Positions 1 through 64,000 of a DNA stretch of 64,000 bases are shown piece after piece. Each line of letters opens with the position of its first letter. Position 1 is the first letter of the stretch. Both the position numbers and the translations under genes were made by a program. The notes under the pieces were generated by a model. That model had not been told where the DNA came from, did no database searches, and saw nothing but the letters and a program-made list of their open reading frames with translations. The stretch is taken from NCBI GenBank assembly GCA_951406725.2, contig OX597816.1, positions 108,314,001 to 108,378,000 on the forward strand, in the 5' to 3' direction. This stretch comes from Octopus vulgaris. Its lineage: Eukaryota.

Positions 1-1155
1 AACCTCGGCAGAATTAGAACTCAGAACACGAAGAGGGACAAAATACCGCTAAGCATTTCCCCTGGGGTGCTAACGATTCTGTCAACTTGCCGCCTTAATC
101 AATTCAATACTAATATCATTAATGTCAGAATCACCAACTGGAGTACAGTCTGTCCTAAATACTAGAGATTTCTCAAGATAAGATTTAATTATAGGCGCAC
201 AGAACACTTTTATATCGAAGTGCATGAATTTATAACGATTTTTTTATTATCTATATTATTGCACTACTTGAGAAATGATAGGTTATTATTCCTTAATGGA
301 AGAGAAGTGACCCGTTTAAAATTTTAAATGATGGGATGTAAAATATATTTACTGAAACTATTAGTTTCTCTTCTCCGAGATTTATTAAAATACGTTTGGG
401 GTTACCTACAAAATTATCCTTTTACCTTGAAAAGTAATGTGTGGCACTCATAACGCTAAAGTTAATACTCTATAGTTTATTTTTAGGCTAATAACAATTT
501 TTTTTTTTTCCTAAATTAATAGCTTGTTTAGTGCTAACATTGTTTTTATTGACACTGTCGATATTATTGGAAAGGTATGTGTAGTTATGTGCCGTTCTCA
601 GCTTAGTTAAAATGTTTGTTTTTATCGGGAGAGCCAGGAGTGTATTTGGGGAATTTTTGCAATTTTGTCAAATCTTTTGCATCATTTATATTGAAATTTA
701 GATTAGTTTTTAAACTTACGCTTTACATTTTATTGTATAGGTTACATTGAAAGGGTGGTTAAAGAAAGAGTATGCTGGAAGAATTTTGGATAATTTTAAG
801 CTAAAGAGATGAATAATTCCGTCTTAAATGCTTTCATCCTAAGTCAGCTACATCAGAACTACGTTTTGCTAAATAACTCGAGAGAATGCCCTCTGCATTG
901 TTCAGCAGTAAAAATCTCCCTTGAATTACGCTATACCATCTTGAAAAGTGTGGGAAGTGTGGTTAATGTGAAACTAAATACGCAATGCTTGAATAAAGAA
1001 TGCAAAGCCAGGGTTTGTTCATCCGTGTCATACAAATGTTTAAAGCAGAACAATAGAAGCAAATATTAGAGATTGATAAGAGCAAAGCTTGTCGTCATTG
1101 GCCAGCTCGTGAAATAAGTTCAGTTCAGATAAGTAAATAAACAGACAGATGTATG

Positions 1156-1254
<99 letters not shown>

Positions 1255-1633
1255 ATATATACATATATACATATACAAACAAATCTCTTGTAGCGCAAAA
1301 TGTAAACCTAAACATTATGACCATTTATGTGGAAAACACAATTTGTTGAATACACGTAGCATTTTGGATATTCGTATTCTACAAATTCTGATCAAAAATC
1401 CTAGAGTTATGTTTCTTCTTCGTGCATCAACAACGATATAATATATTCTGGCCAATGACATGACGTCTGATAAGAGTTACATAGATACTGTCAATCAACA
1501 GAAGCCATAACATTTTCAAAAGCTTTTGGATTCTGTCCAAGCAAGTTTGCTTCTAATAAATCATTTACTTCAACTCCTGTGCCATATAATACAACATGCT
1601 TGCTTGTAAATGTTTTTGCGTATGCATATATAT

Positions 1634-1687
<54 letters not shown>

Positions 1688-1703
1688 TTGTATAAATATA
1701 ATA

Positions 1704-1754
<51 letters not shown>

Positions 1755-1768
1755 AAATATAATATGCA

Positions 1769-1812
<44 letters not shown>

Positions 1813-1849
1813 TGTATATAGATATATATACATATTTAATATTTATAAA

Positions 1850-2365
1850 GGCGACTATAGACGTCACCAGAAGAGCCGACACCATCACGGTGTCCTTGCT
1901 AGCCTGGGGCTAAATGCATCAGTAACACCCCCACCACCCCGCCCTGTCCCTAGCCACATTCAGATGGCTGGTCCCGCTTATATTACAGAGCAGTTACTGT
2001 TTATACCTCGCTTAGAGATTTATTATTGTTATCGAACAGATTTTCGACGCCAGTGACTGTGTTTACTGTGAAGAATCTATATATTTCTAGCCTGTAGAGG
2101 AAGTCCCTCAACGAAGAAGGTGCTTGCCATGCGCTGACGAGAGGCGACCACCTCGAAACCGGTCCGTGTGTAGCATCCGTATCTTCGGGGAGGCTGATCT
2201 CCCTTTACAGGTAGCAAGGACACCGTGATGGTGTCGGCTCTTCTGGTGACGTCTATAGTCGCCGCTAAATCTTAACACCCCCACCACCCCGCCCTGTCCC
2301 TAGCCACATTCAGATGGCTGGCTTATATTGTTACTGTTTATACCTCGCTTAGAGATTTATTATTG

Positions 2366-2368
<3 letters not shown>
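1850..2368 (+). mobile_element. Non-coding PLE pLTR / retrozyme-like insert
   Basis: 52-bp perfect inverted repeat (1850-1901 / 2212-2263); direct repeat with 350-bp period (1923.. / 2273..); internal HHR; (TA)n on both sides. Confidence 0.8.
2119..2177 (+). ncRNA. Type I hammerhead ribozyme (canonical core)
   Basis: CUGACGA-GAGG(cgacca)CCUC-GAAAC-CG-GUC; stem I caugcg/cgugug extended by ggugcu/agcauc; palindromic stem III ACCGGU; predicted cut after C2164. Confidence 0.88.
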
Positions 2369-2396
<28 letters not shown>

Positions 2397-2398
<2 letters not shown>

Positions 2399-2530
2399 AC
2401 GGGCTTCTTTCAGTTCCTGTCTGTCAAATCCACTCACGGGGTTCTTGCCGGAGGTGTCACGCAGTGGTACTGATCCGGAATTATGTGGTTGGGCAGCAAT
2501 CTTGTTATCACACAGCCACGCCTGTGCCTA
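2397..2530 (-). mobile_element. Same SINE family, 5' half
   Basis: gacgggcttctttcagtt...cacacagccacgcctgtgcc. Confidence 0.75.
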
Positions 2531-4072
2531 TGTTTAGATCTAGGAATAAAACACCCGATAATAATAGAAAGTAAATATCGATTGAAATGCAAAGTTAAAT
2601 ATTAAACGTGTCTATAGCTAAAGATGAAGTTAATAACCCCAAAATTTATAATCGCATTAACAACAATTCATCTCTCAGGCATTGAGACATTTTAGAGTAT
2701 ACTACATGAGAAATTATTGACTTCATAGTCCGTCACGAAAGTTCACATGATATATCATTATATCCTTCGTCATTTTCCTGTTTAATTCTTTTTCTTATGC
2801 AATTTTAACTACTCAGATTTTGGTAGGGAATTCAAATAAACCCTAAGATAGTGTACTTATGTGGCACATAAATGATTGGATTCTAGTTTGATCTTTTCAC
2901 AACCCTTTTTCTTTATGCTTGTAGGTCTGTGCATTTCTCTATCACTATATTTCTTTAAACGCTGATAGGTGTATATAAACACTGATATACACATACGCAG
3001 ACTCGATGAAGCAAGCACACACACGCACGTGTACAGAAACACACTTTTACACGTACATATATGCATGCATACAAACATTTAGACTATATCTGTAGACATT
3101 AGATATAAATATAGATAGAATGTAAATAGAAAGTGAAAAAGAAAAAAAGTCGTATGGAAAAAACCTTAACTATTTACAGACACAGCCATACATATAAACA
3201 CACACACACATGCATAACACACGCGAGCATACATAAAATAACACACATATCGGTGTGCAGGGAATGATAGAAAGAGCGAGTGAACAAGTGAGAGAGAGAG
3301 AGAGAGAGAGTAGAGAGAGAGAGAGAAGAAAAGAGAGAAAGAGAAAGAGTGAGAGAGAAAGAAAGAAAAGCTATGCTAACTGATATATTCAGGTAAATCA
3401 ATGAAAACGAAAAGAAAGTTAAACTGATATCTCAATAGATAAATAGATAAGTAGATAGATAGGAAGAATTTTCAGATATATAGATCACGATATATAAATT
3501 ACATTAACATATCTCATTAATCAGACTATTTAATTTATTGAATGAATTATTAAAACGCGTGTGTATGTGTCTGTTTTTCTCTTTTTAATGTATTGAGTTA
3601 ATTTTAACCGGCCACCTATTCGATAGCGTGGCTATGAAGGAAAGTGTCATGTTTTGTTTGTCTTCCTTAAAATCATAAAAAGATCTTTCAGATATACTGT
3701 CTTCTTAGATGTACTGTGTCTGAATAAATGATTGAGATATGCACGGCTGGAATATATTTGATTATACGTATGCTATATCAAAACATGGCTCGGGCTAAAT
3801 AATAATTTGGATTGTTATTTGTGCATAAACCAAAATCCCATGGTATATAGGATTGTCTTAAGAATGTAAAAGCAAAATTAATGTTACTGTCTTGGAACAA
3901 TCGAACATACTGTATTTTTGAGAGGAGGACATAGCTTTTGGTTTATGATCACTAGTATCTTTACTACTTAGGAGCAATTACCGGAGATCTACATGTTATA
4001 AGTATTCAAGCATAATTCATTCCCTACTTGCTTACGTCTGTTTCACAGAGATATTGTCACACACACATACAC

Positions 4073-4110
<38 letters not shown>

Positions 4111-4151
4111 GTGTGTACATACACATACTGAAATCTGTATCTATCTATCTG

Positions 4152-4194
<43 letters not shown>

Positions 4195-4197
<3 letters not shown>

Positions 4198-4557
4198 TTC
4201 AGTAAAAATTTAGATTCAGTTGAATATGGTACTTAAGTTAAAGGCATTGGAATTTGATATGGTATTATCCATATAAATCAAAACGGGGTGATTATAATCA
4301 AAATAAGCACCAAGGATATCCAATGGTAGTGCAGTACAATCGTTTCATGAGACTTCATTTATTTAAACATCAGTTTTAAAATGTAGAGCAATCTTCAGCT
4401 GCATATTGAATTTTTTAGTTAAATTGAAAATATTCATTTTTATACTTATTCCATTTATCAATTTAAAACTGATGTAATACTTGCATTGTTTATTTAAATG
4501 AAGTCGCTTGAAACGATTGTACTGCACTACCTTTGGATATCCTTGTTGCTTATTTTG

Positions 4558-4561
<4 letters not shown>
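4195..4561 (-). mobile_element. PLE pLTR remnant with inverted arm
   Basis: imperfect inverted repeat ~4298-4380 / ~4461-4560; HHR on - strand; (TA)n on both sides. Confidence 0.7.
4330..4403 (-). ncRNA. Type I HHR with elongated stem II
   Basis: reverse complement: ugcag-CUGAAGA-(~45 nt irregular hairpin)-GAAAC-GAUU-GUA-cugca; perfect 5-bp stem I. Confidence 0.7.
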
Positions 4562-4598
<37 letters not shown>

Positions 4599-6879
4599 GG
4601 ATGTGTACATATGTGTGTCTGTGTTATTTATGGGGAACTGCCACATGAAGCTCACCTTTTTAAGAGAAGCTATAAAGATCTTTGGCACTCCACTCATCTC
4701 TTGACAAACTTACAAAAAAAACGAAAACAAGAGAAAAGGTTTACATCAATGAAATATCATATCTTCCCTTTCTATTTGAGAACGTTGCACATCTAGTGCG
4801 ATTGAGAAGGCCTCTTTTAAGTCGCTCGGGCTGCGAGAAATAGCAACCAGGTGGACATAAATAAAACTTTAAAAAGGGGAAGAGCACATTAAATAACATG
4901 ATCTTATACATACTTTACCCGAAAGAAAAGACAAGATGTTTGCGGCTGAAATATCATTCATCATATGTTTTCTCGATTCGAGCAAAACTGTGACAAAGCA
5001 AGAACACCGGCAGCAGCAACAACAGCCATAAACTAACACACCTCACACAATTTTTTCTTTGCACTATTGATTCTTGACGATAAAATGCAAAAACATTTTT
5101 TCAAATTCTAGTGAATAAAATCGATTATCTTAAGGAAGTTTCATTAACAACAATGACGGGCCTATGATACTGGATCAAACTTGTAGAATTTTACCATATC
5201 ATTATTTTCTCTTTTATTGCCTCTCCTTATATTTTCTTTCTTTCTGATTTTTTTTCTTTTTCCCTCCACAGTACGTGATTTATGATGAAAAAATCACATT
5301 CTGTTAACGATGCATCTTCCACTCCTCTTTGTGTTCTCATCAGAATATTACGAGGGAGAAAATAAAAAGAAGGAAAATATCACAACTACAGAATTAACTG
5401 CTAAAATTGTAATGTGAATGATTACAGGAACGACTTATAGAAGTTACTCTAAGTAGATGAAATGGCAGGAGCACTGTAGTCTAATTAGTAACACGGTCAC
5501 CGACATAAGATAAAGTAATTAATAGTCTTGTCACTGGGTAAGCTGCACTTGGCAATTCTATAGTATTATTATAAAAGTAGCACAAACAGTGTTTGCGATG
5601 TCCCGTATACTAGACACTAGATGGAGGTTATCATATACATAGGAAAAGAGAAAGGCAGAATTGATAGCGCTAACAAGAAAATCATTTATATTTATCGTTT
5701 GTATCTTCATATTCTGAGTTCAAATCTGTCCAAATCGCTTTTGTTTTTTATGCTTCCGATCAGAGGTAGACAAAATAAGTAATAAACTTTAAGGTCAATA
5801 TAATCAACTATATCCTTAAAAGGTGTGATCTAACAAGGTCACGATCTAAAAAGGTCACGGACTTAAATCAGTAGAATAATAAAGGCAGGTGAAGGATTAT
5901 GCAACGTGAGTTAGCGATAAGAACATGCGATTAACTGTAAAGAAGCATCTTATTGATCATTTCATTGAAAACTGGCATTGCGAGCAATTCTGTGCGTAAT
6001 ATCAATGGAAGTATAACCTACAGAAAACACACACGCACACGCACAAGCACACGCAAAACATACATATGTAGATAGGTGTGTGTGTGTGTTTATGCATTGA
6101 AAAACAGCCAATGAATTCAGTGTTGTGTTTCTGAATTTTATGTAGTAGAATACGAGAAATGTGGTTCCTATACTTCAGACAATATTACAAAATAGAGAAA
6201 GAAAGATTGGGTGGAGGCGGGAGCGAGATGTTAAATCTCAACAAATATAAACTCTAAATCATGTATTGAGTGCTCTTCTATTTCTACACTTAAACGTGTG
6301 TGCATAGAGATATGTATGTGATGTGTGTGTGTATATGCGTATATACATACGTCTGTCTGTGTGTATGTCTGTATATGCATACGTGTGTGTGTGTGATCTG
6401 TATATGTGTATTCGTGTTTTTGCGCGTATACGCATTTGCGAGCGCGCAAATAAAATGAAGGCACTTACCTAAACATACATATACACACATACGAATGCAT
6501 AACTGAAATCTGTCATCAAAAGGAATATCTTTTAATGCAAATGAGCGCATGGGGAAATAGGTAAAATGTGCCTTGTAACAAAGATAAAAACTGACGCGAA
6601 AAAAAATCAAGATAATGATGATTACTTGAAAATCTTATGTCAAAGGATCGAAAATGTACTCTGATATACTTTCAAGTTAATAACCAAATACATCCACGTA
6701 TTCTTTAGAGTCTCTTTTCGCAATTTTATCTTTCATGTGCAACCGGATTTTTATTTTTTTTATTTTTAAATATTACATATTCTTTTCCATTCAAATAAAA
6801 ATGAAAGAACAAGGAAAAAAGGGAACTATGTACTAATGCATGAAGTGGGAAAACTATATCCTTTGCTGGTGTTGTTGTT

Positions 6880-6892
6880 GTTATTATTATTA

Positions 6893-6965
<73 letters not shown>

Positions 6966-6981
6966 CATCATTATTATTATT
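6880..6981. repeat. (TTA)n microsatellite
   Basis: direct reading. Confidence 0.98.
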
Positions 6982-7070
6982 TGCTTTCAGTTCAAATGTG
7001 AATATCTTATCTATATGTGTATATAAATACACACACAGATACATACGCACACACACACACATATACATAC

Positions 7071-7102
<32 letters not shown>

Positions 7103-10100
7103 CTCTCTCTCTCTCTCTCTCTCTCTTCTAAATCATTTTATCTTTCTTTTAAGCCTTAACCACACACACAGTGGCATGTGTGTGTGTGTGTGTGTTTTAT
7201 ATGGACCATACTCACTGTGCTTTTACATCAGGGAGCTATCGCAACACAATATATCACACATCACAAGAATACTTCCATACTCTATAAAATTCCTCACAAA
7301 AATAGAAGATTAATCAAGGAAGCCACATTCGTATCGTAACACAATGCCAAAATAAACACGCAAATATCACATGCATCAAAAATAATTAATACATGGCTAC
7401 TAATATAAAACACTAACAGTCAACGATTTAGACGATAAACACAACATCAATTTTATTGCGACAAAACAAATTAACAGGTGACAGCTAATGTAGAAGCCTA
7501 ACAGTCAAAAACCCTTTGGCGTTAATCGATACAAAACTTTCACTATTATATAAGAAGCAAAGCAGAAACCAAATTTCTGTCATATTCTAAAAATTTGACT
7601 GCGGCGGTCTTGTAACGTTAAATGTTTCAAACTGCAAGAAACCGATACGAAAATAAGAAAAATCTATAATAAAGAAAGAACTAGAACATATTCGTGTTTT
7701 TAACGCAGTACATATATATAGCCATCTTTCTCTGGGTATGTGTATATGTGTATGCATATATATGTGTGTGCGTGTGTGTGCGTGCGTGTGTGTGTATCGA
7801 AAAGGCTCCAATGATATGGTTTTCAGTCTCAGATGCACAAAAAGATAGATGTCAATAACAGAACACATTGCTGACCTGGGGAAGGCGTGTGACACCATAT
7901 GCCTTGTCATTACGATTATGTGTGTACCGTATAGTTCAATAAACTAAGTGCGATACTAGACTGCGTCGCAAAGAGATTCATTTTACTGAAACAGATTGAC
8001 AATAGTCGCTTCCATACGAACACTGAGGTAAAACAACAATGTATATGTGTTGTAATTCATACTTCGTTGCTGCGTTGATGTTAGCACTTTTCTGCCACTT
8101 CTATTTCTCATATTGTTGCTTTTTATCATTTCTACCCATTTTGTAGTTCGGTTATTTTTCAATTTTTTTATTTTGTTTAGAAAGCACATTCATTTTGTAA
8201 TTATGTTGTTTTACTATGGTGCATCAAAGTCATCAAAGTCCAATCGAAGTTGGATGTAGAGGAATCATTGGACACAACGTGAGGCGATTGTCGTTGTTAC
8301 TAGGCCTAGCTCATCGTAAAGCAAATACTATCATGAGTAATATCCAGACTGCAGGAGATAAAGTAAGCCACTGGAGTTGATTTAAAAGAGACGATGAGCA
8401 ATAGCTAGAAGAATATTGAGCAAAATCTAGTAACCAGTTGATCTAAGAAGCGGGATCCCAAACAACGCACATTCTCACCTGATGATCTCATAAACTATGC
8501 CCAGCTTTCAACTAGTAACACTTGTATCTGCAAATTGTTTGCAAAGAATCTGTATATCAGCTTTGTACTAATCAGACTTGAAGTGATAAAATCGACTGTC
8601 TTATACACGCACTCACTCACACACAAACCATTTTATTTAATGTAATGTAATGTGACACGTATGTGGATCGTCAGATGCGGTAGAGTGGCAGATAGAAGTC
8701 CTTAGCAATCTTTACTTACATTATTTTACGTTCTGAGTGCAAACTTAAACGTTTTCCTTTCTTCCTAGATCAATGAAATAATCTTCATACTAGGGGTGAT
8801 ATAATCGAAATTTTGAATTTGAGCATCCATAAAAGGCGAACAAATTTTACAAAATACTTTGAAGGACATTTTATTAATTATCAGGGCAAAATATTTTATA
8901 ATTTCATCGTAACGCAAGTATATCTATATATGGTCGTAATAAAATTATATACACGTATAAATACCTATATGTGTGTGTAACTAATATAAACACTCTTTCG
9001 GAGCTGGCAGAATCGTTACCACACCGGATAAAGTGATTAGAAACATTTCTTCCGTTTTTAAAACTTTTTTACGTTCTGATTTCAATTCCGCTGTAGTCAA
9101 CTTTACCATTCATCTTTTAGAAGTCGATAAAATAAGTACCAGTTTACTACTGAGTGTTCGATGCAATTGGCTGCCCCCGCCTGCAAAATAAGCGGCCGAG
9201 TACGTAGGAAGATTATCTTCTAATTTCAGTAGGTTTTTGGGATAAAATGTTGTTATCGTTCATTTTACAAAACATCTTGATTCACGGCCTATGATTGCTT
9301 CTACCATTCCCATGATATAATAGGTTGTTCAGGTGAAATTTCATTTTTGGACACTTCGGGAATTTATTAGAAAAAGAAATTCCTTTATTGTATGCTCTTG
9401 TTCATTTCTTCGCGTTGGTTTCAGAATTATATAGTTCTATTCCTTAAAGGAACTTGATGGAACTGTTTCTTTTCTAATAACACTATTAACTCGGGTTGAA
9501 AAATTAATCGCAAAGTTTGAGAAAAAACTACGAACATACAAATTGTAATGAATATCATCGAGCTGAATCGTCAAAAAGACAGAACGGTAGAGAGATGGAA
9601 GAAATGTAGCACAGCTTTTTAATGGCATCGTTGTTGTTTGATCAAAACACAACGCTGAGAGAGCAAACCTGTGACCAAAAGGCCTTATAGCCATAACCAT
9701 TTCGCCCTCAAAAGTGTGTAAAGCACTGCATTGTCTAATGTGACAGTCATTTTCCAAGACGGTATCGTTTAATCTGAGTGAGATGTAACCCTTATTTCGG
9801 CTGAACAACCTCATCGAGATGCCTTTGCGGTGTTCCTTTTTTATTTTGTTTTATTATTTTTTTTTCATTGTAATCATTTAACATCCGTTTTCCATGCTGG
9901 CATTAATTCAATATATATTCATTTTTAGTTTCTGAATGCAAATTTCTTTGAGATACTAATATGCCCTTTATATTCTTTTTAGTATTTTAGTAGTTTCACC
10001 TATTTCATCTAAACCATGCTGGAACACTCACTTCTAACTGCGACGACCTATATCGATTATATTGACCTCAGTATGTTGTCAAGTACTTATTTTATTGTCA

Positions 10101-11249
10101 ATCAAAGAGGAAAATGGGAAGTTGTAAGTGCGAAATTTGAACTCCCAACTTAAAAGAGACGTAACAATACACCACAAAGTATTTTCTCTGACGCTCTACA
10201 TAGTCTTCTAAGTTGCCGCCATATTTCTAAAGTTAGATAAATCCCAGTAACGTAAAATAGATCTGAATTTCCAATCTAAAAACATCTCTCGCCATCTGAT
10301 CACAAGAAATATATAATATAATGCACCAGCTGCACCTAGCCAATACTTCCGGGAAACCAATTTTGTTATATTATGTTGTCCTTGTCGGACATCCGCTTAT
10401 TTTGGCGTTTATATATTACATTGCTTTCATTTATTCTTCTTTTATTTCCCTTTGTGTCCATAGTTTTATGTGTTTCTAGCAATAGCTGTTAATTTTCATC
10501 TGTATAAATCTATTCTGCTTCACATTATATCAGAAATTTTGTTTCTACATCTATTTCTTTGTTTCCTAACAGCTCCAAGAAAGACAGTAATTTTGGTCTT
10601 ATTTGTGTGTGTACCTGCCACAATTTGTGCTATAACTTAAAATGTCAATTTTAAAAATTTATTTTCTGTCTTTCACTTAACGATCATTGATTTAGTAGTA
10701 TATTAGAAAGAAATAACAGAGAGTTCAATCCTGTATTTTTCATATTTCACATTCTTTCCTTTTAAAATGTTACATATTTTTGCAAAAAAAGTAATATGTC
10801 GCACTTATAAATATGTTTTCTTTAACTAGTCTCTAGCTACGATTCTTGAAATGTTTTGCACAACAAACTGCATCCTGACAACCTCCCTCCTCGAATGCGA
10901 ACGACGTTTTCTATTAAAATGCATAAATGAAGATCTGAGCGAATGATGAAACATATTACAATATACACGTTTACATATTTTCATATATGTACACTTATGT
11001 AAATGCCACACTAATTATTGACTGACACTTAATATAGCGATCTCTGCTTGTTTAAACACATAAACATAAATATTGGGCATGAAGGCCTCAACATATACAA
11101 AAATACTTATTTCCTGATCGTTGTAATTACAGACAAAAGTGCACGCCCAAAAGCACACACAAAATATATACATACATTTATTTGTGTCTTTATGTGAGTG
11201 TGTATGTATCACTGTGTAAATATAGAAAGATACACACAGACAGACAAAG

Positions 11250-11250
<1 letters not shown>

Positions 11251-11306
<56 letters not shown>

Positions 11307-11348
11307 TAGAGGTAGGTAGGTAGGTAGGTAGGTAGGTAGGTAGGTAGG

Positions 11349-11413
<65 letters not shown>
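11251..11413. repeat. (GATA)n/(GGTA)n compound microsatellite
   Basis: direct reading; similar (GATA)n arrays near 31573, 49288 and 62587. Confidence 0.98.
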
Positions 11414-11414
<1 letters not shown>

Positions 11415-12983
11415 TGTTTCTTTATTAGCCACACAGGGCTGCACACAGATAGAACAAATTACAAGGTAGAGCTTTTCTTTTGAAGGTTTTAAAAAAAAAA
11501 AAAAAAAAAAAGGAAGGGGGAGTTTCGATCAAAAGGGATCGTAAAAGGAGAGAAAGAGGACAAAAAAAAAGGGGGTTAAAAAAAAGGGGGAGAGGAAAAA
11601 AAATTGATCAATAGGGATCGTTATCACAGAAATGTCAATATGAAGTGTAAAGGGGAGGACAGGTGAGGTTTACCCGTGGAAAGAAAAGCCTACGGAAAAG
11701 ACCACGGTAACCTCGGTCAATGATGTCACATTTTATATTTCTTTTTTTTTTTTTTTTTGCAAATAAGCAACTCTCTGTTTTCGATTTCTGGGTTCATAGG
11801 ACTATGCTCAAGGTGGCTTCGTCATTCATACGCGCCATTCTTGCTACATTCACCCATCTTTTTTTAAAACATTCGCTAGACAAAACTTGCCTCTCTACTC
11901 TCACTTTCCTTTTCAAGTGGTACTTGAAGAAGTTGATGAGAGATTGACCAGAGAGGAAAGTGTTTGTCTCCAATCCTTTCAGACGCGTCCACCAGATACA
12001 TTCTTTCGCCATAGCCACAAGGATGATGAAAATAGCTCTTCCTTCCCGTTTGAAGGAAGGAGGCGTGACAATATTGACGATAGACTCAGCTGATAAACCG
12101 ACTCGTCCCACACGTGACAGCAGTTGTTCGACATAAGCCCACAGGTCGGAAATTGTTGGACACTGAACGAGTGCGTGCAGAACGGTTTCGTCGCTCTGAC
12201 CGCATCTCGGGCAGGTCGGCCCCGTGTTTCTCGAGCCGTGTCTGTAGAGCTTATCCCGAACGGGTAGCGCTTCTCGGTAGCACTGCCAGGCCAGGGATCT
12301 CTGGAAGTTGTCCATGGGCCCTGGCCCGAAAGTCGTCCTGAACAGGCGGGTCAGGTACTCCTCGTCGACGTCCAGGTTCGCCCCGAGCTCGTCGTCGTAC
12401 CTCCCCTCCACTAAACCCCTATAGAATGCTTTGGTTGTGTTGAAGTCACTTAAGGTCGACCCAGGACGGCAGAGTTGCTTGAGAGCAACGCGACACTCGC
12501 GGTGCCATTCGCCCTTCCTCGGCCTCTTTTTGATCCACGACTGCAGTTCGGTCATGGAGACGAGCTGCGGGAAAGCGTGCCTCACAAACGGCGACCACAC
12601 CTGTTCACCGTCGTCTACATAGAGCCAGAGATGCCGCAGTCTCAGCGCGTGTCTGCGCATCATCAACCACGGCATGCCCAGCCCTCCTTTTAACGGGTGT
12701 TGACAGCAAATGGATCGCCTGACCATCGGGACGCATCCTTTCCACAAGAAGCGAAAGAGGATGCGTTGTAGTTTGGTGATGGTAGGGTCGGGACAAGGTA
12801 CGACGGTCAGGCGGTAGTAGATGACGGACGCGATGTACGTGTTCGCCACCTCCGCTCGACCTTTTAGGGACAGTTTCCTCTCGGCCCATTGCCGGGCGAG
12901 AGTGACCACCCTACTCGTTATCTCGTTCCAGTTCTTCTCCACTTGGAGGTCCGGACCAAACCAGACCCCGAGCAACTCAACCG
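11414..12983 (-). mobile_element. 5'-truncated L1/Tx1-clade LINE (ORF2 C-terminus + 3'UTR) within (GATA)n
   Basis: open ORF 11794-12975 with LGVWF, WxxRxLSLKGR, CPRC...ETVLHALVQC (zf-RVT); GC-rich relative to flanks; AATAAA at 11421-11426(-); (TATC)n at both junctions. Confidence 0.9.
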
Positions 12984-13690
12984 GATAGATAGATAGATGG
13001 ATGGATAGATTGACCTAGGTATATTGTGTATATTTCTTAGTTATAGTGCTATCCGGATGCAGAAAAATACTGGAAACACTGAATACGAGACTTGACAGAA
13101 ATGCAAGAGGTTGTTTTACTGAACAAGTTAGAAAGATTAAAATATATTTAGCTGTTCTTAAATGGAATTCGGTGAGAATATCGCGAAAATGGAAAAGTCG
13201 CTTCGAAGAGCAAGACAAACATAAGGAAACCGTTCAGAATGCAACATGATAATAGGTTGAAAATATTGAAAGCACTGATAGCATAATGATCTAGTACAAA
13301 ACCTTGGAAGATCAGTTTTCGAAATTCGAGTTCTGATAAAATCAGAAATTTCCCTCTATTTTAAGTATTGAGTATACTGTCTGATTTGTTTTGTTTTGTT
13401 TTTTCTAGCGTTTTTTCATGTTCTAGCGTAGACATACGAATGTGTGTGTGTCTATGCTAAAACGTGTGCTCTGTGTGCGCGCGCACGTGTGCACGTGTTG
13501 CAAATAGTGATATTTCACAGATTTATTATTTTAATTTTTAGTAAAGAATTTTCACTTTCGCTAATTCTATACTTTGTTTCCCAATAATTATTGGAGTTAC
13601 ATACACATGCACACTCACATCCAGACTCACACACACAAACATTCACACATATATGCATGCATTCATATATATACATATATAGATACATAC

Positions 13691-13737
<47 letters not shown>

Positions 13738-14185
13738 AACAGACAATATACCGCTAAATTCACTGTTGGAAAAACAAAAATATATCAATGAAATATGTCA
13801 AATTTCAAATAGATTTATATATATGTCAAACTTTAGACAACTGAAGCGGATTGATATTATAATTACAATGATGGATTAAAAAGTAGTTTTTAAAGTAATC
13901 ACTAAAGTTGAAATATATTCTTCTTGTTGAAAATGCAATATACTTCATTCTAAAGAACATAGTAAGAAAAGAATAGCATAACTATGAACATCTTTTACAA
14001 TGAATAGAACCGACACACAAACAGGATTTTGTCACTTATATCTAGAATAGATAAAATTATGACATTTGATTGCCAGACACGTTCAGGCACCAAATTAAAT
14101 GTAATACAGTAGTTAATATTATCCCTGTACTTTCTGAGTTCAAATCGTACCATACGCAAGTTAATGGAAGAAAAACATCAGCCTT

Positions 14186-14522
14186 CGCTGTGTGGTAAGA
14201 AGCTTGCTTCCCAACCACATCGTTCGGGGTTCAATTCCACTGCGTGGCACCGTGGACGATTACCTTCCGCTATAGCCTCGAGCTGACCAAAGCCTTATTA
14301 GTGGATATGGTATATATATATTCATATATGTGTATTATGTGTATATGCATGATATATGTAGGTAAACAATACCCAAACTCTATAAAGAGTAATATACAAA
14401 TAACTGACAAATATAATGTCAAATATAATAGCAAACTCAATGCCGCAATAAGAACCAGATAAATAGACTAAGGCGGTGCTCCAGCATGGCCGCAGTTGGA
14501 TGATTGGAACAAGTAAAAGAAT
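14186..14522 (+). mobile_element. Same SINE family copy (diverged)
   Basis: head at 14186, tail aaggcggtgctccagcatggccgcag at ~14470. Confidence 0.75.
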
Positions 14523-14676
14523 AACAGAATAGATAGTATCAAGTAAATTTTTCCTATTATATATGTTGACTGAAATAGTGTACATATAACATTTATTCAT
14601 CTTGTTATTCTGTATATCTTGTATTTCTTGAGTGTTCAAAGAAATCGTGACTGATCAATATTATTAGACAGGATTA

Positions 14677-15120
14677 AGACGGCGAGCTGACAGAATCGTT
14701 AGCATGCCGGGTAAGATACTTAGCGGCATTTCGTCCGACTTTACGTTCCGAGTTTAAATTCCGCCGGAGTCGACTTTGCCTCTCATCTTTTCGGGGTCTA
14801 TAAATTAAGTAGAAGTGAAACACTGAGGTGGTCGATGTAATAGACTTGATCCCTTCCCCTAGATTTCAGGCCTTGTACCTTTAGCAGAAAGGATTATTAG
14901 GTAGAACTCTTAGCACAGTCGTTTACCCGTCGGACAAAATGCTAAGTATTCTTTCTTCCGGTTCTTTACGTTCTAAGCTCAAATTCCGCCGAGGTCGACT
15001 TTACCTGTTATCCTTTCGGAATCGATGAAATAATTACCAGTCGATCACTGGAAATGTATCAATATAATCAACTTTGCCCGCCCCTGAAAATCGCTGGCCT
15101 TGTACTAAAATTAGAAAGCA
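14677..15120 (+). mobile_element. Two tandem copies of a second tRNA-derived SINE family (Nin/Deu-domain-like)
   Basis: ggcgagctgacagaatcgttagc head, gagttcaaattcc B box, ctttgcctctcatcttttcggggtctataaattaagta core; other copies near 1-97(-), 9000-9200(+), 25800-25997(-), 46394-46600(+), 60690-60990(+). Confidence 0.7.
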
Positions 15121-15180
15121 TTATTGTGCGGTTGATTGGCAGAGTAATTAGAGAAATAGACAACATAATTGGCAATATTT

Positions 15181-15595
15181 TGGCTGTGTGGTAACAAGTT
15201 TCCTTTCCAACCACATGATTCCTGATTCAGTCCCACAGCATTGCATTTTGGACAAGTGTTCTCTGCTACATCCTCGGGCTGACCAAAGCCGTGTCAGTGT
15301 AGACTTGGTAAATAGAAACTGAAAGAAGCCCGACGTGTGTTGTATATGTGTATGTATGTATCTGTGTGTGCACGCTTGCGTATGTGTTTATCCCTTATTA
15401 CTGCTTGACAACTAGTATGGGTGTGATCAAGTCCTGTAATCTACCGGTTCCGCAATAAGGGACCAATAGAATAAGTACCGGACTGAAGAAAAGAAAATGT
15501 ATTTGGGATCTCGATTTGTTCGAGTAAAATTCTTCAAGCTGGTGTCCAAGCATGGCCACAGTCTATTGACTGAAAGAAGTAAAAGGCAAATGATA
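15181..15595 (+). mobile_element. Same SINE family copy (diverged)
   Basis: tggctgtgtggtaa head, gaaactgaaagaagccc, catggccacag tail. Confidence 0.75.
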
Positions 15596-16187
15596 AATGA
15601 TATTTACTTTCGAATCTTTAAATTCCTGTTTCAGCTTCCGCCCACGTCACCATATAAAAAACGAAAACACATCTGGTGTAAACTCTAGTGCTCTAGGTAA
15701 TGCCTACCGACGCTCATTGAATCACAAAGAGAACAACGTAAACCATATCAGCGCACTTTTCCTTCTAAATCGATCTTTAACATGCTTTCTCTACACAGAA
15801 TCACTAAGAATCACCAGGAATCGCAACATGTCATTTTCACAATATGCCATTTAGGTTAAAGTTACCGATATTTGATTTTCCGAACATGTCATACTGATGT
15901 TCATCCCTGTGAATTTGGATAACAAAAACAAAAAAAATTAGATACAAATACAAATACCCCGTAAGTTACCTTTCACATACCTGCTTTTAGTTCAATAAAA
16001 GAATTCGCGGATACTACGTTCTATAAAAATCAATAAGAAATTCTAGAAGAAAAATGCAAGGAAATGTTTGATAAAGTAAGATAATGCGTGCTGAAGAATT
16101 CTGTTTAGATTAGGATATTTAAACCAACAAACAAACAAACATAATTTTTGAAAAAATGATTTTTCTTTCTCTTTTTTATTTATTGAT

Positions 16188-16550
16188 GTAGGCACAGGTA
16201 TGGCTATGTGTTTAAGAAGCTGGTTTCTCGACTACGTAGTTTCAGGTTCAGCCCCACTGCATGGCACCTTGGGAAAATGTCTTCTACTATAGTTCCGGAT
16301 CCATCAAGGCCTTTTGGGTGGATTTGGTAGACGGGAACTGTGTTTCTGTGTTTGCCCTACACACTGCCTGATAAACGGTGATGGTTTGTTTATGTCCCCA
16401 TGACCTAGAAATTCGGCAAACAAACTGATAGAATAAGTACCAGGCTTAAAAAATAAGTACTGGCGGTGATATGTTCATCTGAGCTCTCTTCAAAGCGGTG
16501 CCCCAGCGTCACCAGAAACCAATGACTAGAACAAGTAAAAGATAAAAGAT
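16188..16550 (+). mobile_element. Same SINE family copy (diverged)
   Basis: ggcaccttggg CORE-like segment, gatagaataagtacc, acaagtaaaaga tail. Confidence 0.75.
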
Positions 16551-16695
16551 ACCAAATTATATATTAGCCGATGTTAGTTATGAGAATCTTCTAAAGATAA
16601 ACGAGTTGCTAAAGAGAAACAACACAGAAATTCATGTTTTACATTAAATAAAAGCAAACTATATGATATTGCTGAATGTAATCAAATATATACCT

Positions 16696-16740
<45 letters not shown>

Positions 16741-17123
16741 TTCATTTACTCACTTACGCATTTTACATATGTGTGTACATGAATTTATAGGTATATGTAT
16801 AAGTGTTTATATACATCTGTTTGTGCATGCGTGTGTGCGAGTGTATGTGTGTGTGCGTGTGTGTGTGAGCGTGCGTGTGTTTGTGTGTATGTTCGTTTGT
16901 GTTATGACTTTTGTCTCCGGGGAAACAAGTGTTGTATCATATAGCCATGTTGTGTAAAGACAGTAAGCAAGAAAACACTAATTATATAGATTGATTTATT
17001 TCTTAGAATGAATAACTGAGATCACCTGTTCCAAACCACTTTCTCATTCTTTCTCCTCCTTCTCTTTCTCCTGCTCCCTCCCTCACTTCTCTCTCTTTTC
17101 CTATATATATATATATATAATAT

Positions 17124-17356
17124 TCTTTTACTTGTTTCAGTCATTTGGCTGCAGCCATGCTGAAGCACCGCCTTTAGTCGAACAAATTGACCCCAGGATT
17201 TCTTCTTTGTAAGCCTAGTACAGTTAAGTTACGGGAACGTAAACACAACAACATCGGTTGTCAAGAGATGGTGAGAGGACAAGCACAGACACAAGGCTTC
17301 GGGCGGACTGAACCCGCAACCATGTAGTTGGGAAACAAGCTTCTTACCATACAGCT
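17124..17356 (-). mobile_element. Same SINE family, deleted copy
   Basis: cttttacttgtttcagtcatttg...ggactgaaccc. Confidence 0.75.
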
Positions 17357-17825
17357 ATATCTATATGTATACATACATACGCGTACGCACACATATACAT
17401 GAGTGTGTGAGCGCGCGCGGGTATATAATTTAGTTTGGTGTTCCGTCATTGGACTTTGCAATTGCACTGGAAAACTGCCTTCAATGGATTTTACTTGGAC
17501 ATACCGATCCCAGAATTTATTTCGGTTTGGTAATCTTTTATCAAACACTGTTTAACCGAATCGTGTATTATCTTTTGATGTATAGAAACAATAGTCTACG
17601 CAGCTACATACAAATATAGTACACACACGCTCACATACACACACACGCTATATATATATATATATATACATACATAATACATACATACATATATATACAT
17701 ACATACATACATACATACATACATACATACATACATACATACATACATACATACATGCACGTGAGTACGAGTAACCGACAATCCTAGGCAAATATATCTT
17801 TGCTCCATACTTTTACCACGAGCAG

Positions 17826-18212
17826 TGGAGGCGCAATGGCCCAGTGGTTAGGGCAGCGGACTCGCGGTCGTAGGATCGCGGTTTCGATTCCCAGACCGGG
17901 CGTTGTGAGTGTTTATTGAGCGAAAACACCTAAAAGCTCCACGAGGCTCCGGCAGGGGATGGTGGTGATCCCTGCTGTACTCTTTCGAAACAACTGTCTC
18001 TCACTCTTACTTCCTGTGTCTGTTATACCTGTATTTCAAAGGGCCGGCCTTGTCACTCTCTGTGTCACGCTGAATATCCCCGAGAACTACGTTAAGGGTA
18101 CACGTGTCTGTGGAGTGCTCAGCCACTTACACGTTAATTTCACGAGCAGGCTGTTCCGTTGATTCGTATCAAGCGGAACCCTCATCGTCGTAACCGACGG
18201 AGTGCTTCCATC
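17826..18212 (+). mobile_element. Apparently full-length tRNA-derived SINE
   Basis: A box TGGCCCAGTGG, B box GGTTTCGATTCC, ~300-bp non-tRNA body, (CATA)n/(TA)n tail. Confidence 0.8.
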
Positions 18213-18216
18213 CACA

Positions 18217-18277
<61 letters not shown>

Positions 18278-18479
18278 CATGCAAGATGATTAGAATCACC
18301 AGATACAATGATTTCGTTGCCAGTCGGGGGAAAATGTCATTTCTGATATTCTTAAAGAAAGGAGATATAAAGATTCTTCCGTTGAATGGAAAGTAGGTGT
18401 ATGAAACAGATGCCCGCAAAATCGGTCTTTCACACTAGACGGTAACTTATCCAGTTTATCATATTGATTGCAAAGCCAA

Positions 18480-19157
18480 TACTAACCTCTAATTTTTGAC
18501 ATCTGCCATTTTACCAATTCCAAATAAGCGATAACAAAAGAAGCGCTAAGTACACCAATCATTATTGGTATAAACGTAAATTTGCAATCCGGATATAGAA
18601 GCTGGAATTTTCGAAGCAGTTGTCTATAGTCGTCTTCTTCCTCTTTCAACGAGATATTCTCATCAACAGGACAGCTGTCCTCTATGACGGTACATACTTA
18701 TTCTTGTCTATCCCAAACAGTAATAACCGGCCTGTTACGCTCACACTTGAGAGATGATTTTATGGGGATGTTCCACCAGTATTTCTTGTACTGATATTTG
18801 TGTATAGTTGTTCTAGGACAGTCTTTATTTTTGATGGCAATGGATATTGTTTTAGCGACAACGTCGTGTCGCATAGGGAGGTAATACCTTGATGAAATTT
18901 TGGGGCAGTTGCTACTCACTTGTATAATACCTTCCACAGAAAGATGACATAATTACCAATTTCGGTTGCATGTTACAGCTCCAAGGGCTTCACTGTTTCT
19001 TGGGTATTTTGTAGCAATCTCCTGTTCTTGGATTGCAAATGAATAGCAATCGAAGTGTGGTGTAATGTAGCAGTCATGAGTCCAAGAGAGGCTTCGTTTC
19101 TTGTCAATGTTACTGTCTTCTTCGAGTCTTCGGGAAACATAACCATTCATGGTCATT
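18480..19157 (-). mobile_element. R4/Dong-like non-LTR retrotransposon 3' fragment (RLE domain), decayed
   Basis: IDKKRSLSW, FAIQEQEIATKY, SNCP..RYYLPMRHDVVAKTI, YWWNIPI..NRP, FIPIMIG motifs across broken frames. Confidence 0.75.
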
Positions 19158-19649
19158 TGTGTGTGTGTATGTATGTATGTATGTATATATGTGTGTGTAT
19201 GTATGTATGTATGTATGTATGTATGTATGTATGTAGTTCATAAAGGAGATCCAGATGTTCTCCGTATAGAATACACTTCGTAGTGCTCAAAATATTCAAA
19301 CTTGAGCGCGTATAGAAGCAAATGAAGGGATAAGCAAATGAGAGAGGTCAATATATAAAGTATATTAAATACATGAAATAGAAAATATGTATATGTATAC
19401 ATATAAAAGGGTCCAACTTACAGAGAGTACAAATGATAGATTAATTCCATCAGAGAATGCGCCCGTAAAGATACATTTAACATAGAATGAGACGAGCCTC
19501 CCTCTTCGGAGAAGAGATCTTACAGCTGAGATCTTAAAGCAGAAAAGTTCACAGATCTATCTAATTTGCTCATCCCCACATTTGCTTCTTTGTATGTATG
19601 TATGTATGTATGTATGTATGTATGTATGTATGTATGTATGTATGTATGC

Positions 19650-20072
19650 ATGCATGGCCGGGTCGTCGGCGACTTGAGCAGTCAACGGCCATCCAACAAT
19701 ATGGGTACATATGTATGTGCAGGGACATGCATATACCAGGGTTGGTGTCCAGGTGTGCGGTTGGCCCACTGGGAGTGGAAAGCCCCACTGCTGTTGTCAC
19801 AACATCTCTCTAGGAGAGGGAAACCCTGACAGAAAAACTGCGACCCTGACAATATTCGATGATGTAGACAAGTTCGTTTATTTGAGCTTATGTTGTCCAT
19901 GTCCAGAGAGTGGGATTTGAGCAACTCATTTTCTCGCCATAAAATTTCATCATGCACAGGCATCACTTGAAAAAGCTGAGACCTATCACAAAAATGGTCG
20001 GTCGTAGCCTTCGCTTGAGTGGGACTTTCTATGAGGCGTAGGGAATACTCGAACTCGAGCTTGCAGCCATCA
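19650..20072 (+). repeat. GC-richer insert between (TATG)n arrays, possibly an RTE-like 5' UTR
   Basis: contains tctaggagagggaaaccctga, resembling a recurrent RTE 5'-UTR motif (from memory); no ORF. Confidence 0.3.
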
Positions 20073-20444
20073 TGTATGTATGTACGTCTGCATTCGTGTA
20101 TTGATATCTTATGACAAACATTTTACATATTTCTGTAGCATAAATCTATCTGTATATAACTTTGCTAAACTTATCTCAAAGATTAATTACGCTTAACACC
20201 GATGATCACCTTCTGCTTGCATTACTAATACTTCGAATAATTACATTTGTAGCTTTGATCTCTATGATAATTATTTGTTGATTTTTTTTTTTTTTCATTT
20301 CTTTTTCTTCCTTTTAAAGAATTTTCTCGTTTTGAATGAAAATATATCTCTAGTGTGTCTGAAACATATATACATACGTATATGTATGTATATATTTACA
20401 TACGTTTGCATATGCATGTCAGTGCGTGTGTGTGTGTAAGTATG

Positions 20445-20448
20445 TATA

Positions 20449-20542
<94 letters not shown>

Positions 20543-20784
20543 ATATATATATTCATTATTATATGTAGGAATGTTTGTATAGATTCTATATATATGACAC
20601 ACTCACGCGAATAATATGTATGCATGTATGTGTGTATGTATGTATGTATGCATGTTTGTATGTATGTATGTATATGTATATATATGTATGTATATGTATA
20701 TGTATATATATATGTATATATATATATGTATATATATGTATGTATATATGTATATATGTATGTATATATGTATATATATATATG

Positions 20785-20841
<57 letters not shown>

Positions 20842-20886
20842 GTATATATATGTATATATATATGTATATATATGTATATATATATA
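20445..20886. repeat. (TA)n/(TATG)n low-complexity block, representative of dozens in the window
   Basis: direct reading; other large blocks at 1150-1275, 1625-1830, 30590-31165, 48522-48660, 49800-50330. Confidence 0.97.
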
Positions 20887-21085
20887 AAGTTAATCCAAAC
20901 AAGAAAGCACAAAAAAAACACAACAACGCGAGGATGTGGAACAAATATAGTATTATTGGACGCTCAGGAAAGAAAGAAAGAAGGAGGGTATAACGTTTCG
21001 AGCGGAGCTCTTCGTCAGAAGCATAGAAGAAGGAAAGATCCAGAGAAGGGAAGACTCAGGGAAAAAAATCGCCAACGGTACACCG
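20885..21085 (-). mobile_element. PLE pLTR copy with HHR-like motif (20988-21022)
   Basis: reverse complement: CUGACGA-A-GAGC(ucc)GCUC-GAAACGUUA; diverged inverted homologue of 22590-22772. Confidence 0.7.
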
Positions 21086-21159
21086 GAAAGAAAAGGGTGA
21101 AGAAAGATGTTTTCAAAGACAGAAGAGTAGTATTGTCAAAGACAGCAGAATGATAGAGG

Positions 21160-22136
21160 GGGGAATGTGTGTGTAAGTGTGGATATGTGCGGCGCTGAGG
21201 TCTGCGTGTGCGTGTGTGTGTGTGTATGTGTGCAATGATGACATGTGAGTGTGTGTGTGTGCGTGTGTGTGTGTATGTGTGTGTGGTTGTGGCTGTAAAC
21301 AAAGGGCTAGTACTAAGGCTAGTAGTATGCTAGTTTGTAGGGCTAGTAGAATAAGGAGTGGTGTTTTTTGTCCCTGCCACAGGTCAGTACTGTTACTTTG
21401 AAGTATGTGTGTGTGTGCGTGTATGTATATGTATCGTGTGTGTGTTTTGTTTGTAGTGTGTGTATGTATGTGTGTGTTCGTGTGTGCATGCGTAGAGTTT
21501 GGGTGTGTGGCGAATAACTGTGCTTTACTTAGTGTATGTGTTCGTGTGTGCTTGTACGTGCGTATGTGTGTATACATGTATGTATAATTGTGTGCGTGTA
21601 TGTATAATTGTGTGCCGTGTGTATGGGATGTATGTGTGGGTTCATTTGTGTGTGTGTATGTATGTGCGTGCGTGTCGTATGTGCGTGTAGTTGTGTGTGC
21701 GTCTACGTGTGCGTTTGTATGTGTGTGTAAGCGTATATGGATGTATATGCGTGTATCCGTGGGGTTGTGAGTTTTGGCTGTGTGCATTGTTGTGCGTGTG
21801 TGCGTGCGTATGTGTGCGCATGTGTGTGTGTGCCTATATGTGTATACATATGTGTATGTGTGTGTGCACGTGTAGGCATATATTGTGTGTATGTATATGT
21901 ATCGGTGTGTATGTGAATTTGTGTATGCTTGTGGGGGGTGTAGTTGTGTGGGCGTAATGTGCGTGCGTGTGCTTGTGTGCGTGTGTGCGCTTACGTGCGT
22001 GTATGTGTGTGTGTGTCTGTGCCCATGTGTGTATAAGTGTGTGCGTATCTGTATGAGTATTATTTGTTGGAGGTATACGTGGGCATCTGTGCTGGTGTGT
22101 GTGTATGTACGTGTGTATGTGTGTGTGCGTGTATTG

Positions 22137-22180
<44 letters not shown>

Positions 22181-22225
22181 CGTGCGTGCGAGTGAATGTA
22201 TGTATACATGTGCGTGTGTGTAAAA
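21160..22225. repeat. Degenerate (TG)-rich low-complexity tract
   Basis: ~1 kb of strand-asymmetric TG-rich sequence following the pLTR at 20885. Confidence 0.85.
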
Positions 22226-22281
22226 TGTAGAGGTTTATATGTGTGTATATATATGTATATATATATATGTGCGTGTATATG

Positions 22282-22312
<31 letters not shown>

Positions 22313-22348
22313 GTATATGTATATGTATATATATAATATAGTATTATG

Positions 22349-22456
<108 letters not shown>

Positions 22457-22589
22457 ATAAACTTAGATATGTTTCGAGCAAAGATTGGTCCAGGCCATGT
22501 CTAACTTAATAGCACCACCTGATAGGATTTTCTAAATCCTTTTTAAGTCAAGTTTTGTGGTATCATAGTCCATTCAAGTAGTGAGTCTT

Positions 22590-22772
22590 TTTCTCCGGCT
22601 TCCCTTCCTTGGATCTTTCCTTTTTCTATGTTTCTGACGAAGAGCTCCGCTTGAAACGTTAAATCTTCCTTCCTTCTTTCCTTTCCTGAACGTCCAATAA
22701 CACTATACTTGTACCACGTCCTCGCGTTGTTGTGTTTTTCCTTGTTCATGTTTGGATTAACTATATAGGTGG
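22590..22772 (+). mobile_element. PLE pLTR copy with HHR-like motif (22630-22664)
   Basis: guuu-CUGACGA-A-GAGC(ucc)GCUU-GAAAC-GUU-aaau; palindromic AACGUU. Confidence 0.7.
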
Positions 22773-22774
22773 CT

Positions 22775-24110
22775 TATCTGGTATCCCTTGAAGAAATTTG
22801 TCCAGACTCTCTATGTATGGGATATTCCATTTTGGGGCAATGAGTGATGGGTTGATGCCATGTACATTTAATGGGAATGTCGAAGTAAGGGTAGTTTGAT
22901 GTCTGCATTGTTCTAAGAGCTCAGCGTTATGTTTTATGTTGTTCAGAGGTAGCAATGAGGGTAGTTTTTGTATGGAGTTATGTGTGTGTGTGATTTACTA
23001 GTTGGTGGTGGGGGTGTTCCTTGTGTTTTGGATCTCCTGGTTTAGGTCGGCCTTCATATTTTCTAGATAAGTTAGTAAAAAAGAGTTTCCTCTTTGGTTT
23101 GCCACTTTGTCAGATGATACATAGTTAATTTTTATGTTATTTCGTGTTATGGTTTTTTCATAGTTTTGTCTTCGTTGTTTGGTTGTAGGAGGTGAAATGT
23201 GGTTGTATTTTGTTTTTATTGTTGTGTTGTTGTTGTAGGTCTCCTCTATTGCTGTTTATATTTATTTTGCGGTCGTTTTGTGCCCTTCGGATGGTAGTGG
23301 TTGCATTCTGGTTTCAAGCACATCCTTAGTGACACAGAAGTTTTGGCACAGTTTAGGATGGAAGAAGGTGTATCCATTGCCTTTTGTGCATCCATATTTA
23401 GGATCAGGGCCATGGACTCCGTATTTATGATAGTATTTGGGGCGGAGGTGAGGGCAGTTTTTTCCTGTTATACCATATGGACAGGTGCCCTTAACAAGTC
23501 TACAGCATAAGGTAGGATGGAAAAAAACACAGTATCCCTTGTTGTTGGTGCCACTGGGCCAAATCTACAGTTATCTTGAGAATTGTAACGACAGGGTTTT
23601 TGACGTGGGCATAGAGGTTTTTCTATATTGGCAGGCTCATTGGTCAGTGGCTGTAGTGGAAATGAAACTTGACTTGCAACAGTAGGGCTGGGTGGAATCA
23701 GATCAGATACTGGTGCCAAACAAGGTGCTTCCAATGAAGTAGCAGTAGCAGGCTGTTGTTGTTGCGATAGTGAGTCCTGGGTTGCCACGGTAGTGTTTGG
23801 TGGAATTAGGTTAGATAGCGATATCAAGGAGGATGTTGTTTGTTACTGGTTAACGGGTCGTTGAAGTGACCCCTGACCTTTTGACATTGGGTCAGTTGGT
23901 GCGCTAAGTCCGTTGATAAGTATGGCTTCCAGTGTTACCATGTGCGTGTGTAAAGGGGTCTAGTTTTAGAACTAATATTGCGTTTGTTTTGGTTTATATT
24001 TGTTTCTCCAGGTTGTATATAAATTTGTGTAAATTTATCCTCCGCTAATAGTAAAATAGTAGAATAGTAGAATTCAAGGTAAGTTACTGCTGTTTGAGTT
24101 GAAATCTCTT
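22775..24110 (-). mobile_element. Internally deleted LINE (CCCH-finger ORF1 remnant joined to ORF2 terminus)
   Basis: PCRYNSQDNCRFG, GCTKGNGYTFFHPKLC, CNHYHP motifs, then LDKFLQGIPDKP, typical of LINE ORF2 ends. Confidence 0.55.
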
Positions 24111-24251
24111 TATATATATATATATATATATATATTACATATTACATATAATACATATATGTATATATCTGTTTGTGCATCATAATATATGAATATGTGC
24201 ATTATAATATATATGATCATATATCTACGTGTGTTCATCTATCTATCTATT

Positions 24252-24311
<60 letters not shown>

Positions 24312-24671
24312 GTGCGTATGCATACATGGATATATACATGTGTATGTGCGAGTGTGTACTTACACACACACTCAATGCCTATATGAATTAAATAACCGGA
24401 AAGAGTGATCTCAAATACAACAATAGAAATATAGAATCTTCACACCCGCGCCAGACGACTTCATGATGCAAAGCCTAATCACCTTGTAACCTGACAGTTA
24501 TTTGTTTTATGGGGTTTCTGCATGGCAAAATACAGTGAATGGCTTGTTTATAAGTCTGAACGTGCTACTACTTGCATATTCGAACTGGTAATAATATTGC
24601 AGCTATTTATTTAACCAACATGCATTGAATACATCTTTAATGTCTGTATTTTTTTTCTTCTATTTTAACAG

Positions 24672-24716
24672 GACGAACGAAATCAGGTTTTAACAACCAA
24701 CATTTGGTTAGATCAG
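24672..24716 (+). CDS. nAChR alpha subunit, 45-nt mini-exon (DERNQVLTTNIWLDQ; loop D Trp)
   Basis: tattttaacag|GACGAACGA...GATCAG|gtaagt; phase 0/0; matches the DEKNQVLTTNIWL motif and 45-nt length of alpha7-type exon 3; not translated in this frame in the ORF track. Confidence 0.93.
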
Positions 24717-24768
24717 GTAAGTTAGTAGTTTTACGTACTTTAAGACGCATTTTTGTCGTTGCTGCTGT

Positions 24769-24799
<31 letters not shown>

Positions 24800-24912
24800 G
24801 CTGTTTGTTGCTGTTCTTGCTGCTGTTTGTTACTACACATGATGGTCTGCTTTGTTGTTGCCTCTTCTGGAGCCATATCGACATTTTATTTTGTTATACT
24901 ATTTTTTCTTGC

Positions 24913-24950
<38 letters not shown>

Positions 24951-27542
24951 TTCTCTCTCTCCCTCTCTCTTTCTCCCTCATTCCGTCTAAATCTGTCCTC
25001 TTTCTCCCCTATGTATGTAGGATATGTTTATCTCTCCATACTCATCTCTCTTCCTTCCCCTCTCTCTCTCTCTCTCTCTCTTTCGATATATATATTTCTC
25101 TCATTCCTACTTTTTAAATCTATCTCTTACATTTCTTTTTAAGTTTTCTTCTTTGTATTCGTCTAACTGCCTCACTAATAGTATTTCTTACCTTCACTGC
25201 CTTGCTGTCAAAGTCTTGCAATTCATTATTCAATTAATCAATCATTCAATCAATTAATCAATCAATCAATTCATTAAACCCTTATTATTTAATTATCTCA
25301 CGCACTTTTGATAACTACGATTCCTGATATTTACTCATTCCCCTCTTTCTTTTTCATATTTGCTTGTGCTGTCTAATTTTTTGTTTGTTTTATTAATTCT
25401 CTCCTCACTTTGACCGTTGTCTTCCTGCTAAAATTTTTATTACTCCTTATCCCCCACCCCCACCCCGCACACTTCTCTTTGTTCTTCACTATTAATTTTT
25501 TCTGTCTTTTCTCACCACTTCCAATCCATTTGTTCGGCACAACTACTAATAAGCTTTAAACTTCTCTTCTTCCTCACGGCAACATAACTAATTCTACTTT
25601 GAGAACTTTTTGCATGATACAGTCAAACTGTGAACTTCTAAACAGAAGTATCTACTAATTGGTGATGAGAGTAAACAGTTTCTACTCTATTACTCGAGCG
25701 AACATATTTCTAATGGCTACACTGGTAAACTACTCCTTCTTATACTTGTTGACCGTCGCGTCTAATCTGATCGAGTAAACCTATAATCTCTCCCAATATT
25801 ATAGGCACAATGCCTAAAGTTTTAGCGGAGGCGCTGGTCGACTGCAACCATCCCGGGGCTCGACTTGAACTTATTTTATCGACCCCTAAAGGATGAAAGG
25901 CAAAGACGACCACGGCGAACTCGGAATGTAAAGACGAAAGAAACGCTGCCATGCATTTTGTCTTGCATGCTAACCATTCTACCAGCTCACCACCTTATGA
26001 GCAGACCTGTAATGAAAAAGTGTCCGATCGTGACTATCCTTAGCTCTTTTTCTCGAGTACAGTTTATCTAAGACTACAGCATCCAATGTGTCCTTGTCTG
26101 TTTTTAGGACCGCCGATTATTATTTAAGGGTACTGATTCTAGCAGTCCCAATCACCATATTGAATTCCTTTCTTGAGTCATGTGGCTGATAACGATGCTT
26201 CAGTAGTGACCAAGATTGAGAAGATTTTTGAAACAAAATCGCTTCACACATAACAAACCCATTTTATTGTATTTTCAAACGGTGCACCGCCAACTCACTT
26301 CTCCAATATGTTCGCTATTTTCTTAAAGCAATGGTGTTTGAGCGTATGGACATATGGTTGATATTTGTAGCGCTCCGATCGACAAGAGAGAGAAAGAGAG
26401 TTCAGCGTTACCCAGTTTATTGTTGATTTTCTTGTTGCTGCTGTTGTTTAGCCACAGGTCAGTCTTGGATGAGTAGAACTATAACTAAAATCATTCAATT
26501 CGGCTGTGATCTTCTACGCGTTTTTAAAGTATATTCAATAATACATCATTCTGTTTACATATCTTCCTCCCACTTTTTATGGCAAAAAGGACTTTATTTG
26601 CAGGAAATTTGTATGCCATTTCCTGCAGGTCAAGCATTGTACACACTATTGTATATACTGTTGGTTTTAATTGCTGTTATTTTGCCAGTTTCCCACTCAA
26701 TAAACAAACTTATGGTTCTTTCTTAGACACTGAGCAACAAGGACAACATTAAAGTGGTGGATAAATCTCTCTGAAAGACTTTGAGATGTATCATTTCTAA
26801 GGACAATATAATTCAATATGTTCATTTTTAACATGATAGGGAATAATTTCAAGGAAATTTAACTGTTTCTTCGTGTATAGTAGGATAGCAAAGTTAGGTA
26901 TCTCGACGACGATCATAGAATAAAAACCGTAGACACTTCTGCTAGTAAATTAGACATTCAACAATTCTTCTTTTCAACTAATTTTTATTTTTACTCTCTT
27001 TCTAAATATAGAGTTTCCTTCGGGCGAAATCAGTCAGTTAACCATACCGTCTGGGTTTTAATCTAACATTGTTAATTAGGCAACTGTAATGAAATCGGCA
27101 GCGTAATAGAGTTTCAAAAACTAACAAGCTATTCTCTCGGGATGCGATTTGAACTGCAGTCTCTCCCTAACATTATCTTTCAATCTCTCTCTCTCTCTTT
27201 CTCTTTCTCTCCTTCTCTCCCCCCCTCTCTCTCTCTCTTCTTGATGATCGGTTTATCTATACTAGCCGTTGCTGCAGCTGCAAGAAACAAGATTTTGACA
27301 AGAAAGATTAATAATGTCACAAAACTTAGAAGCATTGCTGCTTTTACTACTGATTTTTGCAAGATAAAATGTAAGTGAAAGCATGTATGTATGTACGCAT
27401 GTACGTATATGTATGTACATATGAGTGCGTGTGTGCCTGCATGCGTGAATGTATGTGTGTGTATGTGTTTCTGAATATATAGAGAGACAGATAGACAGAC
27501 AAAGAGATGTATATAGGTATATGCATATATATATATATATAT

Positions 27543-29999
27543 AATATTAGGGAATAAATCCAAACTTACAGGAAAAAATTAGATTTAGGATTAAATCCAA
27601 TTTTATAGTATAAATATATTATATTATATTATATTAAATTAGAGATAAAACCACTATTAGGCAAATCAAACAGTGAAAAACATAAGCCAATACGTAAAAT
27701 TAATTTTAAAATATAAAAGTTAAAAATAAAAAATTATTTAAATAATTTAAACTTATAAATTTTATATATATATATATATATACAAATATATATATATATG
27801 TGTATATAGGTATATTTTTATATTTATATATTATTTTATTTATTAATTAATTAATTTATTTATTTATTTATTTTTTTAAATATCAAAAGTATTAAAAGTT
27901 TAATAAAAGATAAAGAGTAAAACACTACGATCGTTTCATGGCTGTACCAATTCGAATAACAATAAGTTTAATTCAATTAATAATTCGAGTTATGGTTACA
28001 GTCAATCTTCATTTAATTGAAATATTTAAAAAATAATCAGAAATATTTAAACAATATTTTAAAGATATAAATAATATAATAATTTTATTTATAATAAACT
28101 CTATTATCAAACTAGAAACTTAAAACTTAACAATTATAATTATATCAAAATCGATTATAATGTTAAATATTAATTTTAATTTATTAGGTAAGAAACCCAC
28201 CAATAATCTAATATCGGTAATAGTCTATATCTAATTACATAAATATTTTTTTTAAATGGCTATTATATATAAATTATCAATGAAAATATATAAATGTATA
28301 TAAATATTATAATTAAGATCTAAAATAATCTCTATAAATAAATATATATGCACATATAATAAAGACCTAATAAATTAATTTTTCATATTTAAAGATGAAA
28401 TAGCTAATTTCAAAAATACAAACAAACAAACTTAAACGAACTTTCGGAAATCTTATTTAAAATACTTACAGAAATAATCAATTCGTAGTTATATAGTATC
28501 GAATAAATACTATAAATACTATAAATATAATTATCAATGGAATAACTAGCGAATATCAATTTAAAAAGACAGTAACTAAGTTATGCTATTAAGTTAGACA
28601 TGCCTGGACCAATCTTTAGTCAAAACATATCTAAGTTTATCAAAGTTTATCTAATTTTAATTATAAGAACTCTATATTCAATAAACCATTAAATATTTAT
28701 TAAAAAATATATTTAGTAATAAAATATTTAGTAATAAAATAAACAACTATATATAAACTAACTATAATTAAAAACAGAACCTAAATAACTAAAATAAACT
28801 AATATAATAATTACTACAAATCACCTGCTATATTTAGAATACTATTACATAAATCAACAAATAAGGAGCTAATTAAGGCTAAGAAATATTCATTATTTAT
28901 CAAGAAATTTATTATATAAGTAAAGTAACTTGTGTCTGCATTTTATTTTGCGCTCATCCCAGGTATTCACTAAATTATCATGCTTATAAAATAAAATTTC
29001 TTTAAACTCATTTGAACATAAATAAAAATTCCCTCCTATACTATATGATTTAGCCTTACTAATTATTTCCCATGATAAATCATAATTAATATTTTGAGAT
29101 TTAAGTCCCCAAATGTACTTGCTAAGTCCAGTGGAGTTAATTAAGTTTTTATTTTTAAATGAATGCATATGCTGTGCGATTCTTAATTTTATTTTAGAGG
29201 AAGTGGACCCTATATATATATATCGCGTTTGAGTTATTATCATTATTATTATTCTCATCATGTAATGTAACACTACATTTATACACTACATCGTTAATAT
29301 CACATTTATTATTTAAGTTGCATTTAGTTTTATCTCTACATGTACAGTTAATTAGTGTCTTATCTTTTTTATTATTGGTATTATTATATAATTTTTTTTT
29401 CATAAAAATTATTCAGTTTAAATTTGTTAAAAGAAGAAATAATGTTACCTACACTATTAGTGGTAGAATAACCTACTCCAAAATTATTACTAGAGAAAAT
29501 GTTTTTATATTTACGATTATCTCGAATAAATAGTTCAATAATATCTAAAATCTCTATAATGATGTTCGTTTTAACTTGAGCACCATAAGGAACTATTAAC
29601 CAACTTTTATTCTTATTTTTCTTATTATTATTATTAAAACTATCATTATTATTATTACCATTATTATTATTATATTTCTTTATCATATTACTATTATTAT
29701 TATTAGATTTAAATTTATAATTAACATTTAAAGAATTATTAAAGTTATTATTTTTATTTTTACTCTTATTTTTATTTATATTATTTTTATTTTTATAATT
29801 TCTAAGATTATTACCAATATTACTAACAAAATTATTATAATTATTATTAATATTTTTATCTCTATTATTAATAGTTTTATCTTTATTTTTAATAAAAAAT
29901 TTAATATTACTATTATAACCTGCCTCTCTAAGGGCCTCATTGTAATAAGGAGCATGTTTATTAAAAATCTCTAATGCCTAATAGTGGTTTTATCTCTAA

Positions 30000-30003
<4 letters not shown>
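27543..30003 (-). mobile_element. 5'-truncated Penelope-like retroelement (RT thumb, Asn-rich linker, GIY-YIG, pLTR, 5' inverted arm)
   Basis: APYYNEALREAGY; CTCRDKTKCNLNNKC..VVYKC; YIGSTSSKIKLRIAQH..LSKYIW; 29974-30003 inverts 27634-27663; (TA)n flanks. Confidence 0.9.
27921..28012 (-). ncRNA. Degenerate HHR with long stem II
   Basis: reverse complement: AUGAAGA-uugacuguaacca...ugguacagccau-GAAAC-GAUC-GUA; first core C replaced by A, stem I not evident. Confidence 0.5.
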
Positions 30004-30072
<69 letters not shown>

Positions 30073-30126
30073 ACTATGCATATACATATACAAATATGTG
30101 TTTGTATGCATATATACAAATGTGTT

Positions 30127-30509
30127 AGGCAACAGGAGTGGCTTGCTTACCAACCACATGGTTACGGGTTCAGTTCCACTCCGTGGCACCTTGGACAAGT
30201 GTCTTTTACTATAGCCTCGGGCCGAGCAAAGCCTTGCGGGCGGATTTGGTAGACAGAAACTGAAAGAAGTCCGTCGTATATATGTATATTATGTGTGTGT
30301 ATGTTTGTATGTTTGTATTTGTCCCCCAAAATCGTTTGACAACCGATGCATGTGTTTACGTCCCCGTAACTTAGTGGTTCGGCAAAACAACCGATAGAAT
30401 AACTTGTAGGCTTACAAATAATAAGTCCTGTAGTCGATTTGCTCGCCTAAAAGGCGGTGCTCCAGTATGACTGCAGTCAAATGACTGAAACAAAGAAAGA
30501 ATAAAAGAA
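30127..30509 (+). mobile_element. Same SINE family copy
   Basis: same head, CORE-like segment and tail as 53863-54262. Confidence 0.85.
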
Positions 30510-31107
30510 TATGTGTGAAGACACAAATACGTACGTGCACCCAACACAGACACGCATACAACCATACAGATATATGCACTTAAGTATGTATTTATATATA
30601 TATGTGAGTGTGTGTGTGTGTTTGTGTGTGTGTTTGTGTGTGTGATTGCAAATGTATACATGTGTTGGGGGACTGACATACATACATGCATCCATACATA
30701 TATATATAAATATATACACATATATATATGTATGTATATATGTGTGTGTATATATATATGTATATATATATACATACATATATATATACATATGCATATA
30801 TATATACATGTGTATATATATATATATTTACATATATATATTTATATATACATACATACGTACATATATATATATGCATACGTACATATATATATATACG
30901 TATATATATATACATGTGTATGAATATATATGTGTGTGCTATATATATGTGTGTACTACATATATATATATATATATATATATGTATGCATGTATTTACT
31001 ATATATATAGTCTCTCTCTCTCTCTTTATACATATATATGTGTGAGTGTGTGTGTGTATGTATGTAAGTACTATATATATATATATATATGTACCATATA
31101 TACATAG

Positions 31108-31166
<59 letters not shown>

Positions 31167-31501
31167 TGTCTATGATAATTCTTTCAATCCGACTTGCATG
31201 ATAGTATTTCGATAGTATTTTCGTAGATAACTTTCTTAGTTAACTTTCTTAGTTAATTAAAGATGTAGGCGAATAGTGTATGTTCCATAATCTTAAATGT
31301 AAAGCAAGGTATATCTAAGAGAAGTAATAAAAAATTTAGCCATACTCTAATGTGTAATCTCATGAGCGTGAATACATGATAACAAATTATTTTTTTTTAG
31401 TTTTCTATGGACAAGAAAAGTAGAGGAACTGGCCTTATCGACTTCTACTCTAAATAGTCTTTTCTCCCCACACCATCTTTATAGTTAAGATATATATCGA
31501 A

Positions 31502-31535
<34 letters not shown>

Positions 31536-31541
31536 TAAAAC

Positions 31542-31660
<119 letters not shown>

Positions 31661-32269
31661 TCTGTTGTCACTATATGTCATGACTTGGTTATATTAGTTT
31701 TTTACGATCAGCATAATAATGCTTTCGTTGGCAATGTAATCGATCAATCAAGTACTAAGTTCTGATCGTGGCATCATTTAAAATGCATAGTAGGGACTAT
31801 TTGATGATAATCAATATAAATTTCAGTCAGTTTAACAGATCTTAAAATGCTACTACAATGCAACACATCAATTACAGTCAAAAGTTCTGCAACAAAGGAA
31901 AAAGTCATTTGTTTATATTAAATGACATTTTTCAGATTAGTTTTTACCGCGATGCTTGTTAGATGGATGATAGAACCACTCCTGCAATCCACCAATGACA
32001 TACAATTGTCGCATAATCAGCCTGCAGGCAGTAACAAAATACTTTCACAGTCAACATTTTTGTCAGCTTTAATAGGGTAGATGTGTAACTGTGCACCTAT
32101 TTCGTGATTCACCTACCATGTAATAGATCTCTTTCCTCTTGCAGCCAAATACTGTACATTAACTGAACAGTTCTGTTAAAAAACAAATACATGCTTCTTG
32201 CGTTAAAAAATACCTCGAGAAATGTCATATACTGTGTATCATAGTCACCATGAAAAGATTGATATAGAT

Positions 32270-32790
32270 AAAGCTTTCCTTAGATTAATAGGTAAACACT
32301 TTAATACTAGATACAGAAAATTGTTTAGATAGAAATAATGTTATGTTTACGATTAGTTGTGCAACCAATATGAAGCAGATTACATCTTATAGTTTAACTC
32401 TACCCACTAAGGCTGTATATTCATGCAGAGACATTACCACTCGTCCACTCAATAGATCCTGCAATACAGAGGCTATCATCTATGAAGCAGGTATCAAGTC
32501 TTTTAACCCAGTCCCATTACTCCAACCTGAAGCGCTACATCTGTGTGATGAAAGCTCATTCAACAAAAACTTTGTAAACCACACCTCCCCATTTATTTAC
32601 ATTGGTAACTTAATGCAAGAGATTTGAAATTATGTTGAGTTGTTGAAAGTCGAAAGCGGCATACTATATCAGCTAAAATATAGTGATTGATAAGCATTCT
32701 GATGAAGAGAAAAAAGTGTGAGGACCGCCCAATAATTCTAATTAATAAAGCTGTTCTGTTTTGAACGAAAAAAGAATAGTACCGCTTACA
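32270..32790 (+). mobile_element. Highly decayed Penelope-like fragment
   Basis: FLRLIGKHF..YRKLF..ISCATNMKQI..SCRDITTRPLNRSCNTEAIIYEA resembles the PLE thumb / pre-GIY-YIG region. Confidence 0.55.
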
Positions 32791-33149
32791 TGCAATATAA
32801 GTCACTTAACTTTATTCATCACTCGTATCAGCTGGAACAACCGGACTTTGTAAAAGTTCCTTTCAATTTTTGAATGGAATAGTACGGAAGAAGGGACAGT
32901 AGCCATGGATTTCACAAAGCTTCTGAGAACAATGATGGTAACGTGTCTCTTGGAGAGTTGTAAGAAGACAGCTGCGAGAAAAAAAACTATTCCAGAAAAC
33001 CGACATTCCTGGGAGTCATAGATGGACGAAGTGGATGGACACAATATGGGTGAAGAAAGAAGAAAGAGATGTAAATCGGGAGTTCCTGGTTAAATGTTAC
33101 ACGCGATCAGACGGCTCCGAGTAGCAGAAACCGGTATTAGAGGTTAATT

Positions 33150-34400
33150 ATGTAAGGGTTATTTCTGGACACTTAATTAGCAATACCTTACTCCCTTCAT
33201 GTCACTTAAAAGATAATGATTTTCCTTTCAGAACAGCACCCATCCACCCATTGTGGCTAAAATGCTAACCCAATGGAAAGATACGCAGTCAATGTTTGCT
33301 ATGTGTACGGAACATGATGATTTAGAAATTGCCAACTTTCTAAATGTTACAGCGTCTTTTGTACATAAAACTTGTGTGGACTTGGAAGCCTCTGGTATCG
33401 ATGTTTCAAATGTATCAAAGAGAAGAAAACATTCTAAACTTTCGGTCACGAAAATAATATCGTAATTTAGCCAGTGGGTTCAAATGATTATCGATGATGA
33501 TCCCGGAAAATCAATGGGGTCTGTCACCAAAGAACTTCAAGTGTCAGAGTGAACTATTAGAAATGTGGAGTAGAGAGTCATTCACATACAAGTAGGATGT
33601 ACTGGGAAGACGCCAGCTCATATCTGAAAACTGTTTGATCTGTGCCAAGCGGTTACTTAAGTTTAACATCACTGACGAACATAGCATGCTTTGGTTCTCC
33701 TCTGATGAGAAAAATTCAGCCAATACCAAATGTCTAAGAGGATAAATGATCGATGGCTGTAAACACGGTTTCTCTGATGTCCCCTGAGTGATACTCACTA
33801 AATCTTCAGCAACTGTGGTAGTTAAATATTTGTTGAGCAATGAGGGTCATCTCAAGCCATTTCACAGCTTTCCACGGGGTCTTCAAATTAATGCTGCTGA
33901 ATACGTTGGGGTGCTGGAAATTGTTGTCAAGCCCTGGGTAGATAAAGTAAGCAGTAGAATGCCATGTGTGTTTCATCATGACAAAGTATTTCTCACTAAG
34001 CCAACGTAACACAAGGATGGATATCAGACAATCTTTACAATTATGTAATACCAAAGATGTGACCCCCGAAACATGCTATATTTTAATCCCATAGACTACT
34101 ACGTTTGAAATGTTGTGCAAAGTGGAGATTGATAGCGTGCTCACAGTAACATAGCTTCACTGAAGACCATAATTGTCCTGATGATGTCCAAAATTAATAA
34201 AGACCATTAAGTGTAGGCATGTCAGCGATTCCGATCTCTCATTGAAGTAGTCATCGAAGGCAGATTCACAGGATAATCTTACAAGAAAGATTATCGAGAA
34301 CATTTATACAAATTCATATTAAAATACATTTGGTTTTTCGTAGATTAGAGCAGATTTATTAAATTGCCAAGTATGTCTTCAAATACCTCTCACATCCTAT
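33150..34400 (+). mobile_element. Decayed IS630-Tc1-mariner transposon (DD37D/maT-like)
   Basis: EIANFLNV HTH, WFSSDEKN, INAAEYVGVLEIVVKPW, FNPIDYYV; many stops and frameshifts; TIRs only weakly recognisable. Confidence 0.7.
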
Positions 34401-35354
34401 AGTTGAGGTAGAAAATATGAAAAGAGAGAAGACAACCTGTTTGTGAGTTACAGGCTGAGCGTTCCAGGTAATTGCAGAATTCCAACGAGGATCTTGTTTT
34501 GCAGCAATATTAAAACAAACTAGGTTGAAATGATGTTCTTAGATAGATAGAATGATTAGCTTTGTATCTTACATGGTTGTCGAGATATAATCTCAAAGAT
34601 TTAAAAAGAAGATTCATTTACGTACAATTAGTTGGAAAAGAAGTTTGAGAAATGAAGCACTTCTTTATTTCTAGCAAAGATATTTATTTTCTTTTTTTTT
34701 ATCTTTTGTGTAATACGTATTGCCAAATGAATGGGAAGAAGTAACTACAATTCAAAACACATACTCATACGCACGCATACACATACACATATATACATAC
34801 ATACAAATTTAATCAAGAAACTTAAAACTGCAACAAATTGTGAGATTTGCTTTGATCTAATCGGCTTATTGTCGTTACAAAATCGATCTGTAAAAAGATG
34901 TTGTAGCTACCACCCAAATTATGGCCATTTGTTTGCCAATTCCAAACAATACTGCTTTCATGTTATACTCAACTGTGTCAGATACAATGGGAAAAGCGAT
35001 TCTTTCAGTTGTTAAAAGGATCTGTGCAAATTCTTTATAATCTATCAAAAAGGGGAGATAATTTTAAAACGAACTATAAAAGTAAATATAAATTCGTTCC
35101 CTAGATGTATGCGTGTATGCATATACGTGTATCATAACTATGAGACTAGAGATAACTTTCAATTTTTACGAATGCTTAACAATACACACATATAATATAC
35201 AAATGATTATATTTAATAAACTATAAATGCATATATATATATATGCACGTACATACACATGCACATATACTCATATATATATACATACATACATACATGC
35301 AGACGTGTGTATGTGTGTGTGTGTGTGCGTGCGTGCGTGTAAATGAGTTTTCTC

Positions 35355-35742
35355 GATTATGCTCAAAGTAGCTTCGACAATCACACGTGCCATCCTTGCT
35401 ACATTCACCCATCGTTTTTTGAAACATTCACTAGACAAAACTTCCCTCTCTACTTTCACCTTCCTCTTCAAGCGATACTTGGAGAAGTTGATGAGAGATT
35501 GACCAGAGAGGAAAGTGTTTATCTCTAGACCTTTCAGACGCGTCCACCATACACATTCTTTCGCTATAGCCACAAGTACGATGAAAATGGCTCTTCCCGT
35601 TTCAAGGAAGGAGGCGTGACAATATTCACGATAGATTCGGCTGATAGACTTATTTATCCCACACGTGATAGCAGTCGTTCGATATAGGCCCACAGGTCAG
35701 AAACGGTTGAACACTGTACGAGTGCGTTGAGAAAGGTTTCGT
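35355..35742 (-). mobile_element. Degraded second copy of the same Tx1-like LINE (ORF2 3' end)
   Basis: AKECVWWTRLKGLE...FKKRWVNVARMAR nearly matches the C-terminus of ORF 11794-12975; frameshifted. Confidence 0.88.
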
Positions 35743-35934
35743 AATTTTTTTTTTTTTTTTTGCTAAAATAAACAAATCTATCCACTCTTCCTAATGTACT
35801 GAGTTCTATATCACAAAATGCATGCATCAAATATAAGACTGGGTCCTCCCGCATGGCCGCAGTCAAATGACTGCAAAGAGTTTTAAAAAAATAAAAAAGA
35901 ATATTATTACAAACCCTGCATTATCTGGGTGCGT

Positions 35935-35978
<44 letters not shown>

Positions 35979-36455
35979 ACGACTGTTCATCTATCTCCCT
36001 TCTCTTTCTCCCTCTCTGTTTCCCTCCTCTCTTGATGTGTTGATCCAGCGTGGATTCTGCATTAGTACTGCTAGAAGGAAAATCCAAAGCTCTCAAGACT
36101 GAAACACAAGCACAGAATATTAACTAAAAGGTGTTGTGGGGAAGAGAAGATTAGTTTTATGTTGCGAGTAATTCGTCAAAAAATAGAAAGAGCAGCAGCA
36201 GGATGGACTTTATTTAGTCCTTGTAATTTACACGTAGCTATGGCCATTGCCGATAGAAGTATAGCAATGTATATGTATGTATATGTATGGGAGAAGCTAA
36301 TGTATATGCATATATGCATATGTACTTACTAGAACTAGGTACTGCATATATGCATGTATAAAAACAAATGAAGACAACATATATACGCCTATATCAAATC
36401 CCAAAGGTGATGGTGCAACTATATTCAATCATTCTTACATATACACACAACCATT

Positions 36456-36528
<73 letters not shown>

Positions 36529-36529
36529 C

Positions 36530-36900
36530 ATCGGAGCGCAGGACCTGGCACCAATCCTGCTTCCCCTCAGTTCAAAGATTTGAGCAAAGTCGACTCTTGC
36601 ATCGGGACCAACTTCGTGCAAGCACGAAGACACACTGACAAAAGTTTGCTCTGCTAAATGGAAACCTTACCTGTGATAGTGGTTTTGGGCACGAAGCAAA
36701 TCAGGTCTTGCCGTCCACCCAAGAAAACACATAGTAAATGATCAACAAATACTCAAGAAAACTGAGTCCTCGGCCTGTTAGATTTACCAAAAGGCTTGCA
36801 AGGCACCAGCAGGCCTCAGGGGACACATTAGTGTCTAGAGAACATGATTAACACTTTATTTTACTGAGACCTCATTTGTCGTTCGCAACAAGGGAATCCA
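36530..36900 (-). mobile_element. Possible R2-like RLE retrotransposon fragment
   Basis: remnants resembling a CCHC knuckle (..NHVL..CP) and a PD-like motif (RPDL); very decayed. Confidence 0.35.
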
Positions 36901-36914
36901 TCATACACACATAA

Positions 36915-37000
<86 letters not shown>

Positions 37001-37020
37001 CAAAATAAGCAAGATGTCAA

Positions 37021-37061
<41 letters not shown>

Positions 37062-37067
<6 letters not shown>

Positions 37068-37268
37068 ATAGAAGGAGCTTCTACAGGACTAGAACTGTTT
37101 CATTCAAAAGAAATCATCAGGAAGCTCATCAGCTTCCTGATGATTTCTTTTGAATGAAACAGTTTTAGTCTTGTAGAAGCTCCTTCTATAAAATAAATTA
37201 ATTTACTCTGCTATGTATTGAGTACCTTATTTACTGTGGTTAACCCCGACTCAACCCGGGACCTACAT
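37062..37268 (+). mobile_element. PLE pLTR fragment with 65-bp fold-back and HHR-like core
   Basis: arms 37062-37126 / 37131-37195, loop catc; CUGAUGA-uuuc(uuuu)gaau-GAAACAGUU at 37137-37164; (TA)n flanks. Confidence 0.7.
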
Positions 37269-38709
37269 ATATAAATATATACGGTTAAGTAATTGAGATT
37301 CTAGTGAATTCTAAAGAATTCACATGAATATGGTCCTTAACTAGGATGCACATATATATATATATGTGGAGGTGCATAGCTTAGTAGTTATGATCATAAG
37401 ATTGTGGTTTCGATTCCTGAAGTAAAACACTTCATTTCCCATTGCTCCCATCCTGTTGGCAAAAATGAGTAATCCTGCGACAGACGCCACAGAAACATAA
37501 TTGATGATTCCGTATGTGATATGGCATAAGTTGAGACCCTCGTTAACAGGCTGCTTGTATGTGTAACCTTTACTACTCAGGTTACGTCTTTTAACATGGA
37601 AGGTATAAGTTGCGACGTTGCTCTGATGTAGTGGTTACTTCAGTTATACTCTTTACAGCAGACGCGGTGTCCGAATCCCACAGGCAATGTTACAGCTTCT
37701 GTTTTATGCAAAGCAAATGCATGAAATTTTGCTTAGCCCTAGACATTTCCAGAACACACCGACCTATGATGATCAAAGGGCTGGTATTAACTGGTCTTTT
37801 ACTTCGTGCATTGGGTATATACTCGTATGACTACATTATTTACTGTCTCTTGCTTCTAAGATATTTGAAACACTGCTTGCTGCTACTTCAAGTTTAAAAA
37901 ACTACGCAGAGGTTAGTCCTAAGTTAACTAATATTATTGTATGGCAATGCAGAGTAAAAACGTAGAAGTGAAAGTAAACGAGACAGGTTAATTGCAATAT
38001 ATTAGTTAATGTTGTTGCTCACGATTTTGCATTAACATTCGGCTGAGATTGTCTTTATTATTACTGTCTGTGGAATCGATAAACGTGCCATGCAATGGAA
38101 TCTATTAAATCATAAATAATCAGCAAATTTTTTATGGTATAGTATGCTACTGGTCGAAATATTTTACTGCGTTTTTAGGCAAGATGGAATAGTAACCACA
38201 CTTCTAACCACGTCAAAGCCTACCATCTTGAATAAAGAAGGATGCAATCGATTGTCAGCCTAAATACTTTCTGTTTAACAATAGACAAGATGGTAATGAC
38301 TACAACATCATTATTCATAGATCTGCTCATTTAGAGTTGATCTGACCGTCTACTACAAAACTACTATGTTTATTCTATGCAATTCTAAGTCTCAAACCTG
38401 TCGCTTTGCAAGTTTATATGGTTTTGTATGGATACTCTTATACACTTTTACTCTTTTATCTGCTTCAGCCATTGGACTGCGACCATACTGGAGTACAACC
38501 TTGTAGGCTTAATCGAACGAATCGCTCATAGAACTTAATTTAACTTCTGTTGCTCATCCCATCATTATCGTCTCTTTCGTCTTTTTAGCCGATCCTCGAA
38601 TTTACAGGGCATGGATAAACGAACCCGGTTATCGAGCGGTGGGAAGACAAATAGACAAGCACAAAGACACACACATACGCACACACACACACACACACAT
38701 ACACACACT

Positions 38710-38774
<65 letters not shown>

Positions 38775-41384
38775 GCGCGCGCACACACGCATACAGATAT
38801 ATATATATATATAAAGAGCGATAGAGAGAGAGAGAGAGAGAGAGAAACAGACAGACAGACAGACAGACACAATGATGAACCTAAAACATATATTGGGGTA
38901 ACGGAAATCATACCATTATCAGAAGCATTAACATTCATTTGTCAGTCTCGAAGAAAATGTGCTACGGTTTTGTCGAAGTTTTTATGGTTCTTGCATAAGA
39001 CAAGTCCTCCAGCCATACAGGAACTAAAGCTTCAAGTTCAAAATGCGGTGTGATCTTTGTCTGAATAAAAAAACTGAGTATTGTGACTTAAAGCACCAAT
39101 AGTTTGAACAAAAAAAATAGTCTGTTAACGCCTTGCATGCATGCGGCTAAGAATCTTTTATGCAAATACAAGCCTCCTCGAAATTCGTTCGGCATCAGAA
39201 AAAAAAAGACGTTGATATTCGAAAGCTTTAATTAATAAGTTTTAGTGATATGTATTTTAATATGTGTGGATGCGTATTTGTGTGTGAGTATATATATATA
39301 TATATATATATAGTGTATGTGTATACAAGTATGTATACATGTATACATGAATATATAATTTTGTGTATATATGTGTGTCTATGAGTGCATATATGTGTAT
39401 ACGTATGCGTCTGCACAGTCGCATGCAAAATGATCACCTGCACACTCACATTGTTTTAAAAACATTAATTAAAAATATTACTTAAAAGTATTATTTTGGC
39501 ACATTTCTTAAGCAACAACATAGTTTCGTGCCTTCGACTGTATGGAATTTGTGACGTTTATAATAATATTACCACGAGAACCAGAAATAAAATCAAAATC
39601 CTGAGCGCAGCCGTTTTCGAGCATGACGTTCACAAAGGTTTTTAAATTAAGGGATCATAAGTATTAGTGTCTATTTCAAGCTTTCGATCATATTTCAAAA
39701 CATTTTAGGACAGTCGATATTCAAAAGAAAACCAGGCTCAGTTTACCAGCTGTTGATCGGAAACAAGCTATTCTGAGTACGGGAAATTGAAGCCTTTTAA
39801 TTATAATGTATTAAAGAATACTCAACATTTGTACTGAGTCCAGTAATTTATTGCTTCTGATGAATCAGAGATTTTATGTGTGTGTGTGTGCGCGCGATAA
39901 GCTTCTACTCAGTTTCTGTCTACTAAATTAACTCATCACACTGGTCAGCCCAGAGTTATAGTAAAAGAAACTTGTTGCTCACGATGTCTTGCGATGGACT
40001 GAACCCGCAACTGCGTGGTTGCAAAGCGTACTTCGTAAACACATTGCCTTGCCAATGCATTAGTGATGCAATGTTTTCTTTCGATTAATCACACTTCATA
40101 TTTTCAGGAGTTGACCTTAATTCTAGTCGTGAGTATTAAGCATAGTGCAATGGTCAGTTTAGAATTGATGGGAAGATTTACATTGATTTATTTTACATCT
40201 AATTTATATACTAGTGATAGTTTCAGAAGGAGTAACTGCGAGTGAAAGAAAATTTGATTTTTTGATCATTGAAATGTTAGGCAGGATTAAGTATATGTGG
40301 TGGTGGAAAATGATAATGTTGAAAAATTATGAGTATTATTGCTTCTCATTTTCAGTAAGTATGGGAAACATCTACGGACATGTTTTAGCGATGTGGGGTG
40401 TTTTTAACTGATGTATCATACTCCTGTAACATATTTGAGTACTCGTGAAAGAATCACTAAATAATAATACAGAGATATATATCTGCTGGTGTTTGGAAAG
40501 AGAATTGTTTAAAACTGAAAAACTTATGTATTTATGCGACACTATCCGCATCATGTATAATAATAAAGTGGGTGAGAGCCTGCTTACTGCTTCGGACATT
40601 AAAACTATAAAGCAAAATCAAATATGCGACGAGATGAATAAGTTTGACAAGTATTCTTTTTTTTCGTAGTACGTGCGACAATTCTTGAACATGTTTTAGC
40701 TATTTTGGACCTCCTCGACCGAGAGATAAAAGAAGTTAGAACATGATCAAAATTAGGTTCAAATGAAAAATGATATTAGGAAATTACTAATAATATTTTT
40801 TCATATTTTCGCTATCCTGGATATTCTCAGTTGACTTATAAAAGAAAAACTCAAGTAGAATCAATTAAGTGGGAAGTAAAAAAAATAATACTTACTCATT
40901 TACTAATAATTTTTTATAGCTTTGGGACAATTCTGGGCTGGTTTCAACATTTTTTTAAACCTCAGATGATATATTTTAAAAAACAAGAATGCCGAATAAG
41001 TATTTCTTGAGCAAAAATTGCTAGATGTTTGCTAATTACATTTTTATAGTCTAAAGATAATTCTCAACATGTTTCAAAACATTTTTATAACCTGAGCTGA
41101 TATATTAAAAAATCAAAAGTAGGAACAAATATCTGGGGACCATACTACGTGACATAGTACCGGGCACATTTTAGTAATTCTCGGCAGCCTTAGCTGAAAT
41201 ATAAATAAACTGAGCGGTGTGGAAAACAAAACGCGTCCAAAATTCATATTCTTTCATTTGTATGTATCAAATAGAGAAGGCAGTCCTAGACGGTATACCA
41301 AGCATTAGAATTATGCATTACCTAACGTTATCAGTCACAGAGTATATTGTAAATTTAATACTTTTCACTTTCCTATCTTTTCAG

Positions 41385-41494
41385 TCTTGGAAAGATGAAA
41401 AACTAATCTGGGATCCAGCTGATTACAACAATTTATCAGTATTGCGTATTCCGTGCAATAAATTATGGCTTCCCGATATTGTTCTTTATAACAG
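41385..41494 (+). CDS. nAChR alpha subunit, 110-nt exon ([11 protein letters not shown]...WLPDIVLYN; loop A)
   Basis: ttttcag|TCTTGG...AACAG|gtaagt; WxPDIVLYN motif; ends in phase 2, compatible with the next exon (AG+T=Ser). Confidence 0.96.
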
Positions 41495-41707
41495 GTAAGT
41501 GCTTATTTCATTTTACTTGAAACAAGTTTTATGATTGCTAATATATAGTTTCTTTCTTCATCTTTTGTGCAGAAAACGGAATTAAGGAAATATGGGTATG
41601 AACATGCATACATGCATATGTATGTGTGCATGTGTGTGAGTGTATGCCTACATACATACATACATACATACATACATACATACATAAATGCTAAGCCTAA
41701 GCGAAAT

Positions 41708-41769
<62 letters not shown>

Positions 41770-41773
<4 letters not shown>

Positions 41774-42970
41774 TAGTAAAAAGTGAAAAAACTACAGAAG
41801 GCTTGTTTTAAAAGGTTAAAAAATATATATTTGAGTTAATATGTCTGAAGAATATTATGAATTTTTTTCTTACAATGACATAGTTTAGAAGAAAGACCGG
41901 TTTCGCGTTTAGCTTTTCAAATTTCTTACGTCGTTATGTTTATGTTGAAAAGAGTTCTAAATAAGGGGAGGTAATTAGTGATTTCTTCCGGTGTAAGGGA
42001 GATAATCGCTTAAAATTTTTTGCCTTTCCCTTGGTATGAATTTCTCTGTATCAGTATGTTGGTATGGTTAAGTCTGGGCTTGTACTTTTCGATGAAGAAT
42101 GTTTCCTTGTTTAGTCTAATTTGTGTTTATGATCCGATAGCACATTGGTAAAATGGAAAGATTAAAAATTGTGGTAGTAGTTGCTTTGCGCATTTCTCAA
42201 TGTGTTCACTAAAAGGTATCATTCTGTATTCTGGGAATGCAATCTGTTGTCGATGCAGTGTGCATCTACGTCTGAGTGATAGTCCCGTGGATCCCACGTA
42301 GTCTTGGTGGCAGCCCGAGCAATTTAATAAAAAAAAAATTTTGTTTTCAGAGGCACAAGTAAAGTTAGATTTGATCTTGAATTTCTGTCCCTCTTTGAAG
42401 AGGAATTCTGATCCTTCTAGCAGGTTTGGACATGTTGCACAGTTCGATCTACCACATTTTTTTACTTTTGCATCCGTAATTTCAGAACACAATTTTGCCT
42501 TTGTGAGAATCTTTTTAAGTGATTTAGGTTGTTTGTAGCTTTTAATGATTTGGTGTATGTTTAGAATTTCCTTTAATTTGGGGTCCTTATGAAGTATTGG
42601 TAAATTCTGGGTGATGATGGTGAAGGCTTCTTTGTTTCTGGGGTTGTATGTAGATATGTAAGGTAGTATTTTCGGGGAAGGTGTGTTGTTGTGTTGAACT
42701 TTTCTTAAAGTTTCTATGTTGATTTCTGTTGCACGTCTGATCCCATCCTCTATGAGTTGAGCTGGGTAATGTCAGTCAATTAGGGTGTTTTTGAGTTCTT
42801 GCAGTCTAAAGTTCCTGGTATTTTGTTCTGACACTATTGTGCATATCCTTCTTGCAAGGTTGAAGGGGATGTTTGTTTTAGTGTGTCTTGGGTGGCATGA
42901 ATTAAAAAGAAGGTATTGTTTGGCGTCTGTGGCTTTGTAAAAAATGCCTGTTTCTATTTTAAGGTTAATT

Positions 42971-42978
<8 letters not shown>
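41770..42978 (-). mobile_element. 5'-truncated PLE (Neptune-like: CxxxxCxxC before GIY-YIG) with pLTR
   Basis: TDAKQYLLFNSCHPRH..IPFNLARRIC; KKCGRSNCATC; FTCASEN..CSGC..YVGST..RCTLH; (TA)n/(GA)n flanks. Confidence 0.9.
41889..41927 (-). ncRNA. Variant HHR-like motif (UUGAAAA core)
   Basis: reverse complement: aagaaau-UUGAAAA-gc(uaaac)gc-GAAAC-CG-GUC-uuucuu; 3' of the GIY-YIG ORF. Confidence 0.55.
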
Positions 42979-43055
<77 letters not shown>

Positions 43056-43172
43056 ATTATATATATATATATATATATATACAGAGTGAGAGACAGAGAA
43101 AGAAAAAGTGAGGGGAGAGGGGTGAGAGAGGGAAAGAGGGGAGACACTTTCAATCCTTCACCATCTATTTAG

Positions 43173-44995
43173 CAGGGGTGGGCAATTTACGGCCCTCCGG
43201 TTACATGTGGCCCGCCACAGAATTTTCTGTGGCCCGCGGGATTATTCATCAAAAAATGTTTCCACGTCTAAAATTTTCGTAAACTGATCACGATAAACTG
43301 CTATTGCCAAGGCTAACTTGAACCGAGACTTGCTTCCTTTGTGTCACAGAAAATTAACCCTGTGTTTTAATAGGCGGATACCTACTGCGCATGCACCCGT
43401 TCATACGCATGCGCAGTCCCTTCATACGCAACATTTTTCTCTTTGCAACTGTAAGATCTGTGACGTTCTGACCAGAGAAAACATGGGCCCTCCTAATAAG
43501 CGTAAAATCGAAAAAGAATGCAGTGCATTCAATGAAGACAGGACACACGAATATTTGTTCAGTAATTCAGGGAATAAGGCAGTGTGTTTACTGTGTCACG
43601 AAACGGTTGCCGTATTCAAGGAGTATAATTTTAAACGACACCACCAAACAAAACATGGCGTGTGAGGTAGCGAAATGTCCAAAGAAGAACGCAGGAAAAA
43701 GCAACATACCATAATTACGAAGCAATTGACACTTCGGGATAGTGCTAGAGAAAAGCAAGCTTCAACGTAGCATACAACCTCGCTAAAAATAACAAGCCAA
43801 TTTCTGATGGCGAGTTTGTTAAGTTGTGCTTGGTAGATTTCATGCAATTGAAAAAACCGCATAATTCATGGGATGACACAATATTTTGCATCAGGAAAGC
43901 CTCTATAAAGCTACACTGGACCTAGAGCATGTGGTGAATCCTGTAGTGAGCGTGGTGAACACAATCAGAGCAAGGGCGCTCTACCATAGACAATTTAAAT
44001 CTCTGTTTGAGAATATGGATCGAGAGTATGGAGATGTGATTTACCACAACAGTGTTCGGTGGTTGAGCCAGGGCTAAATGCTTTCATGTAATTTTGTGGC
44101 CAAAATGGGATGTCAGAAATGGAGATATGAGATGATGTTTACAGCTGATATGTTTGAGAAATTAAATGAATTGAATGTGACATTCAAGGGATTGTATGTT
44201 TAGGCTTGTGAGATCATTCAAAATAAAACTCGGTCTATTTGAAAAGCAAACAAGTGAGATTAAGTTTTGTCATTTCCCTTTATTAAGAAAACAAAAAGTG
44301 CCTGCAACTATTTCTTCCAAGATTATGAATTATTGCTGAGTTTGGAGGATGCGGTCACAAGATTTCAGGGTTTAAGTCAATTGAGCCTGATTTAAATCTG
44401 TTATCCTATCCTTTCGCTGCTTATATTGTATTGATACAGTACCTGAGGAGGTGCAGCTTGAAGAATTAATAGCCATGCACTCAGATCACACGCTGAAAGA
44501 AATGTTTAATTCTATGACATTGATAGAATTTTACAAATCTCAATCTACTGACAATTTTCCATGCGCGAAGAAATTTGCTAGGAACATGTTTTCTGTTTTT
44601 GGATCCACATATATTTGTAAGCAAATCTTTCCTTGTATGAAAATCAGCAAGAGTAAAAATGGATCCTCTGTGACTGACATAAACTTGCAGGCAGTAATGA
44701 GGATCTCAACAAGTAACTTCACTCCTGAAGTTTCAAAAAGAATTGTAAATAAGTGTGACAGGTTACATTTGTCACATTAAATTACTTGTGCTGACTGATG
44801 TGTAATTTGCACATAAATGAATTTAATGAAACCTTTTCTGTGTACCACTATTGTTTTGGTTTGAATTGTTTATTACTATGATGTAATTTACACTTCACAT
44901 TTAATGAAATGTAATGCTAACTAATGAATACGATCAATTATAGAAGGTGCGGCCCTTCAAAGAGGCCCCCAAGCCAAAACAGTTGCCCACCCTTG
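43173..44995 (+). mobile_element. hAT (Charlie/SPIN/GTF2IRD2-like) DNA transposon, internally deleted
   Basis: TIRs caggggtgggcaa / ttgcccacccttg; BED finger CLLC..KRHHQTKH; HQESL, IRARALYHRQFK, VRWLS, FGSTYICKQIF; 8-bp TSD not intact. Confidence 0.9.
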
Positions 44996-45539
44996 ATGTA
45001 CAGAAATCTCCGCTGAACAAGTCACATTGCAAGACTTGGTGATGATAGACTCACTAAGAAAATCCCGTTCTTGCAAATAGCGGATGGCTATCCAAACGTT
45101 GGTAGACCCAAATGGAAAATCGAGGGAACTGTAAAGCGAAACCTAAAAGATATATCTATCCTCACTGTCAGGTTGTACCAGGGAACTAGCGATCGCTGTA
45201 TCTGAAGAAATTTTATGTATAAAATTACTCATTGTTGTTGATGACGGACTAGATACATAAATATTGGGTCACCTCATAAATAATGCGGTTTTTTTCAATT
45301 GCATGGAGAGGGATGAGATAAACTACCTGCATCAACTTGCTATAAAAGCAGGTAGTAACAGTGAACATGGATATAGTCCGGGAGCCAAGAATGCCGGAGG
45401 TTTCGTCTGGAATTTTTGTTCTCAAAGTCGTCGTGGTACATAAGTCGACCTCCCTCTTTAAATTTGCACCTACTTCTCTTTAAATTTTGCTGTGAAAATT
45501 TCGAAAAGTATCCTGGAAAATACGATAGATGTTTGCATT

Positions 45540-46350
45540 GAACTTAACAGTTTTTTATTTATTTTAGTTTATTTGGTTAGAAGTCGATAATATTTGTGAG
45601 AAGTTATCATTTGTAGAGCAGGTGATTTTCACGTTTTTATGTAGTTGTTTTTATTATTTGTGATTGGGTATGAAGTATTTTTGCAAAAGATGAGATAATT
45701 TTCTAGTTACAGAGATTTTATTTATAACTTATACAACAGATTATTCTATTATATTTATTTTATTTCTCTTTCTGAGTTGAGAATGGAGTATAGTGGTTTG
45801 TGATGTTTGATTTCTTGAGGGTAAACCGTAACTTTTAATGATGTGAATGTTTCGTCAGAAGATAATCGAGAGATTCTGATTGATATTTTAAGGACTAGAC
45901 TATTTGCAATTTTCACCGAGTGGTTAGTGTATTTATGAATGTAGTCTCTTTCTCGATTGATTTTCTGTATGTTGAGTTACCCTGGATTGATGTGATGTCC
46001 AAAACGTTAATTGCTTTTGGCAGGTTTTAACAGTAACTTTAAAACCAAAAACTTTGTAAAAGTTGAGGAATTCTTTTATAGGTTGCTTTTTATTATAGTT
46101 TCTAAAGACAATAAGACTATCATCTTGTAAAATTCTCCTGATTATGGGAAAATTAGTGATTTGATAAATTTAAAACGTATAAGCCTATATAGCAGTTTAC
46201 TTCTGCAGACGCTTCTGCAACCATACCAACATCGAAGTATTTAGTCTTTTGCCTTTTTAACCACGGCTATCTATTGAAGATAATGTAGATTTTCTTGTTC
46301 GCAAGATAGTTTCAATATTCAGTTGTTTCAAGTGTGATATAGTTTCACAT
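45540..46350 (-). mobile_element. Probable decayed PLE fragment
   Basis: T-rich + strand with remnants such as NVKITCSTN and RERDYIHKY; no long ORF. Confidence 0.35.
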
Positions 46351-47054
46351 CGTTAATTACATCATTTATTATTACCAATGTAATAATATACAGCAAGCTG
46401 GCATAACCATTTGCAATGCGAGGCAGAATGCATAGCGGCTTTTCTTAACTCTGTACGTTTTGAGGTCAAATTTCGCCAAAAGTCGACTTCGACTTTCACC
46501 CTATCAAAGTAGATCAAATAACTACCAATTGATCACTGGGATCGATGTAATCGACTTAACTCCTCCCCAGAATTGCTAGCCTTATGCCAAAATTTGAAAC
46601 CCAATATTACCTTGGTATTTGGAGGACAACAATCTCAAACATTGAACTGTAAACTGTAATTATCCGTTTCATTTTAGATAACCATCAACCATTCGATTAT
46701 GGAAAATGTGTTATTCCAAAATAGTAATAGCGGGGGTGGGGTTGCTTTTTAATTTTGGAATTGAAGGAATGTATGAACTAACGGTCATAAAATCAGTTTA
46801 ATTAGTTTTGTGGTTGGATGATGAGAAAATGTTTAATATTATTTAAGCTTCTTCTGAGTGCAAAATATCTATTCTGTCTTTGATGTTAAAGTGGCTATAG
46901 TTTTAGTGAACGCATTAATTATGCTCTGTGTGTCAAAATAAATATTTTAAGTAATTAAGATCGCATTATGTTTCAGTCAGTGTAAAATATACATTTTACT
47001 TAATTATTCTTCGTTTTGTCTAATTTAACACAGAAAGTACAGTTGTCCATTATA

Positions 47055-48347
47055 CGAGGGGCGTTCAATAAGTAATGCTCCTGACCCACTTCCCATTGCA
47101 GTAGAGCAACGAAACTTGGTACAGTTATTAGTCTTTTTCTACATAGGAACCACCCAGAGTTACGCATTTCTCCCATCGTTTGATGCAGCTCTGGAGACCG
47201 TTTTTGTAGAAGACCCAAGCTTGGTCCTCCAACCACGACGTGACTTCAGAAATCAAGGCTGCATCATCTGGGAAACGCTTTCCTTTCAAAAACAACTTAA
47301 TGGCTGGGAAGAGGTGAAAATCAGAGGGTGCAAGGTCAGGAAAGTAAGGGGGATGGGGGAGGAGTTCATAGCCACACGCCTGTGCTTCTGATCTGGCGAC
47401 ACGCGAGTTGTGGACCGGAGCGTTGTCCTGCAGGAGGAGGATGCCTTTTCTGATCTTGCCCCGCCTCTTGATTTTGATAACTTCTCTTAATTTCCTCAAA
47501 AGTGAAGCATAATAGGCTCCTGTAATTGTGGTACCCTTTGCCAGGAAATCTGTCATCACTACTCCGTCCTGGTCCCAGAAGACTGTGAGCATGACCTTGC
47601 CAGCGGAGGGCTACACCCTTGCCTTCTTTGGAGGAGGTGAGTCACGGTGCTTCCACTGCACTGACTGGGCTTTGGTCTCTGGATCATAGTGATGGACCCA
47701 GGTTTCATCCTATGTAATCAGTCTTTTGAAAAATTTTGACTCATCTTCTTGGCACATCTCCAAATTCATCCTCGAGCACTTGACGCGTTCTTGCTTCTGG
47801 AAAGGTGTGAGCAACCTGGGAATCCATCTGGCAGACACCTTTTGCATATGCAAATGGTCATGAATGATAGTTTCCACAGACCCGGTACTAATCTTGACCT
47901 GATGGGCTATTTGGCGAATTGTTATGCGTCGATCTTCCAAAATGGCAGCTTCAACTTGACGGACAGATGCCTCATCAATGGCAGAAGCGGGGTGACCAGA
48001 TCTGGGAGCTGTTTCCACAGAGTTCCGACCATGTTTGAATTCACGATGCCAGCGTTTTGCAAGGTCATATGATGGGGCATCATCACCATAAGTTACTTTC
48101 ATTTCATCAAAAGTCTCCCGTGGTGTGCGTCCTTTCAAATACAAAAACCGGATCACTGCTCGACATTCAACAGGCTCCATTTCACACTTGACTCAGTTCA
48201 AACACCTGTAAATCAGAAACCACAATCAGTTCAGAGTTGTAATTTGCCGCTTAATCGATGGAGATATAAATAATTGCACATGCAACATTTCAGCTAGATC
48301 AAACAACTGCAAGTGGGTCAGGGGGATTACTTATTGAACGTCCCTCG
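47055..48347 (-). mobile_element. Full-length mariner (DD34D) element, 1293 bp
   Basis: TIRs cgaggggcgttcaataagtaat / attacttattgaacgtccctcg flanked by TA; WIPRLL, DETW, QDNAP, YFPDLAPSDF. Confidence 0.96.
47128..48180 (-). pseudogene. Mariner transposase, 351 codons with two in-frame TAG stops
   Basis: ORFs 47710-48180 and 47128-47592 share one frame; bridge reads IT*DETWVHHYDPETK...ARV*PSAGKVM. Confidence 0.92.
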
Positions 48348-48517
48348 TATGTAGTACATCAAGAAGCAGTGAGAAAAGGGTAGTTTGTTCCTGTTGAAAT
48401 CTCAACTGAGAATATAACCAATGCCTCTGATTTGGCTTTTTACTTTTGTTTTTCCTACATTGAGATTGTATAAAAAAAGAGAGCTGCTTACGCATGTACA
48501 ACGTATTTAATATATCC

Positions 48518-48661
<144 letters not shown>

Positions 48662-48949
48662 AATGGATGAATGAATTATCCTTTGTTTACCGTTAACATG
48701 GAAAATTCAATAAACAGTTACCAGAGTAGTTTCTTTTAAATACTTAATAGCGTTCTGTTTATCATTTATGCAGTCATCAAAATTGTTATAATGTCTTGAT
48801 GAGATAGGTTCTCTTTCTTTCCTGATGAGAAGATTGCATTTTACACCGTTTATTCCTTTGGAATAAAACTAATGCTATCTTCGAAACATATATCGAAAGT
48901 AAAAGAATTTGAATAGCATCTGCGTTCAACTTCATCTATTTACATAGCG

Positions 48950-49250
48950 TTTCGGCAATAAGAAACCGATAGAATAAGTAACAGGCTTTAAAATTAAATA
49001 CTGGGATCAACTTGTTTGACTAAACCTTGGTATACGGAAGCTGAAAGAGTCCACCGTATATACAATCGCTTGACAATCGGTGTTGGTGTTTTTATGTCCA
49101 TGTAACTTAACGGTCCGGCAAAATTAATCGATAAAATAAGTACAAGTCTTAAAGAAAAATAGTACAGGAATCGATTCATTCGACTAAAATTTCTTCAAGG
49201 CGATGCCCCAGCATGGCCACAATCTAATGACTGAAACAAGTAAAAGATAA
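48950..49250 (+). mobile_element. Same SINE family, 3' halves
   Basis: two gatagaataagta-like blocks followed by the family tail. Confidence 0.65.
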
Positions 49251-49286
49251 AAAATATATGTATTTACGTAAGTATGTATGCATGTG

Positions 49287-49378
<92 letters not shown>

Positions 49379-49863
49379 ATAAAGCTACCAAATTTCGACT
49401 CCTGCTCATTGAAACGCAATGTGTGTAAATGTGTATGTGCGTGTGAGTCTTTTATGCGAGTATATCAACCTGTACATTTTTTTATTTAAATATCATTGTA
49501 TTTTTCTGTATATGCTTGATTATATTAGACACGCAATGATATCGGTTAATGCATAATTCTAATATCATTAAAAACAAAGTAACTCACACAGAAAACTCAA
49601 TATAATTAAATAGATCATAAGCAATACGTAAAATCTGAAAAGCGTATAAAAGTGTTAAAATGAAGCTGACCTTGTCAATGCAGGGGACAAGCGAATTGTT
49701 GCTTGGTTAGATGGTTGCATGATTTAAGTGAATTTATAGACTATAGAGTGACTGCATTGACAGAAAACGACCGAATTTGATAAGCACTTGTCGTGTATGT
49801 ATGAATTTATGTATACATACACACATATATACATGCATATATACACATACATATATACACACA

Positions 49864-49903
<40 letters not shown>

Positions 49904-50121
49904 ATATGTATATATATATATACATGTATATATATATATTTATGTATTTATATATATTTATGTATTTATGTATATATGCATAAGTAACTACATATATACA
50001 CTTAGATATATTTATGACTATGTGCGTATATGTGCATATATAATCACAGGTGTGTCTATATACATGTGTATACATATATAAGTGAATATATGTATGAATT
50101 AATGGATGCATGTGTATGAAT

Positions 50122-50184
<63 letters not shown>

Positions 50185-50244
50185 ATTTATACGTACATCT
50201 TTGTAAGTATCTATCTCTTACTCTCTTTTTCTCTCTTTCTTTAC

Positions 50245-50309
<65 letters not shown>

Positions 50310-51158
50310 GTGTGTATCTATATGTATATATGTATGACTTTATATATAGATACATTTATGTATACATGTCTATACATATGTATGCATTTGTGTTTGTACG
50401 TGCATTTGTCTGTGTGTATGTTTCTGCGTGTGAGTGTGTGCGTGAGTGCGCGCACGCGTGTGTGTGTATGTATAAAAAGCTAAAAGCATTTACATCTTTT
50501 TGACTAATGCCGACTTTTTCGAAGAGTGTGAAAGCTCAAGTTTGGTGACAAATATCAGGCTCTTGTCATGAATCTTTACATATTTGACGTATTAGTTTCA
50601 AGGAAGTTTCCGAGAATGGATAGACAGTGCGTATATTTTATGCATCATCGAAAATTATTATAGGCGGACGCTAATGGGAAACTTGAAATGAACGAGAAAA
50701 CAGACATAGAATAGAACAAAAAGGTTTTCAGAAAATTGAGTAATTGTTTTCTTGGTTTGGTTTTTGTAGCGGTTTTAGTGGGTTTTATTCTTCACGATTT
50801 CTTGTTAGTTGTTTCCTTTACTAGTCAAAGTTTATATGTACTAAATGTCACAAGCAACTATTTCTGTAATGTATATATATTACCTGAAGATCTGACAGTT
50901 ATCCTTTCAATGTGTTCATAACAGTTTGACATTAGCCCTCTGGAGCAAGATATTTATATTCTTTTTAACACCATGGTTTTTTTTATTGAATCTCCTAATA
51001 TATTTTGTTTATTATTATGCCTCAACTTATAACTTTAGAATATTAAGAACTGAACAGGAGTCATTAAAGAAGGAAAAAAGTAATTTTGGGTCGGTATATT
51101 TAGCTAAATACGTACATGTGTGTATATATATATGTATATATATGTATATATATATACA

Positions 51159-51201
<43 letters not shown>

Positions 51202-51230
51202 TTCTGTCAGTATACACACATATATATATA

Positions 51231-51300
<70 letters not shown>

Positions 51301-51437
51301 CAAGTATATGTGTACATATATATAAGTGTATGTTTTTATTGAGAGGGAGAGAGAAAAGGAGGGAGAAAAACACTTATAATCCATTTCGTGAAAATCTAAG
51401 GAAGAACACGAGAACAATTTATAATATTTACTCGGAC

Positions 51438-51503
<66 letters not shown>

Positions 51504-51559
51504 TCTTAGTACAATTAATCACTGATGCATTATTACCACTTGCACAAGAGATTCAGCTC

Positions 51560-52500
51560 TGTTTTTCGGACGCGGTATCAGAGAAGTTGATACATTTGTG
51601 AAGGCGTAATCTGAATATTCTCCAGGCAACAATGGTATCTCATACAAGATTTACAAACAATACCTCGTCCTCAAAGGTGTTTATGTGTTTACTGCAGCGA
51701 GCGTATGAACTAGGGATCGTGACACAGGACGATTGATCGGCAGAAAAGTCTGCAACGGCCTAAGGCAGAGAGGGCATCATCAATCGATTAGTTTTATTTG
51801 ATATCACTTCTCAGTGTAGCATTGAAGTGATATCGAACAAAACTAGTGGCAGGAGTGCTGCTGAAATGGATGTCGGAAAATATTTCTACACTCGACCATC
51901 GTGTTAAGATATACCATTTCTCTGCACCTCCTCATGATGGCTATAGATTTGGCATTGAGAAGTGCAATAAACTTCTAGGAAAGAATGAAGATCGGAAGAC
52001 ACTGGTATCCCTGCTGCGAACTTCTTTAGATGACATTACTGCCATACTGGAAACAAGGAGAGAATAAGAAAAAAACATCAGATTTTCGGTTTGATGACTT
52101 ATTCTGCCAACGTTTACAGCATACCAAAGTTCTATCTATAAGGCAGTAAGGAATTCTGATCTGAAATTGAAAGAGAACCAATTTCTGCAGAAATAGGTAA
52201 TTAAGAGCAGCCTTGGCTCTATATATTAATATCTTAAGTGATTTCCAGAGAGAAATATACTTTAACTGTCACTGATATCTGCAGGTTGGCATGAAGTTTA
52301 AATGAGTTGTTATGAATGTGGCCTTTCGGAACCTCTAGTGATATAACAAATAAAGAGAGAAAGGAAAAAATGAGCTAGCAGGTTCGTATATGAGGGGCTT
52401 GCAATTACGATCTGTTTTACAAAAATTGAGGATGTATAGTACCACTGCAAAACTCCAGCTGCCTTTAACATCATAAGTGAAGGTGTTTATAGTTGTTAAA
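51560..52500 (+). mobile_element. Highly decayed RLE-type (NeSL/HERO-like) RT fragment
   Basis: SPGNNGISYKIYK at ~51620 and LDDITA at ~52025. Confidence 0.45.
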
Positions 52501-53564
52501 GTCCGTTGCCACGTTAAGTTATAGTTGTAAATCCAGTTGTTTATATAATGTGAGAATTACTGGAAATAAAAGAGGCTATATGTGAGGTGTAGAAAAAGGT
52601 GTTAAAATGGTGTTGAATAGAAATGAAGCAAATGAATATCACAGCAGAAACGGAGAAGTAAGCGAAATAATGTGACCGCAGAAATCCACCACATTGGAGA
52701 GGAAGTACGCGTGGCAAGTACTGTATCGTTAAAAAAACTTTGTGCATGGGTAGCATTGGAGACAGCAGAGGAAGGAATACTGTCGTGTATATTAGTGTGG
52801 AAATGTAGTCAGCTAGATTGAGATCTTTCCTGAAAGAGTTGTACGATATGCTTCCGTCCCCACTTAGCGGGGAAGAAAATAATTATGATCCTAGAACTCA
52901 ACAAAAGAAAAGGAGTAGAGAAAGCAAGACAAATTGTCTCCTGTTGCTATTTAGCTTAGTTCCGATTCGATCCTCATCGAGCAGTGTAGACCTGCGATCA
53001 AAGTCAATCCAGCCATGACCAATTATCGAATGTGCCCCTCTTATAAGACACATTATCGAATGTTCCCTCTTATTGATTCAAGGGTTATTTGGCAGCAATT
53101 TCTAGTGTTTTTGGCAGGCCAAATGGAGGTTTCTTCATTGTTTCAAGGAATAACTTGTTTTAAAATTCATTGGTATAGTTTCCACTGAAATTTTTGCGGG
53201 TAAATTACTGCAGTGAGCATGAAGGAAGGAACGCACTACATGACCGGAAGTATATATGCTAATTCTTCTTCGGGGTGTGATGTTTTTAAAATATTATCAA
53301 TTTTCATTCATTAACTTGGTGCTCTCGGAAAGCTAACGAAACTGGTAATGATCTATGTCAGTAAAAATTAATCAACCGATATGCCTAAGTTCATTTGCTG
53401 TGGTGAAAGAATAAATTAAACCTCCGGCCCTAGCTCTTCATTTCAGACTGATGAAAATAGAAAAAGCCGATTGTATCGCTAGGAAGAATGTAAACTGTTT
53501 ATTTATTGTTTAAATCAATTTATAAAAATTTCACTTATTTGTTTTCTATTTATTCGTTTCCTAG

Positions 53565-53826
53565 TGCTGACGATTATACGCATGGCTACATGCAAGCATT
53601 GACCATGGTCCACAGCGACGGAACAGTGTTCTGGCCACCTATTGTCAAACTCAGGAGTACCTGTGACATCAAAATTACATATTTCCCATTCGATGACCAG
53701 ATCTGTCGAATGAAACTTGGTTCATGGGCCTATGACGGATTTCAAGTAAATGTACATGACAGCGAAAAAGCTATCGATCTGGATAATTTTGTATCTAACG
53801 GTGAATGGCTTTTAGTCGATGTTAAG
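53565..53826 (+). CDS. nAChR alpha subunit, 262-nt exon (Cys-loop CDIKITYFPFDDQIC, loop B SWAYDG)
   Basis: ttcctag|TGCTGAC...GTTAAG|gtgagt; Cys-X13-Cys signature; ends in phase 0. Confidence 0.97.
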
Positions 53827-53862
53827 GTGAGTTTCAAAAATATCCACACTAAATCATATATA

Positions 53863-54262
53863 CTCTTTTACTCTTTTACTTGTTTCAGTCATTTGACTGC
53901 GGCCATGCTGGAGCACCGCCTTTGGTCGAGCAAATCGACTCCAGGACTTATTCTTTGTAAGCCCAGTACTTTTCTATCGGTCTCTTTTGTCGAGCCGCTA
54001 AGTGACGGGGACGTAAACACACCAGCATCGGCTGTCAAGCAATGCTAGGGGGGACAAACACAGACACACAAACATACACATACATATATATATATACATA
54101 TATACGACGGGCTTCTTTCAGTTTCCGTCTACCAAATCCACTCACAAGGCTTTGGTCGACCCGAGGCTATAGTAGAAGACACTTGCCCAAGGTGCGACGC
54201 AGTGGGACTGAACCCGGAATCATGTGGTTGGTAAGCAAGCTACTTACCACACAGCCACTCCT
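53863..54262 (-). mobile_element. Near full-length tRNA/CORE-type SINE (abundant family)
   Basis: reverse complement has head gtggctgtgtggtaag...ggttcagtccc, CORE-like accttgggcaagtgtctt, tail aaggcggtgctccagcatggccgcagtcaaatgactgaaacaagtaaaaga. Confidence 0.88.
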
Positions 54263-54281
54263 CTGTATATATATGTATGTA

Positions 54282-54337
<56 letters not shown>

Positions 54338-54424
54338 TATTAGAGACAAAACCACTATTTTGCAAAACAAACAAGGAAAGACTTAATCAATACATAAAAT
54401 TTTAATAAATAGTCAAAAAAACCG

Positions 54425-54467
54425 CCACTACAATTGTTTCTTGTCTTGATCGACAATCTTCAGGTGG
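54425..54467 (-). ncRNA. Type I HHR (exact inverted copy of 58956-58998)
   Basis: ccactacaattgtttcttgtcttgatcgacaatcttcaggtgg. Confidence 0.85.
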
Positions 54468-57400
54468 ACTTCCAATCTAAAATATCAATATTTTAAAAAT
54501 ATAAAAATAATAATTTTAAAATAATTAAAGTATGAATGAAAAAATATAAATATATAATCCATATATAACCTATATATAATCCATATATAATCAATATATA
54601 AACAATATATAAACTAAAATAAACCTATCAACAATTAAATATAAAATATAAAATATAAAATATAAAATATAAAACAAAACAAAAAAATAATAATAATATA
54701 ATAATAAACTATATATACACCCATACACATATACCTAATTATATATAACCATATCTAACTACATACACTAAATCACACACCTATATATATATCCCTATAC
54801 ATACACATAAAAACGTCTAGGCAACTATAAATAAATAAAATAGCTAAATACTTCAACACAATACTTATTCATACTCCCACACACACACACATACAACCCA
54901 CATTCACGCTCTAGAAAACGGACATCACTTAAAATTATGAACGGAGAAATGGAATAAATGGAATTAAAAATTATATTCACTTGGTAAAACGAACACTACT
55001 TAAAAATTATGAATGAAACAATGCAATAAAACAACAGACATCGCAAATAGACACAAATTACTACGAATTCCTTAACAAACCTACCATGATAAACCAAAAC
55101 TCATAAAAACATATAATGATAAAATCTCCTTTACTAAACTCTATAACATACCTATATAGCAATCCCCCTAACCTAAACATTCACACACAAATACACACAC
55201 ATAAACCACACACCCACGACATATACAAATACCCACACCACTTACACATACCTATACATACATATAAACCTCAACATATACTCCAAAAACCCACTCAACC
55301 CCACACAGACAAATAAACACAAAAATTATGAATGGATTCTTTTATAAAACTACCATGATAAGCTAAAACTCACAAAACATAAATGATAAAACCTCCCTTT
55401 ACTAAACACTATAACATACTTATATAGCAATCCCTTTAACCTATACATTCACACACAAATACACACACGTAAACCACACACCCATAACAAATACAAACAC
55501 CCACCCCACTCACACACACCCACAAGTACATATAAGCCTCAACATATACACCAAACAAAATTACTTTACCAAGGAACTTAACATATGTATAAAAAATATA
55601 TAACCGCTCTGGAAACGAACATCTTTAAAATAATGAATGGAGAAATGGAATAAATGGAATTAAAAATAATATTCACGTGGCAAAACGAACACCACTCAAA
55701 AATTATGAATGAAACAATGTAATAAAACAACCAACATCGAAAATAGACAAATTACCACGAATTCCCTAAAAAAAACCATGATAAACCAAAACTCTTAAAA
55801 ACATATAACGATAAAATCTCCCTTTGCTAAACTCTATAACAAACCTATATAGCAATCCCCCTAACCTAAACATTCACACACAAAAACACACACGTAAACC
55901 ACAGACCCACAACTTATACACATACCTATACTAACTTATAAACCTCAATATACACCAAAAACCCACTCCCTCCCACAGAGACAAATTAACACATACATCC
56001 CAAAACCTAAATAACAAACCCATATACACATTCACACACAAACACACACACACGCAAAACACACACACACAACAGATACATATACTCCCTCAATATACGC
56101 ATATACATACTCACTAAACTCGATATATACAACAATATTTACACACCCACACTCATACAGATAAATAAATTATACAACTAAAAAGTCACACACAATCTCA
56201 TATACATAAACACTCCAATAAAAAACAACATTAAATACATCGTAATTAACCAGAATATCAAAAATAACAATATGACATAAGGAGAAATAAAATACATACT
56301 TACAAGTCAGTTTCAAATTATGAAGTGAAATTAAATTCTTAGCCGTTAAAAAAATCAAACCAAAATTACGTTACCATAGAATATAACTTATGTAAAAAAA
56401 GAAAAGAATACGCGCCATGGAAAGTAAACGTCATTTAAAATTATGAATGGAGAAATAGAATAAATGGAACTAAAAACTATATCCACGTGGCAAACCATCA
56501 CTACTTTAAAAAAAATTTATTATGAATGGATTCTTTAATAAAACTACCATAATAAATTATTATATACATTTATGAGCTTTAGCTCATCTTAGCAGCTCTA
56601 ACAAACAACTTGCAGTAACCCAAATCTATTCTCGATGCCTGCCTTACTACTACACTATTCCATTCCCAATTCCAAGCAACGCTAGCCCACCACCCAGTTA
56701 CAATTCCCAACTCCACCCATTCATTCACAATTTCAACGACGTTCACCTCCACAGCGCTACATATAAGCCTCAACATATACACCGGAGATTCGCTTTCACA
56801 TCCGTGCGGATGGGTGAGAGTATACATTGAGTGTAGTGATGGGGCTCCCATTACTATACACATTTGTACCTGTGTGGTAGTCTCCATGTGTATATTCACG
56901 CACGGGTATAAATGCAGGGGGTACACGCGCACGGCATGTACGTGTACCCCCTCACATGTACATATGCATGCTAGTTGGGCTCGATATGTGCAACAATGTA
57001 ATCGCGCCCGCATACATGCATATGGGCGAGTTGCACAATCAAAATACGCACACGTGTGTGTGCGTTCCCTGGTTGTGCAATTCACCCATCTGGGTGTGAG
57101 TGGGTGTATGCGTATTGCTGTGGATGTCGAGCTTAATACGTATGTATATGAGTGTGTATTGGGGGGTTGTACGTATTTATTGTGTGCATGTGCTTCACGC
57201 ACGTGCGTCCATGTATGGATGAATATATTGGGATTGCTATGTGGGTGTAAATTGGGTATGGAGGGGGGAGTTTTGTCATTGTATGGGTGTAGGTTTCATT
57301 TGTGATGGTTGTTTGTTGGTGATTTTTAATATGTTCTGTATATTTGGGTTAGTTATGTATTATTCTAGTGTGTATAATTGTATACATATGATTGGTGTAA

Positions 57401-58955
57401 GTGGGATTAAGCCCATTTTTGGGGATGTATGTGTTTATTTGTCCGTATGGGGCGGGAGTGGCCGTTTGGTGTATATTTTGAGGCTCACATGCAATTCCAG
57501 GTACGCGCGAATGAAGTGGGCACTTATATTTGTTATGGGTGTGTATACTTTATTATAACAGACAATACCCAAATAAAATCTGTCAATTCAACATACCAAA
57601 TAAAAAACAAAAAACAAAGGGATCGTAAACATTCACACATACATACAAAACTCAATAAAAACACCACTAAATAACACCCATCAACCAATAAATATATCCT
57701 CCAAAATACATATAACAAATGCATAATAAAAATACATAATAAAATAAAATAAAAATAAAAAAATTAAAAAATTAAAAAATAAAAAAAAATAAAATATAAA
57801 AAATATATAAATAAAGAAAATAAAAAAATCTAATATAAATTATTAAAGTTTTAACATACCATAAACTGTTATATTAATATACATTAAAAATGAACTAATT
57901 AAAACAAAGAAATATCAATAAAGACTAACTATAATTAAAGCCTAGACTACATAACCAACATTCATAATTTTTGAGTGGTGTTCGTTTTGCCACGTGAATA
58001 TTATTTTTAATTCCATTTATTCCATTTCTCCATTCATTATTTTAAAGATGTTCGTTTCCAGAGCGGTTATATATTTTTTATACATATGTTAAGTTCCTTG
58101 GTAAAGTAATTTTGTTTGGTGTATATGTTGAGGCTTATATGTACTTGTGGGTGTGTGTGAGTGGGGTGGGTGTTTGTATTTGTTATGGGTGTGTGGTTTA
58201 CGTGTGTGTATTTGTGTGTGAATGTATAGGTTAAAGGGATTGCTATATAAGTATGTTATAGTATTTAGTAAAGGGAGGTTTTATCATTTATGTTTTGTGA
58301 GTTTTAGCTTATCATGGTAGTTTTATAAAAGAATCCATTCATAATTTTTGTGTTTATTTGTCTGTGTGGGGTTGAGTGGGTTTTTGGAGTATATGTTGAG
58401 GTTTATATGTATATATAGGTATGTAGTGTTCGTTTTACCAAGTGAATATAATTTTTAATTCCATTTATTCCATTTCTCCGTTCATAATTTTAAGTGATGT
58501 CCGTTTTCTAGAGCGTGAATGTAGGTTGTATGTGTGTGTGTGTGTGGGAGTATGAATAAGTATTGTGTTGAAGTATTTAGCTATTTTATTTATTTATAGT
58601 TGCCTAGACGTTTTTATGTGTATGTATAGGGATATATATATAGGTGTGTGATTTAGTGTATGTAGTTAGATATGGTTATATATAATTAGGTATATGTGTA
58701 TGGGTGTATATATAGTTTATTATTATATTATTATTATTTTTTTGTTTTGTTTTATATTTTATATTTTATATTTTATATTTTATATTTAATTGTTGATAGG
58801 TTTATTTTAGTTTATATATTGTTTATATATTGATTATATATGGATTATATATAGGTTATATATGGATTATATATTTATATTTTTTCATTCATACTTTAAT
58901 TATTTTAAAATTATTATTTTTATATTTTAAAATATTGATATTTTAGATTGGAAGT

Positions 58956-58998
58956 CCACCTGAAGATTGTCGATCAAGACAAGAAACAATTGTAGTGG
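58956..58998 (+). ncRNA. Type I HHR
   Basis: ccac-CUGAAGA-uuguc(gaucaa)gacaa-GAAAC-AAUU-GUA-gugg; palindromic ACAAUUGU; predicted cut after A58994. Confidence 0.85.
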
Positions 58999-59508
58999 CG
59001 GTTTTTTTGACTATTTATTAAAATTTTATGTATTGATTAAGTCTTTCCTTGTTTGTTTTGCAAAATAGTGGTTTTGTCTCTAATAATATTTTATAATATT
59101 TTACTATAAAATTGGATTTAATCCTAAATCTGATTTTTTCCCTGTAAATTTGGATTTATTCCCTAATATTTATTATTATATATATATATATATATATATA
59201 TACTGACATACAGACATCATTTATAACTTTTTATGTATGTACTTCGAGAATCAATTCCTCCTCAACCAAAGAAAAAGAATTATATCTACATATCACCATG
59301 TAACCCTACACACGCTTTCCTTGAACTATTTTCCTTCTCCAGACCTTTCTTCTCTCCTCTTTCGAACAAAGAGCCAAGCTCGAAACGTCGTTATACACCA
59401 ACTCTTTTATCCACCTTCATTGAGCGTCAAGCTAATACAATACAATCCATCTGAACGTCCTTTTGACTTTTATTGTTTTGCTATTTGTTATTTTTAATAT
59501 TCGCTCTA

Positions 59509-59562
<54 letters not shown>

Positions 59563-59573
59563 CTGTTTTGTAG

Positions 59574-59847
59574 GTAAAAAAGAATGTAGTGTACTACGCT
59601 TGCTGTGATGAACCATTCCCAGATGTCACTTTCTATATCCATATGAGACGGCGGACTCTATATTATACATACAACGTCATCATTCCGTGCGTTATGTTAT
59701 CTATTCTGACACTGATGGGTTTCTGGATGAGACCAGACAGTGGAGAAAAAGTTACCCTCGGTTTAACTGTGCTACTTGCCTTTTCAGTATTCATGTTACT
59801 GATTGCTGAAAATATGCCGGCTACTTCTAATTTTGTTCCCCTTATAG
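59574..59847 (+). CDS. nAChR alpha subunit, 274-nt exon (loop C YYACCDEPFPD, M1, GEK-M2, M2-M3 loop)
   Basis: ttttgtag|GTAAAA...CTTATAG|gtgagt; vicinal Cys pair defines an alpha subunit; SGEKVTLGLTVLLAFSVFMLLIAENMP is a cation-type M2. Confidence 0.97.
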
Positions 59848-59900
59848 GTGAGTCAATTTCTTTATTAATTTATGCATAAATACACGCACGCACGCATATG

Positions 59901-59955
<55 letters not shown>

Positions 59956-59959
<4 letters not shown>

Positions 59960-60202
59960 AAAAAAATCAAGATAGAAAATGCTAAAATAATTTTATAAAG
60001 AACATTTCAGTACCGGTTTCGGTCATTTTGAGACCTTTTCAACTGTAACGATTAAATAATTAAATTTAGAAAAATTAAAAGAAAAGTTTTTTTAAAGGAA
60101 TATTTGTATAGTGTTCAAATATGAGTGGCATTTTCCTTGTTTCTGCCTTTCACTGTCTCTCTTGTTTACACTTGTGGGTTATTTAATTATAGCTGCTTAT
60201 GT

Positions 60203-60207
<5 letters not shown>
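59956..60207 (-). mobile_element. Solo pLTR-like insert between (TA)n arrays
   Basis: unique ~250 bp bounded by (TA)n on both sides; contains a variant HHR. Confidence 0.6.
60008..60045 (-). ncRNA. Variant HHR-like motif (UUGAAAA core)
   Basis: reverse complement: cag-UUGAAAA-gguc(ucaaaau)gacc-GAAAC-CG-GUA-cug; all three stems form. Confidence 0.65.
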
Positions 60208-60257
<50 letters not shown>

Positions 60258-60312
60258 CACCGTCTTCAAAGTTCATATCGATGTATTCATTTTTCTTTTG
60301 ATGTAGACGTAT

Positions 60313-60420
60313 TCTTCTTCTTCTTCTTCTTCTTCTTCTTCTTCTTCTTCTTCTTCTTCTTCTTCTTCTCTCACTACTACTACTACTACTTCTACTCTTC
60401 CTTCTTCCTCTCCTCCTCCT
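60313..60420. repeat. (TTC)n/(CTA)n/(CTC)n compound microsatellite
   Basis: direct reading. Confidence 0.97.
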
Positions 60421-61159
60421 CGTTCTTTTAGTTCGCGATTCTTCGGTGAAAATATCTTGCGCCATTTGTTCTGATTCTTCATATTTTTAACCCAAATCTC
60501 GCCGAATTCAATTTTTCTTTAAAATAATATATCAGTCGATGGTATCGACTATGCATCCCCTCAAAAGAATGGCCCTGTGCCTACAACAAAAAAATAGATT
60601 TGTATACGAGTCAACAGCTGCCATCCTCACCTACAGATGTGTGACCATGCGCCAAACTCGATATCATTATTATCATCATTGCGAGTCTCCTATCAGCCCG
60701 TGATGAGCAGTAAATTACGTCGGACAAGCTCCCTTGTAGTATTGTTCCGGCTCTTTACGTTCTGTGTCCAAATCCCGCTGAGGTCGGCTTTGCCTTTAAT
60801 CTTTTCAGAATCGACTAAATACAATTCCAAACTAATCGACTAACCCATCCACCAAAATTTCAAGTATCGTTCCTATATTACAAACGAATATATTAAGCAG
60901 AATCATTAGAGCATCGGGCAAAATTTTTAGCATTATTTAATTATAGCTGCTTATGTTCTGAGTTCAAATTCCGCTGAGATCAATTTTGCTTTGCAACTAT
61001 TAAGAAAATAATATTAAGACAAAATTAGTTACAAGAATCAGTAGAGCAGCGGACAAAATTTCATGTGGTATTTCGCTGCTATCCTTTATTTCTATGATTA
61101 TTCCCACCGAGTTCGAATTATCAAGTTATGCTGGGACATCACCTTGAAAAATGGAATCG

Positions 61160-61492
61160 ACCTTAACCCGTTTTTTAAGCCTAGTACTTATTCTATCAGT
61201 CACTTTTGCCGAACTGCAACAAACCGACGTAAACAAACCAATAACGGTTGTTAAGCGGTGGTAGAAGACAAATACAGAAACAAAGATGCACATGCGCGCA
61301 CACGCACATACACATACACACACACTCATAACGAGCTTCTTTTAGTTTCCGTCTATCAAATTCACTCACAAGGCTTCGGTCTGCCCGAGGTTATAGGAGT
61401 AGACACTTGCCAAAGGTATCACGCAGTGGGACCGAGCCCAGACCCCTGTGATTGGGAAGCAAACTTCTTAACACACAGCAACGCCTGTGCCT
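61160..61492 (-). mobile_element. Same SINE family copy
   Basis: agtacttattctatc...gacacttgccaaagg...cacacagcaacgcctgtgcc. Confidence 0.75.
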
Positions 61493-62515
61493 AAATTTCA
61501 CCGTTACATAAACATTCTGTATTACCATTTTCCTTGCGAACATAGATGTTATAAGCTGTTTATTAAAATGCTGTAAAATTATGAAGAGTTGAACTTATAA
61601 CTTTGTTATCAAAGATAAGTGCAAGGTGTCATAAACAGGTAACTATAAATATGACTGAACTTTCTTTTCTGAGCTATTGTAGCATCTCTGTTTCTCGTCT
61701 CCTAATGGAAAGTGCCTTGTTAATGCATTTGTATAAAAAAATATTTTGCTTTATAACAAAGACAAAGACAAAAAGTGAATCAAACAATTCATTAAATGCT
61801 GTTCGCAACATATATTTTCCTCTGGCACTTTCCGTATAGAATAACTACGTCATTAACACAATATATATGGATCCTGAAAGATGAAAAGAAAATGCTGTGA
61901 TGAAATAGTCAATCATTAGAAAGACCCCAGCATACACAGCAATGAATCAAATAGATGTCACTTCTGTCTAGCAGAAAAATTGAACATACGATGTAACTAT
62001 TATATGCTATTCAACAGAATGATCGAACAGGTCTTTAAAGGTAGACTTGAGAATCTATACTCTTCAGACAGTTCCAATAACCGACGATTTGAATAACTGT
62101 CTATATACATAAATCAACTAAGAAAAGCAAAACAAATTAGTACGTTTATATGAGCATTTTACAAGATTCATTTCATATATTTCCTCTCACAAAACATAAC
62201 TAATACTATCGTAATAATATCTAGTAACAATTTCTGCATGTTATTTTGTAGTTTTCTAATTATTATATTAATTCGTTTTTATTTGACATAAGTTTGGGTA
62301 TTTCAGTGTGTCTGTGTGTGTATTTATGTGCATGCCTGTGGTGTATATTTCTGTCTTCTCTCTCATTCTCTGACTGTCTCTCTCTCTCTTTTTCTCTCTC
62401 TTTCTCTGTATGTATATATATACACGAGCGCGGATGTGTGGTGTATACATTATCTTTCAATATTTTTTTATTATACAGCACATTCTTTAATTAGTTATAA
62501 AGCACACATATTCTT

Positions 62516-62680
<165 letters not shown>

Positions 62681-63336
62681 TTGCACCACTTTTTATACTA
62701 TATTAGATGACTTTATATTGTATGTCATTAAAATATATTCATATCTTTAAACTTTATTTTTATCATTAAACATACGTTTGTGTATATCTTGAATCCTGCG
62801 TATCATCCTATATGCATGCGTGTATGTGTGTGTGTGAGTGCGTATGTTTACTGCATAACCTCTGTACCTGTATATTCGGTATATACTTTATACATCTGAT
62901 ATACATGCTTCTCATAATTTGTATAGTATATATTATGATGTATATCTTATCATTTATTTCATTATAATACACGTTATATATTATATCATTTATATTTTGC
63001 AACTTTAGCCGTGTTATTTCTTTTATTCTTTCGTCCTTTTATTGCACTGCGGTTATTTTAACGTATATCGATATACTTATATATATATATATATATATTA
63101 TATATAAAAGGGCTTAGTAAAATAAATTACTTTGCCGCATACTGAACTCATTAGAAATAGCAGCATGTTGTTTGTTGATTTTAACCCACGCTGGTGGAAG
63201 GGGGAGAGCAGAAATTCTTCGCTTGCATATTTGAATTTGCTGGCACTGTTAGTTGCGAGTAGATCTTCGGAGGCGATGGGAAGCCGAATAGGTATGCTCC
63301 TGCTTTCAGTATTTTCAAATCCAAACCAGGGAGTTC

Positions 63337-63389
63337 TGAGCTGATGATAGAAGTGTCGAGTTTGACTAATCTTGAAACGTACGTTCTCA
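63337..63389 (+). ncRNA. Type I HHR, tandem copy 1
   Basis: ugag-CUGAUGA-uaga.guc(gaguuu)gac.ucuu-GAAAC-GUAC-GUU-cuca; palindromic AACGUACGUU. Confidence 0.82.
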
Positions 63390-63896
63390 AATAACCTTTG
63401 CATTTGATTTTTTAATGTTTCTACCCTCATACTTTCGTGAGTTGAATTGAACAAGCACTATATGAGAGAGATTTTCTTTAAGTATTGGAAATAGTTTTAA
63501 AAAAGTTTTTTTTAGCTGCTATTTCTAATGAGTTCAGTATGCGGCAAAGTAATTTATTTTACTAAGCCCTTTTATATAATATAATAATTTGAATTCGTCT
63601 TAAATGGTCCCTTTGCATACTGAATACTTGGTGAAATTGATTAATTAATTAATTTTACCCTCAATTGTTGAAATTATAATTCATCTTTCTCTATTTAATG
63701 CCTCGGATTTTACCGAAAAAAAGCATGTTGTTTGTTGATTTTAACCCACGCTGGTGGAAGGGGGAGAGCAGAAATTCTTCGCTTGCATATTTGAATTTGC
63801 TGGCACTGTTAGTTGCGAGTAGATCTTCGGAGGCGATGGGAAGCCGAATAGGTATGCTCCTGCTTTCAGTGTTTTCAAATCCAAACCAGGGAGTTC

Positions 63897-63949
63897 TGAG
63901 CTGATGATAGAAGTGTCGAGTTTGACTAATCTTGAAACGTACGTTCTCA
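63897..63949 (+). ncRNA. Type I HHR, tandem copy 2
   Basis: identical to 63337-63389. Confidence 0.82.
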
Positions 63950-64000
63950 AATAACCTTTGCATTTGATTTTTTAATGTTTCTACCCTCATACTTTCGTGA

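What the first reader, a model, noticed from the sequence alone, without database searches (positions are those of the whole stretch)
63101..64000. Sense-strand tandem hammerhead pair that could excise a 560-nt (circularisable) RNA from the nAChR intron
Seen: two identical HHR motifs (63337-63389, 63897-63949) exactly 560 bp apart, on the receptor's coding strand, with a self-complementary stem III (AACGUACGUU). Known: minimal type I HHRs of PLEs and metazoan non-LTR retrozymes cleave efficiently as dimers through palindromic stem III and yield monomer or circular RNAs. Inference: a read-through transcript (M3/M4 exons must lie further downstream) could fold into an intramolecular double hammerhead, cut after 63385 and 63945, and release a retrozyme-like RNA while severing a neuronal pre-mRNA intron. 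Near-identity of the repeats implies a recent insertion.
Basis: partly seen in the sequence, partly recalled or inferred. Interest (0 to 1): 0.85.

Follow-up and report, generated by a model that had tools for sequence, protein, structure and literature searches.

The report
Penelope-driven hammerhead retrozyme in receptor intron
Two copies of a 560-base repeat, each carrying a predicted self-cutting RNA motif, sit in an intron of an acetylcholine-receptor gene; they are one insertion of a widespread parasitic repeat family that is likely copied from an RNA circle by Penelope-type retrotransposon enzymes, and probably have no special role for this gene.

Summary
In detail: two identical type I hammerhead motifs lie 560 bp apart on the sense strand of a 59.9-kb nAChR intron. 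The locus is not special. It is one young insertion of a dispersed family (1,487 GUU-type motifs genome-wide, plus GUA-type sisters), a non-LTR retrozyme. The family carries the Penelope-like-element (PLE) signature: in 40 loci, 65 of 68 outer 3' ends fall at two sites 95 nt apart, running into (TA)n; 25 of 28 two-armed loci have one of each, none has the same twice. Arrays are nearly haplotype-pure across both arms and read through the cut site without scars, which points to reverse transcription of one monomer, probably a circle. Cleavage, circles and expression were not shown, and no autonomous partner was found. Retrozymes as non-autonomous PLE derivatives are in print (2020 hypothesis, 2026 preprint), with about 43% intronic in Xenopus. 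This scan noted similar repeats on other DNA (sea-squirt retrozyme; tRNA-bearing PLE-type repeat). What is added here is the insertion-signature evidence and a locus-specific circle test. Verdict: new member of a known kind, interest 0.4.

The parts
63078..63095 (.). (TA)n target microsatellite, left flank (a (TA)n run also follows the right end, beyond the window)
63094..63164 (-). Inverted, 5'-truncated arm: reverse complement of unit positions 354-422, ending at 3' end site 1
63162..63721 (+). Unit 1 (560 nt, 34% GC, non-coding); carries three private substitutions (63311, 63581, 63598)
63722..64000 (+). Unit 2, continuing to equivalent position 64229 (unit position 508, near 3' end site 2), then (TA)n
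63337..63389 (+). Type I hammerhead motif 1; predicted cut after 63385 (GUU)
63897..63949 (+). Type I hammerhead motif 2; predicted cut after 63945
63515..63678 (+). Conserved end module: long stem enclosing end site 1 (63583, unit position 422) and a hairpin just before end site 2 (63678, position 517); the 95 nt between are the PLE-type tail
59574..59847 (+). nAChR alpha-type exon (loop C vicinal cysteines, M1-M2); the host intron starts at 59848 and is 59,926 nt long
53565..53826 (+). nAChR Cys-loop exon

Best explanation
This is one recent insertion of a dispersed, non-coding family of 545-563-nt tandem hammerhead repeats (a non-LTR retrozyme) that is likely moved by the enzymes of a Penelope-like retrotransposon, probably from a monomeric RNA circle. 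Shown by the sequence: tandem units, one intact hammerhead per unit, two fixed 3' ends 95 nt apart, inverted 5'-truncated arms, (TA)n targets, arrays of nearly one haplotype each. Inferred steps: (1) a transcript through two or more units pairs two hammerheads by their palindromic helix III and cuts twice; (2) a host ligase closes the monomer; (3) a PLE RT/GIY-YIG protein binds the conserved end module, nicks a (TA)n tract on both strands and starts cDNA at site 1 on one side and site 2 on the other; (4) RT runs round the circle for 0.1 to 16 turns, giving head-to-tail units, and the two arms are joined back to back. The nAChR intron is a chance landing place; any cutting of the receptor pre-mRNA would be a side effect.
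For: Family: 214 matches at the 40 best-scored of 1,484 candidates; 1,487 exact GUU-type motifs versus 0 for the reversed control; 276 GUA/GUC-type pattern hits versus 1 (about 9 in 10 of the 100 listed are this family). Selection on the RNA: across 9 monomers of several subfamilies only 2 of 27 core/helix I/helix III sites vary, and they are the two free positions N7 and H17; end module 11 of 164; rest 114 of 343. PLE signature: 36 ends at 517, 29 at 422, 3 other; of 28 two-armed loci 25 are 422/517 and none 422/422 or 517/517. A coding Hydra-like PLE in the same genome shows the same two-end pattern in 2 of 2 inverted copies where both ends could be read; PMC11167929 equates the tail with two RT start sites. 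Single-unit template: derived alleles fixed in all units 63 (n>=3) plus 23 (n=2), singletons 139, partial 20; about 3 substitutions/kb within loci versus 34/kb between; one sister array has 11 units with no substitution between them. No insertion or deletion at the cut site in 165 copies, and 2 of 68 5' truncations lie within 10 nt of it. Circular monomers fold better than shuffles (z -3.5 here, -5.7 to -9.3 in four sisters).
Against: No cleavage, ligation or expression was shown. No autonomous PLE sharing the end module was found; two young coding PLE families have no nucleotide match to the unit. Twenty partial alleles do not fit one clean circle: L033 has a private allele in the 5 proximal of 8 units across both arms, as a linear multimer would give, and L036 is mosaic. 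Rapid local expansion after insertion would also give pure arrays. GUU lets the palindrome extend to A14-U17, which could hinder the core (inference). In Xenopus only 1 of 9 dimers cleaved (10.64898/2026.07.22.740005), PLE minimal hammerheads are slow (PMC4209133), and the anole PLE does not need its hammerhead to insert in vitro (PMC11167929). The 40 loci are the best-scoring ones, so biased to young, long copies; 100 of 560 slippage-prone columns were masked.
Confidence: 0.62

Rival explanations
1. PLE machinery inserts short copies, and the arrays then grow in place by unequal crossover or slippage; no circle is involved (the scenario discussed by Li, Clavereau and Pollet 2026).
For: It keeps the fixed ends and gives pure arrays from one founder; 15 partial one-arm alleles, some in adjacent units.
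Against: Both inverted arms share fixed derived alleles (40 cases with n>=3); most within-array variants are singletons (139 versus 20 partial); arm lengths form a smooth 50-9,065 nt series like RT truncation; a founder already needs more than one unit.
Confidence: 0.17
2. The template is an uncleaved linear multi-unit transcript; the hammerhead is slow or protein-dependent and not needed for insertion.
For: PMC11167929 (hammerhead dispensable, no RNA-seq ends at the cut site); 8 of 9 Xenopus dimers inactive; L033 pattern and one mirror-only allele in L045.
Against: It does not explain how dozens of alleles become fixed in every unit of an array, nor the strict conservation of the core; mirror units shared 1 of 49 minor variants, no more than offset controls (0 of 39, 1 of 54).
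Confidence: 0.14
3. The pair is a functional attenuator: co-transcriptional cutting of the intron tunes nAChR mRNA, as the CPEB3 ribozyme does in mouse neurons.
For: Sense strand, 3.5 kb from the 5' splice site and 55.8 kb before the 3' splice site, so there is time to cut; precedent in PMC10919898 (abstract seen).
Against: Very young copy (0.3% divergence, 95% range 0.06-0.9%) of a family with hundreds of loci; nothing sets it apart from the others; another sense hammerhead sits in the preceding intron; about 43% of Xenopus retrozymes are intronic.
Confidence: 0.06
4. The duplication is an assembly artefact.
For: Repeat flanked by microsatellites.
Against: Three substitutions between units; family-typical ends and inverted arm; tandem arrays at most other loci.
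Confidence: 0.01

Closest known systems
Metazoan non-LTR retrozymes (Cervera and de la Pena 2020, PMC7229834; read parts 1-3 of 6 and the Discussion), especially axolotl Rtz353 with HHR_Amex2
   Same: Dispersed low-GC tandem repeats with one type I hammerhead per unit; U-U at the base of helix II, 2-bp helix III with palindromic tetraloop; self-paired monomer; proposed circle intermediate and PLE mobiliser.
   Different: Unit 545-563 nt versus 170-400 nt; GUU cut site in most copies; fixed two-site ends, inverted arms and (TA)n targeting are not described there ('inverted', 'microsatellite', 'cephalop' 0 occurrences).
[quoted passage not shown]
   Same: Retrozymes as non-autonomous PLE derivatives; units of 51-972 bp; 42-44% of Xenopus copies intronic.
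   Different: Their evidence is co-occurrence and pLTR homology in vertebrates; no molluscs, no tail signature ('tail' 0 occurrences); they suggest local expansion by unequal crossover. Here the evidence is the insertion signature and haplotype purity, and the pLTR donor is not found.
EN+ Penelope-like elements (Hydra, Neptune, Naiad) and non-autonomous Chlamys elements such as MRC1 (Craig et al. 2021, passages seen; Frangieh et al. 2024, PMC11167929, parts 1-2 of 4 read)
   Same: Partial tandems, inverted 5'-truncated copy, tail at one end only, (TA)n targets, multi-copy head-to-tail non-autonomous forms.
   Different: No ORF; tail of 95 nt versus 30-40 nt; MRC1-type elements mostly lack hammerheads.
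Intronic CPEB3 ribozyme (PMC10919898, abstract only)
   Same: Self-cleaving motif on the sense strand of a neuronal gene's intron.
   Different: CPEB3 is a single conserved HDV-like ribozyme with shown activity; this is a young copy of a mobile family with no activity data.

Membership tests
Type I hammerhead ribozyme | Conserved core (CUGANGA, GAAA, NUH) with helices I-III in type I order | tested here: met
   only N7 and H17 vary among 27 core/helix I/III sites. Rfam models do not detect it.
Type I hammerhead ribozyme | Self-cleavage | not testable with these tools
   GUU is listed among active NUH sites in PMC3138052 (passage); no rate known for this motif.
Type I hammerhead ribozyme | Loop 1-loop 2 tertiary contacts of canonical motifs | not tested
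   Helix I is 4 bp and helix II is interrupted, closer to PLE minimal motifs (PMC4209133).
Non-LTR retrozyme | Tandem units, each with a type I hammerhead, at many dispersed loci | tested here: met
Non-LTR retrozyme | Non-coding, low GC, no LTR architecture | tested here: met
   34% GC; longest stop-to-stop frame over the element 119 aa; no match to PLE proteins in arrays; no tRNA module. PBS/PPT not searched formally.
Non-LTR retrozyme | Unit size in the known range | tested here: met
   545-563 nt: inside 51-972 bp (2026 preprint), above 170-400 nt (2020 paper).
Non-LTR retrozyme | Expressed as linear and circular monomer RNA | not testable with these tools
   No run on record as RNA, contigs only.
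Non-autonomous Penelope-like element | Two alternative 3' ends (tail on one side only) | tested here: met
   25 of 28 two-armed loci 422/517, none symmetric.
Non-autonomous Penelope-like element | Inverted 5'-truncated copy and partial tandems; microsatellite target | tested here: met
   28 of 40 loci two-armed; outer 3' ends run into (TA)n.
Non-autonomous Penelope-like element | Sequence shared with the pLTR or 3' end of an autonomous PLE | tested here: inconclusive
   No match to the two young coding families examined or by eye to several decayed fragments; the genome holds many more PLE families that were not examined.

The most novel reading that the evidence does not exclude
These arrays are a genomic record of two-site, rolling-circle reverse transcription of a ribozyme-made RNA circle by a PLE protein, and the stem-plus-hairpin module shared by at least four 540-580-nt retrozyme families in this genome is the RNA signal that sets both start sites. 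That would give direct support to the circle model for PLE/retrozyme tandems and a small defined substrate to test it.
Probability: 0.5. Interest if true: 0.65.

Novelty: new member of a known kind. Interest (0 to 1): 0.4.

Why it matters
Why PLEs keep hammerheads and how their tandem and inverted copies arise is still open: the one in vitro PLE system did not need the ribozyme. A young, protein-free family with two mapped start sites, pure arrays and a conserved end module makes the circle model testable. The receptor context matters little unless cutting is shown to lower nAChR mRNA.

Tried and rejected
Rfam: no hammerhead hit at either threshold; not taken as evidence against, given the conservation pattern. 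MFE folding of the isolated motif does not give the active fold. Expression: no RNA holder listed; laying contigs of 4 runs (3 guessed RNA, 1 unknown) covered 26-30 of 30 bins and showed a go-back joint at the unit boundary in 2 runs, but contigs show no ends or strand and tandems give the same joint; used neither for nor against. Partner hunt: the window's PLE fragment led to a Neptune-like family (811-aa frame, about 4.0-kb unit) and a pattern hit led to a Hydra-like family (717 aa, 2,590-bp unit); neither matches the unit. Ten unrelated single hammerheads had no intact PLE ORF beside them. Three families sharing the end module turned out to be short tandem elements too (about 578, 549 and 540 nt). 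For the Neptune-like family only one of two suspected ends was confirmed. Searches used wrong gap lengths and their counts (5, 11) mean nothing. The first mirror test was biased by using locus majority as reference; redone with outgroup polarity: 16 of 63 mirror opportunities shared, 14 of them from two near-fixed alleles (L033, L036) and 2 from one mirror-only allele (L045). No tRNA module. Literature: 'retrozyme'+'octopus' and 'octopus'+'hammerhead ribozyme' found no description of this family (search listings); bioRxiv supplements and Repbase could not be seen and may list it.

Full report
Observation. Each has helix I (4 bp), CUGAUGA, a helix II that opens with U-U, GAAA, a 2-bp helix III closed by a palindromic loop, and GUU before the predicted cut (63385, 63945). 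A strict pattern finds 4 such motifs in the window and none in 200 shuffles. Rfam misses them. The host gene is an alpha-type nAChR on the + strand. Its M1-M2 exon ends at 59847 and the M3 exon starts at equivalent position 119774, so the intron is 59,926 nt; M4 follows. The genome is 2.8 Gb in 227 contigs; its style suggests a cephalopod, which is my recall and was not tested.

Anatomy. Reading past the window gives: (TA)n, a 71-nt inverted arm (unit positions 354-422), unit 1 (560 nt), unit 2 (508 nt), (TA)n. There are only two hammerheads and no ORF. The units differ at 3 of 508 sites, all private changes in unit 1, or 0.3% per copy (95% range 0.06-0.9%). That fits a real, recent insertion.

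Family. The unit gave 214 matches at the 40 best of 1,484 candidates; I fetched all 40 loci. Exact patterns count 1,487 GUU-type motifs (control 0) and 276 GUA/GUC-type hits (control 1, about 9 in 10 of the 100 listed in this family). The first 100 listed fall in about 50 clusters by my count, so there are probably 700-900 loci. Sister subfamilies have 545-563-nt units at 83-90% identity and the same ends. Across 9 monomers, 2 of 27 core, helix I and helix III sites vary, and these are N7 and H17; the end module varies at 11 of 164 sites; the rest at 114 of 343 (the sequences are related, so the contrast is indicative). Position 10.1 is U, G or A opposite U. This is the pattern expected of a motif kept under selection.

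PLE signature. Of 68 outer 3' ends, 36 fall at unit position 517, 29 at 422 and 3 elsewhere; they run into (TA)n. Of 28 two-armed loci, 25 have one end of each kind and none has the same kind twice. Craig et al. (passages) describe this for PLEs: partial tandems, an inverted 5'-truncated copy, a tail on one end only, (TA)n targets. Frangieh et al. show that the tail lies between two internal RT start sites. A coding Hydra-like PLE in this genome shows the same pattern in both inverted copies where both ends could be read. The end module folds as a long stem around site 1 and a hairpin before site 2 (local z -2.8 to -4.0). Three other short tandem hammerhead families share it, with a compensatory change in the stem.

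Template. Units within a locus differ by about 3 substitutions per kb, locus majorities by 34 per kb. With outgroup polarity and 100 slippage-prone columns masked, derived alleles are fixed in all units 63 times (three or more units) plus 23 times (two units), single 139 times, partial 20 times. Forty of the fixed ones span both inverted arms. One sister array has 11 units with no substitution between them. So lineages pass again and again through a single unit. No indel marks the cut site in 165 copies and 5' truncations do not gather there (2 of 68), which argues against end-to-end jumps on a cut linear monomer. A covalent circle explains all this most simply, as proposed in PMC4209133 and PMC7229834. 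Against it: L033 has a private allele in 5 proximal units of 8, L036 is mosaic, L045 has one mirror-only allele, and fast local expansion could also give pure arrays.

Activity. Not shown. The palindrome pairs well between two motifs (-9.8 to -11.8 kcal/mol) and not within one (+1.5 to +2.4). Axolotl HHR_Amex2 has the same U-U and 2-bp helix III, cuts 22% in an hour as a monomer and much better as a dimer. But PLE minimal motifs are slow, 8 of 9 Xenopus dimers did not cut, and the anole motif needs protein. Sequencing-run tools gave nothing usable on expression.

The receptor link. If the dimer cuts, the pre-mRNA would be severed 3.5 kb into a 60-kb intron; CPEB3 is a precedent for an effect (abstract). 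Nothing marks this copy as selected. It is young, one of hundreds, the previous intron holds another sense hammerhead, and 42-44% of Xenopus retrozymes are intronic.

Comparison and novelty. It works like, and meets the testable features of, a non-LTR retrozyme, and it has the insertion signature of a non-autonomous PLE; homology to a coding partner was not found in the two families examined. The idea that retrozymes are PLE derivatives is in print. My searches found no description of this family or of the tail signature in retrozymes; supplements of the preprints were closed. Earlier scan notes describe a sea-squirt retrozyme and a tRNA-bearing PLE-type repeat on other DNA. Verdict: new member of a known kind, interest 0.4; the value lies in the family-level mechanism, not in the receptor intron.

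Noticed in passing
window 54322-59170: A 4.8-kb inverted-repeat element flanked by (TA)n fills most of the previous nAChR intron, with an identical compact type I hammerhead near each end (+ strand at 58960, - strand at 54463; GUA site). Probably another PLE-type insertion.
   Followed up: partly
window 42130-42972 (-): 3' part of a young Neptune-like PLE (RT thumb and GIY-YIG); the family has many copies with an 811-aa frame, a second upstream frame of about 495 aa and a unit of about 4.0 kb; my scan found no hammerhead in it.
   Followed up: partly
L156-L160 (G000:C1:57213200-57220000 and others): Young Hydra-like PLE family (717 aa, CxCx5C linker, 2,590-bp unit) whose hammerhead-like motif has a CCGAAGA core variant.
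   Followed up: partly
L161:1736-2400, L176, L183, L042:1700-2300: Further short tandem hammerhead families: about 549 nt with the U3-A8 core variant, about 578 nt (GUC), about 540 nt (6-bp helix I, 557 pattern hits), and about 250 nt; all share the motif upstream of end site 1. One 578-type copy lies in the same nAChR intron (L026:2090-2400).
   Followed up: partly
L029:2080-2141: The 5' junction of one family copy falls inside helix III of a different hammerhead, possibly a template switch.
   Followed up: no
window 47128-48192 (-), 43297-44780 (+), 11797-13014 (-), 29007-29382 (-), 32325-32681 (+): Mariner remnant, hAT/SPIN-type remnant, 3' part of a non-LTR retrotransposon (zf-RVT), and two decayed Hydra-like PLE fragments.
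   Followed up: no
window about 41388-41490 (+): An upstream nAChR ligand-binding-domain exon (WKDEKLIW...LWLPDI).
   Followed up: no
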